Shown: positions 1-64,000 of the stretch, in pieces | Layout of the letters: each line of letters opens with the position of its first letter | Numbering within the stretch: the stretch's first letter is position 1 | Source of the DNA: an uncultured Nitrososphaerales archaeon | GTDB lineage: Archaea; Thermoproteota; Nitrososphaeria; Nitrososphaerales; Nitrososphaeraceae | NCBI GenBank assembly: GCA_963713605.1 | Contig: CAVQMO010000012.1 | Location: 96,001 to 160,000, forward strand | Length of the DNA: 64,000 bases | Reading direction: 5' to 3' | Position numbers and translations under genes: made by a program | The notes under the pieces: generated by a model | What the model was told of the DNA's origin: nothing | Databases searched by the model: none | The model's input: only the letters and a program-made list of their open reading frames with translations

Positions 1-147
1 TTCGGGTACTTTGACTCCAACAATTGCGTCCCTACAACTTGGGCAAATCTGATAGTAAACGTACATTTGTTTATTGTCCCTGTTCAAGCCTATCGGAAAA
101 TTCCACATTTGAGGGTGAAAACTGGTCTTACAATTTGGACATTCCAT
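1..147 (-). CDS. Zinc-ribbon protein, N-terminal part (runs off the left edge)
   Basis: Hand translation from ATG at 147: MECPNCKTSFHPQMW...YYQICPSCRDAIVGVKVPE, open to position 1, two CPxC motifs. Confidence 0.7.
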   Translation of the reverse strand, partial: MECPNCKTSFHPQMWNFPIGLNRDNKQMYVYYQICPSCRDAIVGVKVPE

Positions 148-288
148 GGAAGTACATATAGCAAATCACATATATAATCCATAAAGCGCACATAATCACA
201 GTTTAGTCAATAACCTGACAGAAGGTAGGCGACCATTATAGAATAGTGCCGGATTTTGCTATCAGTTTGTATTATCGTTATTCAAAAC

Positions 289-452
289 TAAAAGTTTTTC
301 GGTACAATAAAAAGGTAGAACAACCAGGAGGTTGACCAGACATCTGATTGCTTACCTTGTATCCTTTGCGCGACATATTATAAAAAACAGACAATTAGAA
401 AAGGTAGCGCGCGGCCGAGAATTTGTCCAATTGAAAGGAAAGGACTGGCCGC
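289..452 (+). repeat. Non-coding hairpin module A, copy 1
   Basis: 289-327 matches 42119-42157 at 37/39. Stems GGTAC/GTATC (301-305/359-363), AAGGTA/TACCTT (312-317/353-358), GTCC/GGAC (425-428/442-445), GCGGCC/GGCCGC (411-416/447-452). Confidence 0.7.
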
Positions 453-1144
453 CACTACCAAACCATGCCGATTTACGATATGCTCACATTTCATATTATA
501 TTATTATATAATAGGCATTACGGAACTTGGTTATTTGGTATTCCAAATGACATACTGATGGTGGATTGTAAAATTTGAGTGAAAAGAAGGTGATCAATAG
601 ACTACATGTCAGACGCATTGATTGCATACTGCCAGTTGGTTCCTTAAGAGTGATTTAAAGGCCTCAACTACCAGCGACTATTTGCACAACAAAGTGTAAA
701 AGTAGATAGAGAAGGACTGCCTACGTACAAGAATTTAGGAAAGTTGTAGGTGCTCCTTCTCCCTTCTTAGTGACTGCTTGTATTTAATAATACTTGATTA
801 ACTTCGTAAAGTGACAAATTATTGAAAGCACCAACATTAGAGTGATGTTGCAGTACTAATAAAGTATAATTCGAGCAAATAATCGGAAACTGTATCCGAT
901 AAAACATCTCCTTGTCAATGGAATCAATTGACAGTGTAAAAAGAGGACTAAGTATCCTTTCTAGATACTAACGCACACATTGCCCGCAGTTAAAATAATG
1001 AAAATAACTCATAAAAAGACAGACATTATGAAATTGCTTCTTTTAAGTAACCAAAACAACGTAGGCCCTAAGTACGAAGAAGTTTATATTCACAAGCCAA
1101 CATAATAGTGTCCGCAATATGTTGCCACATTCTGTAAATTAGAC

Positions 1145-1675
1145 CTACCCATGGAGGTGTCGGATTGTACTTGCTTGTACTTTGATCGATTGTGGTTCTT
1201 CTTCTTGTTGTTGTCTTGGATGCTTTTCACTTGTCAGTTGGGGGTATATTGCTTTTGCAACCATATTCTTTATTTTAGAATCATCTATCAATGTATCAAC
1301 TAATTTAGAGAATTCTTCCTCTGGTATCACGCCTACTGGATTTGACATCTGGATAGATTCTATTGCCTTGAGTTTCCAGTGGTAACTAAGTACTTTGGAT
1401 GTCGTGATATGAATATCGTATATCATCTTACCCAATAGAGTTAGAGAATATCGGCCATTTTGTCTTCGTATCAGACCAGTTTCTGTTAGCCTTGTTATTC
1501 TAGAGTAGTATTGTCTTGTTGTGAGTCCCAACTTTCGAATTTGAATTTGATGACTATTACTACCACCATTGTCGACATCTGCAGTAATTGCGATAGTATT
1601 GAACAAAACTAATGCTTTGTTGTCAGATAACGCTCCGAAAATATCTTCTATTGATACATTACTTTCCTTTTTCAA
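1145..1675 (-). CDS. Winged helix-turn-helix protein (ArsR-like, thaumarchaeal family)
   Basis: 176 aa; IFGALSDNKALVLF...LGLTTRQYYSRITRLTETGLIRRQNGRYSLTLLG. Confidence 0.75.
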   Translation of the reverse strand: MKKESNVSIEDIFGALSDNKALVLFNTIAITADVDNGGSNSHQIQIRKLGLTTRQYYSRITRLTETGLIRRQNGRYSLTLLGKMIYDIHITTSKVLSYHWKLKAIESIQMSNPVGVIPEEEFSKLVDTLIDDSKIKNMVAKAIYPQLTSEKHPRQQQEEEPQSIKVQASTIRHLHG

Positions 1676-2436
1676 TTCTTGTACACAGATACTTACATCT
1701 GCATTGCTTATCTTCCTTGATGATCTCGCTCAATTGATACCGTTAATCAACTATTTTATACAAGTTATATTTTTTTCAGAAATGGTGGTTTACATATAAA
1801 ACTTTTATAATAATTCATCCAAAAATGCTGATTTTGTATAAACTAGGTTCAAAGTTTTATATTCATGAATTAACCCTATTGAGAGTTGAGGATTCATGCC
1901 TTCTATCGCATCTGCACTCAATTTTAACCCTACCAATCTTTATTATCAGTTTAAATCCACAAATATAAAAGGCTATATTTGAGTTTTCAAACTAATTTCA
2001 CTTTTTTTGGGTAGTCGTCCGCCAATTTAACACCTTAGACCGACTAAGGACTGGCCAGCCAAATCAAATGCATCAGGGGTAGTATTTCGATGCGCCCAGT
2101 TGTAAAGTGTTTTCATTTATACATAATCTTTCAACTTTTCCTTTGCTAGGGTCCACGTTTACTTGGTTTGGGTCCTTGTTTCCGTGCCACCTTTCAGTTT
2201 ATGTTAGTTATTACGTTGATTTCCGACGCCTGTCTTTATATTTTCCAGCATTGAATCCAGTAACTTATAGTCAATTTCCTTCCTCTTTCCTTTAGATACT
2301 ACCGCCTGACGTGACATTTGCCATTTAATGCCGTATAATTAGATATTATGAATAGTCAACATAATGAAACTATGTGATGAAATAAAGGTTAGGTTAGGCA
2401 TGCGTGTAATGAGGGTATCGATATCTACCTGCTGAA

Positions 2437-2610
2437 TGTTCTACTTGTGTGAGAGTAGTCCAGTTACGGAAATTTCATGATAAACTAAAACCCTGTTTAT
2501 AATTTTTTAGGATAGGTAAGGGTTAGTAAGGGTAAATGGATGCGGACAACACAAACGCCCTTACCTATCCTGTGCAGGTATCCATTGAATTTGGTGTCTT
2601 AAAATTAACA
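2437..2610 (+). repeat. 174-bp conserved structured element B, copy 1 (candidate ncRNA or mobile-element end)
   Basis: Aligns ungapped to 42849-43022 with 5 mismatches; perfect 14-bp inverted repeat 2509-2522/2558-2571. Confidence 0.9.
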
Positions 2611-2940
2611 GAACCCATATACTATTGGGATATTTGATTAGTTATTGGCTTAATCATGACATAGCAATATAAGTAAGTGGTTAAGTAACTCTGACCATTG
2701 CCCCTGACCATTTACTGTCGGTTTAGAACCTGATAACTAGAGATTCGCGGCCATAGCGTCGCATTATACTGTGAAAAATTTATAATTTAGACAAGCAAGT
2801 CTAAATCCATCCAGAAGATCATTATGTGAAGTTTGGGATTTGTCCAGCTTCCAATCATCGACTACAACAGCGGTTCGAAATGAGACTATTAGTTGCCGTA
2901 AGGATGGGTGAATCTTGATGAACCTTTTAGACATTAACAT

Positions 2941-3456
2941 TTACTTTATCTTTGATCTCTTGATCTTTTCCTGCAGTAACATAGTCCCCTGTATCAATGT
3001 TTCAGGACGTGGAGGGCAGCCAGGGACATATACATCGACTGGAATGATTCCATCTACACCTGGTAGTACATTATAAGAATCTATGTATAAGCCACCCGTG
3101 ATAGCACACGCACCCATTGCTATAACATATTTAGGCTCAGGCATTTGATCATACACCATCCGTAATCTAGGTGCCATCTTTCTTGTCACAGTTCCCTGTA
3201 CTACTATCAAGTCACATTGTCTAAGTGAGCCAAAAGCTTCAATAATGCCAAATCTTTCAACGTCATATCTTGGACCTGAAGCAGCTCCAAATTCAACACT
3301 GCAACAGGCCGTCTCCAAATGGACTGGCCAGAGGGACCACACTCTACCCCAATTTATAGCGTACCCCAATGGTTTGTCGATAGCCTTCACTAGCACGTCT
3401 CCAAGTCGGCTTACCATGAGATTAAAGTTAGAAGGGTTGAGCAGTTCCGTTTTCAT
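2941..3456 (-). CDS. nuoB: NADH-quinone oxidoreductase subunit B
   Basis: TACCSVE, GTVTRKMAP, MGACAITGG, PVDVYVPGCPPRPE motifs. Confidence 0.95.
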   Translation of the reverse strand: MKTELLNPSNFNLMVSRLGDVLVKAIDKPLGYAINWGRVWSLWPVHLETACCSVEFGAASGPRYDVERFGIIEAFGSLRQCDLIVVQGTVTRKMAPRLRMVYDQMPEPKYVIAMGACAITGGLYIDSYNVLPGVDGIIPVDVYVPGCPPRPETLIQGTMLLQEKIKRSKIK

Positions 3457-3588
3457 ATGGGCTATAATATCACTTTCTTCCAGTACAATTACTCAGGAAT
3501 CATATTTAATAATTGAGGTCACACATCATTAGTTGTCTGATGATTTAGTGGAAAAAAAGGTCTCTGAAGGAAGGCCTTTGTAGTATTC

Positions 3589-3632
3589 ATCGGTTGGTAT
3601 TAAATTCAAATTCAGATCGGTTGGTATTAAAT
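3589..3632. repeat. 17-bp direct repeat with 10-bp spacer
   Basis: ATCGGTTGGTATTAAAT at 3589-3605 and 3616-3632. Confidence 0.85.
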
Positions 3633-4416
3633 GGTATCGAGGCTTGAAGGAGAGTTATAGCAGAACAGATGTAATGCCAGAAGATGAATCAGGTACTTAC
3701 AACTTTTCACAAGAGCAACACGAATAAAGAATATCAATGCCCAACCTGCTATCAAATATACTCATTTGTAACACAAGAGGGCTCACTAACAAGATAACAA
3801 CAATAACCCAACAGATCTTAAATGTTGAATGAAGAGGAACAGATTGTTGATTACAGACTATCCTGGTTCACTTCTCGTTATATGAATATCCTGAAAGATA
3901 ATGTATATTTCAAAGATGGATATAGTATACTAGAACATAAAACTATGACTTAGTGACACATGTTTTACATCTGATTGATAAAGCCTTTCAACGGGATTAT
4001 TCCACATCTGAAAGGACGTTCAAAAAGTATAATATCCTACCTAGACTTGAAATACTAAACATGTCGTCAGAACTACCTCATATTTGGCAGAACGATTTGA
4101 TGAAGGGAATAGAAGATGTTGAGCAAAAGATGATGCTGCTCGTGAACGTATATCGAAAAATCCAAGAGTCATCGCGGATCATGTAAGAGCTTTGGAAAGT
4201 GTTCGTAAAGCCAAGGATGATGTTGCTCATTTTATAGGCGTCTTTAATGACGAATCGAGATGAGTAATAACTAACCCAACTAACTAATGCTATAACTGAA
4301 GCGATAACCTGAATATATCAAGTAATCATTATTAGTTGCTTTCTTGTCTAGAGTCAGTTCCCCTTTCTGTACTTCTTCCCTTATAGAGGAGGGTTCGCCA
4401 AAAGTGGTTGGAGTTT

Positions 4417-4602
4417 TTAGAGTTCATCTAATAGACCTTCTGGATCATGACCTACCAAACTAACACATTTACAATCCATACTTCGACATCTTATCCTCTC
4501 TTCTCCGTCCTCTGTGAAATAATGAATATCCATTGGGTGCTTACAAGTTGGACAAGGATTCTTGTTATCCCCACTGTCTTCATTCTCGATAGCGGCAGTC
4601 AT
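4417..4602 (-). CDS. Small Cys/His zinc-binding protein
   Basis: 61 aa; CPTCKHPMDIH...CRSMDCKC. Confidence 0.55.
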   Translation of the reverse strand: MTAAIENEDSGDNKNPCPTCKHPMDIHYFTEDGEERIRCRSMDCKCVSLVGHDPEGLLDEL

Positions 4603-5309
4603 GCCTCAAAGATTCCTTCGGGAACAACGATTTGACCTTTCAACTTGCAATAACAAAAAGAAAGATAGCACGGTCGTTTCTGCCGCATCGTTTACAGATA
4701 GCCATTTTGATATATTTCCGAGCGTGGAACTAACTAAAAAGGATAGTATATCCTAGCGAATAAATGCATCTCAACCTGAGCATACCTATTGTCATCATAT
4801 TATGGCCGTGAGCACAAGGATTGGGTCTAAGATTGGAGTGAGGCTCGGAGGTATTAGGAACCTTGGAATCCGCGGGTTCGATTACGGTAATATGTGACCA
4901 CTAGTCTTAAATCGTCCTTGTCAGGATTTTGTTATTCTCTAATTAGTAACGCATAGATACTTAACAACTCTGTATGACCTCTAATTATTGGGATGGCTAT
5001 TGACAACGCAACATTACTTCAGGTTAACACTAGCGCCATAGTGGGCATTTTTATCTTCTTAACCTTGCAAGGATTTGGTTCGACTCGATTTAGCCTAATG
5101 CAGACTAGGGCTATGAGTGATCCCATTCGCTTTTTCCGCGATAGCGATACTAATAGGTGAAATCTATTCTTCCTGTCTCGGCAATATTCTATCGGTTCAA
5201 AAACTAAGAGGCAAACGCATCAGATCTTAAATTAGAGCATCGTCTTTTCAGTTATAGGGATAAGGAACAATACACGACGAAGATAGGAAGCCTCTTGCTG
5301 GTTTATTGG

Positions 5310-5705
5310 CTACTTCCATTCCCAAACCTTCAAATGGAAGTTGCCTCCTTCGTCGATGTCCAACTCCCAAACTCCCGGCACGCTATTTAACCTTGCAAAT
5401 TTCGGCGAGGAAGCCTGCCAGATAACTCCACCCCGCCAGCTCGCCTTTAGGTCACTTCCGGTAGGTCGCCCCCTTCCATGAGCCCACACACCTACAATGT
5501 CCCCATCTTTGGTTGTGCAGATTCCATTGAACTCTGCAATCAAGGTTCCTCCATGCGGGGTTGCGACGCCTGTATAGATAGATGAATAGTCTGCACCGAA
5601 CAATTTGCCAGTTCCCTGATAGGTCGCTTCCACTTTTCCGTCGGGGAGTGCCCTTATTCCCGCGAACTTGCCAGTTTCTTCGAATGCTAAATCTCCTAGA
5701 GCCAT
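5310..5705 (-). CDS. Conserved hypothetical all-beta protein
   Basis: 131 aa clean ORF ending LKVWEWK; homologous fragment at about 27850-27965. Confidence 0.75.
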   Translation of the reverse strand: MALGDLAFEETGKFAGIRALPDGKVEATYQGTGKLFGADYSSIYTGVATPHGGTLIAEFNGICTTKDGDIVGVWAHGRGRPTGSDLKASWRGGVIWQASSPKFARLNSVPGVWELDIDEGGNFHLKVWEWK

Positions 5706-6186
5706 GTGACCGTAGAATCGATGCCTGCTATTTATGCGTTCTCAGTTCCCCTAATGAATAGTAATACAATTTCAACAAACTAACAAACCAACTTCCCATC
5801 TAGGAAACATATTGACGATACCGATATCCGTGAGTTTCTTAGATAAATCGCATTCATCTAATCTGACAGGTATTAGACGTATGTTTGATTTAGAAGCATA
5901 ATTAATACAATGGACTGAAATCGGCAAAACATAATTGTCTCTTTCATTTTAATCGGTTAATAACCTCAATTCCATATAATAAACATTTTCTAGTCACGGC
6001 GAACAAGATACCTATTGGCTGTTAATACCAATTAGAGTTTTCTTGAAGTGTTAATTACGCAATTGTTGGGTTTTATTACTAAGGTATAAACCATCCTGTA
6101 TGCGAATCAACTATAGAGTACTTGAGGTACTATAGAGTACCTATCCTCTTGATTGTCGGACTGATATCACCCCATCTCAAACTTTT

Positions 6187-6318
6187 ATCGGTACTGTAGT
6201 ACCGTTCGCTAAATTTTATTGGTTACTCAAGATGAGTACACATCCAATAGCTAATACCTTTGCATATATAGCACCTATCGTGGCAGTCCTTTTGGGATGG
6301 GCTATTCTTGATGAACCT
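6187..6318 (+). pseudogene. EamA transporter C-terminal fragment
   Basis: FYWLLKMSTHPIANTFAYIAPIVAVLLGWAILDEP matches the C-terminus of 7310..8278. Confidence 0.75.
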
Positions 6319-6410
6319 GCAGGTGTGGTTACTAGAGGCCCAAATCTTCCGCGATCTATTAACCCTGGAATCAACAAAAGCCTAAATATTCAAAATGCAG
6401 TGCAACTATG

Positions 6411-6634
6411 TTATGACAATAAGTCCAGAAGAAAGAGAAAGTAGATTGCGTAAGATGAGGAAGGATGGTAAAGATTCCTTGTTGGAACATTATTCTGCAC
6501 TGTTCGTTCAGTTTATGGATGAGGCTAATGCTCTCTTTTCTAGGGGTGACCATGCATCAGCAGCAGACGTCTTAATGAAAGCCACCCTTTATAATAAAAT
6601 GCTGACAGACATTGAAGGTGGTGAAGGCTCCTAA
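6411..6634 (+). CDS. Small hypothetical helical protein
   Basis: ORF 6395..6634, probable start at MTISPEER; start approximate. Confidence 0.4.
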
Positions 6635-6691
6635 ACAAGTCAAAATTATTGCAATCGTAAATATGGGTTAGTGGTTGACTAGTAGATAGAT

Positions 6692-6820
6692 ATGCCGGAA
6701 TGCTATCGGTGTGGTAACAAGAAGATGGAGCGTATCTGGCATATGGAAGATGATAAAACATACTGGCACTGCTACAAGTGCGGTCGTAAGTATAATGCAG
6801 AATGGGATCTAAATGTCTAG
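6692..6820 (+). CDS. 42-aa zinc-ribbon microprotein
   Basis: MPECYRCGNKKMERIWHMEDDKTYWHCYKCGRKYNAEWDLNV, two CxxCG motifs; below the ORF-track cutoff. Confidence 0.65.
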   Translation: MPECYRCGNKKMERIWHMEDDKTYWHCYKCGRKYNAEWDLNV

Positions 6821-7004
6821 ACGTAAGTGCAATTATTGCAATGATGTACCGACTACGGTATATTGTTTTGCTAATTTTAGTGTCATTATTTGTTCTATAG
6901 TAGAGTATTATCATTTCGGTAAAACGTCCATGTTTATGAAGAGTCAATGTTGTTTCTGTGCGCTCTATAAACTGAAACGCTTTTTAACTAGCATATCTCT
7001 GCTA

Positions 7005-7130
7005 ATGGTAATGGTGGGCAAGACATATCAACTGACTTTACCAGGAGATTCTTATCGCATATTCATAGAGGGTCTCAAATCCCCGGTCACCAAAGCTGCC
7101 TACAGCTATGCCCTCCAAAAATACATGAAA
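7005..7130 (+). pseudogene. Tyrosine integrase N-terminal remnant
   Basis: DSYRIFIEGLKSPVTKAAYSYALQKYMK resembles thaumarchaeal integrase N-termini; similarity stops abruptly. Confidence 0.55.
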
Positions 7131-7309
7131 ACCGGAACATTTGAAGTCCTCTACGAAGGAATATTTATCTCAAAAACCCCACTTCAAAACACGCTTTTGA
7201 AACAATGTTTACGTCTACAAACTTTAGAAATAGCTTATCTCTCTTTTTTTCGATTTTTACTTTCAACCCTATCATCGTACGATTCAAACTTATACAAGAC
7301 ATTTGAATA

Positions 7310-8278
7310 TCATAATTTCCCTTTATTTGCAATCAAAACTACTCCAGTCATTATTATCGCGGTAGCGATTATTATCTGTGGAGTGATAGCTTCACTAAGT
7401 ATCGCCCATCCCAAAATAACAGCTACTACTGGACTTACGTAGGCAAAAGTATTGGCTAATGATGCTGAGGTATTTCTAAGAACCCAGAAAAATCCAGCCC
7501 ATCCAACTGAACCCACAGTTATGAGGTACAATAGTGAAGTCATGGACGGCATAGAAATTGCAGATACATGAAAATTCTGTAGCTCGCCTATTGCAATACT
7601 CAATAGAATTAAAAAAATTCCACCTACAAATAACATCATACCAGTTGAAATCAGTATGTTGGTAGGGAGATCTGTTTTAGATGAATACAACGATCCGACT
7701 GACCAGATGATTGCAGCTATTACTAATGCGATTATACCAACAAATTCAAATTCCATTTTAGGAGAATCTATTTCTACAAATTGTGCTGCCAGAGAAGGAA
7801 ATATCAATATAACAAAGCCTACGGTACCTGTAATAACTCCAATTACAGTAAACTTCTTCAGCTTTTCTCTATATACTATTTTCCCAAGTAGTAATACCCA
7901 GATAGGAACTGTCGAGAATAAGAGTGCAGTAACACTAGATGAAAGATATTGCTCGCCCCATGCCAATAGTCCCTGTCCACCAAGTACTAATGCACACCCA
8001 ATAATTGTTGCTTCCTTCCATTGTCTCTTGTTAAATATTGATGCAAGTTTGTACCGATGGCTGACATGAGAATTTTGACCTCGATTAGTCCCAAAGTTGT
8101 TGTTTTGGGAAGGAAGTAGAATGTATACCAGCATAAGAAGCGCACCCGATGATGCATACCTTATTCCAGACATTAAAAATGGAGGGATAGTATCGATCGC
8201 AATTTTTATAGTGATATATGTAGATCCTATAATTACCCAAAGTAATATTAACACCAACCAAACCTTTAACCTAGCCAT
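7310..8278 (-). CDS. EamA/DMT family transporter
   Basis: 322 aa, about 10 TM segments; IIGSTYITIKIAI...PPFL, TFAYVSPVVAVILGWAILSE. Confidence 0.92.
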   Translation of the reverse strand: MARLKVWLVLILLWVIIGSTYITIKIAIDTIPPFLMSGIRYASSGALLMLVYILLPSQNNNFGTNRGQNSHVSHRYKLASIFNKRQWKEATIIGCALVLGGQGLLAWGEQYLSSSVTALLFSTVPIWVLLLGKIVYREKLKKFTVIGVITGTVGFVILIFPSLAAQFVEIDSPKMEFEFVGIIALVIAAIIWSVGSLYSSKTDLPTNILISTGMMLFVGGIFLILLSIAIGELQNFHVSAISMPSMTSLLYLITVGSVGWAGFFWVLRNTSASLANTFAYVSPVVAVILGWAILSEAITPQIIIATAIIMTGVVLIANKGKL

Positions 8279-8546
8279 AGATCGATATCCTTGATAACTA
8301 ATGAGTTCAATTTTGATTTGTTTCTAAAAATTGTTTATATATAATAGTTGTTATGATACCACTTTTAGTTAACATAATCAATTAGATCCCTTTCCCATTC
8401 ACTAACTATACCGTTGTTTCAATGATATATTCAATGTAGAACGGACATAAGTGCAATAAATCAAGGAGTCATAAGGTTGTATGTTGTTAACAAAGGTCTT
8501 ATATCGCATTCAAAACTGGAATTAAGTGTAAATTGATTTAATTACA

Positions 8547-8680
8547 AACATTTTGATAAATGAAATCGATACAATTTGAGAGTGTCTTGGGCCGTTATCT
8601 GATCTAAAGTATGGCGAAAAAATACGCGCTATCGAGAAAGCAGAGCCAATAATGACTACCAGCAAGCTAAGCGGGATAAG
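8547..8680 (+). pseudogene. Fragment of the 183-aa coiled-coil family (third copy)
   Basis: ILINEIDT/ESVLGR/SDLKYGEKIRAIE/ANND over frameshifts, matching 28851..29402. Confidence 0.75.
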
Positions 8681-8845
8681 CCACTAATCAGGATGCAGCA
8701 CAGGATCAAAGATTATTGTTCAATTCTTATATACAAAATTAAGACTGAAACGTTAGTCTAACTCTTCGCATATCTTTAACTAATTATTCCAAATATTGTG
8801 TAATATTCTCAGAATATTTAAATATTTGATAAATCTGAAAGATGC

Positions 8846-11247
8846 ATGAATAAATTTCCTGAGGAGTTAAATGAGCCCTCTAAGGATAAGATACTGATTG
8901 ATAAAACTCGGTTGCTCATAGCACTAAGAGAATCGCACACGTTAGAAGATGTACAAGCTCGATTACTTGGAACAGAACTTGTACTTGAAAGCGATATGCG
9001 AAGGAATAATGAAACAGGACGTGAACGACCAACGGAATTAATCAATCATACAGATAAACGCTACTGGACCCGATCACGGGAAGGTAACCCTATAAGCGAG
9101 GGAACACTTAATAGATTAAGCGAAATATTTTCTGAGCAACTTGATTGGATAGGACCTGTGTACCAGAACCCAGACCAATCTGGTCGTGAAGGATTATTTT
9201 GTCCGATACCAAATGTTCTGGTCATTAAGTTTGCTACTTCCTTGAGTAGTAAAGACAGCGAATTGTTAGAAATACTTGCTAGGTATAATATGGAAGAGGT
9301 GATTGAAAAATCTAAGTATCTAAATGAGTATCACTACTTTATCATAAAGAATATTGGGAATGAAAATGCCTATCAAATTAAATACATATTATTAAATGAA
9401 TCCCAGTTTGTTAACGAAGTAGTATATGAAAGTATGCCAATGATATTTCCCGCATCCTTACAACCCAATGACACCCATTTTGGTGACCAATGGAATATGA
9501 CACGTATTGGAGCAGGAGGTAAGGGAACTTCAGCTTGGGATACTTCAACTGGTATTAATAATGTGGTTATTTGTATCTTAGATACAGGATGTGATTTAAC
9601 TCATCCTGATTTACAGTTTTCCACACCAGGAGTTCATTTGGATGATATGAAACCAGATGGTTCTCCAATAGAACACCCTTCAGTCCCTGGGGTGTCTGCT
9701 CATGGAACTTCATGTGCTGGTATTGCAGCTGCCATTTTTAATAATAGTCTAGGGGTTGCAGGTGTTGCTGGATCTTGCCAGATAATGCCTCTTGCTCTAA
9801 AGAACTGGACAAGTGCGGAGCTAGCTGCTGGAATCAATTTCGCAAGGATAAATGGCGCCCAAGTTATCAACATGAGTCTTAGAATGGATGCTCTTACCCC
9901 CCTACAAAAGGTGCTTGTGGATGATGCCCTCCAAAGTGCTTCTAATAACAATGTAATAATGTGCGCTATCGCGGGTAACGAAAACGCCAATAAAATAGCT
10001 TATCCAGGATCAAATTCAGCAGTTATTGCTTGCGGAGCATCTGACCAGATAGATAATCGCAAATCACCGACAAGTCCAGATGGCGAAACTTGGTGGGGAT
10101 CAAACTTTGGACCGGAGATATCGGTAGCAGCTCCAGGTGTAAGAATTCCAACAACTGACAACCAGGGAACTGCTGGATTCAATCCGGTAGTACCTCCTAA
10201 ACCAGGAGAATATGGTGATACTAATTATACGAAGTTTTTCAATGGAACCTCAGCCTGCCACTCCACATGTAGCAGGCCTTGCTGCGTTAATTAGAACTTT
10301 GTTTCCAGTGTTTACAAATGCTCAAGTTCAGGCAGCGAATTGAAAAAAATACCGATAAGGTTGGAACGGTACCTTACACTAATGCAGCTGGTCACCCAAA
10401 TGGAACTTGGAATCAAGAAATGGGTTACGGCCGTATTAATGCTGTTAAAGCCTTAATAGAACCTCGTGACTTATGGATAGCCTGGAAAGGCTCTGGTAAC
10501 GATCAACTCAATGCTATGAGCGTATTTGAGCCAAATAAGAGGATTGTATTAGATGAAACAAGTGATACTTCTCTTGCATTAGTTGCCTTTAGAAATAGTT
10601 TTTGGATAGCCTGGAAGGGCTCTGGTAACTATCAACTTAATGTTATGGATATATTTAATCCCAATAGTAAGATGGTCTTAGACGAAGAAAGTGACACTTT
10701 CCCAGCGTTGACAACCCATAACGACCAGTTATGGATAGCCTGGAAAGGCTCTGGTAACGATCAGCTTAATGTTATGGATGTATTTAATCCAAGCAGTAAA
10801 ATAGTTTTTAATGAGAAAATCGATGTTTCTCCTACAATATCTTCCAATGATGACTTGATATGTATAGCCTGGAAGGGCTCGGGTAACGATCAACTTAATT
10901 TTATGAACAACATCACCGTTCCAGGTACTATAATAGTCTTGAGTGATGAGAGTGAAACTTCCCCTTCATTAACCCGATTTAGTGAAGCTTTTTGGTTAGG
11001 CTGGAGAGGCTTGAATAACGATCTACTCAATGCTATGAATGTAGATATTCCCTCAACTAAGATAGTATCAGACCAAGAAAGTTCTCATTCACCCTCAGTT
11101 ACTGAATTCGACGATGACTTGTGGATAGCCTGGAAAGGCTCGGGTAACGATCAACTCAATGTTATGGATATATTTAATCCAAGCAGTAAAAGGGTAATGC
11201 CTGATTCAAGTGATACTGCACCATCAATAGCTTCTTTTAATCCATGA
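8846..11247 (+). CDS. S8 subtilase with C-terminal six-repeat putative beta-propeller; split by two frameshifts (about 10255 and 10329)
   Basis: Triad ILDTG, HGTSCAG, NGTSA; ATPHVAGLAAL continues in a shifted frame; six 43-aa WIAWKGSGNDQLN repeats. Confidence 0.85.
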
Positions 11248-11581
11248 CTGTAACGCAATAGTTGTTATATGACCGACCAAGAACCGGTCCTGACGATATG
11301 AAGATCTTTTGTCAGATCATATCTTGCATGTTGGCAACGTTCAAATTTAATCTAATGAGCCAGTAGCATCTCTGAGCCAGTTGCTAGAATAGGTACAGAT
11401 AGTAGTCAGACATTCGATCCAATATTGAAATTAGCAAACTAACTGAACCAATGGCGTAGCAAGCGGATAAGGGAGACCCTTTCTTCATTTTTCCACCATT
11501 AATCAAACGCATACGCATTTTCTCTATTCTAAATGTTCTGGCATTGATAAAAGAATAGCTAGCGGTGAAATTAGTTTAGTC

Positions 11582-11860
11582 ATGGCTGCCCCAGGTAGTT
11601 ATGTAGAGCCCGAAGTGAGGGAAAGAAGGCTACGCGACCTTGCCAATAGGCTTATTGATGAAGAACGGATTGAACCCGATAACGTGGTTCAATCAAAGCG
11701 CGAGTATGCAAATATCAAGCAGGATTTGACTCAGGAGTTTTTGAAATTCATAAAGATAAGTGAAGAATGTGAGATAGACCGTGGCATATTAGAGGCGGTT
11801 GTTTACAATGACATTGCTGAAGAAATACATACGGCTTTGAAAAAGTTTGATAATGTGTGA
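11582..11860 (+). CDS. Hypothetical protein
   Basis: 92 aa ATG-started ORF with protein-like charged composition. Confidence 0.5.
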   Translation: MAAPGSYVEPEVRERRLRDLANRLIDEERIEPDNVVQSKREYANIKQDLTQEFLKFIKISEECEIDRGILEAVVYNDIAEEIHTALKKFDNV

Positions 11861-11994
11861 TAAAATGCTAGTAAGGGATTACAGGAATTTTTAGAAAAAG
11901 GCAGGAAAATGAAATGGGGTGGAGACTCGAGTCGAAAACAGCTTTGAACAGAATTAGGAAAACAAATACTGCCAAGACAGCAGCGCTTTTGGGT

Positions 11995-12603
11995 TCATAT
12001 CTCACTCAGAAGTCTTGTTTTTACTGCCTCGAACTCTTTATCTGATACCATGCCTTTCTCCTTCAAAGCTGAGAGTCTTTCTAGTCTTGAAATGGGATCA
12101 TCGGGTTTCTGTTGTTGCTGTACTACTATATCGCCTGTGACATCATCCAGTCCAAAATCACCGTGCATTCCCTTTCTAATGGCACCGAACAACTCTTCTG
12201 CAACTTCCTTTGAAACTGCTGGCAGCTTCACTTTTTCGGAATTAAATCTGGGAGTTAGTTCTATTGCGGTCGTAAAGATACCTCTGTGAAGCTCCACGTT
12301 TGCCAGATCTTCATATGCATAGTCCATCAAATCTACCTTAAGACCCCACATTCTTGGATTTCTAAAGATAATACGTTTGTTTGTCACATAGATAGAGTTT
12401 GGTGTGGCTATGCTACCGCCTGGCATCATTCTGCTCTGGTCTGCATTAATTAGTACTTGTTCGCCTTCAGTTAGCATCTTGTCGATACTTGTCTTTGCAT
12501 CTGCGCTGGTTATCTCAAGAGCTTTAGTCGGCTTGCGCCAATGTCCTAATTTTCTATCCAGTGTAGTCTTAATTTCAGTCTGCCCCTTTTTCTCATCAAT
12601 CAA
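11995..12603 (-). CDS. Bacterial-type PH domain protein with C-terminal SHOCT domain
   Basis: IYVTNKRIIF...YAYEDLANVELHRGIF; C-terminal LERLSALKEKGMVSDKEFEAVKTRLL. Confidence 0.85.
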   Translation of the reverse strand: MIDEKKGQTEIKTTLDRKLGHWRKPTKALEITSADAKTSIDKMLTEGEQVLINADQSRMMPGGSIATPNSIYVTNKRIIFRNPRMWGLKVDLMDYAYEDLANVELHRGIFTTAIELTPRFNSEKVKLPAVSKEVAEELFGAIRKGMHGDFGLDDVTGDIVVQQQQKPDDPISRLERLSALKEKGMVSDKEFEAVKTRLLSEI

Positions 12604-12967
12604 AGTTCATTTTCTCCCCACAACTAATCACCAGTGAAACTCATTTCTTTGTTTAACTCGTTCAGAAGAAGAAGTGCTCATACTAATACTATATGGAAGA
12701 AAATGCAAGCTCTATCCATAAGTCTAATCTACTACACCAAATTTCGGTGTGTTTATTGCCTGTATTTCAGTATCCAACAAGCATGTATCCTCTTCCCCAG
12801 ACCAAGCCGTATTGAACAGTCCTCCTCGTGATCTTTGAAAACACTTTAAAGTCTTGCCAAACCCCCTTGGGCCCATCCACTACGTGGGTTCATATACTTC
12901 TGGAGAGTATACATCTATTGAACCTGCACCAATTGACGATTACTTACTATGAAAGGAGGAGGTATTG

Positions 12968-13050
12968 ATGCCTACCACGCTTTCTACAACCATTAGACAT
13001 GTTCATGACAGAGTGCCTAATTCTGTGAACTCAACTAGCGCCGGGGCTTA
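12968..13050 (+). pseudogene. Integrase N-terminal remnant (second type)
   Basis: MPTTLSTTIRHVHDRVPNSVNS after a GGAGG motif; resembles thaumarchaeal integrase starts (MPxKLSTT...PN..N), then truncated. Confidence 0.45.
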
Positions 13051-13100
13051 GCACCGCAGTGTAACGCAAGCACTTCCGGATTATATCTGATAAGCCTCTT

Positions 13101-15041
13101 TCAACACCCAAGGCCAATCTTGTAGTTTTGTATTAAATCAAGTAACTGTTGTATACTACCATCATAGTATTGATTGTATCTACTATTTTGCAATAGCTCC
13201 AAAAGCCTAGCCATTTGAGAATCTAAATATTGGCATATATTGTTAATATTACCAGGAGGATTACCATTATCACCATTTCCGTTCTCATCGTTTTGAATAG
13301 GAGGGACGTATACTAATGGCTCGGCTATTCCATCAACATCACCAGTAAAGTATCCTCCTCTTCCTTGTTGGTCACAAATAGAGGATGGCTTATTTGCCAT
13401 TTGTATAAGCGCATTTTTTACATCCGCTGCAGAAGCGCTGGGGCTGGCTGCCTTAATCAAACCAGCCACACCGGAAACATGTGCTACAGACATACTTGTA
13501 CCACTGACTGTTGCATACCCTCCTCCTATGTATGTAGACACGATGTTGACTCCCGGAGCAGCCAAAGATACAGTAGACCCATAATTACTAAAGCTGGCAA
13601 AAGTGTCATCTGCTCCAAAACTAGTGGACGACCCAATCCCTCCACATTTACCATCGGAATCAGCAATAGCAGATACTGCTATAACGTTGTTGATATTCGC
13701 TGGCGAAAAGGTGGATGCATCAATACGACCGTTTCCTGCTGCTGCTACAAATGTGATCCCTTTTGATATGAGATATTGAATAGCCAGATCCAAAGCAGTC
13801 GAATAGCAGTTATTGCATCCAAAGCTCATATTTATTACGTCTACTTCTGATGTGTGTTGTCCTAGATAATCGATGCCTTTTATTATGTTAGATATGAGAC
13901 CTTGACCATTACTATCAAGTACTTTAACTGCCCATAATCTCGCCCCTGGAGCTATTCCTACTACTCCTAAATTGTTATCTCTGGCTGCAGCTATTCCAGC
14001 TACATGAGTACCATGACCATTGTCATCGTCTGCAGACTGAGTTCCAGGTACGAGTGATATCTGATTGTATACATTAAGAAGGTCAGGATGGTCTAAATCG
14101 ATGCCGGTATCCAGAAGGGCGATGTCTACATTAACTGGATCATCGGGATATTGATCATCATTACTTAAAACAGAAGGGTGAACCCTATTAACTCCTGTCG
14201 GGATTGTTGTTGTTGTTGTTGTTGTCCCTGTCCTTGGTCTTGTTGTTGCTGCAGTAGTTGCTCCTGCTGCTGTAGAGTCGAGTATGACTGTTCATTTAAT
14301 TGTTGAGGGATGAATATTGGCTGTTCGAGCTGTGGTGGCAGTATTGACGGTGGCAACAAGGGGTGTTGTTGAAGTTGCTGCTGCGTATGTACGTACGGCA
14401 GTTCAACACTAGGAATAGGTGCCGACTGATCCTGCGGTACGACGGGAAATAATGGATCCAATACTTGTCGCTGTAGCTGTTGGTTGAATCTTGTGACTTT
14501 AGATGGCAGCATTTCTAATGATTCAGACTCGTATTGTTGAGGATCGTTAGAGAAAAATTGTTGACCGTATACTACCCTATCTTGTTCAACAAATGCCACA
14601 CGAGGATCGTTTGCGAGAGAGTTAAAATCCTGCTGATCAGACACCGAAACCGTAAATCCTTTGATTGTAGAATCATAGACATCAAGTATGCTTGCGCAGT
14701 ACCCTGAAGGTGAAATCATTTCGTTAGCCATTGCATACACCGTATCTACATTACTCTGATCTTTTAGCACAACAATAAACTGATTAGGCACGGTACTTGG
14801 ATTTCCTATGTCTGGACCGGAGGATAAAGCAGAACTAGTGACAGGAGCACGACCAGGTACTTTGCTGCCCAACGATATTTGATTGCTCTTGCATATACTG
14901 GAAAGGAGGATAATGGATTTGAGCATAAACTATCCATATTTGGCTATTTATTAAGCATGCGACTAATGTGAGAATGGCGATGACTAGGGTTAGTCTATAA
15001 ATAAAACTGCTATGAACCAAGTAATAAGACAAATACTTCAA
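13101..15041 (-). CDS. Secreted S8 subtilisin with I9-type propeptide and Gln/Pro-rich linker; two frameshifts (about 14850 and 14203)
   Basis: Signal-like N-terminus, VPNQFIVVLKD...VAFVEQD propeptide, LDTGID, HGTHVAG (in frame upstream of 13829), SGTSMS. Confidence 0.85.
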
Positions 15042-15599
15042 GTATTAGCATATGTATGCCAATATTCATTTAAGGTTTCTTACATAATCTGGAAAGAAAG
15101 AACCCAGAAAAGGTGAAAAGTGTCTGAGTACTGACGACGGAGGGCCCTGACCGGCTGGACTTGTGGTAATGAGCTACCTACATTATTGATGACATGCCAG
15201 GACCCAAAAATGCATGGGTACAAAGGGTAATAAGCCGCGTAAAGTGTCATTAAGTTTCATCCGTCACTGCAAAAGCTGATAGTTTCTTTGAGAACAGTAG
15301 TAGTTATCGATGACTAGAAGCCTGGACAAACAACAAACATCGCATGATGATATACTTGATACATTTAGGCTTGCTTTATGCAACTATGAACCTCCCAAGA
15401 ATTGATACATAAAATAATATGTATTCTATGCTCTTTCTTTACTGACCACAAGAGGTGACACCAGCCTTTTTTAACTGCGGGCAATGTGTTCGATAACCTG
15501 CGACGAGTTTGAGAATATCACATATACAGTGAGTATTTGAGCCCCCTTATTGATACAAAGGTTATATTATATGTCAGCTCTACTGGAATAATGTATTCA

Positions 15600-16098
15600 A
15601 TGAACCAAAAGTGTGTTGTTGCTGTAGTACTTTCCTCTTTCATTTCAATAGCAGCAGCCGCTTCAGGATTGACAAACGAGGTATTAGGTCAACAACAACA
15701 ACAAAACACTACAAGTGCCAACGCTACCTCATCCAATCAAACGCAAGGAGCAGGCCCAGGACCTATGGCTGCCCTAACACAATCAGATTTCGAAGAACTA
15801 ACAGGTAACTTAAATTCAGCACGTGAAGCCATACAAGACAATGATCTTGCGGGAGCAGTCGGCGATTTAGGTTCTGCAGAAACTGAAGTACGAATTTTCA
15901 TGACACAAGTTGGAGGAGAGGATAGTACCTGGCGGGCAACAACTATTGAAATTATTAAATCACATAAACGCGGCTCAGGATGCTTCAGGTAATAATGATA
16001 CTATGAAAGTATTCCAAAGAATAAACACGGCAGATACTGAATTACTTAAGATAACACAAAAACTTCCATCAGGAGAAGACGAAGACGAAGACGATTAA
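15600..16098 (+). CDS. Secreted helical-bundle protein, frameshift near 15927
   Basis: Signal peptide followed by LNSAREAIQDND and INAAQDASGNND helices in two overlapping ORFs. Confidence 0.65.
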
Positions 16099-16558
16099 GA
16101 AGTAAGAAAATTAATCCTCTATTTTTCTCGGAGTCTATCTGTACGAAGTGATACGTCAATCTTTATCTCTGCAGTCATGACATTAGTTAGTTAGTCTGCC
16201 AGTAGACGCCAACCATGGTACTCTATTACTGCTTGCTGGTTACTATTCTTGTCATTTTCGCTTTGCTTTATGAACTCCATAAAGTTTGTACAATCCATTA
16301 TGCAGTTACAATAAATGCAAATCCATCTCATTGCTCTAAGAATATTACATACTCTGTTTATATAAGATTCTTATATTATAGTTCTCCAATAATGTTGTGA
16401 ACTAAGTTCACAGTCCTGTTCATAGATTTCTTCTTGAAGTAGGATCAGTTTTTAGGATCTTTTTCTATTTTATACTAGGGAATAATTATAATAATGAACC
16501 TCTCGCTGGCCTGTTTAGCAAACGATCATAGGGCATGTAAATGGAGTGATAACATTAC

Positions 16559-16882
16559 TTGCGAATGTCGCTGCCACCCTGTAAATCGACGATAGAAAAG
16601 AAGTTGTCCGGCACTGATGATGATGACGACCTACCAAGTGAAGTAGAGATAAATGAATGGACCCGAAAGTCAAGGAAGGAAGGCATATGCGGTATAGTAA
16701 ATTGCGTCAACAAGCAAATCACTCAATGTAAAAAATGCACTAACTATTATTGTTCAGAACATTTTCCCCCACACCTTGACCTATTACCAGACAGCAGCGA
16801 CTTTGAATACAATAGTAATAGCAGTTCAAATGATGGTCTCGAACTTTATATGGAAGAGGATGAATCTAATGACTTGGATTGA
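16559..16882 (+). CDS. Small acidic zinc-finger protein
   Basis: CGIVNC...CKKCTNYYCSEH. Confidence 0.6.
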   Translation: MRMSLPPCKSTIEKKLSGTDDDDDLPSEVEINEWTRKSRKEGICGIVNCVNKQITQCKKCTNYYCSEHFPPHLDLLPDSSDFEYNSNSSSNDGLELYMEEDESNDLD

Positions 16883-17077
16883 CGTTACTAGTTAGAGAGC
16901 AACAAAGTCCTGGGCGTGAAAGTGTTAAAACATTATGGCCAAAATAAGATTTTAAGTTAATAGTTGACAAGTAAAGTATCCCATACGTATGGTTTATAGA
17001 ATAGTAAAGAAGCAATGTAATAAGGAAAATATGTCACTCTTTCATTACTAATACCATCATCATCATCTTTATTTGTA

Positions 17078-17443
17078 TTAGTCTGTGCCCCAGGGATTTT
17101 CAATAACCATCTGACTGGCGACGTAAAACTATAGTTCCTCTGCCAACAGAATTAATTCGGCCTTATTAGCGGGTTTAGTTCCAGCAATCGACCATTCCGT
17201 GGTTAGAAGTGCAAGATCGCTTGCATGAATTACTCTTTTTACTTTGGCTTCTAGTCTAGCTCCCATGTTAATGAAACTTTGTAGAATCCGGCGTATACTA
17301 TTCAGATCATTAACAACTTGTCCTGGCTCAGAAGCAAAGCATGCATCTTTTTCATACAGCGTCATCAAGAAGTTAGTGTTTCCTTTATTGAATTCTTCTA
17401 CTTGTGAATTGAGCAAGTCTTCCGGGGTCAGAAATTCTGACAT
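17078..17443 (-). pseudogene. SnoaL/DUF4440 (YybH-like) protein, disrupted near the 3' end
   Basis: FNKGN..LMTLYEKDA; VLRRQSDG and VIENPWG lie in other frames. Confidence 0.75.
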
Positions 17444-17897
17444 TGGTATTACATTTTCGTATTCCTAGTAAATGTCATTCGCATTCGCATAGATTCAATC
17501 ATACGTAGACCACTTCTTCTTAATATCAAGGGCTGCGATTAAAGGTTTGTCGCTATCCATTTCCGCTATACATGAAGTAAAGAAGGAAGGTAAACCGTAA
17601 TGGCAAGGCTAACAAGTACCCATGTTTGTTTCTAAATAACTACGATCCTTATTAGTAATCTGGAGAAAATAATATACATAATATCTGAAAACACAGATTT
17701 TGAAACTATTTCACCGCTAGTTTCCCTTTATTTTAATAGAGCCATTTGTCCTGAAAACCGGGTTCTGGGGGAGACGGGAACTTGGCTGATAACCGAGTCT
17801 CGTTCAATTATTATTATCACTCCTAAGTTTTCTGTAACGTGCGTCCACGATGATCTTTATAAGGAATGCTGTGTATGATACGTAAAAGTGAAGTATA

Positions 17898-18071
17898 ATG
17901 GGCAAATGGAAATGCCTGTGGTGTTCTAAGGTTCTGGAAGGTGATTCTTTTATGGACCTGGTCACTGTCTATACAGATAACAATGAACGACCACATGCTT
18001 GGGAAAATATAACCTTAGTTGAAGAAGAAGCCGCATTAGCGAATAAATTATTGCCTAGCCTTCATTCCTGA
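17898..18071 (+). CDS. 57-aa CxxC microprotein
   Basis: MGKWKCLWCSKVLEGDSFMDLV...PHAWEN. Confidence 0.45.
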   Translation: MGKWKCLWCSKVLEGDSFMDLVTVYTDNNERPHAWENITLVEEEAALANKLLPSLHS

Positions 18072-18989
18072 TTTGCTTTTTACTCCGGTATAATTCAGGA
18101 CGGTAAAATAGAATAGTCCTTATTTCACTACACTTTCAATACGAGCATCAAGACCCAATGTTTGATATTCCCGTGCAGTTTATCATTTTTATTTCACGTA
18201 TCTCATTTTTCATCATGGAGCTTGGATTGACCGGGATCTAGATGTAACACGTTATTAAGTGGAAGAATCTTTGGAACAAAAAATACGGAAGCAGATTATG
18301 ATATAGTAATTGAAGAGCTATGAACACAAGAAAAATAGTGCATAGGCTCTACTGGTCTTTATTCTAAATTGATGACTATATATTCCGTTATTTCTCTTCT
18401 GACTAGGATTCAACGGACTCCTAGACGTCTCCACCGTTTTCGCCGGCATTATCTACGGAGTCGTCTGCATCATGTTCCAAATCTGCAACAACATCATCTC
18501 CAACATTCTTAACTGTATAGTCTACACCGTCTAAGTGACCAAGGGTTATGTCTAGCACCTCAAATGATACTTTAGTGCCTCTCAAGATAGTTACCGAAGT
18601 CGCTGCGATTGTCACCAACAATATACAAAATATGTTTTTCTGTTGGTTTGCCTCATTGCAGATTTTTATTCAAGTCGTGACTAATAAATATTGGTTTAAT
18701 GCATAAAACATTTTATACTACTGGGCGACAATGAGTTAAAGATATAATACTTGTAATACTTGTAAATCCAACAATATCATTGACATTCTTAAGGAAAGCA
18801 ATTGAAACTGTTTTAACTTGTAATAAGATAGATGGTTGTAGCTAGATTATTCTTTCGAAGATGGTAGAGTAGAAACGTCTGCTTAGGGGCGGCATTGCTA
18901 AGATTTCTATCTTTTAATACCCCTTATAATAAGGAAACTATCAACACCTATGAACTAAAACGTCAACGAATAAGAATGACTCAAGTACA

Positions 18990-19200
18990 ACTATTATATA
19001 GTTTGTAGTTTTAATTTCGGCTACATTATTTGTAGCGGCAATCACTTTAGCAGCAGCGGCAGTAACATCTGTAGGTGGAATATCTATGGTTGCACCTGCA
19101 TCTGCACAAGGTGAAAATATGACTGGTAGCGGCAACGCCACTGGAGGAAGTGTGCCCCCACCCCACCCGATACAAGCGGTGGAATGGCATCACCACTTCC
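18990..19200 (+). pseudogene. Secreted small-protein remnant
   Basis: FVVLISATLFVAAITLAAAAV...APASAQGENMTGSGNATGG with a broken 5' end; boundaries approximate. Confidence 0.45.
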
Positions 19201-19424
19201 TCCTCCATCAATGACACCATAAGTCGCATGCATATTTACAAATAGTAACTGCGACTATACCTATTTTTTTTCATTATATCATTTGGACTCGCCAAGTAGT
19301 GTACCTACAGTTGATACCTTAAAGGAGCTTTACTTGGGTTTCAATTGCAAAGCATACTCTAAATAGATATAGAGATTGGTTTAATAATAAGAATGGCTTG
19401 GAGATCTAGAAAGGAGAGAATCAA

Positions 19425-19921
19425 ATGAGTCTTGAGAAGAATCCTACTACCGGCAAAGTCCTCGAACTTTTCGGACCACCTGTTGAATTTCTGACATCGC
19501 CCCAGGACTCACAAAATGACTTCTGTATACTCAAGGGCACGATCCACCCGGCATCTCTGTTCCGCTTCACACTCACGCCGACACAGAGGATTTTCTCGTC
19601 ATCTCTGGTGAGATAGAGGGATTGAGGCAAGACAGTGAGGGCTACAAGTGGATCGGAGCAAAAACGGGCGATTACATCCATGTACCTTCTAACGCACGGC
19701 ATGCATGGCGCAACGTCTCCAACAAACCTGCTCTAGTTCATATTATCACTACCAAAAGGATGGGACACTTCTTTGAAGAGTCAGGAAGACCAGAGTCTAA
19801 CACTCCTCAGCCTGTAACGTCCGAAGATCTTGCGCGTTTCGCAGAGATCAGTACAAGATATGGATATTGGAACGCTTCTTCCGAAGAGAATGCTTCAGTT
19901 GGGATACGGATGAGTTTCTAA
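19425..19921 (+). CDS. Cupin domain protein, single frameshift near 19542
   Basis: VPLHTHADTEDFLVISG (shifted frame) and GDYIHVPSNARHAWRN. Confidence 0.85.
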
Positions 19922-20428
19922 ATAGTCTACAATTGGGGTTACTAACTTTATTGCCACCCTATGTGGTAAACTGTAGGCCTCGTCAGTTAGTTACGCTAAT
20001 CAATCGAGGATTATTGCGTATTCTCATGAAAAAGGACCATATTGACATTATGAAATTATCATTCTAAATTTAAGCGGATGATTCTGCGCGTAATGTGTGC
20101 TATAGCTAGGCGCTGCCGTCGTGTAGTTACAACATCTGGAGGAACTGTTCACATGTCATCTATATCGAATATGACTCCTTAAATTCCTAGAGTTATTTTT
20201 GCATCGATAAGTGCTCAATGACTGAATGGTATATCATGATCGCCTTCATAGTATGTCTCTATTTCTGCATTGATCAATCGGAACATACCATTGCCTATAA
20301 TACTGAGTGGAGATATCCAATTTGCATTAGAAGAGTATCATTTAAACTCATCTCGTTTTTTACTGTTTAAGCTTATCACAAGAACAAAATATATAGTCTC
20401 AATACATATAGTGATTTTGAAGTATAAT

Positions 20429-21451
20429 ATGCAAGGAATTCACCTATCTTGTTATGTATTGTCATGCTTTGTTGTCGGTTTACTGTTGTTATCTCTTATT
20501 TTTGGACAGGTAGCATTGCCGATACTAGATTTAAGCGTATCAGGCCAAACAGAAAATTATACTTTCTTGATGGCATTAGATTCTGCAAACTTTGAGGACG
20601 AAGGCACTAATAGCGGTGATTTACTTCTTCAGCCCGAAGGTATAGACGTAGATAAAGACGGTAATGTTTTTGTAAATGAGATAGGCGAAAATCGTATCAA
20701 CATATTTGATGCAAACGGCACACTCATAACCACATGGGGGTCAGCAGGAGAGGATTTTGGACAATTCAGTCATCCTCATGGAAATGAGGTAGAGGATGAC
20801 AATAACAATACTGATAAAGTTTATGTCTACATAGCAGATCAAAACAATGACCGCATTCAGAAGTTCTCCAAGAATGGCACTTTTATTACCCAGTGGGGTG
20901 AGGAGGGAGAAGGTGATGGCCAGTTTTTGCATACACATGGGATAGATCTTGATTCAGAAGGAAACGTCTATGTAAGTGACCGAGATCAACCAAGTATTCA
21001 AAAATTCTCTAGTGATGGGACATTCATCAAGAAATGGGGTTCACAAGGAACGTTAGAGGGACAGTTCATTCAGCCTTGGGACGTTTCAGTCAGTTCTGAT
21101 GATAAGGTATTTGTACCTGATTTTGGAAACAATCGGATACAAATATTTTCAAAAGATGGTGATTTCATAACCTCCTGGGGAACTGCTGGATCAGGCCCCG
21201 GGCAATTTGATGGACCTGCCGTAGTAGCATTTGATTCTGAAGGTAATGTATACGTGACTGATTCTGGCAACCAACGTGTACAGAAATTCACTAGCACTGG
21301 AGAATTTATTACCCAGTGGGGTAAAGAGGGACAGGGAAATGGTCAGTTTTCCATGCCCGAAGGTCTTGCAGTAGACTCTTTATCAGGCAGAGTATATGTA
21401 TCTGATACAAGCAATAACAATGTTCAGGTTTTTATTCCTTCAATCAAATAA
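20429..21451 (+). CDS. NHL-repeat six-bladed beta-propeller protein, secreted or membrane-anchored
   Basis: Repeated WGxxGxxxGQFxxPxGxxxDxxGNVYVxD; N-terminal hydrophobic segment; start taken at MQGIH. Confidence 0.9.
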   Translation: MQGIHLSCYVLSCFVVGLLLLSLIFGQVALPILDLSVSGQTENYTFLMALDSANFEDEGTNSGDLLLQPEGIDVDKDGNVFVNEIGENRINIFDANGTLITTWGSAGEDFGQFSHPHGNEVEDDNNNTDKVYVYIADQNNDRIQKFSKNGTFITQWGEEGEGDGQFLHTHGIDLDSEGNVYVSDRDQPSIQKFSSDGTFIKKWGSQGTLEGQFIQPWDVSVSSDDKVFVPDFGNNRIQIFSKDGDFITSWGTAGSGPGQFDGPAVVAFDSEGNVYVTDSGNQRVQKFTSTGEFITQWGKEGQGNGQFSMPEGLAVDSLSGRVYVSDTSNNNVQVFIPSIK

Positions 21452-22215
21452 GAAGAACCGCTCATAAATTGCAAACTTGAAAACATGAGGAAGCAATGGA
21501 CCTTCGCAAATTCGCAATCCAATTTAATTTTCATCCCTTTCATCCTTTTTTTGATTCTAATGTAAAGGGTTCTTTTTGTATAGGACATACAATTACACAT
21601 GTGTATTACATCCGTGGATGATTGGTAAAGTCGTAGTTAGCTAGGGCTTTGAATTCTGGATACACAAAAGGCGTGACTTGATACTAGCTTTAACGAAATT
21701 GTTAGTCCTCTTTTAGATACTGAAAATAGAAGTAAAGACCATCTTTAATACAAGGTATAAAATTAAGACGTATGGAAATAAATTAAAATACTGATAGAAT
21801 CAAGTTTGTGTGTATCTGTGATATTGCATAGGTTTATTGGATTGTATCTTCAAATGTTTGTCCACTATTATTGCTTCCTGTCAAGAACACTTCCAGTTCC
21901 CACTCTTTTATCCCACAAACTGCTCAACTTTTATCCTGAGTGACCCACAGGGCAGAACAATGTGATGCGGCGCAAACAACAGGATTATCTAGCTTCTAGG
22001 CGATTAAATCACTTGGCAGAAGTAAATGCTTCTGTTGGCAAAATGTATAAGCTTGGACTCTATCTTGTGCAAGCTATACTCTCTGTATTCCTTTCGTATA
22101 ATGCGTTAATTGTAATTTGCAAAAATTCCTTCATCCAAACATGAGTTGTATACTTAAGAATATACTATTGCAATGAAATAGAATATATGCTGCAATAAAT
22201 AGTACATATTCTGTC

Positions 22216-22873
22216 TTGAGAAATAAAGACCAAACCGATCTAATCGAAAGTATCAATCAAAATACTAATGGTCTTCCGAAATTTGCTTACAAGCAATTAA
22301 CACAGCAAATATCAACAGAGAATGCTGTCACCATCATCGAATTTATAAAATGTCAGAAGACCGAGATCAATCCATCTGACTCTTACAAGAGCTTAGTAAT
22401 CAGATCTTTAATTATTCTTATAAAATATTTTAAGAGTAAGAAATTCAAACATATACAAGAATCGATATTATTAATTATCTTGATAGTTTACGAAAGTCTG
22501 AAGAAGCTGATCCAACACATAAATGGATTGGAACTTACAATCTTAGAAGACAAATATTTTTAAAGTTCTTTAAATGGCTATATGATCCGACTGAAGCAGC
22601 AAAAAAGAGAACAATTCCAAAAGTTATGCGAGACATTCCCCCATTAAAGAGAAAAGAACAATCAATCTATAAACCAGACGATCTTTGGAGCCAAGAAGAT
22701 GATCGTATGTTTTTGAAATATTGTCCGGATAAACGTATTCAATGCTATCATGCTATTTCGCGAGATACATCTGCAAGACCAGACGAGATTCTAAAGCTGC
22801 GAGTTAAAGAAATTAACTTTAAGCTCAGCTGGTGACAAAACCTATGCGCAAATATCTGTGAATGGAAAAACAG
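22216..22873 (+). pseudogene. Tyrosine integrase, frameshifted and 3'-truncated
   Basis: KTEINPSDSYK, YLDSLRKSEEADPTHKWIGTYN, YKPDDLW, RDTSARPDEILKLR (catalytic Arg box), ends after VNGKT. Confidence 0.85.
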
Positions 22874-23294
22874 CTTTGTTGGAAGCCGTCTAACGGCATT
22901 TCCATAAAGCTTGCTGTTACAAATTGATACCAACTGTTATTTTGTATCATCTTATACATACGACTGGTCTACATAGTCTAGCTGATACACCATCTAGACT
23001 ACAATCATATACAGTTCTCTATACATATTCATGTATAGTTTGAATATTATAGAATTTAATGCTGCTGCTTCATCAATAACGATAGACATTATTTTGCATA
23101 TGTAATTATATTAAATGGATGAGCCAGTTATGCTGATAATCCCGGGAGTTCGAGCCAATGATGGTTTTATTCGGAATCGAGCAGCACTGGCGGACAATAA
23201 TATATCTCACCATTATACATATTACATTTAATGTTTCAGGCTGCATTGTAACACTCTATAATTGAGCCCCCTGTGTTTAGACAGCTATTAAACA

Positions 23295-23493
23295 CTAATG
23301 TTCAGGATTTGTTATTCTAAAGGTCTCAGATGAGTCTCTTTCGCCTGAGCCCGCTGAAGCTGATTTTGAATGACTGAAATGATCGAGATAAGGATTCTGG
23401 ATTGTATTGAAACTTTATCACTTTTGGAATAGGATTATCAGGGTCTTGAATAACCAGGGCACCTTTGCCAGCCATGCCTTGAATTTTAGACAT
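23295..23493 (-). pseudogene. Fragment resembling a contractile injection system (Afp7/Pvc7-like) protein N-terminus
   Basis: MSKIQGMAGKGALVIQDPDNPIPKVIKFQYNPESLSRSF; frameshifted and truncated. Confidence 0.5.
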
Positions 23494-23978
23494 CGACCTC
23501 TACTAGTAGAGACTAACTATTTACGTTTTATGTTAAAAGAAGGCAGACATCAACCTCTATTGGGTAAGTTATTAATAATCCACAAAATCTTTGTAAGCCG
23601 CTGCCACATTAAAAAAGGCTCCAATTAACTTTAATTGTTACTCCTGTTATAATGCGATGTACTCGTCGGGAAACTAGATTCCATTTTAATACTATATCCA
23701 TTGTTTTAAACACCAAATCTATTAAGAGATAGATTTGCAAAGAATTTAGGATATACTACCATCATCAATTCTTGTACGTAGGCAGTCCTTCTCTATCTTT
23801 GAAATTCATGCCTGTAAATGCAGAAAGAGAGGTACCACTATCTATGCATTGAGATTTAAATTGCCTACTTAAACTTGGAACATCATGATGAATTATCATT
23901 TCAAGGTTTTTGCGTAGATATGTTCGGTACAGGTTTTCATCGTATTGGCTATATACTTCATTTGATTATCTGAATCAA

Positions 23979-24026
23979 TAGATACCGTTTTACCTTCACT
24001 AGATACCGTTTTACCTTCACTAGATA
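23979..24026. repeat. 21-bp tandem duplication
   Basis: TAGATACCGTTTTACCTTCAC twice, plus TAGATA. Confidence 0.9.
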
Positions 24027-24178
24027 ATGCCTGCATTTCAGTGATTGAAGGAGTCTGATGCTGTGCATATGATGCAAACTCTTTTGGTATTCTTCATCTG
24101 CATCTTTTATCATTTCTTTTTGTTCTTTGGTTGGGCCCGCCTAAACTTGAAAGTTGTCAATTATTATTTCAAGACATT

Positions 24179-25572
24179 TTATTTGGAGATTTGCCTAAAA
24201 TCTAGGGATTTTTCTAGCAGCCACATTCTTTCGAATAACACGCCATAGGCTTGTGTCTTCGATTCATTGTTTACATGCTGGATAAGAAACCGATTCTGAT
24301 AACTTGTATTTTCTGATCCAAGACCCAGGAAATACATGTTATCTGTATCCAAAATTGAGACAATCTCATTTGAGTTCAAGGGACTGTCAAAATATTTAAT
24401 TGACATTGCTGGCGATTCCTCTATTGATGGATAAGAGGTGTTGATGGAATCTTCTCCTTTTCTTCGAACTTAGTAGAAGGTAAAAGAATGCGTACGTTTA
24501 ATGATTTATTTTTTCTTTTCAATTCAACCAAAATATTGATAAAATTAATTATTTCCTTGTTTGAGATGATATATTGAGGAATTAAAATATCAACCTGTTC
24601 TTTAGCTTTTTCCGTTATATTTTTCATAGCCCTTAAAGTTTCATTTAAATCCTCGAATTCTTCTGCAAAATCGTTTGCTGAATTATTACGATCTAAGTCC
24701 ATCTCCTGTTCATTTTTTAAACTTTCAGAGAATTTCTTATACTCAAGCATTTGTTTTAACTTACTAAACCATATTATTGACGCAATCAAAAGAATATATG
24801 CAAAAGTATAGAAAAAAGACCACAACCATTCAGTATTCTGAATTAATTCATCATTTAATGCACTAAAATTATAGGCCATATCTGTTGCAGCTATTATGAA
24901 AACAGACAATGCTATTAGCAGCCAATGAAAAATAAATGGATCATTTTTTGGTGTATATAATATGATAGGTATACAAGGAAAGATAAGTACAGCGTCACTA
25001 ATATAATACGCCGCATTAGTAACAAACTCTATTGGGGAATCTGGGTAATACAGCTCGTAATTGTAAATGGCATCACCTAATAGGTAAATGGGAAAAATGC
25101 AAGCCAAAATACCTAGGTAAACAAATGAATTAGCTTTCATAATATTCCTCTTTAAACGAAGGATACTAAATAGATGAAATGAAAGAAACACCGTTGCCGG
25201 CAGATAAAAGAAGTCCGCTATTGATGGAAAAGGGGCCGGTATTCCTGCGAAAAATTGGTAATAAATATAAATTAGTCCTCCAATTGACAAACATATTAGT
25301 GTTAGAAAAATGAATCTAAATCTATGAATTTCTGTTTTTTCCAGTTTTGTGTATAAGAGCAACTTTAGCACAATTATTGTACCAACTATAGGCACTACTG
25401 TCATAGGTATGGTATTAAAAGCCCCACTTCTTTCGACATCGATAAAAAATATTATGATATACGCAAGAAAAGCACCTAAACATGCAGGTAATAAAAACCC
25501 TCGCAATAGCAGTTTGAGTTCATAAGAAGTAATAAGTAAAATCTTTGATGATGCAGTGTTAAGATCCTGCAT
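24179..25572 (-). CDS. Multi-pass membrane sensor-like protein with cytoplasmic domain, frameshift near 24430
   Basis: PFPSIADFFY membrane motif; LNVRILLP and NESKTQAYGVLFERMW resemble thaumarchaeal kinase-associated domains; no HisKA or HATPase seen. Confidence 0.7.
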
Positions 25573-26132
25573 TGTGTAAAGAAGATTTAATAGTATTGTT
25601 ATATTAAGTCTTTCTTGGGTCCTTTCTTGGGCCCGGAATCATCTACCCAGTTTCAAGGACAGACAAGATGGATATAAAGAATTCTAAGAGAAATAATCAC
25701 TGACCTATAATCGTGCATCCAACTTCCATTCATAAAGACCTGAAGGTGGTCAGAACCATCAGCGGCATCAGTAACGACTCGTTGCGTTCCGTTCTTTGGA
25801 TGTGATGCGTTTTCTTGTCCCATATTTGGCGACCACTTATATGCATATGATTATCGCATTGGCCTTATTAGTCTAAGTTTAGTCTTCTTTAATCATTCTT
25901 CATGTTGTTCTTCTTCATAAGATCCTGCTGCTTTTGCTGTTGCCGTTTGGACACCATGGCTAACTAGATCTCGATTGAGAATCTATGCGCATAGGATCTC
26001 TTTCACTATTAAAACAAATTGGAATAGTATCAGTTATAGTTCATTTATAGAATATACCATACTGTAAATATAATAAATTTTAATGCATAGTTCTGATGTC
26101 TCAACTATCTATCATCCTAGGTTTTTCTGTTC

Positions 26133-26735
26133 ATGCCTAAACAAATAAAATTAGAACATGTAATTTCTTTTAGTGACGCCATTTTCGCCTTCTCGATAAC
26201 ATTCATGGCCATAACGATACAGATTCCTAACATGCCCGAGAACCTTACTCAAACACAAGTTATTGACATACTATTAGGGCAAACTTCACAATTTGCGATT
26301 TATGTTATTAGTTTTTTCGTCATAGGGATATATTGGATTTCGTATCATCAAATCTTTAACCACATAACTGAATCTCGCGGGGTAATGATATGGTTAAACC
26401 TTTTATTCCTATTCTCCATAACTCTTATCTCCTTCGCTGTTGACCTTCAAGTTCAGTATGGATTCTATTACATTATATTTGCGATTTATGCATCAATCCT
26501 TACTCTCTCGGGAGGACTATTAACGATAATTTGGCTGCATGCAAAGAAGAAGGGTTTGATAGAGAATACGCTAAAATCGACAGATATTCAAAACCTTACT
26601 TTGCAATCTGTTCTTACACCAAGTGTCTTCGCACTTTCGATTTTGATTTCCATCATTAATGTGCAAATTGCATATTACTTCTGGTTGGTAATCATACCTG
26701 CAAAGATAGTAATTCATAAGCGGTATCCGTACTAG
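26133..26735 (+). CDS. TMEM175 family potassium channel (DUF1211)
   Basis: LEHVISFSDAIFAFSIT, YVISFFVIGIYWISYHQIF, WLNLLFL. Confidence 0.9.
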   Translation: MPKQIKLEHVISFSDAIFAFSITFMAITIQIPNMPENLTQTQVIDILLGQTSQFAIYVISFFVIGIYWISYHQIFNHITESRGVMIWLNLLFLFSITLISFAVDLQVQYGFYYIIFAIYASILTLSGGLLTIIWLHAKKKGLIENTLKSTDIQNLTLQSVLTPSVFALSILISIINVQIAYYFWLVIIPAKIVIHKRYPY

Positions 26736-27463
26736 TTTCATCGCTGAAACCAACACTTATGGTATGATGATGATGGATCTGCATCTTGCGAGTACCACTC
26801 AAATTCTACTAGGATTATTGGTGATCCATGCCTTGACAAACAGGGTAATTTATAAGGGATTTGACTGGCCTTTACATATTCACTATCAGTGTGAGTTACC
26901 AAATCATCTAACCAACAAGATCATTGCTTACTGGTATCTTAACCCTATTAATTTGAGTTTCTTTGCTTTTGTATCCAACGATTGCTGTTTCTACTTCTCC
27001 GTTAAGAATGTCTTGGTTTATAGTTCCGTATTTAGATTCTAACTCCTGTTTAAATTCTGCGAGGTACTTTACTTGATATCTTTACGTTCGACCCTATCTT
27101 CTTTAGTCATTTCTTACCTTTACCTTTTTTTGTGACATCTTTTATATAACCTCCGGTTTCAAGAGGGACACTAACCAATCGCAAGATGCAAAATGAAGAC
27201 ATTGTTCATGAAATATTGTAATAATATAGAGTTATGCCGGGACATTTACAGGGGCAATTCTTTCCTTCACATTCGGGATGTCATTCTGAGATATATGCTA
27301 GTAACTGATTCAATTCCTCACTTTGTTTATTGTCACTCATAACTATTCCTAATTTATGAGGGGTTTAATATTATATTTATAGAGGCATCCATAGCCAGGA
27401 CAGAAAGTGAAGCAAGGGTAACATCAAAATATATTGTTGCTTCAACAAAGATAGTAATAAGAT

Positions 27464-27733
27464 ATGACACTTGAACCTCCCAAAAACAAGGCTATACCTA
27501 ATCTAAATGCCCCAGATGATGAGTGGAAAAAATACTGGAATTCTTGTAGTATCGATGAGTTAGTAGATACTCTAGAAATGTTAGTTCAAATGGATAGAAA
27601 AAAGAAGCCTATCGAAAATAAATTTCTATATATAAGAGCATTAGAATGTAAAGACGCATTAAGCAAAACTGTTCGTGAGGTAATTAATATAAATAATAAA
27701 CTGATAAAGGATATAGAATTGGGGAAAAATTGA
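27464..27733 (+). CDS. Hypothetical protein
   Basis: 89 aa ORF. Confidence 0.45.
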   Translation: MTLEPPKNKAIPNLNAPDDEWKKYWNSCSIDELVDTLEMLVQMDRKKKPIENKFLYIRALECKDALSKTVREVININNKLIKDIELGKN

Positions 27734-27849
27734 GGGCCCTGTCTAGCCCAGACTCTGAGATCCCCCTTTCCGTTTCACAATCTTACTTGTTTATCTTTTC
27801 TCAATATCATAAGGACTATTCATAAATCCCATCCACACACTAGGAAAAG

Positions 27850-27965
27850 AGTTGTGCTAAAGAACAGTGATCCACGGAAGCTTATTTTTCCTGGGCTTGT
27901 AAACCTTCCTACCCCTTGACCCGTCCAGGTTGCCATTTCCTTATCATCTTTCGTTATCATACTAC
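27850..27965 (-). pseudogene. Fragment homologous to 5310..5705
   Basis: MITKDDKEMATWTGQGVGRFTSPGKISFRGS versus TTKDGDIVGVWAHGRGRP..ASWRGG. Confidence 0.6.
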
Positions 27966-28165
27966 TCATTATGTCCTGAAAGGTCAGTTCATTGCCAAGG
28001 TAGTTAGACTGTTATTGATGTGTTTCATGTACCATATGCATAGCTCTTGAAGGTATTCGTATGTGTAGGCTCCTGACTTGACCTTATGTAAAGGGAAAGG
28101 TTAAAACCTGCAGGAATAGAAAGACAGAATATGAACCATGTGGATTATGAATACAATCCAAATGA

Positions 28166-28597
28166 ATGTCTAAGATAATAATACTCGTAATCTTTGGTAT
28201 AATTCTAATAGTTTCAGTGGTCTGGGTAGGAACGAGTATGAATGATGTCTTTGTTGCCCAGCGAGAAGCAGATGAAGCACATAAGGACGTTGAACAGGCG
28301 CGACTAGAGGTTGACCAGGTACAACTAGAACTAGACCAAGCAGTAAAGGATTCTGGAGCAAATAAGGAAGTTGAACAGGCACGACTAGCGCTTGAACAGG
28401 CACGACAAGAGTCCGACCAGGCACAACTAGAACTAGACCAAGCAGTAAATGATACAGTTCCAATACTAAAAGAATGCATAAATGCTAACGGATATGACGC
28501 ATGTAGAAATGCAGTAATTGATGCCTGTATATCAAAGGGCGAATCGTCACTTAACGAATGTAGAGAACTATTTGAATTAGTTGAGAGGGAATTATAG
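28166..28597 (+). CDS. Membrane-anchored coiled-coil protein with internal duplication and 4-Cys C-terminus
   Basis: TM helix; VEQARL...QLELDQAV twice; four spaced Cys. Confidence 0.7.
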   Translation: MSKIIILVIFGIILIVSVVWVGTSMNDVFVAQREADEAHKDVEQARLEVDQVQLELDQAVKDSGANKEVEQARLALEQARQESDQAQLELDQAVNDTVPILKECINANGYDACRNAVIDACISKGESSLNECRELFELVEREL

Positions 28598-28850
28598 AAA
28601 AAGGAAGAAGGTTCATTGAAATCTAAGAACTTATGGTACTATTGGGGGGAATAGTAGTAAAGACATATGTCATTTAGAAAGAAAAAGAGACCCAAATTGA
28701 TAGACGACTTTCCTATCTCCAATTCGGCGTTTATGTGTCCGTTCCTGAGCTCCTACTATTTTGATACTAAAGAGACCTAGGAATTTTTTCCCTTAATAGC
28801 TTTCATGTATATGACTGTTACTCTGACTAGTAACTGCTATTCTATCAGCT

Positions 28851-29402
28851 CTAGTTTTGTATTTGTATGCTAATTTCGTCTTCTAGATCTTGATTCTTAC
28901 TTAGCTGTTTTCGTAACCGGATTGCTCGCTTGAAATCATTATTGGCTTCTGCTATCTCGATGGCTCGTCCGTTTTCACCATATTTCAAATCAAACAACCG
29001 ACCTAAGATGCTGTCAAGCGTATCGATCTCATTTATCAGAATGTCAGACTCTTGTAAGTTATTAGATTCTTTCAATCTTATATTTAGCTCTTCAATTCTT
29101 TTTTTAAGAATATTTTCGAACTTGATGACATCAGCTAACTCCAATCGTATTCTGCTAGTTCCAAGTTGTACCTTTTTATGATCTTTATCTCGATTTAAGA
29201 TTGAATCGATTATTGTTACCGTCCAACGTACAAATTCAATTTCGTCTTTACGGTCTTCTATGTAAAGTGGGTTTAATCTTACATTAATTGCTATTTCCAC
29301 TTCTTCAGTAAGCGCCCCGACTTGCTCTTCGATTATCTTTCGTAGTTCGACGAGTTTATGTTTATACATTGTAGAAAGACAACTAATTTGCGATATAATC
29401 AA
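28851..29402 (-). CDS. Coiled-coil hypothetical protein (multi-copy family)
   Basis: 183 aa; decayed paralogs at 36139-36480 and 8547-8680. Confidence 0.75.
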   Translation of the reverse strand: MIISQISCLSTMYKHKLVELRKIIEEQVGALTEEVEIAINVRLNPLYIEDRKDEIEFVRWTVTIIDSILNRDKDHKKVQLGTSRIRLELADVIKFENILKKRIEELNIRLKESNNLQESDILINEIDTLDSILGRLFDLKYGENGRAIEIAEANNDFKRAIRLRKQLSKNQDLEDEISIQIQN

Positions 29403-29463
29403 TAAAATACCAAGAGAGCTGGGAGAGAGTGTATCTCCGCAATTTTGTTGGCCTATTGATAGC

Positions 29464-29571
29464 TTATACTCTGGTACTCTTATTTTGGCCCGTTTTTAGA
29501 ATATATTTCTTGACGAGATAGTTTACTGCTACTGAAGCAACGGCAACAACAATTCTTCTTTTAATAGACAC
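29464..29571 (-). CDS. 35-aa basic/hydrophobic small peptide
   Basis: GTG start, MSIKRRIVVAVASVAVNYLVKKYILKTGQNKSTRV; ungapped paralog at 37807..37890. Confidence 0.55.
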   Translation of the reverse strand: MSIKRRIVVAVASVAVNYLVKKYILKTGQNKSTRV

Positions 29572-29756
29572 TATTTATCATTTTGTAAAATTGAATTTAA
29601 TAGTATCACTTTGGGAGATCCTGATATTGTTCCGCGGGTATGTCACTGAACCTGTGATTGAAATCGACTTCAAAATCAAGAATCAGATTATCAGTAATCC
29701 ATGCAGCTGATTCACCGTAAATAGATAAAAGCAACCAAGCCTAATCGGTAATAATC

Positions 29757-29951
29757 ATGACATTGAGTCTGAATTGTAAGGAAGCCGGCGACCCTGTTTG
29801 CACTCATATAATGTATGGTGAAACAGAAGAAGAACTTCTTGCCAATGCAAAGAAGCATGGAATAGAAGTACACGGATACACAGAAGAAACATGGAATGAA
29901 GAAATCGCAAAGAATTCGGAAAGCTTCCAGAAGCTAATCAAACAGTCATAA
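29757..29951 (+). CDS. DUF1059 family small metal-binding protein
   Basis: LNCKEAGDPVC...GETEEELLANAKKHGIEVHG. Confidence 0.85.
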   Translation: MTLSLNCKEAGDPVCTHIMYGETEEELLANAKKHGIEVHGYTEETWNEEIAKNSESFQKLIKQS

Positions 29952-30206
29952 AGTTTTATCAAAGCCATCGGCTTCCATTTTTTTATTTAATTTAATTTAC
30001 TAACGAACAGAACCGGGAGAGAGTGTGCAGATTTATCGATAGTAGTTAACTTTGAATACTGAACACCGTCAGCCACCTTTACGCTTGTGATCGGAGAAAT
30101 CTCTTAGTTGATATTTAATGGGAGTGAGTCTAGTTAAGTAGGTTCTGGAAGATAGAAAGTAGAATTTTATGCTATGTGATGCTCATGAGTTAAAATTGTA
30201 TCGCCA

Positions 30207-30539
30207 CTATGTTTCAGTACCTATCTCGTATACGTTGGAAACCTCCTTAACAATTATCACGCCACGAGGCTCATTCTGCGAACCCATGTTGTTCACAAGA
30301 TCATCAATAATTTCTTCTGCTAAAGTATCAGGTACGACTGTGACGACCCGAGTCCTAGCTTCATATTCTGGAGTGACTGTTCTGACACTCCATCCATCTC
30401 TCTCACGTATTTCTCTGCGTTTCATACGGCCTGCGCCCTGAACTTCATCGAAGGACATACCGCTGACATTGAAGTTACGAAGAATGTCGGTCACTTTAGA
30501 AAGATCCTCCTCGATAATATAGATATTTAATTCTTTCAC
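30207..30539 (-). CDS. P-II family signal transduction protein (GlnB/GlnK-like)
   Basis: GTG start; VSGMSFDEVQGAGR, EEIIDDL, GVIIVKEVSNVYEIGT. Confidence 0.85.
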   Translation of the reverse strand: MKELNIYIIEEDLSKVTDILRNFNVSGMSFDEVQGAGRMKRREIRERDGWSVRTVTPEYEARTRVVTVVPDTLAEEIIDDLVNNMGSQNEPRGVIIVKEVSNVYEIGTET

Positions 30540-30841
30540 AACTCCCAATCGCGGATCTTGTAGATAAGTTTTTCTTGACCTTTCAAGGAAACACGATCCA
30601 CTACTACTCCTATTAGTATTCAAATTTGAAATATTACAATGCCAGTGCATTCTATAACTCAATGAATCGAATCGCTAGGTAAACCATCGCTCTTACCTTG
30701 TTCATACAGTTTGTGTATATGCTAAAAATGACCTGGCTTAAAGATGGACACATTTAACCGGCTTGTTATACTGGCTCAATGTACATGTACTCCATTTCGA
30801 GTATCTCCGCGAGTTGTTTCAGCGAGTGAATCTGGTCTGAT

Positions 30842-31219
30842 TCAACGTCCCGCTGCTGTAATAAATCGGATTCTATTCACACCAAAAACGCAACAAAAGA
30901 TCATAGCTGGGCCCAGCGTGTCCAGTGGACATTCGCTAGACGTTGAGTTTGTACGGTTATTGCCATTATCACTATTGTTACTGCCCCTACTAATAGAACA
31001 TGCAATGAAACCAGCATTATATCCGTCCATGAAAGCATCAGTGCGAAATGATGGCCCACTTCCCGGCTGTTTGATGTATCTATCTGATGGACTGGAAATA
31101 TTTGCATCGTCACAACCATGGTCGCGTCAGGAGTCGTAAGCGTCACTGGTCGCGAAGGATGATGAGCTCGATACAAAAATTGAAAAGAAAATAACAGCAG
31201 CTGCTATTACTATTTTCAT
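30842..31219 (-). pseudogene. Secreted protein (YDxGxDHGCxDA family) with in-frame TGA at 31127-31129
   Basis: MKIVIAAAVIFFSIFV...AYDS*RDHGCDDA...FMDGYNAGFIAC; related to 43149..43818. Confidence 0.7.
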
Positions 31220-31349
31220 AGCTATTAACTAATCTTCATCATCATTATCATCATCATTAGTTATAATGAAAAACGGTTGGTCAAGAATTTTACTTATGCC
31301 AGTCTTAACGGTAGACTGACTTATAATTACATCTGTCTATACATAGTTT

Positions 31350-31505
31350 ATGGAGTACAAGTGTGATAGATGCGGTTCTATCTTCACTGAATGGTATAGA
31401 CTGGAGATCCATAGACAGGTACACGATCGTAAGTCAAAGATCAAAGAGTACGGTTCACCAGAATTCAATGACTATAGATTATGGCATTACAAACAGGGCG
31501 GATAA
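31350..31505 (+). CDS. 51-aa classical C2H2 zinc-finger microprotein
   Basis: YKCDRCGSIFTEWYRLEIHRQVH fits Y-x-C-x2-C-x3-F-x5-L-x2-H-x3-H. Confidence 0.7.
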   Translation: MEYKCDRCGSIFTEWYRLEIHRQVHDRKSKIKEYGSPEFNDYRLWHYKQGG

Positions 31506-31619
31506 TAGTACAGTAATCATCGGCGGCGCTTTGTGGGAGTAGCCTCGTAAGTTAATGGCTCCTATGTATAGCACGGTCTACAGGATCAATGGTCGTAGCT
31601 ATCGGTTTTGGGTCAAGCA

Positions 31620-31937
31620 AGTTCTGCAAAGCAAGATCAAGATAGTGTTAACAGCTTGTATCTCAAAATAGATGATAAGGAATATGGTTATGATGAGCTC
31701 GTTAAGTATAGAACTAATACTGGACCATTCAATGTTGTATTCCCAGACAATCCGGCTTTTGGAGTTCTGGAAGGCGGACCCTCAAAAACGGTAGCTGATG
31801 GATTTTATATCCTGACTGAACCATTTTCTAGGGGTAATCACACAGTTCATTATAAATCGAGCTTGCTTTGCTTAGACCCAGATTGTACGGAGCCCAATTT
31901 TGATCAAGATATTAAATATAACATAATTGCAAAATAA
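31620..31937 (+). pseudogene. 5'-truncated secreted-protein family fragment
   Basis: PFNVVFPDNPAFG...VADGFYILTEP..GNHTVH; no N-terminal half upstream. Confidence 0.55.
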
Positions 31938-32556
31938 AGAGATTCTTTGGTGGTAGTTTCTGTACAATCAGGAATCAGTAAAGTTGTTGCCTGTTGATCC
32001 TGGAGCAAACTGGGAATACCTAAAATAAGTCTTTAGTACCAAAAATTAATTCCACAAGATTTATCAAGGAAAGACTCATTGATAAACTCCAATTTCATAA
32101 CTCTGTTTTTGCCGTCTCAACATCTCTCTCACGTTGCTGTGATATCTCATTCCACCAATGATAGTTTTTCTTGTTGTCAAACCCAAGCTCTAATCGTTTG
32201 GCGTGGTTATGTACATAAAATATGCGTGACAAGGATAAAGAAATATGGATCATTTACTTGACTTTGCAAAACCGCCTATGGACTCGGCTGCCCACTCTCA
32301 AAAGTTGCCAGTCTAATATAGTTTAGAATGATTTGCCACTCGCAAAAGTGAGGAAATCCAGATGTCGCTGGCTGCTTGTGTGTGAACTAACAATTATCTG
32401 TTGTACAATTCAAGATTTAATCATAATATGCAATTAGAGATAGATGGGTTGCATTAGTGGTCGTGTTTATTCCAGCATTACAGCGTATCTATTAATGATT
32501 ATGCGTCTCACATGGAGACTCATCGGTTCTATGTTGTTGTTGCAGAAAGTATACAC

Positions 32557-32951
32557 GTTACGGGCAAGAAAGAGAATATTTGTCATGGTTTATCAGAGGA
32601 TTAGAATACAATCCGTCTGCAATTACAGATGCAGACATAGACGTATTTGTAAGCCATGCCAAGGGTCCTGGTGGACTAAGGTCGCAATTTGAGCACTTTA
32701 GAGCGTTCCCCACTGATGCAGAACAGAATAAAGAATCAGCCAAGAACCCCATTACAATGCCTGTACTAGTATTAGGTGGCGACATCTACCCAGCTTTGGG
32801 TGGCGATTATCCGGGTAACTTTGCGGTAACATCGACACAAAATTTGGCTGCAAATGTAACGGGTATTACAGTCCCACTTTCAGGCCACTGGATTCCAGAG
32901 GAACAACCGAAATTTGTCATTGAACAACTTTCAAAATTCTTCACCCAGTAA
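32557..32951 (+). pseudogene. Alpha/beta hydrolase C-terminal half
   Basis: PITMPVLVLGG, SGHWIPEEQP; nucleophile-elbow half missing. Confidence 0.8.
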
Positions 32952-33279
32952 TTTTTTATTTTTACTGAATACATCCTGATAGTGAATAATAAGAAAGGTA
33001 ATACCATTTACGGTGGAACTACTCCGTCAATCCGCTTGTTGGAGTACATCTATGAAAAGTTGCAGATGTTTAAAATAATATTAAGGCAGACTGGTAACTA
33101 TCCAATCTTGTTTTGTGGCTTTATGGGTAGCGGCCGGGCAATGGAGTAAATTTGGTCCATAATGCCCGATAGCGGTGGATTTGTCCATATCAATCCTGAT
33201 ATGTTCGACCAAGTACTTGCTCAACGATACTATAGTTGAATTCAAGGAGAGCAGGGGCCACCAGTACCAGAAGTTATTA

Positions 33280-33780
33280 TTAATCAAAATAGTCTGGCGG
33301 GTACAACTTCTGTCCATACTTTTCTGCGATGCTTTGGAGTCGTTTCAGTTCTTCCGGCGTCATTTGTGGAATAGACAAAAGAGTACCGGCGGTTACTGGC
33401 TTTCCTATTTCTAAGAACATTCTCTCCATACCGGCGGGTGTCGTAAAACATAGAATGTGTGCCGTTTTATCGGTTTCATTGGTAAATTTATGTACTGGTC
33501 CCTTAAAAGGTATATTTACATATGAGCCTTTTGGAGTAGTGTATACTTTTTCCTTTGTTATTACTTTGATCTCTCCATCTATAATGTAGAACGCTTCCTG
33601 GAAGATGGCGTGCGAATGGGGTCCGGGTCCTCCTTTCGGGGGAATCAACATATCAACAAGAGCATAAGCACCTCCTGTTTGCTCGCCACTTATAACAATG
33701 CGATAAGTATCACCTAACACTGATACACTAGGTCCTCCTTGCGCAGCCACCGAGGTAAGAGACTTGTTTATATTTTCCAT
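33280..33780 (-). CDS. Cupin domain protein (quercetinase-like)
   Basis: GPGPHSHAIFQEAFYIIDG...PVHKFTN...TPAGMERMF. Confidence 0.9.
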   Translation of the reverse strand: MENINKSLTSVAAQGGPSVSVLGDTYRIVISGEQTGGAYALVDMLIPPKGGPGPHSHAIFQEAFYIIDGEIKVITKEKVYTTPKGSYVNIPFKGPVHKFTNETDKTAHILCFTTPAGMERMFLEIGKPVTAGTLLSIPQMTPEELKRLQSIAEKYGQKLYPPDYFD

Positions 33781-34088
33781 GTTTTTACAAGTTGATTGTT
33801 ACAATTAATGTTTTATCGATAATCTATTATGTTCTATCCTTTGGCCCAGCTAACATATATCATCAATCTTAAACCTTTTTTGGATAATTTAGACGATTAT
33901 CTCGATAAACTGGACTGTCAAATGTGTGGCATAACTGAAGGAATTTTAACATCAAAAATAAGAAATATTTCTACGCAAGGTTAGGTACTAGGGGGTCAAT
34001 TCGTATGATGATTTCTACCTACCACTATACTTTTATAGTATGTTTTCTTCAATAGAGTCTCGAAGAGTATCTCACTCCCCCTTTCTAT

Positions 34089-34388
34089 TTAGGGCAGCTT
34101 GGCTGCAAGAACATCCACCTTCTCAATGCTGGGCGGCTGCGCGAAGAGCTCGGATGCTTTCTCTGTTAATGCGGCTGCTACTTGACCAGACAGATGGGCT
34201 TGACGACCAGACTCATCCGGGAAGGCATCAAAGATGCCGAAAGTAGATGGTCCCAAGCGAATTGCAAACCATGCAATAGTTGTTGGCTCTTCTTCGACAA
34301 TAGATAAACCTCCGTGTAGGAAGTTTTCGACGTCTGTTTCTTTTCCGGGTTTTGCTTCCAATCGAACAAATAACGCTACCCTAACCAT
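34089..34388 (-). CDS. Antibiotic biosynthesis monooxygenase (putative quinol monooxygenase)
   Basis: RLEAKPGKE...FGIFDAFPDESGRQAHL. Confidence 0.9.
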   Translation of the reverse strand: MVRVALFVRLEAKPGKETDVENFLHGGLSIVEEEPTTIAWFAIRLGPSTFGIFDAFPDESGRQAHLSGQVAAALTEKASELFAQPPSIEKVDVLAAKLP

Positions 34389-34713
34389 TATGTTTCCCTC
34401 CTTTCGATATTTTTGTTGTTGTCATACAATCTAAACTATACATGGTAACCGTTGAAATTTTTTTTGACATATCTTCTTTAATCAATATTAGGGAATGCAA
34501 CACATATTATATATAAGTAGTAACTTTCGGAAAACCAGTATTTTTGTCGTTAACTCTTCAGTGTTCACTAGATCCTTTGGGCTCATGAAATAGTCAAGTA
34601 TAGAGGTTCGGTTTTTCTCTCAACTGCCTCTGCTCTTTGTTCCAGTATTTTACCTAATATTTCCAGTATTTGAAACTATAACTCATGAAAACATGTACGA
34701 CAAGAAAAATAGT

Positions 34714-35805
34714 TCAGAGACCTTTTGCTCTGTGATTGTCTATAAGTGAAAAGGATTTTCCAAATAAGAATGTCAGGTTATCTTCAGACAAAAAATCGTG
34801 AGGAAATCCTAACTGAATCTTAGTTTTGTCGTCTAGCCTTTTCAACTGATCTGGTGTTAATTCAAAATCTAGACAACCTAGATTGTCAGTTATTTGAGCT
34901 TCAGTTTTAGCTCCTATAATAGGTATTATAACTCCTTTATTTTGTTTATTTTGCTGCCTTATCCAGTTCAATGCGACTTGTGATGGAGTCCTATCTATTT
35001 CTCGTGCTATTTCCTGGACTTCATTTGCTATAGAAAAGTTTCTTTCATTTAAATAATTAGCTGTCATTGGATTTCCAACATCTAATCTATTTTGTTGTTG
35101 TTTGCCTTTGTCATCATTACTAACAGCTTGTTTGTTATACTTTCCTGTAAGAACTCCTGAGCCTAAAGGAGACCATGCCGTTACACCGATGTCCAAGGCA
35201 TGCGCCATAGGCAATAATTCTCTTTCAGGAGTCCTTTCAATAAGACTATACATTATCTGAATCCCTATGAATGGCGACCAACTTCGTAGATCTGCTATAC
35301 TGTTTGCTTGTGAAACAATCCAAGCAGGTGTATCAGATATACCTACATAAAGGATTTTTCCAGATCTTATCAAATCGTCTAATGCTCTCATAACTTCCTC
35401 AATAGGAGTCATAGGATCCCATATATGGATCCACAATAGATCGATGTATGATGTGTTTAACCGTTTAAGACTTGCATCAACAGATTGAACTAGATTCTTA
35501 CGGTGGCTTCCAGATGCATTGGGATCATCAGGATCTGTTGATATGGTGTACTTTGTAGCTAGAACAAATTTCTTTCGATCAGGTGCAATAAATTCACCAA
35601 CATATTTTTCACTAGTTCCATTTTGATATATATTTGCAGTATCAATAAAATTGCCTCCTGTATTTACAAAAGAGTCAAATATTTTCTTGGCACTTTCTTT
35701 AGGAGCTCCAGCTAACATAGAACCCCAATCTTGCCCGAATGTCATTGCTCCTAGACACAGCTCAGATACTCGTAATCCACTCTTTCCGAAGAGTTTGTAT
35801 CTCAT
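34714..35805 (-). CDS. Aldo/keto reductase
   Basis: GLRVSELCLG, GGNFIDTANIY, LATKY, SLKRLNTSYIDL, AWSPLGSG. Confidence 0.95.
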   Translation of the reverse strand: MRYKLFGKSGLRVSELCLGAMTFGQDWGSMLAGAPKESAKKIFDSFVNTGGNFIDTANIYQNGTSEKYVGEFIAPDRKKFVLATKYTISTDPDDPNASGSHRKNLVQSVDASLKRLNTSYIDLLWIHIWDPMTPIEEVMRALDDLIRSGKILYVGISDTPAWIVSQANSIADLRSWSPFIGIQIMYSLIERTPERELLPMAHALDIGVTAWSPLGSGVLTGKYNKQAVSNDDKGKQQQNRLDVGNPMTANYLNERNFSIANEVQEIAREIDRTPSQVALNWIRQQNKQNKGVIIPIIGAKTEAQITDNLGCLDFELTPDQLKRLDDKTKIQLGFPHDFLSEDNLTFLFGKSFSLIDNHRAKGL

Positions 35806-36138
35806 AACTATTTAGAAACCTCCTCATTCTTATTTTCTTTCTTTTACTAAAGCCATCTAGTACATGATCACTACACTACATTGGTTTCCTTTTTGATTCT
35901 TCGCGCAGCTGATCTATAGAACTGTGATACCTTCTGTAGTTTGTTTCTGCGATAACTTCGTTATGTGTACAGGTCTATATGAGGGGATTATGACTTGCAA
36001 ACAACCAAGCTCTCATATAATATAAAAAGAGAAAATAATAAGATTCTACAACTTGGAAGCTATAAACTTCCTGGATATAACCAACTTAATTTAGTAATTG
36101 AACACTGAGAGTTGATCTTATCTTAAATATCTTGGAAT

Positions 36139-36480
36139 TTAATTAATTTCTTTCTCAACCGGATTGCTCGTCGAATATCGTGGTTGGCTTCGGCAATCTC
36201 CATAGCATATTCTATTACCATATTTTAAATCAGCAAAACGGTCCAGAATGCTTTCAAGTGTGTCTATTTCATTATTTAGAATGTCAGACTCTCGGAGATT
36301 ATCTGATTCTTTTAATTTTAGATTTAGCTCTTCTACTTCTGGTTGGAGAGTGCTTTCAAATTCAATATAATCCGCTACTTCTAATCGCATTTTGTTGTTT
36401 TTAGGCTGTAAACGCTTTCGTTCATTGTCTAGATTCAAAATCGAATTGATTATCGTTCCTGCCCAGCTAACAAATTCAAA
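36139..36480 (-). pseudogene. Truncated paralog of 28851..29402
   Basis: EELNLKLKESDNLRESDILNNEIDTLESILDRFADLKYG. Confidence 0.85.
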
Positions 36481-36565
36481 CGGTTTGGGCAGACCAACTT
36501 TCAAAATGAATGATTAGTAAATAAGATATCTATACTTTTATACAAGAATCTATACCGTTTAATTC

Positions 36566-37755
36566 ATGGAACATAAAACTTCGAGACGAATGAGGGTTAT
36601 TTGCTTATCGATAAGTATGGTCGTATTAATAATGCCCTTGTCTTTCATTTTGACAACGATAGCTGCAATAAACGTACCTGCCGCTTACGCGTCAGTTCAT
36701 ATGAGAACAGCGTGGGATAGTCAGGGCTATCTGAAATTTGTTTCGACTACAATGTCCAATGTTTCTAACTCTCTTGGCGGTGAGAATGTCACAATGACAC
36801 AAATCCCTGAATCTGCAAGAGGGCCTGCAATCCCTGAAACGGGTTATCTAGTTGAAGAAATACGTGATAATTTGTATTGGGTCACAGATGGCTCTTATAA
36901 TACAATGTTTTTGGTAACAGATGAGGGTGTTGTCGCAATTGATGCTCCACCATCAATTGGACAAAACTACTTGAAAGCAATAGCAAACGTCACTGACAAG
37001 CCGATCACGCATGTAATATACAGTCATGCCCATTTAGATCACATTGGCGCAGCTGGAATCTTTCCAAAGAATGCAACCTATATAGCTCATGAAGACACGG
37101 CGTCGGAATTACAACGGGCGATGAGTCTAGCCAGTAATACTTCTGCAGTTCCACCGGTACCAACTATAACTTTTCCAAATAATTATACATTACAAGTTGG
37201 AAATCAAACACTTAACCTAGATTATTATGGTGTAAATCACATGCCTGGAAATCTCTTTATCTACGCACCAAATCAGAAAACACTCATGCTAGTGGATGTA
37301 GTATTTCCTGGTTGGGTTCCATATGTCTATTTAGGAATTGCTGAAGATGTTGCAGGTTTTATAAAAGCTCATGATATAGCCCTAAATAATTATGACTTTG
37401 ATACTTTCGTTGGTGGACATCTTACTAGGCTGGGAACAAGAGATGATGTAGTAACACAGCAAGAATTTATCTCTGATCTGGGAAAACTGCCGCTAAAGCT
37501 AACAGCGAAGTCCAATTTGGCGATATAGCCGCACAAGTAGGTAGCACCGCAGACACTTGGCTACTTTTCTCTAAGTATATTGATGCAGTAGACCAGAATT
37601 GTATCCAGACCATGTTGCCAAAGTGGGAGAGTAGACTTGGAGGCGCTGAAGCATTTATGCCTACTCATTGCTTCGCTATGACTCAGGCTGGAAGAGTTGA
37701 ACCAAGTGTGAGTGCAATACTTCAAAATAGCACTATGCCTACTACTATTAATTAG
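36566..37755 (+). CDS. Secreted metallo-beta-lactamase-fold hydrolase, frameshift in the A-run at about 37485
   Basis: YSHAHLDHIG, NHMPGN, GGHL; shifted frame stays open to TAG at 37755. Confidence 0.88.
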
Positions 37756-37806
37756 AAAAACTATCCGTTTCCTAATTAAGAAGAGTATGGTACTTATGCT
37801 CTTCTT

Positions 37807-37890
37807 TTACCTCTTCAGAATGTACTGATTTACAAGATAAGTCCCGGCGGCTGAAGCTATAGCAACAGCGATTCTTCTTTTGGTAGACAA
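37807..37890 (-). CDS. 27-aa small peptide, paralog of 29464..29571 (possibly truncated)
   Basis: TTG start, MSTKRRIAVAIASAAGTYLVNQYILKR. Confidence 0.5.
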   Translation of the reverse strand: MSTKRRIAVAIASAAGTYLVNQYILKR

Positions 37891-37905
37891 TACCCAACCG
37901 AACCC

Positions 37906-37972
37906 TTCCGGAAACTAATCAAGCAGTCATAGAGTGGCAACGCTACTGGATTCCATATTTTTATTTAATTTG
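37906..37972 (+). pseudogene. 3' remnant of a DUF1059 gene with downstream T-rich tract
   Basis: FRKLIKQS* versus FQKLIKQS* at 29951; shared TTCCAT..TTTTATTTAATTT. Confidence 0.65.
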
Positions 37973-38350
37973 ATGATTCTAATATCCTAATCTAAGATGG
38001 CAAATGGTTATAATTTTAATCGATCTATATGCTAGTCTATCCATATAGCATACTTAAGAACATACTACTATATGCTATTGATAAATATGTTTTCTAACCC
38101 GAAAGAAAGGCGTGTGGTTGAATGCCGCAAATTCGGGATGAGTCACAAGCAGATTTCTAAAGTCATGATTTCAGTCCGTGACAATAAATCAATTTTGAAT
38201 AGAGTTGGCAATGTATCTGGATATGCCGATAATGACGGAATCGCAGGTCCCGATTCGTTAATGTCAATCTACACTCTAGTAGAGCTTAGGTCAAGATGCT
38301 AGGTACTTATGTTCATCTTATACTTATGTTCATTTGTGCTAAACAGCCTT

Positions 38351-39043
38351 TTATGGACCGCTCCACTCGAATGGAATGTGTTTACTTGATCTTCCTTTTC
38401 TTCCCCATTTGAAGCCCATCGCATCGGCCTCGTCAGCAAGTGATTTTCCCCATGTTGCAACTCCTCCTGGCCCTACTTCACTTCCAGGTGGGTTAATAGT
38501 TTGCACTCTTTTACCAGGGGGTGTCGTAGGTCCAGTTAATGCTTCAGCTTTTGCTAGAACCTTTCCTGGTATCTCTGCACTCCAATATGATAAATCATCA
38601 GCTATTTCAAACTTGATAGGAGCATATTCGATTCCTCGAACCTGTCCGATAACGATTGCTATTTCAGCCATAAATCCACCAGCCTTTCCACTGAAGATCA
38701 TATTCAAAGCTTCTCTCTGCTGTTCATTGGCCTTCTCGTCAAAAAAGATAGCCATATTCAATTTTGTTTTACCATCACCAGCCCAGATATTGCCTTTGAA
38801 GCTAACCAGAGCCAATACGTTTAAGCCATCAAGGGGTGTTTCACCGTAACTGCCTTTTTTGATATTATAGGCCATAATACCGTCGCAATCGTCATAAGTT
38901 GGAGTTTGAGCAAACTCACAGGGACATGGTATATTACACTTACAAACGTCAAACCAATCGCCTGTAACGCTCCAGTTTGGAATCTTCCCTTGAGTAGCGG
39001 CAGTAGTAGTTGTTGCACTTGTTGCTGCTGCCATATTTCTCAA
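38351..39043 (-). CDS. DUF1326 family metal-binding protein
   Basis: WSVTGDWFDVCKCNIPCPC...CDG...DEKANEQQREALNMIFSG. Confidence 0.88.
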   Translation of the reverse strand: MRNMAAATSATTTTAATQGKIPNWSVTGDWFDVCKCNIPCPCEFAQTPTYDDCDGIMAYNIKKGSYGETPLDGLNVLALVSFKGNIWAGDGKTKLNMAIFFDEKANEQQREALNMIFSGKAGGFMAEIAIVIGQVRGIEYAPIKFEIADDLSYWSAEIPGKVLAKAEALTGPTTPPGKRVQTINPPGSEVGPGGVATWGKSLADEADAMGFKWGRKGRSSKHIPFEWSGP

Positions 39044-39260
39044 TAATATAGGTGATATTTTAGCATTTCATGCATTTTTTCATGTTTTTATTCATATGCT
39101 CTTTGCTAACTTGCCCGATGTCATTGACATTAAGAAACTGGAAGTGTACGATGCATGAAAGAAACGTTAAAGGTCAGTTCGTCACAGTTAAATGAGATAA
39201 TGAAAATATTTTTTCAATGAAAAACTAGTTTTTCAACAATTGGATACGGAATGCACTGGT

Positions 39261-39824
39261 CTATGCCGTAGTTTCTGTCACACCTCGTATCTTATATTTA
39301 AGTGAAGTTCGATACATTCTCGATATAGGATGGTATTCATTTATTTTTCCAATAAGGTTCATTCCATTTTTTTCTAAAACCCTAATCGAGGCCATATTTT
39401 CAGGGAAGACATGAGCATAGATTTCTTCAAGTTCTAATTCAGTAAACCCATATGAAATAATGAGTTGTACACTTGCTGTAGCTATCCCTTTACCCCAATA
39501 TTCTTCTCCAATCCAGTATCCTAGGCTTGCATTTTTATTCACTAGATCAATACATTTGAGGCCTACAACTCCTACTAACAGCAGAGAATCATTAATTGAC
39601 TTGTATTCTATTGCAAAATGTATGGCATTAAAAGAGTTAAAATCGCTATAGGAAGATTTGATAAAGTCTAACGCATTTTTCATCGTATAGGGATAGGGTA
39701 GATCATACAGATTTTTTGCAATGTTATAGTTCATAAAACGAGTTATGAGCTTTGCATCATTTGCTGAAAGTTCTCTCAAGTTAGTAAAAACACCATTTAA
39801 TTTAGGGAAATTTCTAAATGCCAT
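39261..39824 (-). CDS. GNAT N-acetyltransferase (RimJ/RimL type)
   Basis: LGYWIGEEYWGKGIAT, PENMASIRVLEKNG. Confidence 0.92.
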   Translation of the reverse strand: MAFRNFPKLNGVFTNLRELSANDAKLITRFMNYNIAKNLYDLPYPYTMKNALDFIKSSYSDFNSFNAIHFAIEYKSINDSLLLVGVVGLKCIDLVNKNASLGYWIGEEYWGKGIATASVQLIISYGFTELELEEIYAHVFPENMASIRVLEKNGMNLIGKINEYHPISRMYRTSLKYKIRGVTETTA

Positions 39825-39984
39825 ATTTTGTTACCATTGATTATATTTCATAATTAAAAGTGAGATGCATGATCATATGCTATCAAAGTGCTATAGTAAC
39901 AATTTTTGACCATAGTTTCAACCTCGAACTACAGAATAATTATCTGTTTGTATTGTTGTATAAATAATCATATTGCAACAGTGA

Positions 39985-40032
39985 ATGCAATATTACATTG
40001 GATGTTCAGGTTGGAGTGACTCATCATGGCAC
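39985..40032 (+). pseudogene. DUF72 family N-terminal shard
   Basis: MQYYIGCSGWSDSSW followed by unrelated sequence. Confidence 0.55.
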
Positions 40033-40291
40033 CTAAATAATGTTTTCGGTACCACTTTCCTTACTGACCTTTTATTGTTTACTGTCTTACAAGATCGGGT
40101 ATCACTAAGTTTTTTCAGAGGGTGCAACATTCTACATAAACAACACCCGAGTCGAATCCTGGTCCAATGCCTTTTGCTGTCAATGTACATATGCTAGTAA
40201 TATTTGTGAGTCTTTCACCTCTCTCCGTTCTCATTCCTAGACAGCTTTAATAACCAAATATTGTAATGAGACCCATTAGAGGGAATATCAA

Positions 40292-40657
40292 TTGGTGAAG
40301 TATTTTGTGATAAGTGACCAAACCGCCAGTACGAATGAACTAACAGATCTAGACATTACAAAATATCTTCTTTCGAAGCTTATAAAGGACCACAACGGTA
40401 TTAAAAGAATGACGCAAGTACTTTATCGCGATGAAAGGCTTGTTTCAGAGTTATTGGAGTTTTTTAGAGGTGCAGGATGGATTAAACATAATACAAATGG
40501 TACCTATGTAGTAACAATGAAAGGCAAAAAAAATAATAGAATAATATCGAAACTATTCAATCAACCAACGTGTCATGGATGGTATGGGGGAATCCTATTG
40601 CAAAATACCTCATATTTTTGCAAGGAAAAAAAGTGCCCCACGTTACTCGAACCATAG
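40292..40657 (+). CDS. Winged-helix-like hypothetical protein
   Basis: LLEFFRGAGWIKHNTNGTYVVTMKG wing motif. Confidence 0.5.
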   Translation: MVKYFVISDQTASTNELTDLDITKYLLSKLIKDHNGIKRMTQVLYRDERLVSELLEFFRGAGWIKHNTNGTYVVTMKGKKNNRIISKLFNQPTCHGWYGGILLQNTSYFCKEKKCPTLLEP

Positions 40658-40714
40658 GATTTGTCAGAGTAATAGATAATTAGAACAAAGGTAACCTTGA
40701 TTCATACCTGTTAA

Positions 40715-41040
40715 TTTATGATTCTAATGTTGTAATACACGGTGTACCTGGGGTTGAACCAGGTGTAGAAAGTGCTAAAAAGTTCTATCAAGGATTGAAC
40801 AGCGCTTTTCCAGGAATACAAATTACAGTTGATGATTTATTCACCAGAGCTAACAAGCTTGCTTGCAGATTTACTGTAAGTGGAACACATAAAGCAGAAT
40901 TCATGGGATACCTCCCACAAATAAATCTAGCGAATTCTCAGGCATTACTATCCTTAAATTCAGAGATGGTAAATGTGTGGAAAGGTGGAATCAAGCTGAT
41001 TTCTTTAGAATGTTACAACAATTAGGTGTAATTTCAGGAA
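40715..41040 (+). pseudogene. SnoaL-like ester cyclase, 5'-truncated and frameshifted
   Basis: SAFPGIQITVDD...SGTHKAEFMG; PPTNK..FRDGKCVERW in a shifted frame. Confidence 0.8.
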
Positions 41041-41239
41041 GGACAACCTTCTCTCTTTTTAAATTCTAAATTTCGGTCGCATAATTGCTGATAGATTCGA
41101 GCTGAATTGCTTACCTCAGCTTTCATTGAATTTAATTCAGCTCTGAGTATGCGGTGGGTATTACGTATGAATTTATATCCAATTGAACTGCAACCTACCA
41201 GCCTTTCTACATTGAATCTCTAAACAATAGTCGTACATT

Positions 41240-41827
41240 TTACCTTTTCTTGATCCTTGTCCTTCTGCGCCTAGTGCTAGCAATTGCTTTGTTCTTTTTG
41301 CTCATTCTAGATTTAGGTTTGACGATGGTAGTAGTAGCAGAACTCAATTTTCTGAATCTTGTTTTTATTGTAGAAGCTGTTCTTAATTTTTGAACATCAT
41401 TTTCAACCCGCGACACCTGCTTTTGTAGCTGACCAAGTTGGGATTTAATTTGTTTGATTGATTGTAATTGAGACTGTCTTAGCCCCAGTCCCGCTGCAAT
41501 AGTGGACTGTCTTTGTTTCTGTAAAGACTGAATCAAAGTTGTTATTCTATCAATCTGATTTCCATTCTTCTCTACCTGTTTTGATATATGTAATAAGTAT
41601 GTAATTGCTCGTCTTCTCTTCTGCCTCTTTTTGCTAATAAGAGATTTTTCCTGTGATTCTTCTATTTCCTTGTTTTGTTCTTGTAAGTTTTCTTCCTGTA
41701 AAATTTGTTCCTGTGGTATTAGTGCCGGCGTCTCTTCTACGAAATTCTGATTTTCTGCTACTGTAGATGAAGTTAATTCCTCTTCACTTTCTTCAGCCAT
41801 ATGTTCTGACACTATCGTGTTAGTCAT
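41240..41827 (-). CDS. Acidic N-terminus / coiled coil / basic tail hypothetical protein
   Basis: 195 aa; paralog at 51139..51739. Confidence 0.75.
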   Translation of the reverse strand: MTNTIVSEHMAEESEEELTSSTVAENQNFVEETPALIPQEQILQEENLQEQNKEIEESQEKSLISKKRQKRRRAITYLLHISKQVEKNGNQIDRITTLIQSLQKQRQSTIAAGLGLRQSQLQSIKQIKSQLGQLQKQVSRVENDVQKLRTASTIKTRFRKLSSATTTIVKPKSRMSKKNKAIASTRRRRTRIKKR

Positions 41828-42118
41828 AAATATAATTACGATACTTAAATGTGTAGTTATAACATCAATTCATTTCTTCAGTGAATAAGTCACTAGTGAT
41901 ATTTGAACACTTTCAGGACTTTGTTACTCTTAAACTAGTAACAGAGACAAAAAATAGGTCTACCAAACCTACCCTTGATGAACACCTTACGAGCGATGGA
42001 GGTTAGATTCCGCAGGTACTATTTAGACCAGGATTGGGATTGGGGTAGAGACAAGCCCATGGCCGCCTTATCTTTGGATATTGCTTTCAGACGGTATAGA
42101 ATATAATGACCATTCGGG

Positions 42119-42350
42119 TAAAAGTTTTTTGGTACAATAAAAAGGTAGGACAACCAGAAAAAAATCGAACAGGTACCTTTTGCGTACCTGCTGCTGCACA
42201 CTCACAACATAGTATAAAAGTGGATACTATGGAAGGTATGCAAGCAAGCAGTACTAATAAGACTTCTAGTAGGTAGTAGATCGTGGATTGGATGGATGTC
42301 CTTTCAACGACTGTGCTACCTACCCTTGAGAGTATAGTCCAATTAAGGAC
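42119..42350 (+). repeat. Non-coding hairpin module A, copy 2
   Basis: GGTAC/GTACC (42131-35/42184-88), AAAAGGTA/TACCTTTT, CATAGTAT/ATACTATG (42208-15/42224-31), GTAGGTAG/CTACCTAC (42269-76/42316-23), GTCC/GGAC (42337-40/42347-50). Confidence 0.7.
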
Positions 42351-42393
42351 ACTTAAAATGCTTCGATGTTGGTTAAATAGTTTTTAGGATCCT

Positions 42394-42672
42394 TTGCTAT
42401 TGTACGCCGTTTTGCAATGCCAAAACCCACGACATAAACAGCACTTAAAGAGATTCCTCGCGAAATATCCAACGACTGATAAGAATGGAGAGTTTCCAAT
42501 TATAACAGTAAATCCAGTGGATTGGGCTATTGACTTAGAAGATCCAAAGAAGAATACTGTCCAATGCTGTCAAATGTGTAGTATACAAGAAGATATCAAG
42601 AGAGTAACTAGTCCTGGGTGGACAGGTCAACCTGCTAGTTTTAACCCTTACGAATGGAAGATAAATTATTAA
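42394..42672 (+). CDS. Hypothetical Cys/His protein embedded between modules A and B
   Basis: 92 aa, TTG start; CQNPRH and CCQMC motifs. Confidence 0.5.
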   Translation: MLLYAVLQCQNPRHKQHLKRFLAKYPTTDKNGEFPIITVNPVDWAIDLEDPKKNTVQCCQMCSIQEDIKRVTSPGWTGQPASFNPYEWKINY

Positions 42673-42848
42673 TAATAATACGGAGTTGGCCGGCGGTATA
42701 AAGTGCAACCTAAAATACCAACCATTTCCGATGCCAGGAATGCTTAATCCTATATTACTTGGGTCAATTTTGCTAATAATAGTTTAATTATTGAGTGTGT
42801 AAGAATAGTTAACTCGGCAAGCAGGCATAGACGACCTGCCTGCCGAAT

Positions 42849-43022
42849 TGTTCTACTTGTATGAGAGTAGTCCAGTTACGGACATTTCATGATAAATTAA
42901 AACCTTGTTTATAATTTTTTAGGATAGGTAAGGGTTAGTAAGGGTAAATGGATGCGGACAACACAAACGCCCTTACCTATCCTGTGCAGGTGTCCATTGA
43001 ATTTGGTGTCTTAAAATTAACA
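42849..43022 (+). repeat. 174-bp conserved structured element B, copy 2
   Basis: 169/174 identical to 2437-2610; 14-bp inverted repeat 42921-42934/42970-42983. Confidence 0.9.
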
Positions 43023-43148
43023 AAACCTTTTAAAAATTTAGTAGGTAAAATTTTGAAAATAAAAAAGTGAAAGGTCGTTGCTCCACCTCCAACGTGACCG
43101 CCACTGCCACGGTAACAAGAATCGTCTTCAACCATTAACCAGTTTGAT

Positions 43149-43818
43149 TTAAATGAGAAGACCTATAATCCCTTGTAAGTCGCCGACATTTCCTATTGAT
43201 CCCCAATTTACTATGCCTCCACAACCAGTAGGTTCTTCCAATGCCTTAAGTGCACCAATAATCAATGGAAGTGGTAGACTGGCCAGAAATGATCCACCAC
43301 CAGCCAAAAGATGCCATTGCGTATACATTCAACTGCGCGCTCTCCTTCTGTAGTGAGAGTATTGTCCGGATTAACTAGAACATCGCATGATGATACCAAG
43401 GCTGCTTGTAAGTCGTTTCATGTCTTAATCCAGTCGATACCTTCTCCTTGCGACGTAGGTGATTGAGTAGAGGACTCTGCTGGGAATGGTTTGTCAATTA
43501 AACCTCCTCCTCTATCAATGGAACCTCCGGTCTGACTGGATTGCGAAGGTTGAGTCGGCGTCGATCCTCCTGTCTTTGAAGAGGGTGGTTGGGTATCAGG
43601 TGATTTTACTGGGTCACAAGTAAAATCATCATAGTACCCCCGAACAAACTCATCTGTATAACCTTCGAGTTGCCCTACCGTTTTGGATTCAGCCAATCCA
43701 GAAGAAGCCTCGTCACAACCCCTATCACGACCTGTGTCATATTGAGAACTCATGCATAAACTTGAAGAGTACCGATTAACTGTTGTGAAATCAGTGTGCT
43801 ACTAACTGCCATAGTCAT
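43149..43818 (-). pseudogene. Secreted Cys-containing protein with two frameshifts and an in-frame TGA (43418-43420)
   Basis: YDTGRDRGCDEA...GIDWIKT*NDLQAALVSSCDVLVNPDNTLTTEGERAVECIRNG. Confidence 0.7.
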
Positions 43819-44052
43819 GAACTATTCCTTTATTTGAAAAGACTGGTGACTTAATTATTGAACTAAGAAGTTTTTTGGAAAGTACTATTGAGGTATTACG
43901 TCGTTATTAATGCCACCCTCAGGTGGCCTTTTGCACCAATGGAAGTATCAATACCTAAAGATGTTGCTACTGCAATAAAATCACAGAAAAGTGAAAAATT
44001 AAGGATGTATTGACTGAACTAAAATATACATAGATAGGTTTCAAGAGGAGAT

Positions 44053-44271
44053 ATGAGCGATAATTCTGAAGAACTGGTAACAATTGACGGCCTACAATTC
44101 AAAAAGTATCAGATAGATTGTATGCAAATACTTACTAAGGCGCAAAAATATGGTGACGTTAAAAAATTCATAGAAGGTAGTGTTTTACTAAATATTAGAG
44201 CACAGCTAGAATCATCGGAGGCGAACTACGCAACGCCAATTCTAGATAGATTAAAAGAAGATGGATTTTAA
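44053..44271 (+). CDS. Hypothetical protein
   Basis: 72 aa ORF with GAGGAG just upstream. Confidence 0.5.
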   Translation: MSDNSEELVTIDGLQFKKYQIDCMQILTKAQKYGDVKKFIEGSVLLNIRAQLESSEANYATPILDRLKEDGF

Positions 44272-44275
44272 TTTT

Positions 44276-44690
44276 TTAGTTAGTCCTATCTTTCCCTCTG
44301 CCTTCTTGCAGCATTGTAATAAACTTCTCTGGTTCTGATAGTAAGGCGTGCCATTCGTCTTTCATATCTTTAATATCTTTCTTTAACATCACAATTTCTT
44401 GATCCTTCTCTTTCATTGCAACCTCTATATTTTTGGACCTGGCGTCCAGTGATGAGTAACCTACGTACTGTAAGGCTGGGCATGCATTTGGTTGTGTTAA
44501 TTTCGCGCCGCTCATTCTCAGTGTGCGTCCAGTAAACGGAATGGTTGTATCCGAGGTACCAGTTTGCGAACTCACTATTGGTCTGTTCATTTGCCATAAA
44601 AATTAGTTTCTTGTAAATTCCTATAGGCTCACACGGGAATGGCTTACTTCGTCTTTGCGTCACCCATAATCGGGTTTCCTGAATACATTT
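44276..44690 (-). pseudogene. Tyrosine integrase C-terminal remnant
   Basis: SEFANWYLGYNHSVYW...ERREI..KCMPSLT/YSSLDARSKNIE..MKEKDQE resembles an integrase (H)-box/Tyr region plus coiled-coil tail. Confidence 0.6.
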
Positions 44691-44886
44691 GGTGAAGTAG
44701 TGGAACGTGAAACCGCATGGTCCTCTCTAAGGTAAGACTACGTTGATTTGGTTCTAACACAAGCAAAATGATCCTATCTTTCTATAATGATCTGAATTAG
44801 GTTTTTTTACACATTAATCCACGATAGTATTTTGGAAATTCAAGTAAAAATAAAGGGGGGATGCTTCAGTATTTCAGCGAATCCTA

Positions 44887-45144
44887 TTACTTCACAGTAA
44901 GACCGATCTCTGGAAATGTTTGATCTGCTGCTAATGATACTGCATTCTCGTCGCCTTGAATCTGTGAAGCAATGTTCTGACATCCGACGTTGAGAGGTAG
45001 TTCACCATTTCCACAGGCGTTTGCCTGAGATAATGCTTGGTTCTTGTGGTATTTGGTTGCAAAAGCGCTGTCAGTTGTTATTGCTGTTGCACCTACTAAC
45101 GCTGCTGCAAGTACCGCCACAATTGCGATATATTTGAGGTTCAT
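44887..45144 (-). CDS. Small secreted protein (NQxxxQxNxCGNG family)
   Basis: Signal peptide ending SAFA; NQALSQANACGNGELPLNVGCQN. Confidence 0.8.
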   Translation of the reverse strand: MNLKYIAIVAVLAAALVGATAITTDSAFATKYHKNQALSQANACGNGELPLNVGCQNIASQIQGDENAVSLAADQTFPEIGLTVK

Positions 45145-45469
45145 GTTTCTGGGAAGTAGTGAACATGCTATACTTATGTCAATTAAGCAAGTTCAGGCGA
45201 TTACTTAAATCTGATATATATTCTATTAGAACGAAATCAAGACAACCGTTCTCATATAGTAATATCAGATATTGCCCGTCACCAGATGTTAACAAGAACA
45301 TAGAGACGCCACTTCCAACTTTGGTGTTGTCTGATGATGGAGTCCTATAACACCTTTATTGGCGAGCACTTGCAATTAATCAAAATAACAACTATAATCC
45401 TTACGGACCTCTCTATTCCACTTCTACAACGGGTTATCCTTATGCCCCTCAGTCAGCGTCAAGCGGAGG

Positions 45470-45615
45470 TTGAGCCATTCATATCCAGATATAAGTATAC
45501 GGGACCTCCACCCTCCTTAGCCTGTGAACAGGTCTCTTCTAGAAACTTCAGAGTTCTTCCACCTGACCAGCATAGATTCGACGATGATAGGGACCGCATT
45601 GGGTGTGAAGCATGA
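45470..45615 (+). pseudogene. Excalibur-like Ca-binding C-terminal fragment
   Basis: PPPSLACEQVSSRNFRVLPPDQHRFDDDRDRIGCE. Confidence 0.55.
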
Positions 45616-45826
45616 ATGAAGGGTGGCATATCTCAACTAGAACAAGAATATTTCTAGCCACTCTAATAATAGGCGACAAGGTGCCAGGTTTCGTAACTAG
45701 GTCAAGGATTGCGTTGCCGAGTGCGTCTTTGCGTATTTTCTTAAATCTGCCATGAAAATCCTGAATCCCAAGAACTAGATTTATACTTTGAATGACCGCC
45801 ACGCTATTAAAAAGATAACATAAGAA

Positions 45827-46117
45827 ATGCAACAGCGCGACAAGTACGATATAGTCAAAGACATCCTCGAGATAGTCTATGATACTGAGCCTCTTTATCG
45901 TAATCAGATGAATCAGACGAGGATAGGTTATAAAGCAAACTTGACGCATCCGCAAACCGTCAAGTATCTAAGAAAGTTAGTAGACTTAGGACTGCTCGTT
46001 TCGACGGATATCAAACCCTTTTCTTACTACGAAATCACTAAGAAGGGACGGCGATGTCTGCAGTTATTCGGCGAGCTAGAGGACGATTTAAGACCAGTCT
46101 TTTCCGCGGAGGGCTAA
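45827..46117 (+). CDS. Archaeal winged-HTH transcriptional regulator
   Basis: RDKYDIVKDILE...TRIGYKANL...YLRKLVDLGLL...YEITKKG. Confidence 0.88.
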   Translation: MQQRDKYDIVKDILEIVYDTEPLYRNQMNQTRIGYKANLTHPQTVKYLRKLVDLGLLVSTDIKPFSYYEITKKGRRCLQLFGELEDDLRPVFSAEG

Positions 46118-46831
46118 AAAAAGATTATTGTTAGGAAATTATGCCAATAATGCATATTATTAGTCATTAGTTTCAGTTTAAACCTATGGAGAAAACCATT
46201 CACGTTAACAGTTGTGATATTTTTACGATTGTTATAATTTTGACGTCCTTAGGACCTAAAGTCAAAGATCAACCTCGAGTTAGAGGGTAACGCTAACCAT
46301 TCCAACTCCTTTAATAGAGATTCATATTTATTCCAAAATGGCAAAAGAATAAAGTTGTCTATTTGTTTGCATGAGATATCCGATTCAATCATGATCAGTT
46401 ATGAAATAGATTCAATTTAAGGATTTATGTCTTTTTAACAATTAGATCGGATAGTAATTTGCGTCTTGTGTAATACACCAAGATATCTTTTGTCTGGCCA
46501 TTCAATAAGTTCACATTTACTACACATTGTGAAACTTCACAAAATGCCTTTACTTATATATGCTTGTGTTAGCTTCATCATTTCTAAATGTTCTTTGTTA
46601 AACATTACAGGAACAATCAAAGGACTGCGACATTCTGTATATTTGAATTTATTAAGTAATACTAGTAATAGCGCAAGAACTACGTGATAAAAATACCGAT
46701 ATTAGTAAAGGTCACACGTTGTTAGTTGATGGAGGCCTAGTCAGCCGATGAGAATCTGAACTAAATGTATTTTTGCCGGTATGTATTTAGTGGCTAACAC
46801 TTTTGAGTTTTCAATGGACTCAATACAAAAA

Positions 46832-48508
46832 TTATCCCAGAAAATCGTCATCAAGCAGAATTCTATTTCTGGAATAATCAACGTCCGCAGAAATTACAAC
46901 AGGAATATCTTTTGACCTTCTGGCTTTTTTTAAACAATCTGAAAATTCATTTACTGATTTTACAGCATAACCTATTGCTCCAAAACTGCTTGCCAACTTT
47001 ACAAAGTCAGGATTGTTAAACTCTGTAAAGGCCTTCTTTCCAAATTCCTCAATTTGCTTTAAAGAAATCACCCCGAATTCCCTATCACACCAGATCACAA
47101 TTATTATAGGCAATCTGAGGCGAACAGCTGTTTCAAGCTCTTGAACATTCATTAGAAAACCTCCGTCACCACACATAGCAACAACTTTTCTCTTAGGAAA
47201 AGCAAGCTGTGCTGCAATCGCACCAGGAAGTGCAAAACCCATCGACGCAAATCCATTTGATATAATACAAGTATTTGGATGGTATGTACTGTAGATTTTC
47301 GCTATCCATAATTTGTGAGCACCTACGTCTGAAATAAGTATATCCCGATCATCTAGGGCTCTTCTAACATCTGCAATCAATCTCTCAGGCTTGATAGGAT
47401 ACCCAAGATCATCGGCATGCCTCTGAACTCTCTCATCTATCTCTTTTCTAATTCTCTTAAAAGTCTCTGGAACTTCATTACGCACAAAGTAATTTACAGT
47501 GGAATTTTTAAATCTTCTTTCTCTCCTCAAACCAGTTAACATAGCATTTATTGCTAATCCTATATCTGCTGCAATCTCAATATCAGGCGGATAATACGTA
47601 TCTACCTCTGCCGGTGTAAAGTCTATGTGGATAATCTTTTTACTAAGATCGTCATTCCAGAATCTTGGACTGTATTCTACCAGGTCATAACCTATTGCAA
47701 TGACCAAGTCCGCTTCCTTCATCGCTATCAATGCATGATCTGCATCTTTGATACCAATAGTCCGAAGATGTCTTTCCCATCTATCCGAGATCACGCCCTT
47801 CGCCATAAATGTATTCACAGAGGATATTCCAGTTTTTTCAACAAACTTCCTAACATGAAAGCTTGCTTTTCCTCTAATGCAACCATTTCCCACTAAGACA
47901 AGCGGTTTTTCAGCTTGAAGAATTAGTTTTACTGCCTTCACTATTAGACGTCTGTTTGGATGCGAACGTAGTAGGACATCTTCCTCTTGTTTTTCAATGG
48001 GCTTTATTCTAGATTGCTGCTTTGCTACATCCTGTGGTAATTCGATGTGTGTCGCTCCCGCCTTTTCCTCCTTTGCTATTTTAAATGCTCGCCTAACAAT
48101 CTCTGGAATATTATCTCCATTACGAATTGATTGATTCCATTTTGTTATCGGTTTGAACATAGTTATCACATCCATATTCTGATGTGACTCTTTGTGTAAC
48201 ATATTAGAATCAATTTGTCCAGTGATCGCCAATACTCTCGATCTATCCATGTTAGCACTTGCTATTCCAGTTGTCAGATTAGTAGCTCCTGGACCTAGCG
48301 TGGCTAGACAGACGCCAACTCGACCTGTCAATCTGCCGTAAACGTCTGCCATGAAGGCAGCCGACTGTTCATGTCTTGTCAGAATGAATTTCGCAGTTGA
48401 ATTTAGTAAAGATATCATAATATCGGCAGTTTCTTCACCAGGTAAACCAAAGACGTAATTGACCCCCTCGGCTTCAAGGCACTTAATTAACAAATCGGAT
48501 GTTTTCAT
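46832..48508 (-). CDS. Acetolactate synthase large subunit-like ThDP enzyme
   Basis: FGLPGEE, TRHEQSAAFMA, TLGPGATN, GDGGFLMNVQELETA. Confidence 0.93.
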   Translation of the reverse strand: MKTSDLLIKCLEAEGVNYVFGLPGEETADIMISLLNSTAKFILTRHEQSAAFMADVYGRLTGRVGVCLATLGPGATNLTTGIASANMDRSRVLAITGQIDSNMLHKESHQNMDVITMFKPITKWNQSIRNGDNIPEIVRRAFKIAKEEKAGATHIELPQDVAKQQSRIKPIEKQEEDVLLRSHPNRRLIVKAVKLILQAEKPLVLVGNGCIRGKASFHVRKFVEKTGISSVNTFMAKGVISDRWERHLRTIGIKDADHALIAMKEADLVIAIGYDLVEYSPRFWNDDLSKKIIHIDFTPAEVDTYYPPDIEIAADIGLAINAMLTGLRRERRFKNSTVNYFVRNEVPETFKRIRKEIDERVQRHADDLGYPIKPERLIADVRRALDDRDILISDVGAHKLWIAKIYSTYHPNTCIISNGFASMGFALPGAIAAQLAFPKRKVVAMCGDGGFLMNVQELETAVRLRLPIIIVIWCDREFGVISLKQIEEFGKKAFTEFNNPDFVKLASSFGAIGYAVKSVNEFSDCLKKARRSKDIPVVISADVDYSRNRILLDDDFLG

Positions 48509-48849
48509 AACCTATTTATCAATTATGTTAGTAGCCTGTATACCTTAAGTTAGTTGTGTGTTATACGGGTGGTTGCAATTACATGATACTGTTGAGTAAC
48601 TATACACTAAGTACGACGCTTCAAAATGGGACTTTAACGGTCAGAAGGGAAAGGGAAAATCCCAGACAGACTATGCAGGTGGTAGGAATCACATGACTAG
48701 ATTCATTTACGTGCTGAGTAGTCTAGAGACAAGAAGACAGTATTCTCGACCTAGACCAGAAGGGTTAGGAGTCTGATTTAGTAGATTCTGACAATAAAAA
48801 AATGGGCTTAGTCTCTAGCCCCCCTATTCTGAATCCTCATTATAATTAT

Positions 48850-49494
48850 CTAATTGTCATTACTGCTAATTGTCTCCACCGTTACCATCGCCATCCCATC
48901 ATCACCAACAGAATTGTCGCCTATTTCTTCACTGCTGGGATCCTCGTTATCCGGGTTCTCCGGCGAGTCTTCGTCCCCCGTACTCCCTTGCTGATCTTGT
49001 TCTGGGTCTTGTGCCTAGACCGGTTCAGGTGGTGAAGGATCTCCGGGTCTGCAGCAACACAATATGCAGACTGCTTCCATGGGCCTGGCGGTGTCACAGG
49101 TGTAGTTGCATCCTGTAATTATAGTTGCCGAGTTGGGGTAGTGGAGATGGGGGGATTGTTGCATTCTGCTTTGTTTGGTTCTAGTGTTCCATCTGGACAT
49201 GTGACGGGTACGCCTACAACGACACACTCCCCAGTTTGTGTGAATATCACTACTTATTGGGAGGACATCCTGTATTCAATGGCGTTTCACATTTTCTGAC
49301 TACGTCGTCGACCGTCCCGTCTGGACATGTCACAGTTAGACCGCCAGACCTAGGGGTATCACCTCTCTGCTAATCTCTATAGAGGGAGGAACATTGTCAA
49401 TCTCCCTTCCGGGGTCAGGAGATGCAAAGACAGTGTATGGCATTCCTGATGTCAGAAGTACCATAGATGGTATTAGCCAAACCAATAATCTCAT
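48850..49494 (-). pseudogene. Secreted Cys/Pro-rich protein with VTCPDGT repeats and acidic tail, multiply frameshifted
   Basis: Signal-like MRLLVWLIP..TVFA; VTCPDGT twice; QDPEQDQQGSTGDEDSPENPDNED tail. Confidence 0.5.
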
Positions 49495-51138
49495 CAAACC
49501 GAGCTGCTTAACCTCCAACCCCTTCGCATTAAGAGTCGCGTAAACTGAGTCCAGTATAATTCCTACTCTATTGCGTTCCTTCCTCCCTGCCATGAAACTA
49601 TGGAATACGTGTCAACATTTAAAGTTTGGATGACAGACAGGGCAGTTGTAAGGTATGACATCAAACTTTGAATAATTTCCTCAGGGTTGGTTGTTGATAC
49701 GCTCTAGCTCCCGGTATGGAAACTATTTAATAGTATGCCAAGTATTTACTACTGGCAGTGGGGAGCATTTAAATCGCTCTTAAAGAATCTCACTGCCGAC
49801 TGTATGGTAGACGACCAATGCGTCTGACATGCCAAGTTATTCACTTGGTCGCTATGTAATCCATATTCATTAGATAAAACAGTATCAGCATACAATGACC
49901 CGCCTTTGATTCATGTTTTCTTCCTACCGCTGAAAACATGAGAGTCATTGAGCTACGGGGAATGAACCTCCAGCTAAAGACTTCTCACTAAGCAGTGGAA
50001 CTAATACAAGCCAAGTTGATACACGTCAGAAGAGAGCACCACCAGCAATTGAGGACTTCTCACTACGACAGATTATTCCAGCTGAACTGCCTTTTCTAGT
50101 CTATATATACGTCTAGTAAGAATGGTGGCATAAAGCCCACTCTCTTTTATTTTCTAAACTAAGCCTGTCAGGATCACTAATGTCGCTTTCCTTGAGGAAA
50201 CGGTTGCAAAGATTAATTTTTTTCGAGAGCTACTTACATTTTGTTTGGGTCTCCATGAGACTCTTCAAGTTCGAGATTCAGTTTTTCATCTTTCATTTTC
50301 AACTCATCCATCAATTTGCGCATGTATCGACTATTCTAGGTCGGAGACGTATGTATTAATCTTCACAATGATTATTGTATGATTGATAGGTTAAATAATG
50401 GCAATGATAGTAACTTTTTTTACTTAATTAGTACCAATCTAATAAACCAGTGAGACTCGAAACATGTCTTATCCTAATAAAGGTGTGAGTACTAATTGCG
50501 CATAAAGAGAAATAGTAATTAAGTAAAGTGTTTCTTGTTCAGATTTTACATTCAAAAAATAAAGAACATAATACTTTTCCTGTGTTCTCAAAGCCCATCA
50601 TTCATTTTTTCCTTCTCATTTTCTAACTTATTTGAAGGAAAATAATGGTGTAGATCCATCCATTCTTCTTCGGCCATCCAATAGCTACAAAACCATTTCT
50701 TTAATTTCTGATTATATTCTCCATGTTCGGGCAAAATTAACTACAAACTTGTCACAGATTAAAGGTGCTATAATACTTTTGGTTGATAATTCAATTCCAA
50801 GATTCTGATTCTGATTCTGATGGCAACGGAATCTTTTTTAAAATAGGAAATTCTGAAGGGAATTTTAGCCTTGCGTAGGGCACAGTACCTAAATGTTAGG
50901 GAATTCTGACTAGATATGGAATGGTGATAGATTAAGTATCATGCTGTATCACAACATCCACTGGGCTAATTTTAGGTACCTATCTATCATGACATCACCA
51001 GTGCAACTTCAAGCACATTAAATATTTTTCAGCCAGAAAGTAAATCTTATGGTTTAACATAAGCCGAAAATCCTAAAAACCTCTGGAAATGGGCGATGGA
51101 AATACCTGCCGATGAGAATCCTGTTAATGACTATCTCT

Positions 51139-51739
51139 TCATTTCATTCTTGACCGTGCGTTTCTGCCTCTTTTGAATTTGGTACTCTTAAATGACTTGC
51201 TTTTTTTAGATTTAGGTTTAACAGTAGCCGTAACTGAAGATGATAATTTTCTAAATTTTGTCCTTGGTCTTGTTTTTGTCCTTGCTATAGAAGCTTGCCC
51301 TTATCCTTTGAATATCATTTTGGATTCGCGCCATTTGTTTTTGCAGCAGACTGACTTGAGATTTTATCTGCTTTATAGATTGGAATTGTGACTGGCCTGT
51401 TCCTGTTGTCGACTTGGTCTGCTTCTGCCTTTGTAAAGATTGAATCATCATTGTTACTTTATTAATCTGATTTCCCTGCTTCTCTACTTGCTTTGATATG
51501 TTTGATAAATAAGAAGTTATTCTCCTCTTCTGTTTGCTTTTGCCAATTTTGGATTCCTCTTGTGCCTGCTCTATTTGTTTGTTCTGTTCTTGCACTTCGT
51601 GTTCTGCTGGAGGTGCTTCTACTGTCGAAAGCTGTTCATCTGTCACATCAATTGAAGTAGTAGGTCCTACTTCACTTTCCTCTAACGGTTTATCCATCTC
51701 TTCAGTCATAATAGATCCTTCATCTCTTTCCTCCCGCAT
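51139..51739 (-). CDS. Paralog of 41240..41827, frameshift near 51293
   Basis: ITSYLSNISKQVEKQGNQI; shifted frame gives TKFRKLSSSVTATVKPKSKK, matching the paralog tail. Confidence 0.75.
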
Positions 51740-52189
51740 GGGCTGTTCTTCGTCTCCATCTTATTTATCTTAGATATAAATGAACTTTACCCTGAACAAT
51801 GCCTGCAATTTAAGATCATACAGCCAATTGATTAGTTTCTACCTCCAACAATAACTAACATGCCAAAAAGTAGTACATTTTTCATTTTTTTTCTAACCAC
51901 CAATAAATTGTGCACGCCTTAGATTATCGAAATTAGAGGCCGTCAGGTTAAGGATGCCCACCTGCTTACCTCGGTGTCAGGAAGGTCAACCATAACGGAC
52001 CACGTGGAAGAAAACCTGTAAATGTCTTATGTGTGGAATGAAAACATCCGGTAACCTTTACCAGGCTGAGGTTCTGATCCACCATGCTATTCTAGAGAAA
52101 TCTTACGGTAAAATATTATTATGCAATGCGAGCACAGCGTTGCGCTCTACCGACTAGTTTAAAGGTCGATTTACAGTACCATTTTTAAA

Positions 52190-52885
52190 ATGGGTAACAA
52201 GACGTGGGTTTGTGCATTATGCTCACAGGACTTTACGAGAAAATATAGTGCTTACCGACACAGTCGGGATCTTCATCGTGGTCAAGGTAAAATAGTTCGA
52301 ATGATCGATTATGTGATTGGGCGAATTGCAGGATAGTATTATCCAGGCAACCCGTTAACCTATAGGTCGAGTTACAAGCAGCATGATCCAACTTACCCTA
52401 AAGGATTCAATTTCCCTTCTGCATCCATAGCACACGACAGCTCTCAAGGAAACTCCTCAAATACGGTTCCGCATAACAAAGAACATGTACCTGATCAACA
52501 ACCAAATACTAATTCAGTTCAGTCTTCCACCAATCCCATCTGTGGATTTACATCAAAGTTGGACGATATCCAAAAATTGTCCCGAGCTCTTCTTCTTCCT
52601 CCTCAAACCACTGAGGCGTTGCTCAGGGGCTTATCTTTAACAGTTATTATCAACGGAGGAAATGAAGACATTTTGGACCGCGGTTTAGAAGCGTTGGGAA
52701 ATAATATGAAGGTGACGGAAGCATCTCGCTATTTGTTTGGCGCTCCAACTAAGGAGGCGAATAGGGCTCCATTATATGGCCACCAGGTAAAACATCTACC
52801 TGAATCCTCAAGGACCAAATTAGCAGAAATCGAAAAAATGCTGAAACTAATCTTAGAAATGATGTTGCGGTTTGGGAAGAGATAA
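52190..52885 (+). pseudogene. C2H2 zinc-finger protein with a single in-frame TAG (52334-52336)
   Basis: MGNKTWVCALCSQDFTRKYSAYRHSRDLH...GRIAG*YYPGNP continues in frame into ORF 52559..52885. Confidence 0.75.
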
Positions 52886-53251
52886 AAAGATTGATTGACT
52901 TATGCAACTCTACACGTAACCACATTATTCTTGATCTTGAATTAGAGTCTCTTAGGAGTCTTCAAAAAAATCTCTGACCTCTCTAGCTAGATATCCCTTA
53001 GGATTCATGTCTTTGGCAATTCCAAGTGTACTGCCATAATTCATCATGCAAGTAGAAGTTGTATATGGTAGTCTAAATCACTAATGATATGTTAATATGT
53101 TATCAAGACTGATTTCAAATTAATAAGAGTAGACCTATTTCCAAAACCTAATACCACGAAAAGATGTATAATTGCCATAACTCCTCCAAATGTAACATAA
53201 ACTGTATTTACGACTACTTTATATTGTATATAATCGATTCATGTAATTATA

Positions 53252-53737
53252 ATGAAAATCATATCGATTGCAATTACGCTTATTGTAACTATCGCAGTCA
53301 TTTTATTTGCAGCATCGACGATCGATACCGTCAGCAATGCTGTTCTTGCCCAGAATACCTCTAATTCTTCATCATCATTGACAAAACTTACTGATGGGAG
53401 AAGTATAACTATAAAACTCGAACCGTTCCCTAATCCTATCAAGTCTAATGAACAAACTCAGTTAAAAGTCTCGTTTTTCAAACCTAATACCGAGGAGATT
53501 CAACCGCATATAGACTATGACATGATAATTAGTGAAACAAACACTAATAAGACAATATTTCAGGCTTCTAATCAGACGGGTCAAGCTGGAATACCGTTGC
53601 ATACTGCAGAAAGTATTGTAACAATACCCTTTACCTTTCCTACTAAAGGAGAATATACAATAAAAATACCTATTTATGGAATCCTCTTTAATCCAATAGC
53701 TCCTGAATCAGTAACGTATACGACTCACGTTGAATAA
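53252..53737 (+). CDS. Secreted Ig-like thaumarchaeal protein (HIDY motif)
   Basis: Signal peptide; QPHIDYD, PLHTAES, FTFPTKGEYTI. Confidence 0.75.
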   Translation: MKIISIAITLIVTIAVILFAASTIDTVSNAVLAQNTSNSSSSLTKLTDGRSITIKLEPFPNPIKSNEQTQLKVSFFKPNTEEIQPHIDYDMIISETNTNKTIFQASNQTGQAGIPLHTAESIVTIPFTFPTKGEYTIKIPIYGILFNPIAPESVTYTTHVE

Positions 53738-53939
53738 TATTCAATTTTCAAAATTAGATCTTCCTATTACTCTCAATAGGAACGAAAATGTCAATCTTCG
53801 TTTCTCGCAAGGCCTTAAGTATATTCCATTGCTGGTCCTGAGATAGATAGACAGAATGGATAAATATGGTGCTATAGATGATCATCAGTATATTCAATTC
53901 CACACATATTTTGATATACAACGGGTAAACCGGGTGGAG

Positions 53940-54390
53940 TTCGGCAGAATTCCATTATTCCATAAGGTTTCAAAAACATACCTTTGATGCTCGATTAATT
54001 CTTTTGCATTACTATAGATGATCTGAGCTGCTGGCCAGCTTCATGGAAGGTGGCAGGAGCAAGGTATCCAGTTTCACTGATGTAAAAGTTTCTCTTAATT
54101 CCTTCAAGATGTCGAAGCTCGTCAACCAATGACAACGACATCAACTGCATGCAATAAGAGATGTTATCATTATTAATTTCAGTAGCGTATCTAAGCGTGA
54201 CTCCTCTCCTTCTAGCATCAAGGAATGCTCTCTTCAACATTACAATGTCAATTGCTAATGAAGGTCGAGTGTAGTCAACACAGGCATCGATTTTGCCTTT
54301 AGTTTGGTACAAGAATCGTAATACCGTATTCATTACATTATCAATTCCATAAAAAATCGGTGCTCTCCTTAATCATATTTCTGTCATTCT
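53940..54390 (-). pseudogene. Sensor histidine kinase N-terminal fragment
   Basis: KIDACVDYTRPSLAI...LRYATEI...ELRHLEG; HQRYVFETLWN in a shifted frame; no kinase core. Confidence 0.7.
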
Positions 54391-55172
54391 TATGAGAACT
54401 GGAAAGTGCCAACCTCTAGATTATATATATCATATTGCCGATATAAGGAGATTTGTTCATTTAAAGCCCTGGTTCAAGCCGAGATCTACCATATTGCACA
54501 ACGAGCCTCCTTTCCATTAGAATCTCCCATATAGAGTATTTGAGATTTACGACGCTTAAAATCCACTACTTATTTCAGGGTCTACTCCTTTTTGAGGCTC
54601 TATAATACCCTTTACTATACTAAGATTACAAAAAAGTTGGACCGCCTATAATAAGTAGACACTCATATTAACAATCAACACGAATTCGGGTAAGATCTAT
54701 TTAATAATAGTTATTAATTCCTGATTGTATTTTTAAGAGGAAGCATCACGAATTAGTAATGCTTAATAAGTATGAACAGTTATCCTTCGCTGAATATGTC
54801 AACTGTAGATCATTGTGCATGTAACCATACCGAAGAACAATGCAGAGATAATAACTGTACATGTTGTACGCACTGAGGACTGATTCAAGGGACTGTATCC
54901 ACAATGCTATACTTATCTTTTTTATGATATTCTTATTTTTAATAATAAGTGAAAGGTCTTCCACAGTAAGGATACCAACTTTGACATGTTTTTGCTTTAC
55001 ACATCCAAGTAATGATGTCAGAACCGAAGAGATACCCAACAAATAATTATCAAACGGCATTTGTTACTATAACAGCTTCTATAACCAAATATTAGCGGCT
55101 ACTATCACAGAAATCATAGAGCTTTTTGGTAGTGATGCAGTTTATACTACGACTCATCTAAGAGGGTTAAAT

Positions 55173-55553
55173 TTAAAATAGAATGGGCGTTCCAATAATA
55201 TCAAGTATGTTTTGAATTATTTGAGCATGATCTTTTTCTTTCTTTTCGATTGAAACTCTCAGTATATGATTGTCATCCAAAGGAAATGATGCGAGTTTTA
55301 TCTTCTCTCTTTCGGTAAAACTGTAAATTGCTTTACCGAAGATGTCATCAAAATCTTTTCGCATTTCAGTCATTAGAGCAAACTGAACATACAGTTTCGA
55401 AGAATCATCCCTGCCCTCCAGAGATTCTATATCAGGCCTCATTCCTCCAGCTACCAATCTTCCCATCTTAGTAATTATGCCGGCAAAGCGTATATGTTGA
55501 TTAATTGAGTATATCTTTTCACATAACTCTTGTAACCGCCCATCAGACATCAA
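55173..55553 (-). CDS. DUF6659-like (roadblock-type) thaumarchaeal protein
   Basis: IRFAGIITKMGRLVAGGMR...RKDFDDIFG...REKIKLASFP. Confidence 0.8.
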   Translation of the reverse strand: MMSDGRLQELCEKIYSINQHIRFAGIITKMGRLVAGGMRPDIESLEGRDDSSKLYVQFALMTEMRKDFDDIFGKAIYSFTEREKIKLASFPLDDNHILRVSIEKKEKDHAQIIQNILDIIGTPILF

Positions 55554-56145
55554 TTATCATCGATAAGTATAATGTACACCAGTTTATAAGGTACATTTCT
55601 TACTACACGATAAATATATGCCTATTGCAGTGCATTAAACACATCAAATTCAAGTAATTTCACCTTGATAATATTGCCAAATACTAAGTGTAAGGAGGCG
55701 GTGATGAACCTTCTTCTTGATTCGATTGTTCAAATTCCTTCGTGAACTGGATAAAATAAATGAAATGTCTATATTATCTCCGTTCTATATAGTGGAAACA
55801 AAAATGGTAAAGGGAATAGATCAAGAAAAGATGAAAAGTATGATTTGAAAGAATGGGATTTTCCTCCATCAATACATGAAAATGGTACCCCAATACGTAG
55901 TAAACATGAGATTAAGCTTGGAATGCTTTTAAGGAAATTTGTGATTGAAAAAGACATAGCGGTATAAAGTGGAAGATAGAAATGCCAATTGAAGGTTGAC
56001 TTCTTTGCTTCTGTTCCATGCGTAACATTGGGAGAAAAACACTATTTACAATTATCTAGAGGTTTAGAATCATAATATTAATTCATTATTGATATATATT
56101 GAAAATTAACGTCATTTTCTTGACCGTATTGACTTTTTATAGTAT

Positions 56146-56421
56146 ATGTTCATATTATTAGCTATGATGGGTATAGAGCATGTAATAAGACAAATATCAA
56201 AAGTAAAACAAATTAAGGAAAAAGATGACGGTAAAAAAGACAAGACAAGATCAAAAGAGGATTTAAAAGTGCCTACTGATTTTGAATGTTTTGTTTGCGG
56301 TACTAGATTCATGACAAATGAAGAAAGGAAACATCATCTAGAACAGGGCACACATGGTCATCTATATGATACCACATCACCGCAGGAGCAAGAAGAAGTT
56401 AGATTTGCAGAAGATGAATAA
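56146..56421 (+). CDS. C2H2-type zinc-finger small protein
   Basis: FECFVCGTRFMTNEERKHHLEQGTH. Confidence 0.65.
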   Translation: MFILLAMMGIEHVIRQISKVKQIKEKDDGKKDKTRSKEDLKVPTDFECFVCGTRFMTNEERKHHLEQGTHGHLYDTTSPQEQEEVRFAEDE

Positions 56422-56594
56422 TTTATGGACTACCTTGCAGAAAATCTCGTGAGAATGTTTGACAAAGAATGTCTTCCTATCGTCATTGCTCTATTCTGAA
56501 GGCACACATGGAAAAGCTCTTATGCTGATTCTGTTTGTGATTTAATTATATCTCTAATAAGGCGTCTATGACAATGATCGCCCACATTAGATTT

Positions 56595-56821
56595 ATGAAT
56601 GACAGAATAAGAGGAAAAAGAATTTTGGTCGTAATGAATTATAAGCGGAAATACGAAAAAGAGATAAGAAAGTCAAGGTATGTTTTCTAACAGCAAGCGA
56701 ATTGTATTATAAGGAATTCCGAATGAAAGAATATAGTGCATTAGATAAAAGCCTTTTTATCCGTAAGCCTATTGGAAATGAAGAAATGTTAATGGAAATA
56801 TATCGCCTCATTAAAGCGTGA
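56595..56821 (+). pseudogene. Response regulator receiver domain with internal deletion
   Basis: MNDRIRGKRILVV joined to EIRKRDKKVKVCFLTASE...FIRKPI; phospho-Asp segment missing. Confidence 0.75.
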
Positions 56822-57010
56822 AAAGTAAAGCTATTTGGCGTTTTATCGATTGCTATTACTTGCATCTGAGTTCAGATAACACTGCTGCAAGTATAATTCT
56901 AACCAAAAAAAATCTAAACCTAAATCAATGATAGATAACCTTTGGATTTAAAGCAGAAGTACTTGCATTAAAAGTAGTATTATGGTACTATTTTTAGAGG
57001 TAATCAATGC

Positions 57011-57040
57011 TATATAAAACTGTATAAAACTGTATAAAAC
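57011..57040. repeat. 10-bp tandem repeat x3
   Basis: TATATAAAAC TGTATAAAAC TGTATAAAAC. Confidence 0.8.
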
Positions 57041-57497
57041 TAATTTAGCTTAGGTAAGGCATATTGATCGCCATGAACAGAGGAACGATCCGTTGCCCTA
57101 CCAAGCTGTGAACTTTGTGCCGATTTTAGTTATGTATTGTAATGAAGATTATCATAAAAGGTTTTACGGAACATAGTTATTCCTGAGAATTTGGAGAATT
57201 GGCAATAATGCTCAAAGATGAGGGGAAATTTCCTGTTCTCCTAGGCTACAGGAAAGCATAACTGTTACAGGAGGTTATGACATTTCAGGCAAAACTCTTA
57301 GGTACAATTGTAAATATTATTACCGTTTCACTCTAACCCTACTGCCATTGCACCGAAAAAACAGCTGTAACAGCTGTAGAAGCTATAGTTTAAACTAGGA
57401 TTATGCAGATGATTTTGTATAGTTACAATTTTCTCGAAAAAACACATATAAGATATATAGTTATCATTTATTATTACTTCTCACACTAATAATCTCA

Positions 57498-58228
57498 ATG
57501 AATAATAGGTCAACAAAGCTTTGCGGCGGGATAAAAAACATATCATTCAGTGATCGCAATCACTCTGGGCAATGGTCAGTTGTAGGTGCTCTTGTTATTC
57601 TAATTTCTCTACTCACCATGTCGCTTTCAGTGTTTTCAGGAGCTGATTTACAATCGATGGTTGTCAATGCCGCAGTAGACATCGACACCTCTGGAGATGG
57701 CAGAGCAGCTGCTTTTGATGGTGAAGAAGGAATTGCAACGAATGGTGATAGCTTCTGCAGCATTACAAATGATATTGCAGAAGGAAAGTTTTCATCATTA
57801 TTTGAAGGAATAGTAGGAGACTGTAATAATAATTCACACTCATTAAACCAATTTCTGGTTGAGTATTCATACACAAAGAATCCAGTAAAGATAGGAGAAA
57901 AGACCTATCTTACAATAACTGTTAAGGATAAAGAAACTGGAAACCCAATCTCAAATGCATTTGTAACCCTGGATGTAGAACCTCCTACCACTTCGTCCGT
58001 AGACAGCTCAATCAGCGGGGAGCAGTTGCAGCAGCAGATATTCCCTCTACTCTGGACTCAGGAAAAGACAAAACAACCCAGACTATGTATACAGATAATA
58101 GTGGACACGCTACATTTACTTTACAGATAGGACCAAAATCAGATGTAGGTATTTACGATACCCAGTTTGGCGTTAAAAAAGACAGCTATCAATCTAGTTT
58201 CCAACAAACAAACCTCCGTGTAGCGTAA
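57498..58228 (+). CDS. Secreted or membrane Ig-like protein, frameshift in the G-run at about 58018
   Basis: TM segment; ITVKDKETGNPISNAFV; TDNSGHATFT in a shifted frame. Confidence 0.7.
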
Positions 58229-58343
58229 CATTTTAGACTTAGTATAGAATATCATCTTAATTCCATAAGGCGATTTCTTTTTGTTTAGCTATTGTTACTA
58301 TTGGCTACGGAAAATAATTGTTATATGACAATCCACTTCTTTT

Positions 58344-59135
58344 ATGAATTTGAACAAAATAGTGGGTTTTGAATATATAACAAAGAAATTTTTCTTTTTA
58401 TTAGAACCCATAATAAAAAAAACTACAATCACTGTTACATTGGGATTTAATCATAAATTTTATTTACCTCTATTCTTGTTCCTTATTTTATGTGTATTTC
58501 ATACTCAAGTCACTACTGTATATGGATCTTCTAAAGAATCATCTACCCTCAGTCGTGCGAAAGATATGTCGATAGACCTGTGTTGTACTTGGGGTAAGCA
58601 AATTTCTGATGGAATATTAAAATTTAAGCTTGTCAACATGCAGGAGAAGCAGAGAAATGAAGTCAGAGAAGCGTTTGATAGCTGGAATAAACAGCTAACC
58701 ACACTAAGACTTATTGAGAGTTATTCGCATGATCAAAAGGCGGAGATTATTGTTACATTTGGAGATATCGATAATGGAAATATCAATCAATTAGGTAAAA
58801 ATGCAGAGGCTGGACAGACTGCAGGACAATCTGTTAATAATCTTAATCAAAGTGGATATATCACGAACGCAAAAATAATACTTTCAGATAAAATATTTGA
58901 TAAGGAATCAGATTCTAGCACTTTGTATGCTGTCGTCTTACATGAGATTGGGCATGTATTAGGACTTGGTCATGCAAACTTTGATGATTTAATGAATCCA
59001 CTGGTCAGGATTCAGGACGAAATTTCTCTTTGTGATGTCAACGGAGTCTTCAAGGCCAATGAAGTGGTCCTAAAGAAAAATGCATCACTATCCCTTCAAG
59101 CTAGTTTTGGTGAGAAAAATATTATGAACTGTTAA
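58344..59135 (+). CDS. Matrixin-like (metzincin) zinc metalloprotease
   Basis: HEIGHVLGLGH plus Met-turn LMNP; true start may be downstream. Confidence 0.88.
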   Translation: MNLNKIVGFEYITKKFFFLLEPIIKKTTITVTLGFNHKFYLPLFLFLILCVFHTQVTTVYGSSKESSTLSRAKDMSIDLCCTWGKQISDGILKFKLVNMQEKQRNEVREAFDSWNKQLTTLRLIESYSHDQKAEIIVTFGDIDNGNINQLGKNAEAGQTAGQSVNNLNQSGYITNAKIILSDKIFDKESDSSTLYAVVLHEIGHVLGLGHANFDDLMNPLVRIQDEISLCDVNGVFKANEVVLKKNASLSLQASFGEKNIMNC

Positions 59136-59364
59136 TGGGGTGCTTCATATGAAAAAATGGTCCCCCAAATTGATTTATCAGAAATATATAGATTTCAGGT
59201 AGTCGATGCAATTTCTAGGTCGAGAATCTTAATATTCAGCTCGTTTAAGGTCAGCCAGTTTATTACATTGATACCGTCCTTCTTTCTAGCATTCTAAGGA
59301 TGTAGAAAATTATTCCAGTTATCGTCTTATTATCATGAGTTTATTCATCTTGAAGACCTCTGCA

Positions 59365-59414
59365 TTACGTTACGTTACGTTGCGTTACGCTGCGTTACGC
59401 TGCGTTACGTTGCG
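59365..59414. repeat. Pentanucleotide microsatellite (YTRCG)10
   Basis: Ten TTACG/TTGCG/CTGCG units. Confidence 0.9.
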
Positions 59415-60038
59415 GCATATATTATGATGCTAAATATATATCTCAATCTAAATATACAGAAAACTGTACGCTGTCATCGTAGAAAAGAATTTTGATGACA
59501 AGAAACTTGAATTCTGATTGTTTTAATAATAAGGGTCCTACCAAAATTTGTCATCGATACCCACTCTGGCTTTTTAAATTGGTTATAAATTCCCGTGATA
59601 GATGTGACCGTCATGTGCTTGAATATTACAAAATAATGATCAAGTTATCGCTGCTCCTAAAATCTCTCATGCTGAATCGGTAGAAGATATCAGGGCGTGG
59701 GAGGAATACCTCACCAGATAAGGCTCTTCAGTTGCTAGAAAATTCGCCGAATTAACCACAAGTCTTTATTATATTCATGTTAGCTGATACAATTAGTTAG
59801 GACTAGAATCTATACTTCATTTTTACCGTAAATCCGTAAATCTGTAAATTCATTCTTCATCAAGCATTACCAAACTATGACTTTTGAACTTATTTGACGG
59901 TACAAGTTAGCCTTATCAATTCTCTGTATCTTATTCCAGGATTCTTAATTATAAAATCATAGATCTCGCCCCTGATATCATCCGAACTGGCCACAAGATC
60001 CTGTTTATGCGATAAAAATTGGTCTTTCGATGAGACAT

Positions 60039-60479
60039 TCATTGTTTTGTATTCACCTTTAAAATACCTATACCAAATAATGTCAGCATCGCAAACAGGA
60101 TTACGTGGGGCAATTCTATATTAATCATTGGAATCAGTATTTCTCGAATACCTTGTGTGGCATAGAAAAGGAACAAAGTCTCTACTACGATAAGAGACAA
60201 GAATCCTAGCGACATGAACAACAACCTTGAACCGCCATTTCTGATGTACGATGATATTGAAACAATGAACAAGAAAAGCGAAAATATGAGACTCGCAATA
60301 TGAAGTATGATGTGGTAAATGTGTTGTGGGTGACTTGTGTGTGGAATTATTACGGGAACGGCTAGGACTGAAACTATGATAATCGAAATAACGATGAAGA
60401 GCTTTGGTTTATCAGAGACTAGGTTATCAATAATTCTAAGCGGCCTTCCAACATGAGAGTACACATGTTTTGTTTCCAT
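60039..60479 (-). CDS. His-rich four-TM membrane protein
   Basis: PHTSHPQHIYHIILHIASL; further His in ELPHVIL. Confidence 0.75.
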   Translation of the reverse strand: METKHVYSHVGRPLRIIDNLVSDKPKLFIVISIIIVSVLAVPVIIPHTSHPQHIYHIILHIASLIFSLFLFIVSISSYIRNGGSRLLFMSLGFLSLIVVETLFLFYATQGIREILIPMINIELPHVILFAMLTLFGIGILKVNTKQ

Positions 60480-60629
60480 TCTTACTCTTATATATTTAAG
60501 TCTAGATTCATTTTATCTAATTCTTGTATATCATAACACAAAACAACACGTACAAACAAAAGTAATTTGGAGTAAGAAGCCTTCTAGGGATACTCTAAAG
60601 GATCTTCCCATTCATTATATGTGATCGTC

Positions 60630-61241
60630 CTACGACTCTGTACTATTTGTTGCCTCCGTGCCATTTCCATGTTCTCCTTCTTCTGCGCCAGGCGCAATTT
60701 CATTAACGCCTATAACGGCAGTGCTTCCAGGAGGAAACTCTAAATTACCTTCGCCAGGGTTTGCAATGGCCACATCTGTAATTACTTCTTCATGCGAGGC
60801 TATATCAACATGGTAAAGACACATCTCTCCTGGCGTTGATAATTCTGGTAGATTTTCTAATTCGGCTGCAGTGAAATTAGGTGCTTGTCCAAGAAGAACT
60901 TGAATGCTAGCAGTCGAATTGTCTTCACATGGTACATTCACAGCGACGTGACCATTTGTTATCATATACGGAGTACTGTCATACAGATGAATGAATTTGC
61001 CTGCGGGTATAGTTTTCCCTTCAAGAAGCTCGGCAACAGAGTCGCGTACTACATTAGCAGACTTGTTATACGCATGTTCAGTTTCAGTCATATTTGTCAT
61101 CCCAGCCATTCCGGTCATGTTTTCGCCAGCAGAATGACTAGCTAGTACCTGTGTGGTTGTATTGTTTATTCCATATGTGCTAAATCCCATTAATCCAGCA
61201 ATTACGAATGCAATATACAGAAACTTAGTACTTGATCGCAT
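60630..61241 (-). CDS. Secreted Met/His-containing thaumarchaeal protein
   Basis: Signal peptide; MTGMAGMTNM; IHLYDSTPYMITNGHVA..PC; CLYHVD. Confidence 0.8.
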   Translation of the reverse strand: MRSSTKFLYIAFVIAGLMGFSTYGINNTTTQVLASHSAGENMTGMAGMTNMTETEHAYNKSANVVRDSVAELLEGKTIPAGKFIHLYDSTPYMITNGHVAVNVPCEDNSTASIQVLLGQAPNFTAAELENLPELSTPGEMCLYHVDIASHEEVITDVAIANPGEGNLEFPPGSTAVIGVNEIAPGAEEGEHGNGTEATNSTES

Positions 61242-61549
61242 AAAACATAGATCAATAACTTTTTATTAAGTATTATGGTACAGCAGACGAACAAACTCCT
61301 GAAACTTTAGATGGATTTTCCGTACACTTATTGATGTTGTAATGGTTCTTCCAATGTGAGCTTTCTGCTATTTTGTAAGTGTAGGTTCATAAAAGCACCG
61401 TACGGATAATAAGATAAATATGGCCAAATAGGATAAATACGAAAACATTAACATACTATCTCTAGTAATGATTGAGGTGTAGTTCAGATTCGAGCATTGC
61501 ATTGTTATGAACCATAAATGTTATTTATCAGAAATCCGAATTTTATGTC

Positions 61550-62530
61550 ATGCGATTAATGAAAATTGACAAGTCAATTGTACTATTTTTAATGGCTACA
61601 GTGGTCATGTTGACCGGATCTAATACTAATACTTTATTTGGCCACAATTTTTCTCCCGATGAGAGTGCATCATTTCTTGCCTTAGTTAATACAATAAAGG
61701 CAGAAACTCAGCTAGTACAACAGAATATAGCAAGCAATAACATGTCTTTGGCTAGCGATCATGCGAACAATGCATTAGCACTGATGACGGATGATGTAAA
61801 CAAAGAAATTGCAGAAAGAAACCAAAGATTGTCTGATGATCTTAATACTGATTTAGCATCTTTAAAGACATCTACAGAATCAACCTCTGGCATTAACACG
61901 GCTAGTGACACAGATATTTTAGTTGATGATATCAATGGTATTCTGGATGAAATCGTTACCTCAAGAGTAGACCCAGATCAGCTGAATAATTCTACTATAC
62001 AGGTACTAGCTGCAGCTGAGCTACTAGATGAAGTGCTTAGAAATTACGGAGATGCTTTCGCAGTTGGATATGATATGACTAATATGTCGATGATGATGAT
62101 GGATGATGGCAATAATAGTAATAATAATACTAGTAGTAATAGTGAAAGCGATACTAGTATGCATTCGATGTCTACTATGAATATGGGTGGCGGTAGTGTT
62201 GGTAATAATATGTCGATGGATGATATGTCGAATTCTGATGGTAAGTTAGTCAATATAACAGATTATCAGACTGCACAAGCATTAGCTATGAAAGTACAAG
62301 AATTATTTGACAATCAGATAATGAATTCTTCATTATCTGAAGGCTCTGAAACTGTAGATCAATCGATTAATAATGTATCAACCGCATTAAAGGAACTAGT
62401 TACAGATATTAATAAAAAATCATCTCCAATGGACATAATGACGATCGTACATACAAAAATCCATCCTAATCTCATGACTGCGTTTGGATTACAGCTGGAT
62501 AGTGGTAATGTAGATAAAGGATCTAGATAA
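61550..62530 (+). CDS. Secreted helical protein with predicted N-terminal His and Met-rich loop
   Basis: TLFG-HNFSPDE; MTNMSMMMM...SMHSMSTMNM; IVHTKIHP. Confidence 0.8.
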   Translation: MRLMKIDKSIVLFLMATVVMLTGSNTNTLFGHNFSPDESASFLALVNTIKAETQLVQQNIASNNMSLASDHANNALALMTDDVNKEIAERNQRLSDDLNTDLASLKTSTESTSGINTASDTDILVDDINGILDEIVTSRVDPDQLNNSTIQVLAAAELLDEVLRNYGDAFAVGYDMTNMSMMMMDDGNNSNNNTSSNSESDTSMHSMSTMNMGGGSVGNNMSMDDMSNSDGKLVNITDYQTAQALAMKVQELFDNQIMNSSLSEGSETVDQSINNVSTALKELVTDINKKSSPMDIMTIVHTKIHPNLMTAFGLQLDSGNVDKGSR

Positions 62531-62758
62531 TATCAAAAATTTTTTTGCTCTTAGGATAAGATTTCTCTAGGAGAACTTTTGTGATATTAAAAGAGTAACT
62601 ATGTATGATCTGAGTTTCAATTTTTTCTTCTGATGCTTAAGAAGTATGAATGTAACATAGATGTGAATATGTTAATAGACTTTAAGCATTAGGCTGGGCT
62701 AATCTTTATTCGAGTGATGTACCATATATCTTAAATAGTTATCAAACAAACTACATCT

Positions 62759-63409
62759 GTGAAAAATAGAAATCTACTAGTTGCGTTGATATTAAGCACT
62801 AATATGATGATATTGATTCTTGCGTCGATAGGAGCACATTCTGTATCTGGACATGAAAGAAGACTGTATACTATCGGCGATCAAAACTATCTCTTTGTAG
62901 TAGGTTCAATGAATGAGCCAGCGTTTGTGGACGACAAATCAGGGGTTGAAGTCTTCACATGGCTGCCTGATCCGACCGATCCTATGAATTCCCAAGCAAA
63001 TGGTACAAAGCCTATTGAAGGATTGACTCTCAAGGCAGATGTATCTGCAGGAGGAAAGAACATGACTCTAGATCTAGAACCAGCGTTCAGAGATCCAGGA
63101 CATTACGAGGCAGTATTCTATCCAACAGTACCAACTACATACAACTATACAGTATATGGAGATATTAATGGTACTGCATTCCGTGATACGTTCACATGCA
63201 GACCTGCTGGTGAATCAGAACCCGCCCAAGATAATTCAACGATAACTGTGTCAGATGGTGTTACTAGAATAGGTCAATCTGGAGGATTTGGTTGTTTCGA
63301 ATCAAGAGCTGATGTGTCATTCCCAGAACAGTATGTATCAAATTACGAGCTTCAACAGATGTTAAACAGTCAAGGAGGAACATCTAATTCGACAAAGTCG
63401 ATACCTTAA
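62759..63409 (+). CDS. Secreted beta-sandwich protein with predicted N-terminal His
   Basis: SVSG-HERR; VVGSMNEP; PGHYEAVFYPTVPTTYNY. Confidence 0.8.
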   Translation: MKNRNLLVALILSTNMMILILASIGAHSVSGHERRLYTIGDQNYLFVVGSMNEPAFVDDKSGVEVFTWLPDPTDPMNSQANGTKPIEGLTLKADVSAGGKNMTLDLEPAFRDPGHYEAVFYPTVPTTYNYTVYGDINGTAFRDTFTCRPAGESEPAQDNSTITVSDGVTRIGQSGGFGCFESRADVSFPEQYVSNYELQQMLNSQGGTSNSTKSIP

Positions 63410-63506
63410 ATTGTTCTGAATTTGTGTCAATTCATATGGGGTATTTCCACTCCTTTTCTTTGTCGTTCCTATCAAATCAAATTCTTTATGCAAGAAGTAG
63501 ATAAGA

Positions 63507-64000
63507 ATGCGACTCTTCTTGCCTAACTTTCTCCTCAGACACGTATCAAATGCTTTGCCCATCCTATTAGTCATCATCATTTCAACAATATCTGCCCAAC
63601 CTCTCAATCAACAAGTGTTTTCCCAGAGAGATAGCGATCCTTCAATGATTATGTCTCATTCAGAAAATTCTGAAGAATCTATCACTTCATATAATGATGC
63701 ATTAATCAAAGCACCGTTACTAGTCGCTCAGTGCACAATAGTAGGAATAGTCTTTAGCCAGCTCGTGCTATCAAGGATATTCTATAATCGTATATTGATG
63801 AATTTCAGCAGGCATAGCGTAACAACCCAAACAAATCTTGGTACAGATAAGAGATTATCTTTGATTATAATCCTGTCTGCTGTAGCATTATGTGTTTCCT
63901 GCACTGGTTTTTTGATGCTGCAAGTATCCAGTCTGTCATCAGAATTGGGCCTGGGATTTTCTGATACTTTTTCAATTGTTATGAACACGTCTCTTTATGC
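63507..64000 (+). CDS. Membrane protein, probable CopD-like copper uptake protein (runs off the right edge)
   Basis: Open from ATG at 63507; ALIKAPLLVAQCTIVGIVF and FLMLQVSSL resemble thaumarchaeal CopD N-terminal helices. Confidence 0.55.
   Translation, partial: MRLFLPNFLLRHVSNALPILLVIIISTISAQPLNQQVFSQRDSDPSMIMSHSENSEESITSYNDALIKAPLLVAQCTIVGIVFSQLVLSRIFYNRILMNFSRHSVTTQTNLGTDKRLSLIIILSAVALCVSCTGFLMLQVSSLSSELGLGFSDTFSIVMNTSLY

Follow-up and report, generated by a model that had tools for sequence, protein, structure and literature searches.

Predicted small RNA genes of modular hairpin type throughout one genus of Nitrososphaeraceae archaea

Hairpin units and genes of the window

The DNA analyzed here, a stretch of 64,000 nt referred to as the window, lies on contig C12 of an archaeal genome (G000) that is 4.09 Mb in size and 87% complete, and in which duplications are abundant outside the core contig. 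Two arrays of hairpin units, each accompanied by an open reading frame (ORF), were found in the window and are read on its minus strand. The features are as follows.

224..262, minus strand: truncated hairpin unit, with one arm lost compared to the intact copy at C10:135777-135825
289..327, minus strand: 'module A', consisting of a unit's 3' arm with its U-rich tail and the start of the next linker; no element end
314..356, minus strand: variable-loop hairpin unit (z -2.0 on the minus and -1.1 on the plus strand), the stem of which lies 28 nt after a TATA-like box (about 379-386)
403..460, minus strand: variable-loop hairpin unit (z -4.5) with a GTCC..GGAC sub-hairpin and an operator-like motif upstream at about 517-532
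585..712, minus strand: class II two-hairpin unit with a TATA variant, a 5' hairpin with the conserved TTTAAATCACTC loop and a degenerate 3' hairpin (97.6 bits with the covariance model, to whose training set it belongs)
708..760, no strand assigned: divergent hairpin unit at the left boundary of a duplicated segment
1145..1675, minus strand: winged-helix-like ORF of 176 aa, one of 23 related matches in the genome
2010..2062, minus strand: degenerate hairpin unit, the AAGGACTGGCC echo, at the right boundary of the duplicated segment
2385..2615, minus strand: 'element B' copy 1, two divergent units (B1 hairpin at about 2505-2572; B2 linker and hairpin at about 2385-2484)
17898..18071, plus strand: 57-aa CxxC/His orphan gene, a candidate partner with the same genus range as the units
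42030..42330, minus strand: second array, with degenerate units at about 42030-42075, 42144-42190 and 42268-42325 and a TATA-like box at 42207-42219
42394..42672, plus strand: 92-aa orphan ORF with Cys/His motifs, multi-copy, genus-restricted, often broken and enriched beside units
42816..43080, minus strand: 'element B' copy 2 (B2 42816-42900; B1 42917-42987)
49715..49857, plus strand: solo two-hairpin unit (77.6 bits, outside the model training set), outside the region of the original prediction

The original prediction had described the two arrays as two copies of one scaffold, in which a module A and an element B bracket different cargo. The similarities on which it was built were reproduced. 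Module A is identical at 37 of 39 positions (289-327 vs 42119-42157) and element B at 173 of 179 (2437-2615 vs 42849-43027). The colinear blocks ACATA.TATAAAA (373 and 42207), GTCC..GGAC (425 and 42337), TGGCCG..TACCA(A)ACCAT..CCGAT (446-472 and 42687-42732) and GAATAGTYAAC (2350 and 42803) are present in both copies, and the partial echo AAGGACTGGCC was found at both 440 and 2046. Of the pairings that had been proposed, AAGGTA with TACCTT forms the base of one hairpin unit, whereas the outer pairing of GGTAC with GTATC was absent from the folds run. The ORF of copy 1 had been called a winged-HTH (wHTH) gene, and its winged-helix matches in Pfam were weak and all below cut-off; the 92-aa ORF of copy 2 had no Pfam match.

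By contrast, the bracket itself was not borne out. Module A has four copies in the genome, two of which (on C10) are without B, and five of the seven copies of the B core have no A nearby; both were found together solely at the two window loci. Homology extends beyond the proposed element: the A side of copy 1 is duplicated along with an upstream zinc-ribbon gene (C10:135.6-136.4k), and B homology runs about 50 nt past its predicted end in copy 2 and in the copies on C2 and C5. Because A and B occur independently and homology enters a flanking gene, findings that the original prediction had itself named as speaking against it, the A-B bracket is rejected. A single large interrupted RNA, the first of the two forms proposed, is likewise set aside: individual units have TATA-like boxes and U-rich tails of their own, and they are also found alone or arranged in a different order. 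The second form was a non-autonomous mobile element; neither a Y1 transposase nor a reverse transcriptase was detected in the 87%-complete genome, and a hairpin pair lay within about 1.5 kb of only one of the eight tyrosine-recombinase loci. A non-autonomous IS or MITE with ends A and B was rejected on the basis that these ends do not co-occur, have no sharp boundaries and show no target-site duplication at the flanks of the window copies. At each of the two window loci a gene does lie between an A-type and a B-type unit, in the same order, but with these findings we consider it extremely unlikely that a single mobile unit, or a single interrupted RNA, with exchangeable cargo has A and B as its ends. 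What stands is the view of the region as structured, modular non-coding sequence. A and B are pieces of a larger family of tandem, shuffled hairpin units, and the wHTH and 92-aa genes lie next to them within accessory DNA that duplicates, rather than being carried by a bracketed element. Segment 704-2034, which includes the wHTH ORF, is duplicated at C10:983.5-984.8k.

Additional observations were made in the window. A short ORF on the plus strand (42948-43070) starts inside the B1 loop on the opposite strand and has a matching frame from 2536; the frame is kept in the C2 and C5 copies (with ATG changed to GTG and a 3-nt deletion), and a small peptide with a cis-antisense hairpin is possible. 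A palindromic GTTACT..AGTAAC motif is present at 41914-41942 and 16884-16912 and in 18 copies in the genome, mostly away from hairpins and in several cases followed by related sequence, and could be an operator or another small element. The copy at 41914-41942 was rejected as an array leader, as 0 of the 18 copies were near a scored hairpin. Tandem repeats were detected at 10463-11234 (129-nt, coding), 28290-28453 (21/81-nt, coding) and 59360-59414 (5-10 nt, non-coding), as was a genome-wide repeat of about 50 nt with roughly 20 copies.

Architecture, range and reshuffling of the units

Breaks in homology coincide with a recurring imperfect inverted pair, the hairpin unit. Units are about 110-150 nt long (roughly 115), are arranged in tandem and shuffled, and are gene-free, with no conserved ORF carried. 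On the strand favoured by G-U pairs, the order is a promoter-like linker, an optional 5' hairpin, a constant stem with a variable loop, and a pyrimidine tail. The constant stem (GGTAGGCGRYC...GGTYGTYYTACC) encloses a loop of 15-45 nt, with a mode of 23-29 nt; each arm is 11-12 nt and without a palindrome of its own, and both arms start with GTAG in most units. In class II, the best-studied class, a TATA box stands 28 nt ahead of the 5' hairpin, the loop of which is nearly invariant. The parts are found in different combinations: the loop of the B2 hairpin differs between copies 1 and 2, and at C3:329.9k the B2 linker stands ahead of a canonical hairpin. Besides A and B, the window contains about ten more units, whole or decayed, among them the solo one at 49715-49857; several copies are decayed.

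A strict hairpin scan detected 15 hairpins in the genome compared to 1 and 1 in two Markov genomes, and an oriented profile, trained on family members, detected 36 above a score of 24 compared to 1 by chance. Rows of units with periods of about 100-165 nt recur in other genomes and in metagenomes. Look-alikes without array context (metagenome loci L047, L048, L055, L057 and L058 and viral loci L068 and L070) and duplicates (L034, L036, L039 and L040) were left out before counting, and L028 and L029 were replaced by genome coordinates.

The units were found throughout one genus of ammonia-oxidising archaea in the Nitrososphaeraceae. Covariance model R1 matched 14 of 14 genomes of this genus, with 1-17 matches each (weak in one genome, E 8e-4), and 0 of 127 sampled genomes from 17 other genera, where distant relatives may be missed because the model was built from one genus. 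A pattern search agreed with R1, matching 8 of 121 genomes, all within the genus, and exact matches to the family pattern among 185,579 species genomes numbered 8, all in three Nitrososphaeraceae assemblies. Homologues with a named source of one protein encoded in the window also belong to the Nitrososphaeraceae. Rfam gave 0 matches in the window at gathering score and 0 at E<=1 in 10 array loci, while viral contigs gave 3 look-alikes and 0 class II units. No description of the family was found in the literature searched, most subscription papers and supplementary tables of sRNAs or motifs being outside that search.

Loops and linkers are exchanged between units. Among 89 hairpins, one loop was combined with different upstream or downstream linkers in 25 and 41 pairs, and one linker with different loops in 3 and 9 pairs. 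In contigs of related strains (three runs), 128 additional nt stand between 620 and 638, and the arms at 329 and 620 are followed by other loops; loops also recur across species. Ordinary recombination between near-identical arms and tails may reshuffle loops and units in this manner. Long duplications end at hairpins in 9 of 2298 cases compared to 4.0 expected, a weak excess in which the ends are not independent.

Pairing, strand and promoter signals

Base pairing was examined in 53 loop-dereplicated hairpins, two of which were in the wrong orientation. Two variable stem positions were paired in 51 hairpins (vs 45.8 in partner shuffles) and 52 hairpins (vs 46.9). The first pair inside the arms, which was not selected by the scan, was paired in 40 compared to 30.5 (p 0.0002), and deeper loop positions had no pairing excess over partner shuffles. 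In an alignment of 23 class II rows, with the structure drawn by hand, 87.5% of cells pair, and double-sided changes numbered 18 compared to 8.2, with 0 of 500 shuffles reaching this count. Most of the covariation was in the 3' helix, where 4 of 8 pairs had double changes, whereas the 5' helix, with 2 of 15, had weak support; RNAalifold recovered the 3' helix alone and not the 5' hairpin.

With regard to strand, single units mostly fold better on the predicted strand (e.g., z -4.65 vs -0.34), B1 being ambiguous. The strand called by U-tail and by folding energy agreed for 53 of 97 hairpins, disagreed for 24 and was undecided for 20. G-U pairs were biased 78 to 18 toward the predicted RNA strand, a figure that is partly circular because folding energy helped to set the strand. 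As judged from sequence, the compensatory changes and G-U bias point to RNA, in the window on the minus strand.

In class II the TATA spacing is fixed. Of the 39 scored rows, which are related to one another and in which both motifs were found, 25 have TTTATA 28 nt ahead of the 5' helix and 35 have it at 27-29 nt. Host genes have TATA-like words about 32 nt before ATG, and the unit spacing is close to this in a comparison that includes the two misoriented hairpins. In another linker class an operator-like motif with TTCCGGAA is found directly before the TATA-like words. The motif has 17 copies in the genome (window 517-532, minus strand; C3:370990, C4:55233, C15:21655 and others), 9 of which are within 400 nt of a scored hairpin, and is likely a transcription factor site common to one unit class and some other promoters. 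Each unit would be transcribed separately from the G-U strand into an RNA of about 45-110 nt, and the different linkers may represent differently regulated promoters. Taken together, the units form a genuine family of modular hairpins, genus-wide and apparently undescribed, and we find it very probable that they are small RNA genes.

Whether the hairpins may instead be elements of DNA, such as REP-like repeats tagged with GTAG or recombination sites resembling attC, by which genes nearby would be moved or shuffled, was also considered. Both arms start with GTAG, the wHTH segment is bounded by hairpins on both sides (with the small excess of duplication ends noted above), eight tyrosine recombinases are encoded in the genome, and single-stranded DNA could also favour G-T pairs. 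In the cassette arrays of integrons, one strand of attC folds better, conserved arms surround a variable interior and modules change order, all of which resemble the units. However, attC ends carry RYYYAAC/GTTRRRY, which the units do not, and the units are gene-free and without an integron integrase: the four of the eight tyrosine recombinases that were scanned gave at best 32.7 bits, far below the integron-integrase cut-off of 265. Similarly, GTAG-family REPs, REP dimers and REPINs are associated with RAYT transposases (PMC3733652) and, like the units, have GTAG at the outer ends of an inverted pair, reach tens of copies per genome and form clusters that carry flanking DNA; by contrast, the arms here have no palindrome of their own and the promoter geometry is fixed. 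The Y1 (RAYT) transposase was found in 1 of the 14 genomes of the genus and not in this one. As no target-site duplication was visible and the fixed TATA spacing, tails and operator-like motifs would be left unexplained, we regard a DNA element as very unlikely.

Apart from the units, the eight tyrosine recombinases are of about 400 aa and below all NCBIfam cut-offs tested (C12:329164, C10:56752, C3:93537, C2:77874, C10:851074 and three more); one adjoins a tRNA-Met gene (C10:850575).

Loops, candidate partners and related systems

As small RNA genes, the units may act through their loops. Complements of 52 loops (one ambiguous hairpin of the 53 being omitted) contained ATG, GTG or TTG in 46 cases compared to 33.0 by shuffling, and CTG, which was not enriched, in 6 compared to 8.2. 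The start-like triplet lies mid-loop, behind a purine-rich stretch; the matching CA clusters at loop positions 11-15 (38 vs 15.6), and the 3' side is G-poor. In-frame stops after the triplet were rarer than expected (8 of 66 vs 22%, p 0.009). The Shine-Dalgarno words GGAG and GAGG were not enriched in the loop complements (3 of 52 each vs 4.7 expected). In the mechanism we propose, the constant stem would display the variable loop, the loop would pair through short seeds with the start-codon region of an mRNA, and this pairing would block translation. We regard this antisense role as the likeliest mechanism, with chances of about even.

Target searches gave no excess. With start triplets fixed, 8-mers shared with the starts of the genome numbered 650 compared to 734, and duplex energy at starts was -20.60 compared to -20.52 (13 of 27 loops). 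Anchored pairing to starts had p<0.1 in 5 of 34 loops, one of which reflects a decayed B1 copy. These gene starts were from a simple caller of our own, and about half of the loops in the pooled target tests were from other species. Pairing of loops to rRNA was not in excess, and exact loop matches in the genome were at chance level, the best non-homologous match being 11-16 nt. The absence of targets would be explained by short seeds or by targets outside the assembly, and also by a protein-binding role.

Several apparent targets were discarded. Anchored start matches of at least 10 nt (25 of 88 vs 11.6 with plain shuffles, the two misoriented hairpins included) lost their excess with shuffles that preserve start triplets. 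A 23-nt target of the B1 loop at C10:645701 proved to be a decayed B1 copy with arms, and Alba, as a target of the commonest loop, has two mismatches in this genome. The G011 loop core had 3 hairpin matches and 2 non-start matches in 5 genomes. A further putative target, an 11-nt match of the B1 loop at codons 1-4 of the 57-aa gene, lies partly in a local tandem repeat, and the G008 and G013 copies have not retained it. The best candidate pair is the TGAGACAAGAA loops and an uncharacterised 152-aa gene family, with anchored matches of 11-13 nt in this genome; both use ATG, GTG and TTG forms. Co-occurrence of this pair was not clean: exact-core hairpins were not detected in four genomes that have the gene, nor was the 152-aa gene matched in one genome with a TGAGACAAGAA-similar loop. 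In addition, the first codons of a gene starting MPID (C3:403590, plus strand), which we take to be ferredoxin-like, match one loop type at 10 of 11 positions.

Genes near the units were compared as candidate partners. Across 68 loci, the two orphans, of 92 and 57 aa, were the most frequent neighbours (at 8 and 7 loci), and no large neighbour gene recurs. Substitutions in the 92-aa family follow a coding pattern (0.35/0.29/0.55 by codon position). Within the genus this family was present in 12 of 14 genomes, and outside it in 0 of 127. Co-location was counted for 79 of 93 model matches, adjacent units of one array being left out: the 92-aa gene was within 1 kb of 7 of 79 units compared to 0.44 expected, an effect that the uniform model overstates, and a strict hairpin was found in 3 of 30 loci of the family. 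The predicted structure of the 92-aa protein (pLDDT 57) gave no fold match, and its Atlas matches, below 0.9 and HNH-like, are a lead only. The 57-aa CxxC/His family, with an invariant CxxC and Trp and a near-invariant His, was present in all 14 genomes of the genus, in none of the 127 from other genera, and with 12 matches in this genome; the gene at 17898-18071 (plus strand) has a short leader behind a TATA-like word, and the protein model (pLDDT 77) gave Atlas matches below 0.9. The copy number of the 57-aa family tracks that of the units (rho 0.84; 0.92 after genome size) more closely than does the wHTH control (rho 0.71; 0.44 after genome size), over genomes that are related and not independent, with assembly depth affecting all counts.

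These findings bear on the possibility that the units are small RNAs acting on protein instead of mRNA. In this case an RNA-binding protein, for which the 57-aa and 92-aa orphans are possible candidates, would be titrated or scaffolded by the stem together with a short loop word that contains CA. Such a role would fit with the lack of target excess in three tests, with conserved loop cores that are short and partly self-paired, with the nearly invariant class II 5' loop, and with the range and copy number of the 57-aa gene. However, a sponge would need fewer loop types than the dozens retained here (53 after dereplication), and the 57-aa gene is within 1 kb of only 3 of 79 units. Protein binding as the function is judged rather unlikely.

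The constant stem, the variable loops with their preferred length, arrays that gain, lose and swap units, and the co-distributed orphan proteins would also be consistent with guides of an RNA-guided system, in which the stem is the handle for an effector and the loop guides it to mobile-element or host transcripts absent from the assembly. Stem-loop TIGR arrays with Tas (bioRxiv 10.64898/2026.09.09.750476) are comparable in that hairpin units have variable interiors and stems that close on CCA...TGG. The units here differ from what is described there in having a variable loop length and no paired 9-nt spacers of box C/box D type: of 52 hairpins, 0 on the RNA strand and 1 on the other had a pair of intervals of the form box C - 9 nt - box D. 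No Nop-domain Tas gene was found beside the arrays, the sole Nop locus in the genome being on C1, away from arrays, and Cas1, Piwi and reverse transcriptase were not detected in the 87%-complete genome. Loops recur across species rather than turn over like spacers, have no long perfect target in the genome, and belong to units of which no class II member was seen in viral contigs. Guides of this kind are distinctly unlikely in our view. The Nop-domain gene (C1:928362-929040, minus strand) is in two pieces in different frames, by frameshift or assembly error.

In mode of action the predicted small RNAs would be most like the cuckoo RNAs (CcsR1-4 of Rhodobacter, Rfam ar14/NfeR). According to PMC8034643, these are clustered small hairpin RNAs, often of two hairpins each, whose clusters duplicate and reorganise and whose pyrimidine-rich loops suit translation start regions; they have one invariant CCUCCUCCC loop word, the CcsR RNAs are processed from a 3' UTR, and the small protein CcaF1 (DUF1127) is encoded with them. 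The archaeal units share with that description the repeated and often paired small hairpins, reorganising clusters, pyrimidine-rich loops and small-protein genes nearby, but differ in their constant stem and variable loop and, in class II, their own TATA box. The defining loop and partner are lacking: no invariant CCUCCUCCC loop was found, as unit loops vary, and the 92-aa and 57-aa neighbours had no Pfam match to DUF1127.

A more far-reaching reading combines these features into a new programmable archaeal RNA system, in which a separately promoted guide library with a constant stem handle and exchangeable anti-start-codon loops, shuffled by recombination at the stems, is read by the genus-specific 57-aa zinc-finger-like protein and silences host or mobile-element messages. 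We consider this unlikely. If true, it would amount to a microRNA-like layer without a Cas, Argonaute or Tas protein, and should the stem be read by a single small protein, the units would constitute a new RNA-guided system that is programmable.

The literature searched contains little on riboregulation in archaea that oxidise ammonia. The hairpin units correct the first reading of this locus, as arrays of this kind can pass for transposon ends. Found in every sampled genome of the genus, in up to dozens of copies with a fixed scaffold and interchangeable loops, the family offers a concrete model, open to testing, of how antisense regulators may be assembled into a repertoire and reshuffled.

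Follow-up and report, generated by a model that had tools for sequence, protein, structure and literature searches.

A duplicated 174-nt non-coding stretch in a Nitrososphaerales genome is a slice of a genus-restricted family of reshuffled stem-loop modules

Introduction

REP sequences and REPINs have a GTAG-type foot and are built as an inverted doublet around a variable spacer, attC sites carry boxes of the consensus RYYYAAC and GTTRRRY, and dif sites consist of inverted arms around a spacer of 6-8 bp. MITEs have fixed ends with terminal inverted repeats, next to a target-site duplication. Arrays of imperfect hairpins with conserved ends, variable centres and shuffled order, in which a short ORF may lie between two hairpins, are described for integron attC sites and CALINs (10.1101/2022.02.06.479319). 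TIGR arrays are described as tandem stem-loops with variable loops and linkers between them, each stem-loop being defined by two box C - 8-12 nt - box D spacers (PMC12045711, 10.64898/2026.09.09.750476). The Thaumarchaeota, in turn, harbor cryptic integrated elements of 2.6-98 kb with defined ends and short att sites (PMC6563490).

Here, we analysed a stretch of 64,000 nucleotides (the window; contig CAVQMO010000012.1, positions 96,001 to 160,000 of the forward strand) from the genome of an uncultured Nitrososphaerales archaeon, referred to as G000 (4.09 Mb, 87% complete), which named relatives assign to the Nitrososphaeraceae. The original prediction, made from the letters of the window, pointed to a 174-nt non-coding element present twice and read it as a pseudoknotted RNA of the plus strand. 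The repeat was confirmed, not as a single element, however, but as part of a family of stem-loop modules reshuffled through one genus of soil ammonia-oxidising archaea, and these modules often neighbor a small gene that belongs to no known family and is frequently broken.

Results

The two window copies

The two copies, 2437-2610 and 42849-43022, align without gaps and differ at the five positions originally listed (2449, 2471, 2485, 2493, and 2580). Neither of them is overlapped by an ORF of at least 80 aa. With five mismatches the duplication is real, but the genome holds seven matches to the 174-mer, four of them near full length and at least three partial, and not just two. The block common to both copies is also wider than initially noted (2425-2615 and 42836-43027; 95.3% over 192 nt by blastn), and copy 2 has up to ~265 nt in common with other copies. 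Copy 1 has lost hairpin 1, the first module of the chain described below, and its box palindrome is broken by 2471A; because copy 1 is without hairpin 1, the 174-nt stretch corresponds to the middle of the chain only. The mis-assembly check was run for copy 2 and ruled out this explanation, as contigs from DNA runs span both junctions, the left one by 42611-42866 and 42661-42863, from two runs, and the right one by a single contig, 42837-43271.

Duplication as such is ordinary in the host genome: 43% of the window is repeated elsewhere in it, and 53 of 108 duplicate pairs of 150-400 nt with at least 93% identity are non-coding. Several other repeats were noticed along the way. A segment of ~145 nt at window 2782-2943, just downstream of a nuoB-like gene (2941-3456) that has three further nuoB-like copies, has ~14 relatives across the genome at 71-77% identity, and a gene for a small secreted-looking protein at window 44887-45144 has ~30 paralogues. 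The stretches G000:C2:88349-93951 and C13:9774-15373 are near-identical, with a part also at C12:387669, by either a recent duplication or redundant assembly. A separate four-copy family of non-coding hairpins with ~23-bp arms and a 6-nt loop sits at G000:C3:276958, C10:192138, C12:330914, and C15:135256.

Table 1. Features of the window, in window coordinates.
Feature	Position	Strand	Description
Sister stem-loop array	224..830		arms at 224, 314; hairpins 403-459, 709-761; promoter-like box 515-533
Upstream module	2337..2377		common to many metagenomic homologues
Copy 1, shared block	2425..2615		remnant 3' arm of hairpin 1, box, AT tract, hairpin 2, start of AT block
Box, copy 1	2458..2471	-	GTCC-N6-GGAC, last base changed
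Hairpin 2, copy 1	2509..2571		14-bp arms, 35-nt loop purine-rich on plus
Downstream module	2623..2676		shared with array at G000:C5:138838-138896
dif-like site, another copy	4916..4952	+	2.5 kb downstream of copy 1
dif-like site	41888..41945	+	GTTACT-N8-AGTAAC, conserved left flank; 904 nt upstream of copy 2
Spacer and sister-hairpin arm	42048..42157		inside array at G000:C10:135912-136020, missing from the window's own array
Second, diverged hairpin and box	42268..42355		directly upstream of ORF
Cys/His ORF	42394..42672	+	92 codons; genus-specific family, probably zinc-binding
Hairpin 1	42811..42849	-	16-pair stem on minus, T-containing tail
Copy 2, fuller chain	42811..43083		hairpin 1, box, AT tract, hairpin 2, AT block
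Box, copy 2	42870..42883	-	palindrome intact
Hairpin 2, copy 2	42921..42983		
AT block	43015..43083	+	BRE/TATA-like motif; precedes Cys/His ORF in other loci

A chain of separable modules

Matches to the 174-mer were found in 4 of 61 related genomes, all of the same genus, and a search with the box pattern gave 20 metagenomic loci and no viral contig. Own-genome, genus and metagenomic sequences together provided 28 anchored loci, ~21 after rough clustering on their flanks. One of them, L008, is a single row in the homologue alignments and in the strand and identity tests; its source, G013, is an unpublished genome that is also counted in the genus tallies for the 174-mer, the ORF and the dif-like site, and that contributes one ORF copy to the dN/dS set. 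The loci share a conserved chain of ~270 nt composed of hairpin 1, a box with the palindrome GTCC-N6-GGAC, an AT tract, hairpin 2, and an AT block, and the order hairpin 1, box, hairpin 2, AT block, ORF is fixed among the modules. What had been taken for a single 174-nt unit is in fact two modules, each found without the other: hairpin 2 also occurs without the box and is absent or cut in 9 of the 28 loci, two locus types having arisen by deletion between similar AT tracts. In one locus type, three diverged hairpin-2 modules fit within 1.4 kb.

Conservation follows the modules, with a mean identity over 21 pairs of 0.96 for the arms, 0.92 for the box region, 0.74 for the AT tract, 0.66 downstream, and 0.61 for the loop. 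Hairpin 2 keeps a stem of 13-14 bp across homologues with a conserved foot, GRTAGG/CCTAYC, and a variable loop. The box, on the minus strand, occupies the slot of the promoter-like box of the family, a position that suggests its function. The AT block may act as a promoter, judging from its BRE/TATA-like motif against the archaeal promoter consensus, and a TATA-like motif also lies on the plus strand ahead of hairpin 2.

Viral contigs gave no match to the box, sister-hairpin, dif-like or hairpin-2 patterns or to the Cys/His protein described below, nor did the plasmid and phage collections. Searches of the literature gave no account of these repeats; the supplements of PMC6563490 could list the dif-like site.

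The proposed fold

The perfect 14-bp stem is present in both copies (hairpin 2 in Table 1), and perfect inverted repeats of at least 13 bp with a spacer of up to 45 nt number only 22 in the 4.1-Mb genome, two of them being the window copies. The whole 174-mer folds no better than shuffles (z -1.53 on plus, -1.47 on minus). In an alignment of 13 rows, one of which (L018) is wrongly aligned at hairpin 2, pairing reaches 89% in hairpin 2 and 100% in the box stem, almost by invariance; no compensatory covariation was found in either, and RNAalifold retains only these two stems. The proposed ATAAAC/GTTTAT stem did not hold, its pair at 2485 being disrupted in 10 of the 13 rows, and the whole proposed structure shows two-sided changes at one pair vs 1.6 in shuffles.

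As for the pseudoknot, the 9-bp pairing between the loop and the downstream segment exists, but across 13 homologues the helix is only 52% paired, and a helix of this length is reached in 15-23% of shuffles (p 0.15-0.23). On the plus strand, cognate loop and downstream segments failed to outrank non-cognate ones in all nine representative modules, and the duplexes between them were better than shuffles in none of the nine on plus and in one on minus. The more limited proposal, a new pseudoknot RNA, is not upheld. The element is nevertheless structured, non-coding and uncharacterised, and it has no Rfam family, since neither copy (E up to 5) nor any of six homologous loci (E up to 1) matched Rfam. 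A conserved leader peptide starting at an ATG in the loop was considered and dropped by eye, as the frame differs between subfamilies.

Arrays of sister stem-loops

Related stem-loops, with arms GGTAG(G)ACGACC / GGTCGYCCTAYC and variable loops of 14-38 nt, form arrays at window 224-830, at G000:C10:135700-136350 and C5:136560-136950, and at loci in six other species. The sister-hairpin pattern matches the own genome 22 times, counting both strands, vs 2 in a shuffled genome, and the exact pattern is found in 7 of 14 genus genomes and in 0 of 224 other genomes of the family. Sister units alternate with an AT-preceded, promoter-like box that has 10 copies in the genome, and they differ in order and presence by locus, such that the window is without one unit of the C10 array, the spacer of which turns up again at 42048-42155. 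The 174-nt element is tied to this family by two slot swaps: a sister hairpin takes the place of hairpin 2 after the box at G000:C3:329740-329990, and the promoter-like box of the family takes the place of the element's box before hairpin 1 at G000:C4:90433. The profiles of the two boxes are only weakly similar, the best match being in register with negative log-odds and p up to 0.04 in 7 of 11 cases. Of the 11 element copies, five have a sister hairpin within 5 kb vs 0.7 expected, one of the five being the slot swap itself.

In all five orthologous cross-species pairs the loops are 0.90-1.0 identical, and in four of these pairs one flank is 0.53-0.75 identical. A generic hairpin scan found 65 vs 33 in shuffled sequence, a weak excess, GATAGG ranked only 43rd of 4032 hexamers for inverted pairs, and a first cluster scan did not pick up the arrays. 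The best duplexes of the loops with 2146 mRNA start regions were no better than those with internal windows or shuffled loops, and no long exact mRNA targets of the loops were found. For window 224-830 and G000:C12:95700-96000, an array with a promoter-like box and no fewer than five stem-loops was noted, next to two small zinc-ribbon ORFs of divergent orientation, one of them ending at the start of the window (1-150, minus strand).

Strand polarity

The original prediction favored the plus strand on account of its G-U changes. Hairpin 1, upstream, points the other way, with 19 alignment cells of G-U type on minus only vs 1 on plus, equivalent to ~6 distinct changes vs 1, and 4 mismatched on both strands. 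In copy 2, hairpin 1 forms 16 pairs on minus, and a terminator scan calls the minus strand. The mismatches of hairpin 2 itself are mixed (two A-C and three G-T types), and a minus-strand A tract follows hairpin 2 in the window, which speaks against reading it as a minus-strand RNA.

For the sister hairpins the polarity is more regular. Among 18 distinct hairpins, oriented blindly by the purine content of the loop and not independent where related, the T-richer tail falls on the strand with the pyrimidine-rich loop in every one of the 16 untied cases (54% for control windows, p 5e-5), and wobbles favor the same strand 19 to 4, or 10 to 3 when counted by hairpin (p 0.09). The pyrimidine-loop strand of the 174-nt element is minus. 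This strand bias could be mutational (G-to-A on plus) instead of selected.

In 6 of 20 flank clusters the 9-nt loop of hairpin 1 is inverted to the exact reverse complement, the arms being perfected in most of them, and therefore the loop sequence is not read in a fixed orientation. Such an inversion is the pattern expected of template switching, which is described to homogenise arms and to invert spacers (PMC8604942). For the loop of hairpin 2, an inversion was also considered, but is not claimed here.

A small Cys/His protein gene

The ORF next to copy 2 belongs to a family of proteins of 85-90 aa in which Cys, His, Trp and a CCxxC motif are conserved. The ORF sits on the upstream side of the chain in 8 of the 28 anchored loci and on its downstream side in 3. 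Matches to the ORF were obtained in 13 of 14 genus genomes, as many as 22 in a single genome and mostly truncated or with stops, and outside the genus a weak match was found in 1 of 224 other genomes. The median dN/dS was 0.20 over 149 pairs from 28 copies, five of which have internal stops. Most ORF copies have neither a hairpin-1 nor a hairpin-2 module alongside, so the link between the ORF and the modules is frequent and not obligate.

Among 50% representatives we found 68 relatives, the longest of up to 160 aa, and 19 candidates examined for longer or fused forms gave none, a weak negative. Nothing significant was found for the protein in Pfam, PHROGs, NCBIfam, PDB sequences or the ESM Atlas. 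For its predicted model (pLDDT 82.6), Foldseek gave no match at E 0.001, and the best structural Z was 3.6 (rmsd 3.1, 56 aligned), which indicates neither a new nor a shared fold. Two further observations were made around this gene: a gene for a basic coiled-coil protein at window 41240-41827 has six paralogues and a relative near the Cys/His ORF in locus L034, and the contig L040:1-2510, probably through an artefact of assembly, consists of a single large inverted duplication with its centre within the Cys/His ORF.

A dif-like site and recombinase genes

A motif of ~60 nt ending in GTTACT-N8-AGTAAC, which resembles a dif site, has 33 copies in the genome at E < 0.05. Its arms occur with the exact N8 spacing eight times and with N6 four times, vs 0-2 times for other spacers, and the site was found in 10 of 11 genus genomes tested and in 0 of 90 others. 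It forms the left edge of several duplicated segments, and contigs have loose ends at the window site 41888..41945. With all non-coding DNA as the null, a comparison that still includes clustering in plastic regions, 3 of 11 element copies (p 0.024) and 6 of 22 sister hairpins (p 0.003) have the site within 3 kb; the Cys/His ORF showed no enrichment (1 of 17 within 3 kb, p 0.63). In locus L039, the dif-like site sits where the Cys/His ORF breaks off.

The own genome has eight tyrosine-recombinase matches, 26 loci with tyrosine-recombinase (integrase) pieces and 13 with PolB pieces, and, at 87% completeness, no Y1 (IS200/IS605), Y2 (IS91) or IS110 transposase and no reverse transcriptase. Intact tyrosine recombinases number three (G000:C3:93276, C2:77331, and C10:850690). 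Integrase and PolB loci are not nearer to the element, the ORF and the sister hairpins than to randomly chosen non-coding positions. A frameshifted gene for a family B DNA polymerase lies directly downstream of one element copy (G000:C2:70168-71875); an association with PolB was considered from this copy and rejected, as there is no general proximity to PolB or integrase.

Expression data

In a metatranscriptome and in a run guessed to be RNA, unstranded contigs of depth 2 cover 42821-43071, which is a hint of transcription at most, as they may be DNA. One RNA-library contig runs from the element into 43660, which fits DNA as well as read-through. The two RNA-type runs gave no cover over the ORF or the flanks, an absence that proves nothing because the runs were chosen for containing the stretch. 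A contig from an RNA library joins 43071 to ~43656, suggesting a strain without this 585-nt piece (window 43071-43660).

Discussion

By the tests applied, the 174-nt element does not belong to any Rfam family, nor to the MITEs, REPINs, attC sites or TIGR arrays. The ends of pairwise homology vary by tens to more than 100 bases per side, in contrast to the fixed ends of MITEs, and no target-site duplication is seen at the ends of the block shared by the window copies. In layout it resembles REPs, REPINs and BIMEs, which are also lineage-specific, intergenic inverted pairs, dispersed and clustered, with a GTAG-like foot and a variable middle; in fact, GRTAG/CTAYC is found in hairpins 1 and 2 and in the sisters. 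However, the units described here alternate with a promoter-like box, have ragged ends, are linked to a Cys/His gene, and come without a RAYT (Y1 HUH), which is missing from the own genome and present in 1 of 14 genus genomes (incomplete), there with a TnpB-like ORF and without the modules. For a Y2 HUH transposase (IS91/Helitron), the own genome gave no match, and those in 2 of 14 genus genomes are on short contigs that lack the modules.

The arrays recall those described for attC sites and CALINs in their hairpins, shuffled order and occasional ORF, but most units here carry no ORF. No attC boxes were found in 2400-2640 or 42790-43090, and four of the eight recombinase matches, scanned for an integron integrase, reached at most 33 bits vs a cut-off of 265. 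With the TIGR arrays, as described in the sources cited above, they share the tandem layout, and the sister hairpins close with CCA...TG, but many loops are too short for two spacers; a single box C/box D match with a 9-nt spacer was found per copy, outside hairpin 2, and, as for TIGR Tas, the sole Nop locus is on another contig and there is no IS110. The cryptic elements of PMC6563490 share with our genome the host group, tyrosine recombinases, PolB, and small genes without a signature; here, by contrast, only shuffled modules of less than a kilobase are found, and the words 'hairpin' and 'MITE' are absent from the main text of that work. Lastly, the neighboring site is like the Xer/dif sites (for a review, see PMC8371274) in having inverted arms and a short spacer and in bordering duplicated segments, but this candidate site appears in ~33 dispersed chromosomal copies, vs one for dif, and lies outside the 174 nt.

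Modular structure, shuffled order, genus restriction, strand polarity and a link with a small-protein gene characterise the family. Our preferred reading, held tentatively and at somewhat less than even confidence, is that the 174 nt are two neighboring modules of a genus-specific, mobile, modular cassette family encoding minus-strand short RNAs behind a shared box. The stem-loops would act as single strands, read here from the minus strand, most likely as short non-coding transcripts laid out as an AT-rich promoter, the box, a short leader, the stem-loop and a U-rich tail. The box would be a shared operator, with the Cys/His gene transcribed the opposite way. Units would be gained, lost and reordered by recombination between common arms and AT tracts, and whole patches may spread via a duplication process pervading the genome, possibly starting at the dif-like site. 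The window copies, above all copy 1, look like decaying relics.

The main rival, a less probable explanation, is that the hairpins and boxes are DNA-level sites of a decayed integrative or rolling-circle element that are not made into RNA, namely single-stranded recombination substrates, nick or origin hairpins, or iteron-like protein sites. A folded end or site of a mobile element was already the alternative offered by the original prediction, and this part is kept among the readings. The inverted loops with perfected arms, the ragged ends with diverged units head to tail, and the genus-restricted dif-like site near element copies and sister hairpins and at the left edges of duplicated segments are all consistent with DNA sites, as are the 26 loci with tyrosine-recombinase pieces, and the polarity fits a displaced DNA strand equally well. 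Against this stand the lack of Y1, Y2, and IS110 transposases and of reverse transcriptase in a genome 87% complete, the missing proximity to integrase and PolB, and the lack of matches among viral contigs, plasmids and phages; moreover, a T-rich tail on one strand is easier explained by transcription termination.

It is unlikely that the stem-loops have no function at all, their symmetry being kept by template switching and their carriage by neutral segmental duplication. The large duplicated share of the window (43%), the 53 similar non-coding pairs, the loss or truncation of hairpin 2 in 9 of 28 loci, and the known effects of template switching on arms and spacers (PMC8604942) would suit such a history, which nevertheless leaves unexplained the foot motif common to different stems, the regular alternation with a conserved box, the polarity of the T tails, and cross-species loop identity of 0.90-1.0 beside diverged flanks.

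We consider very improbable a plus-strand pseudoknotted RNA of 174 nt (switch or ribozyme), for although the 9-bp pairing is kept, with G-U changes, in four own-genome copies, a second subfamily has an 8-bp pairing between loop and downstream segment (p 0.06-0.12) and a TATA-like motif precedes hairpin 2 on plus, the helix is about half paired and without covariation, none of nine modules exceeds shuffles on that strand, the modules separate freely, and the polarity indicates minus.

Returning to the preferred family of mobile cassettes, its parts could, in a bolder version that we regard as improbable, form an undescribed transposase-free mobile system. It would have arrayed stem-loop RNAs (or ssDNA hairpins) whose variable loops are guide-like, a small zinc protein of its own that belongs to no known family, and a dispersed dif-like site serving tyrosine recombinases as the point from which they copy the adjoining DNA. 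Nitrososphaerales genomes have expanded mainly through gene duplication (PMC7603488), in a work whose main text does not contain 'transpos' or 'intergenic' and in which we found no molecular mechanism given for duplication. If true, such a system would supply a mechanism for this duplication-driven genome expansion, and, if transcribed, the units would represent a first family of small RNAs arranged in arrays in these archaea. The genome carries three non-coding repeat families restricted to the genus, together with a high-copy orphan gene, and these are testable candidates for the mechanism of duplication.
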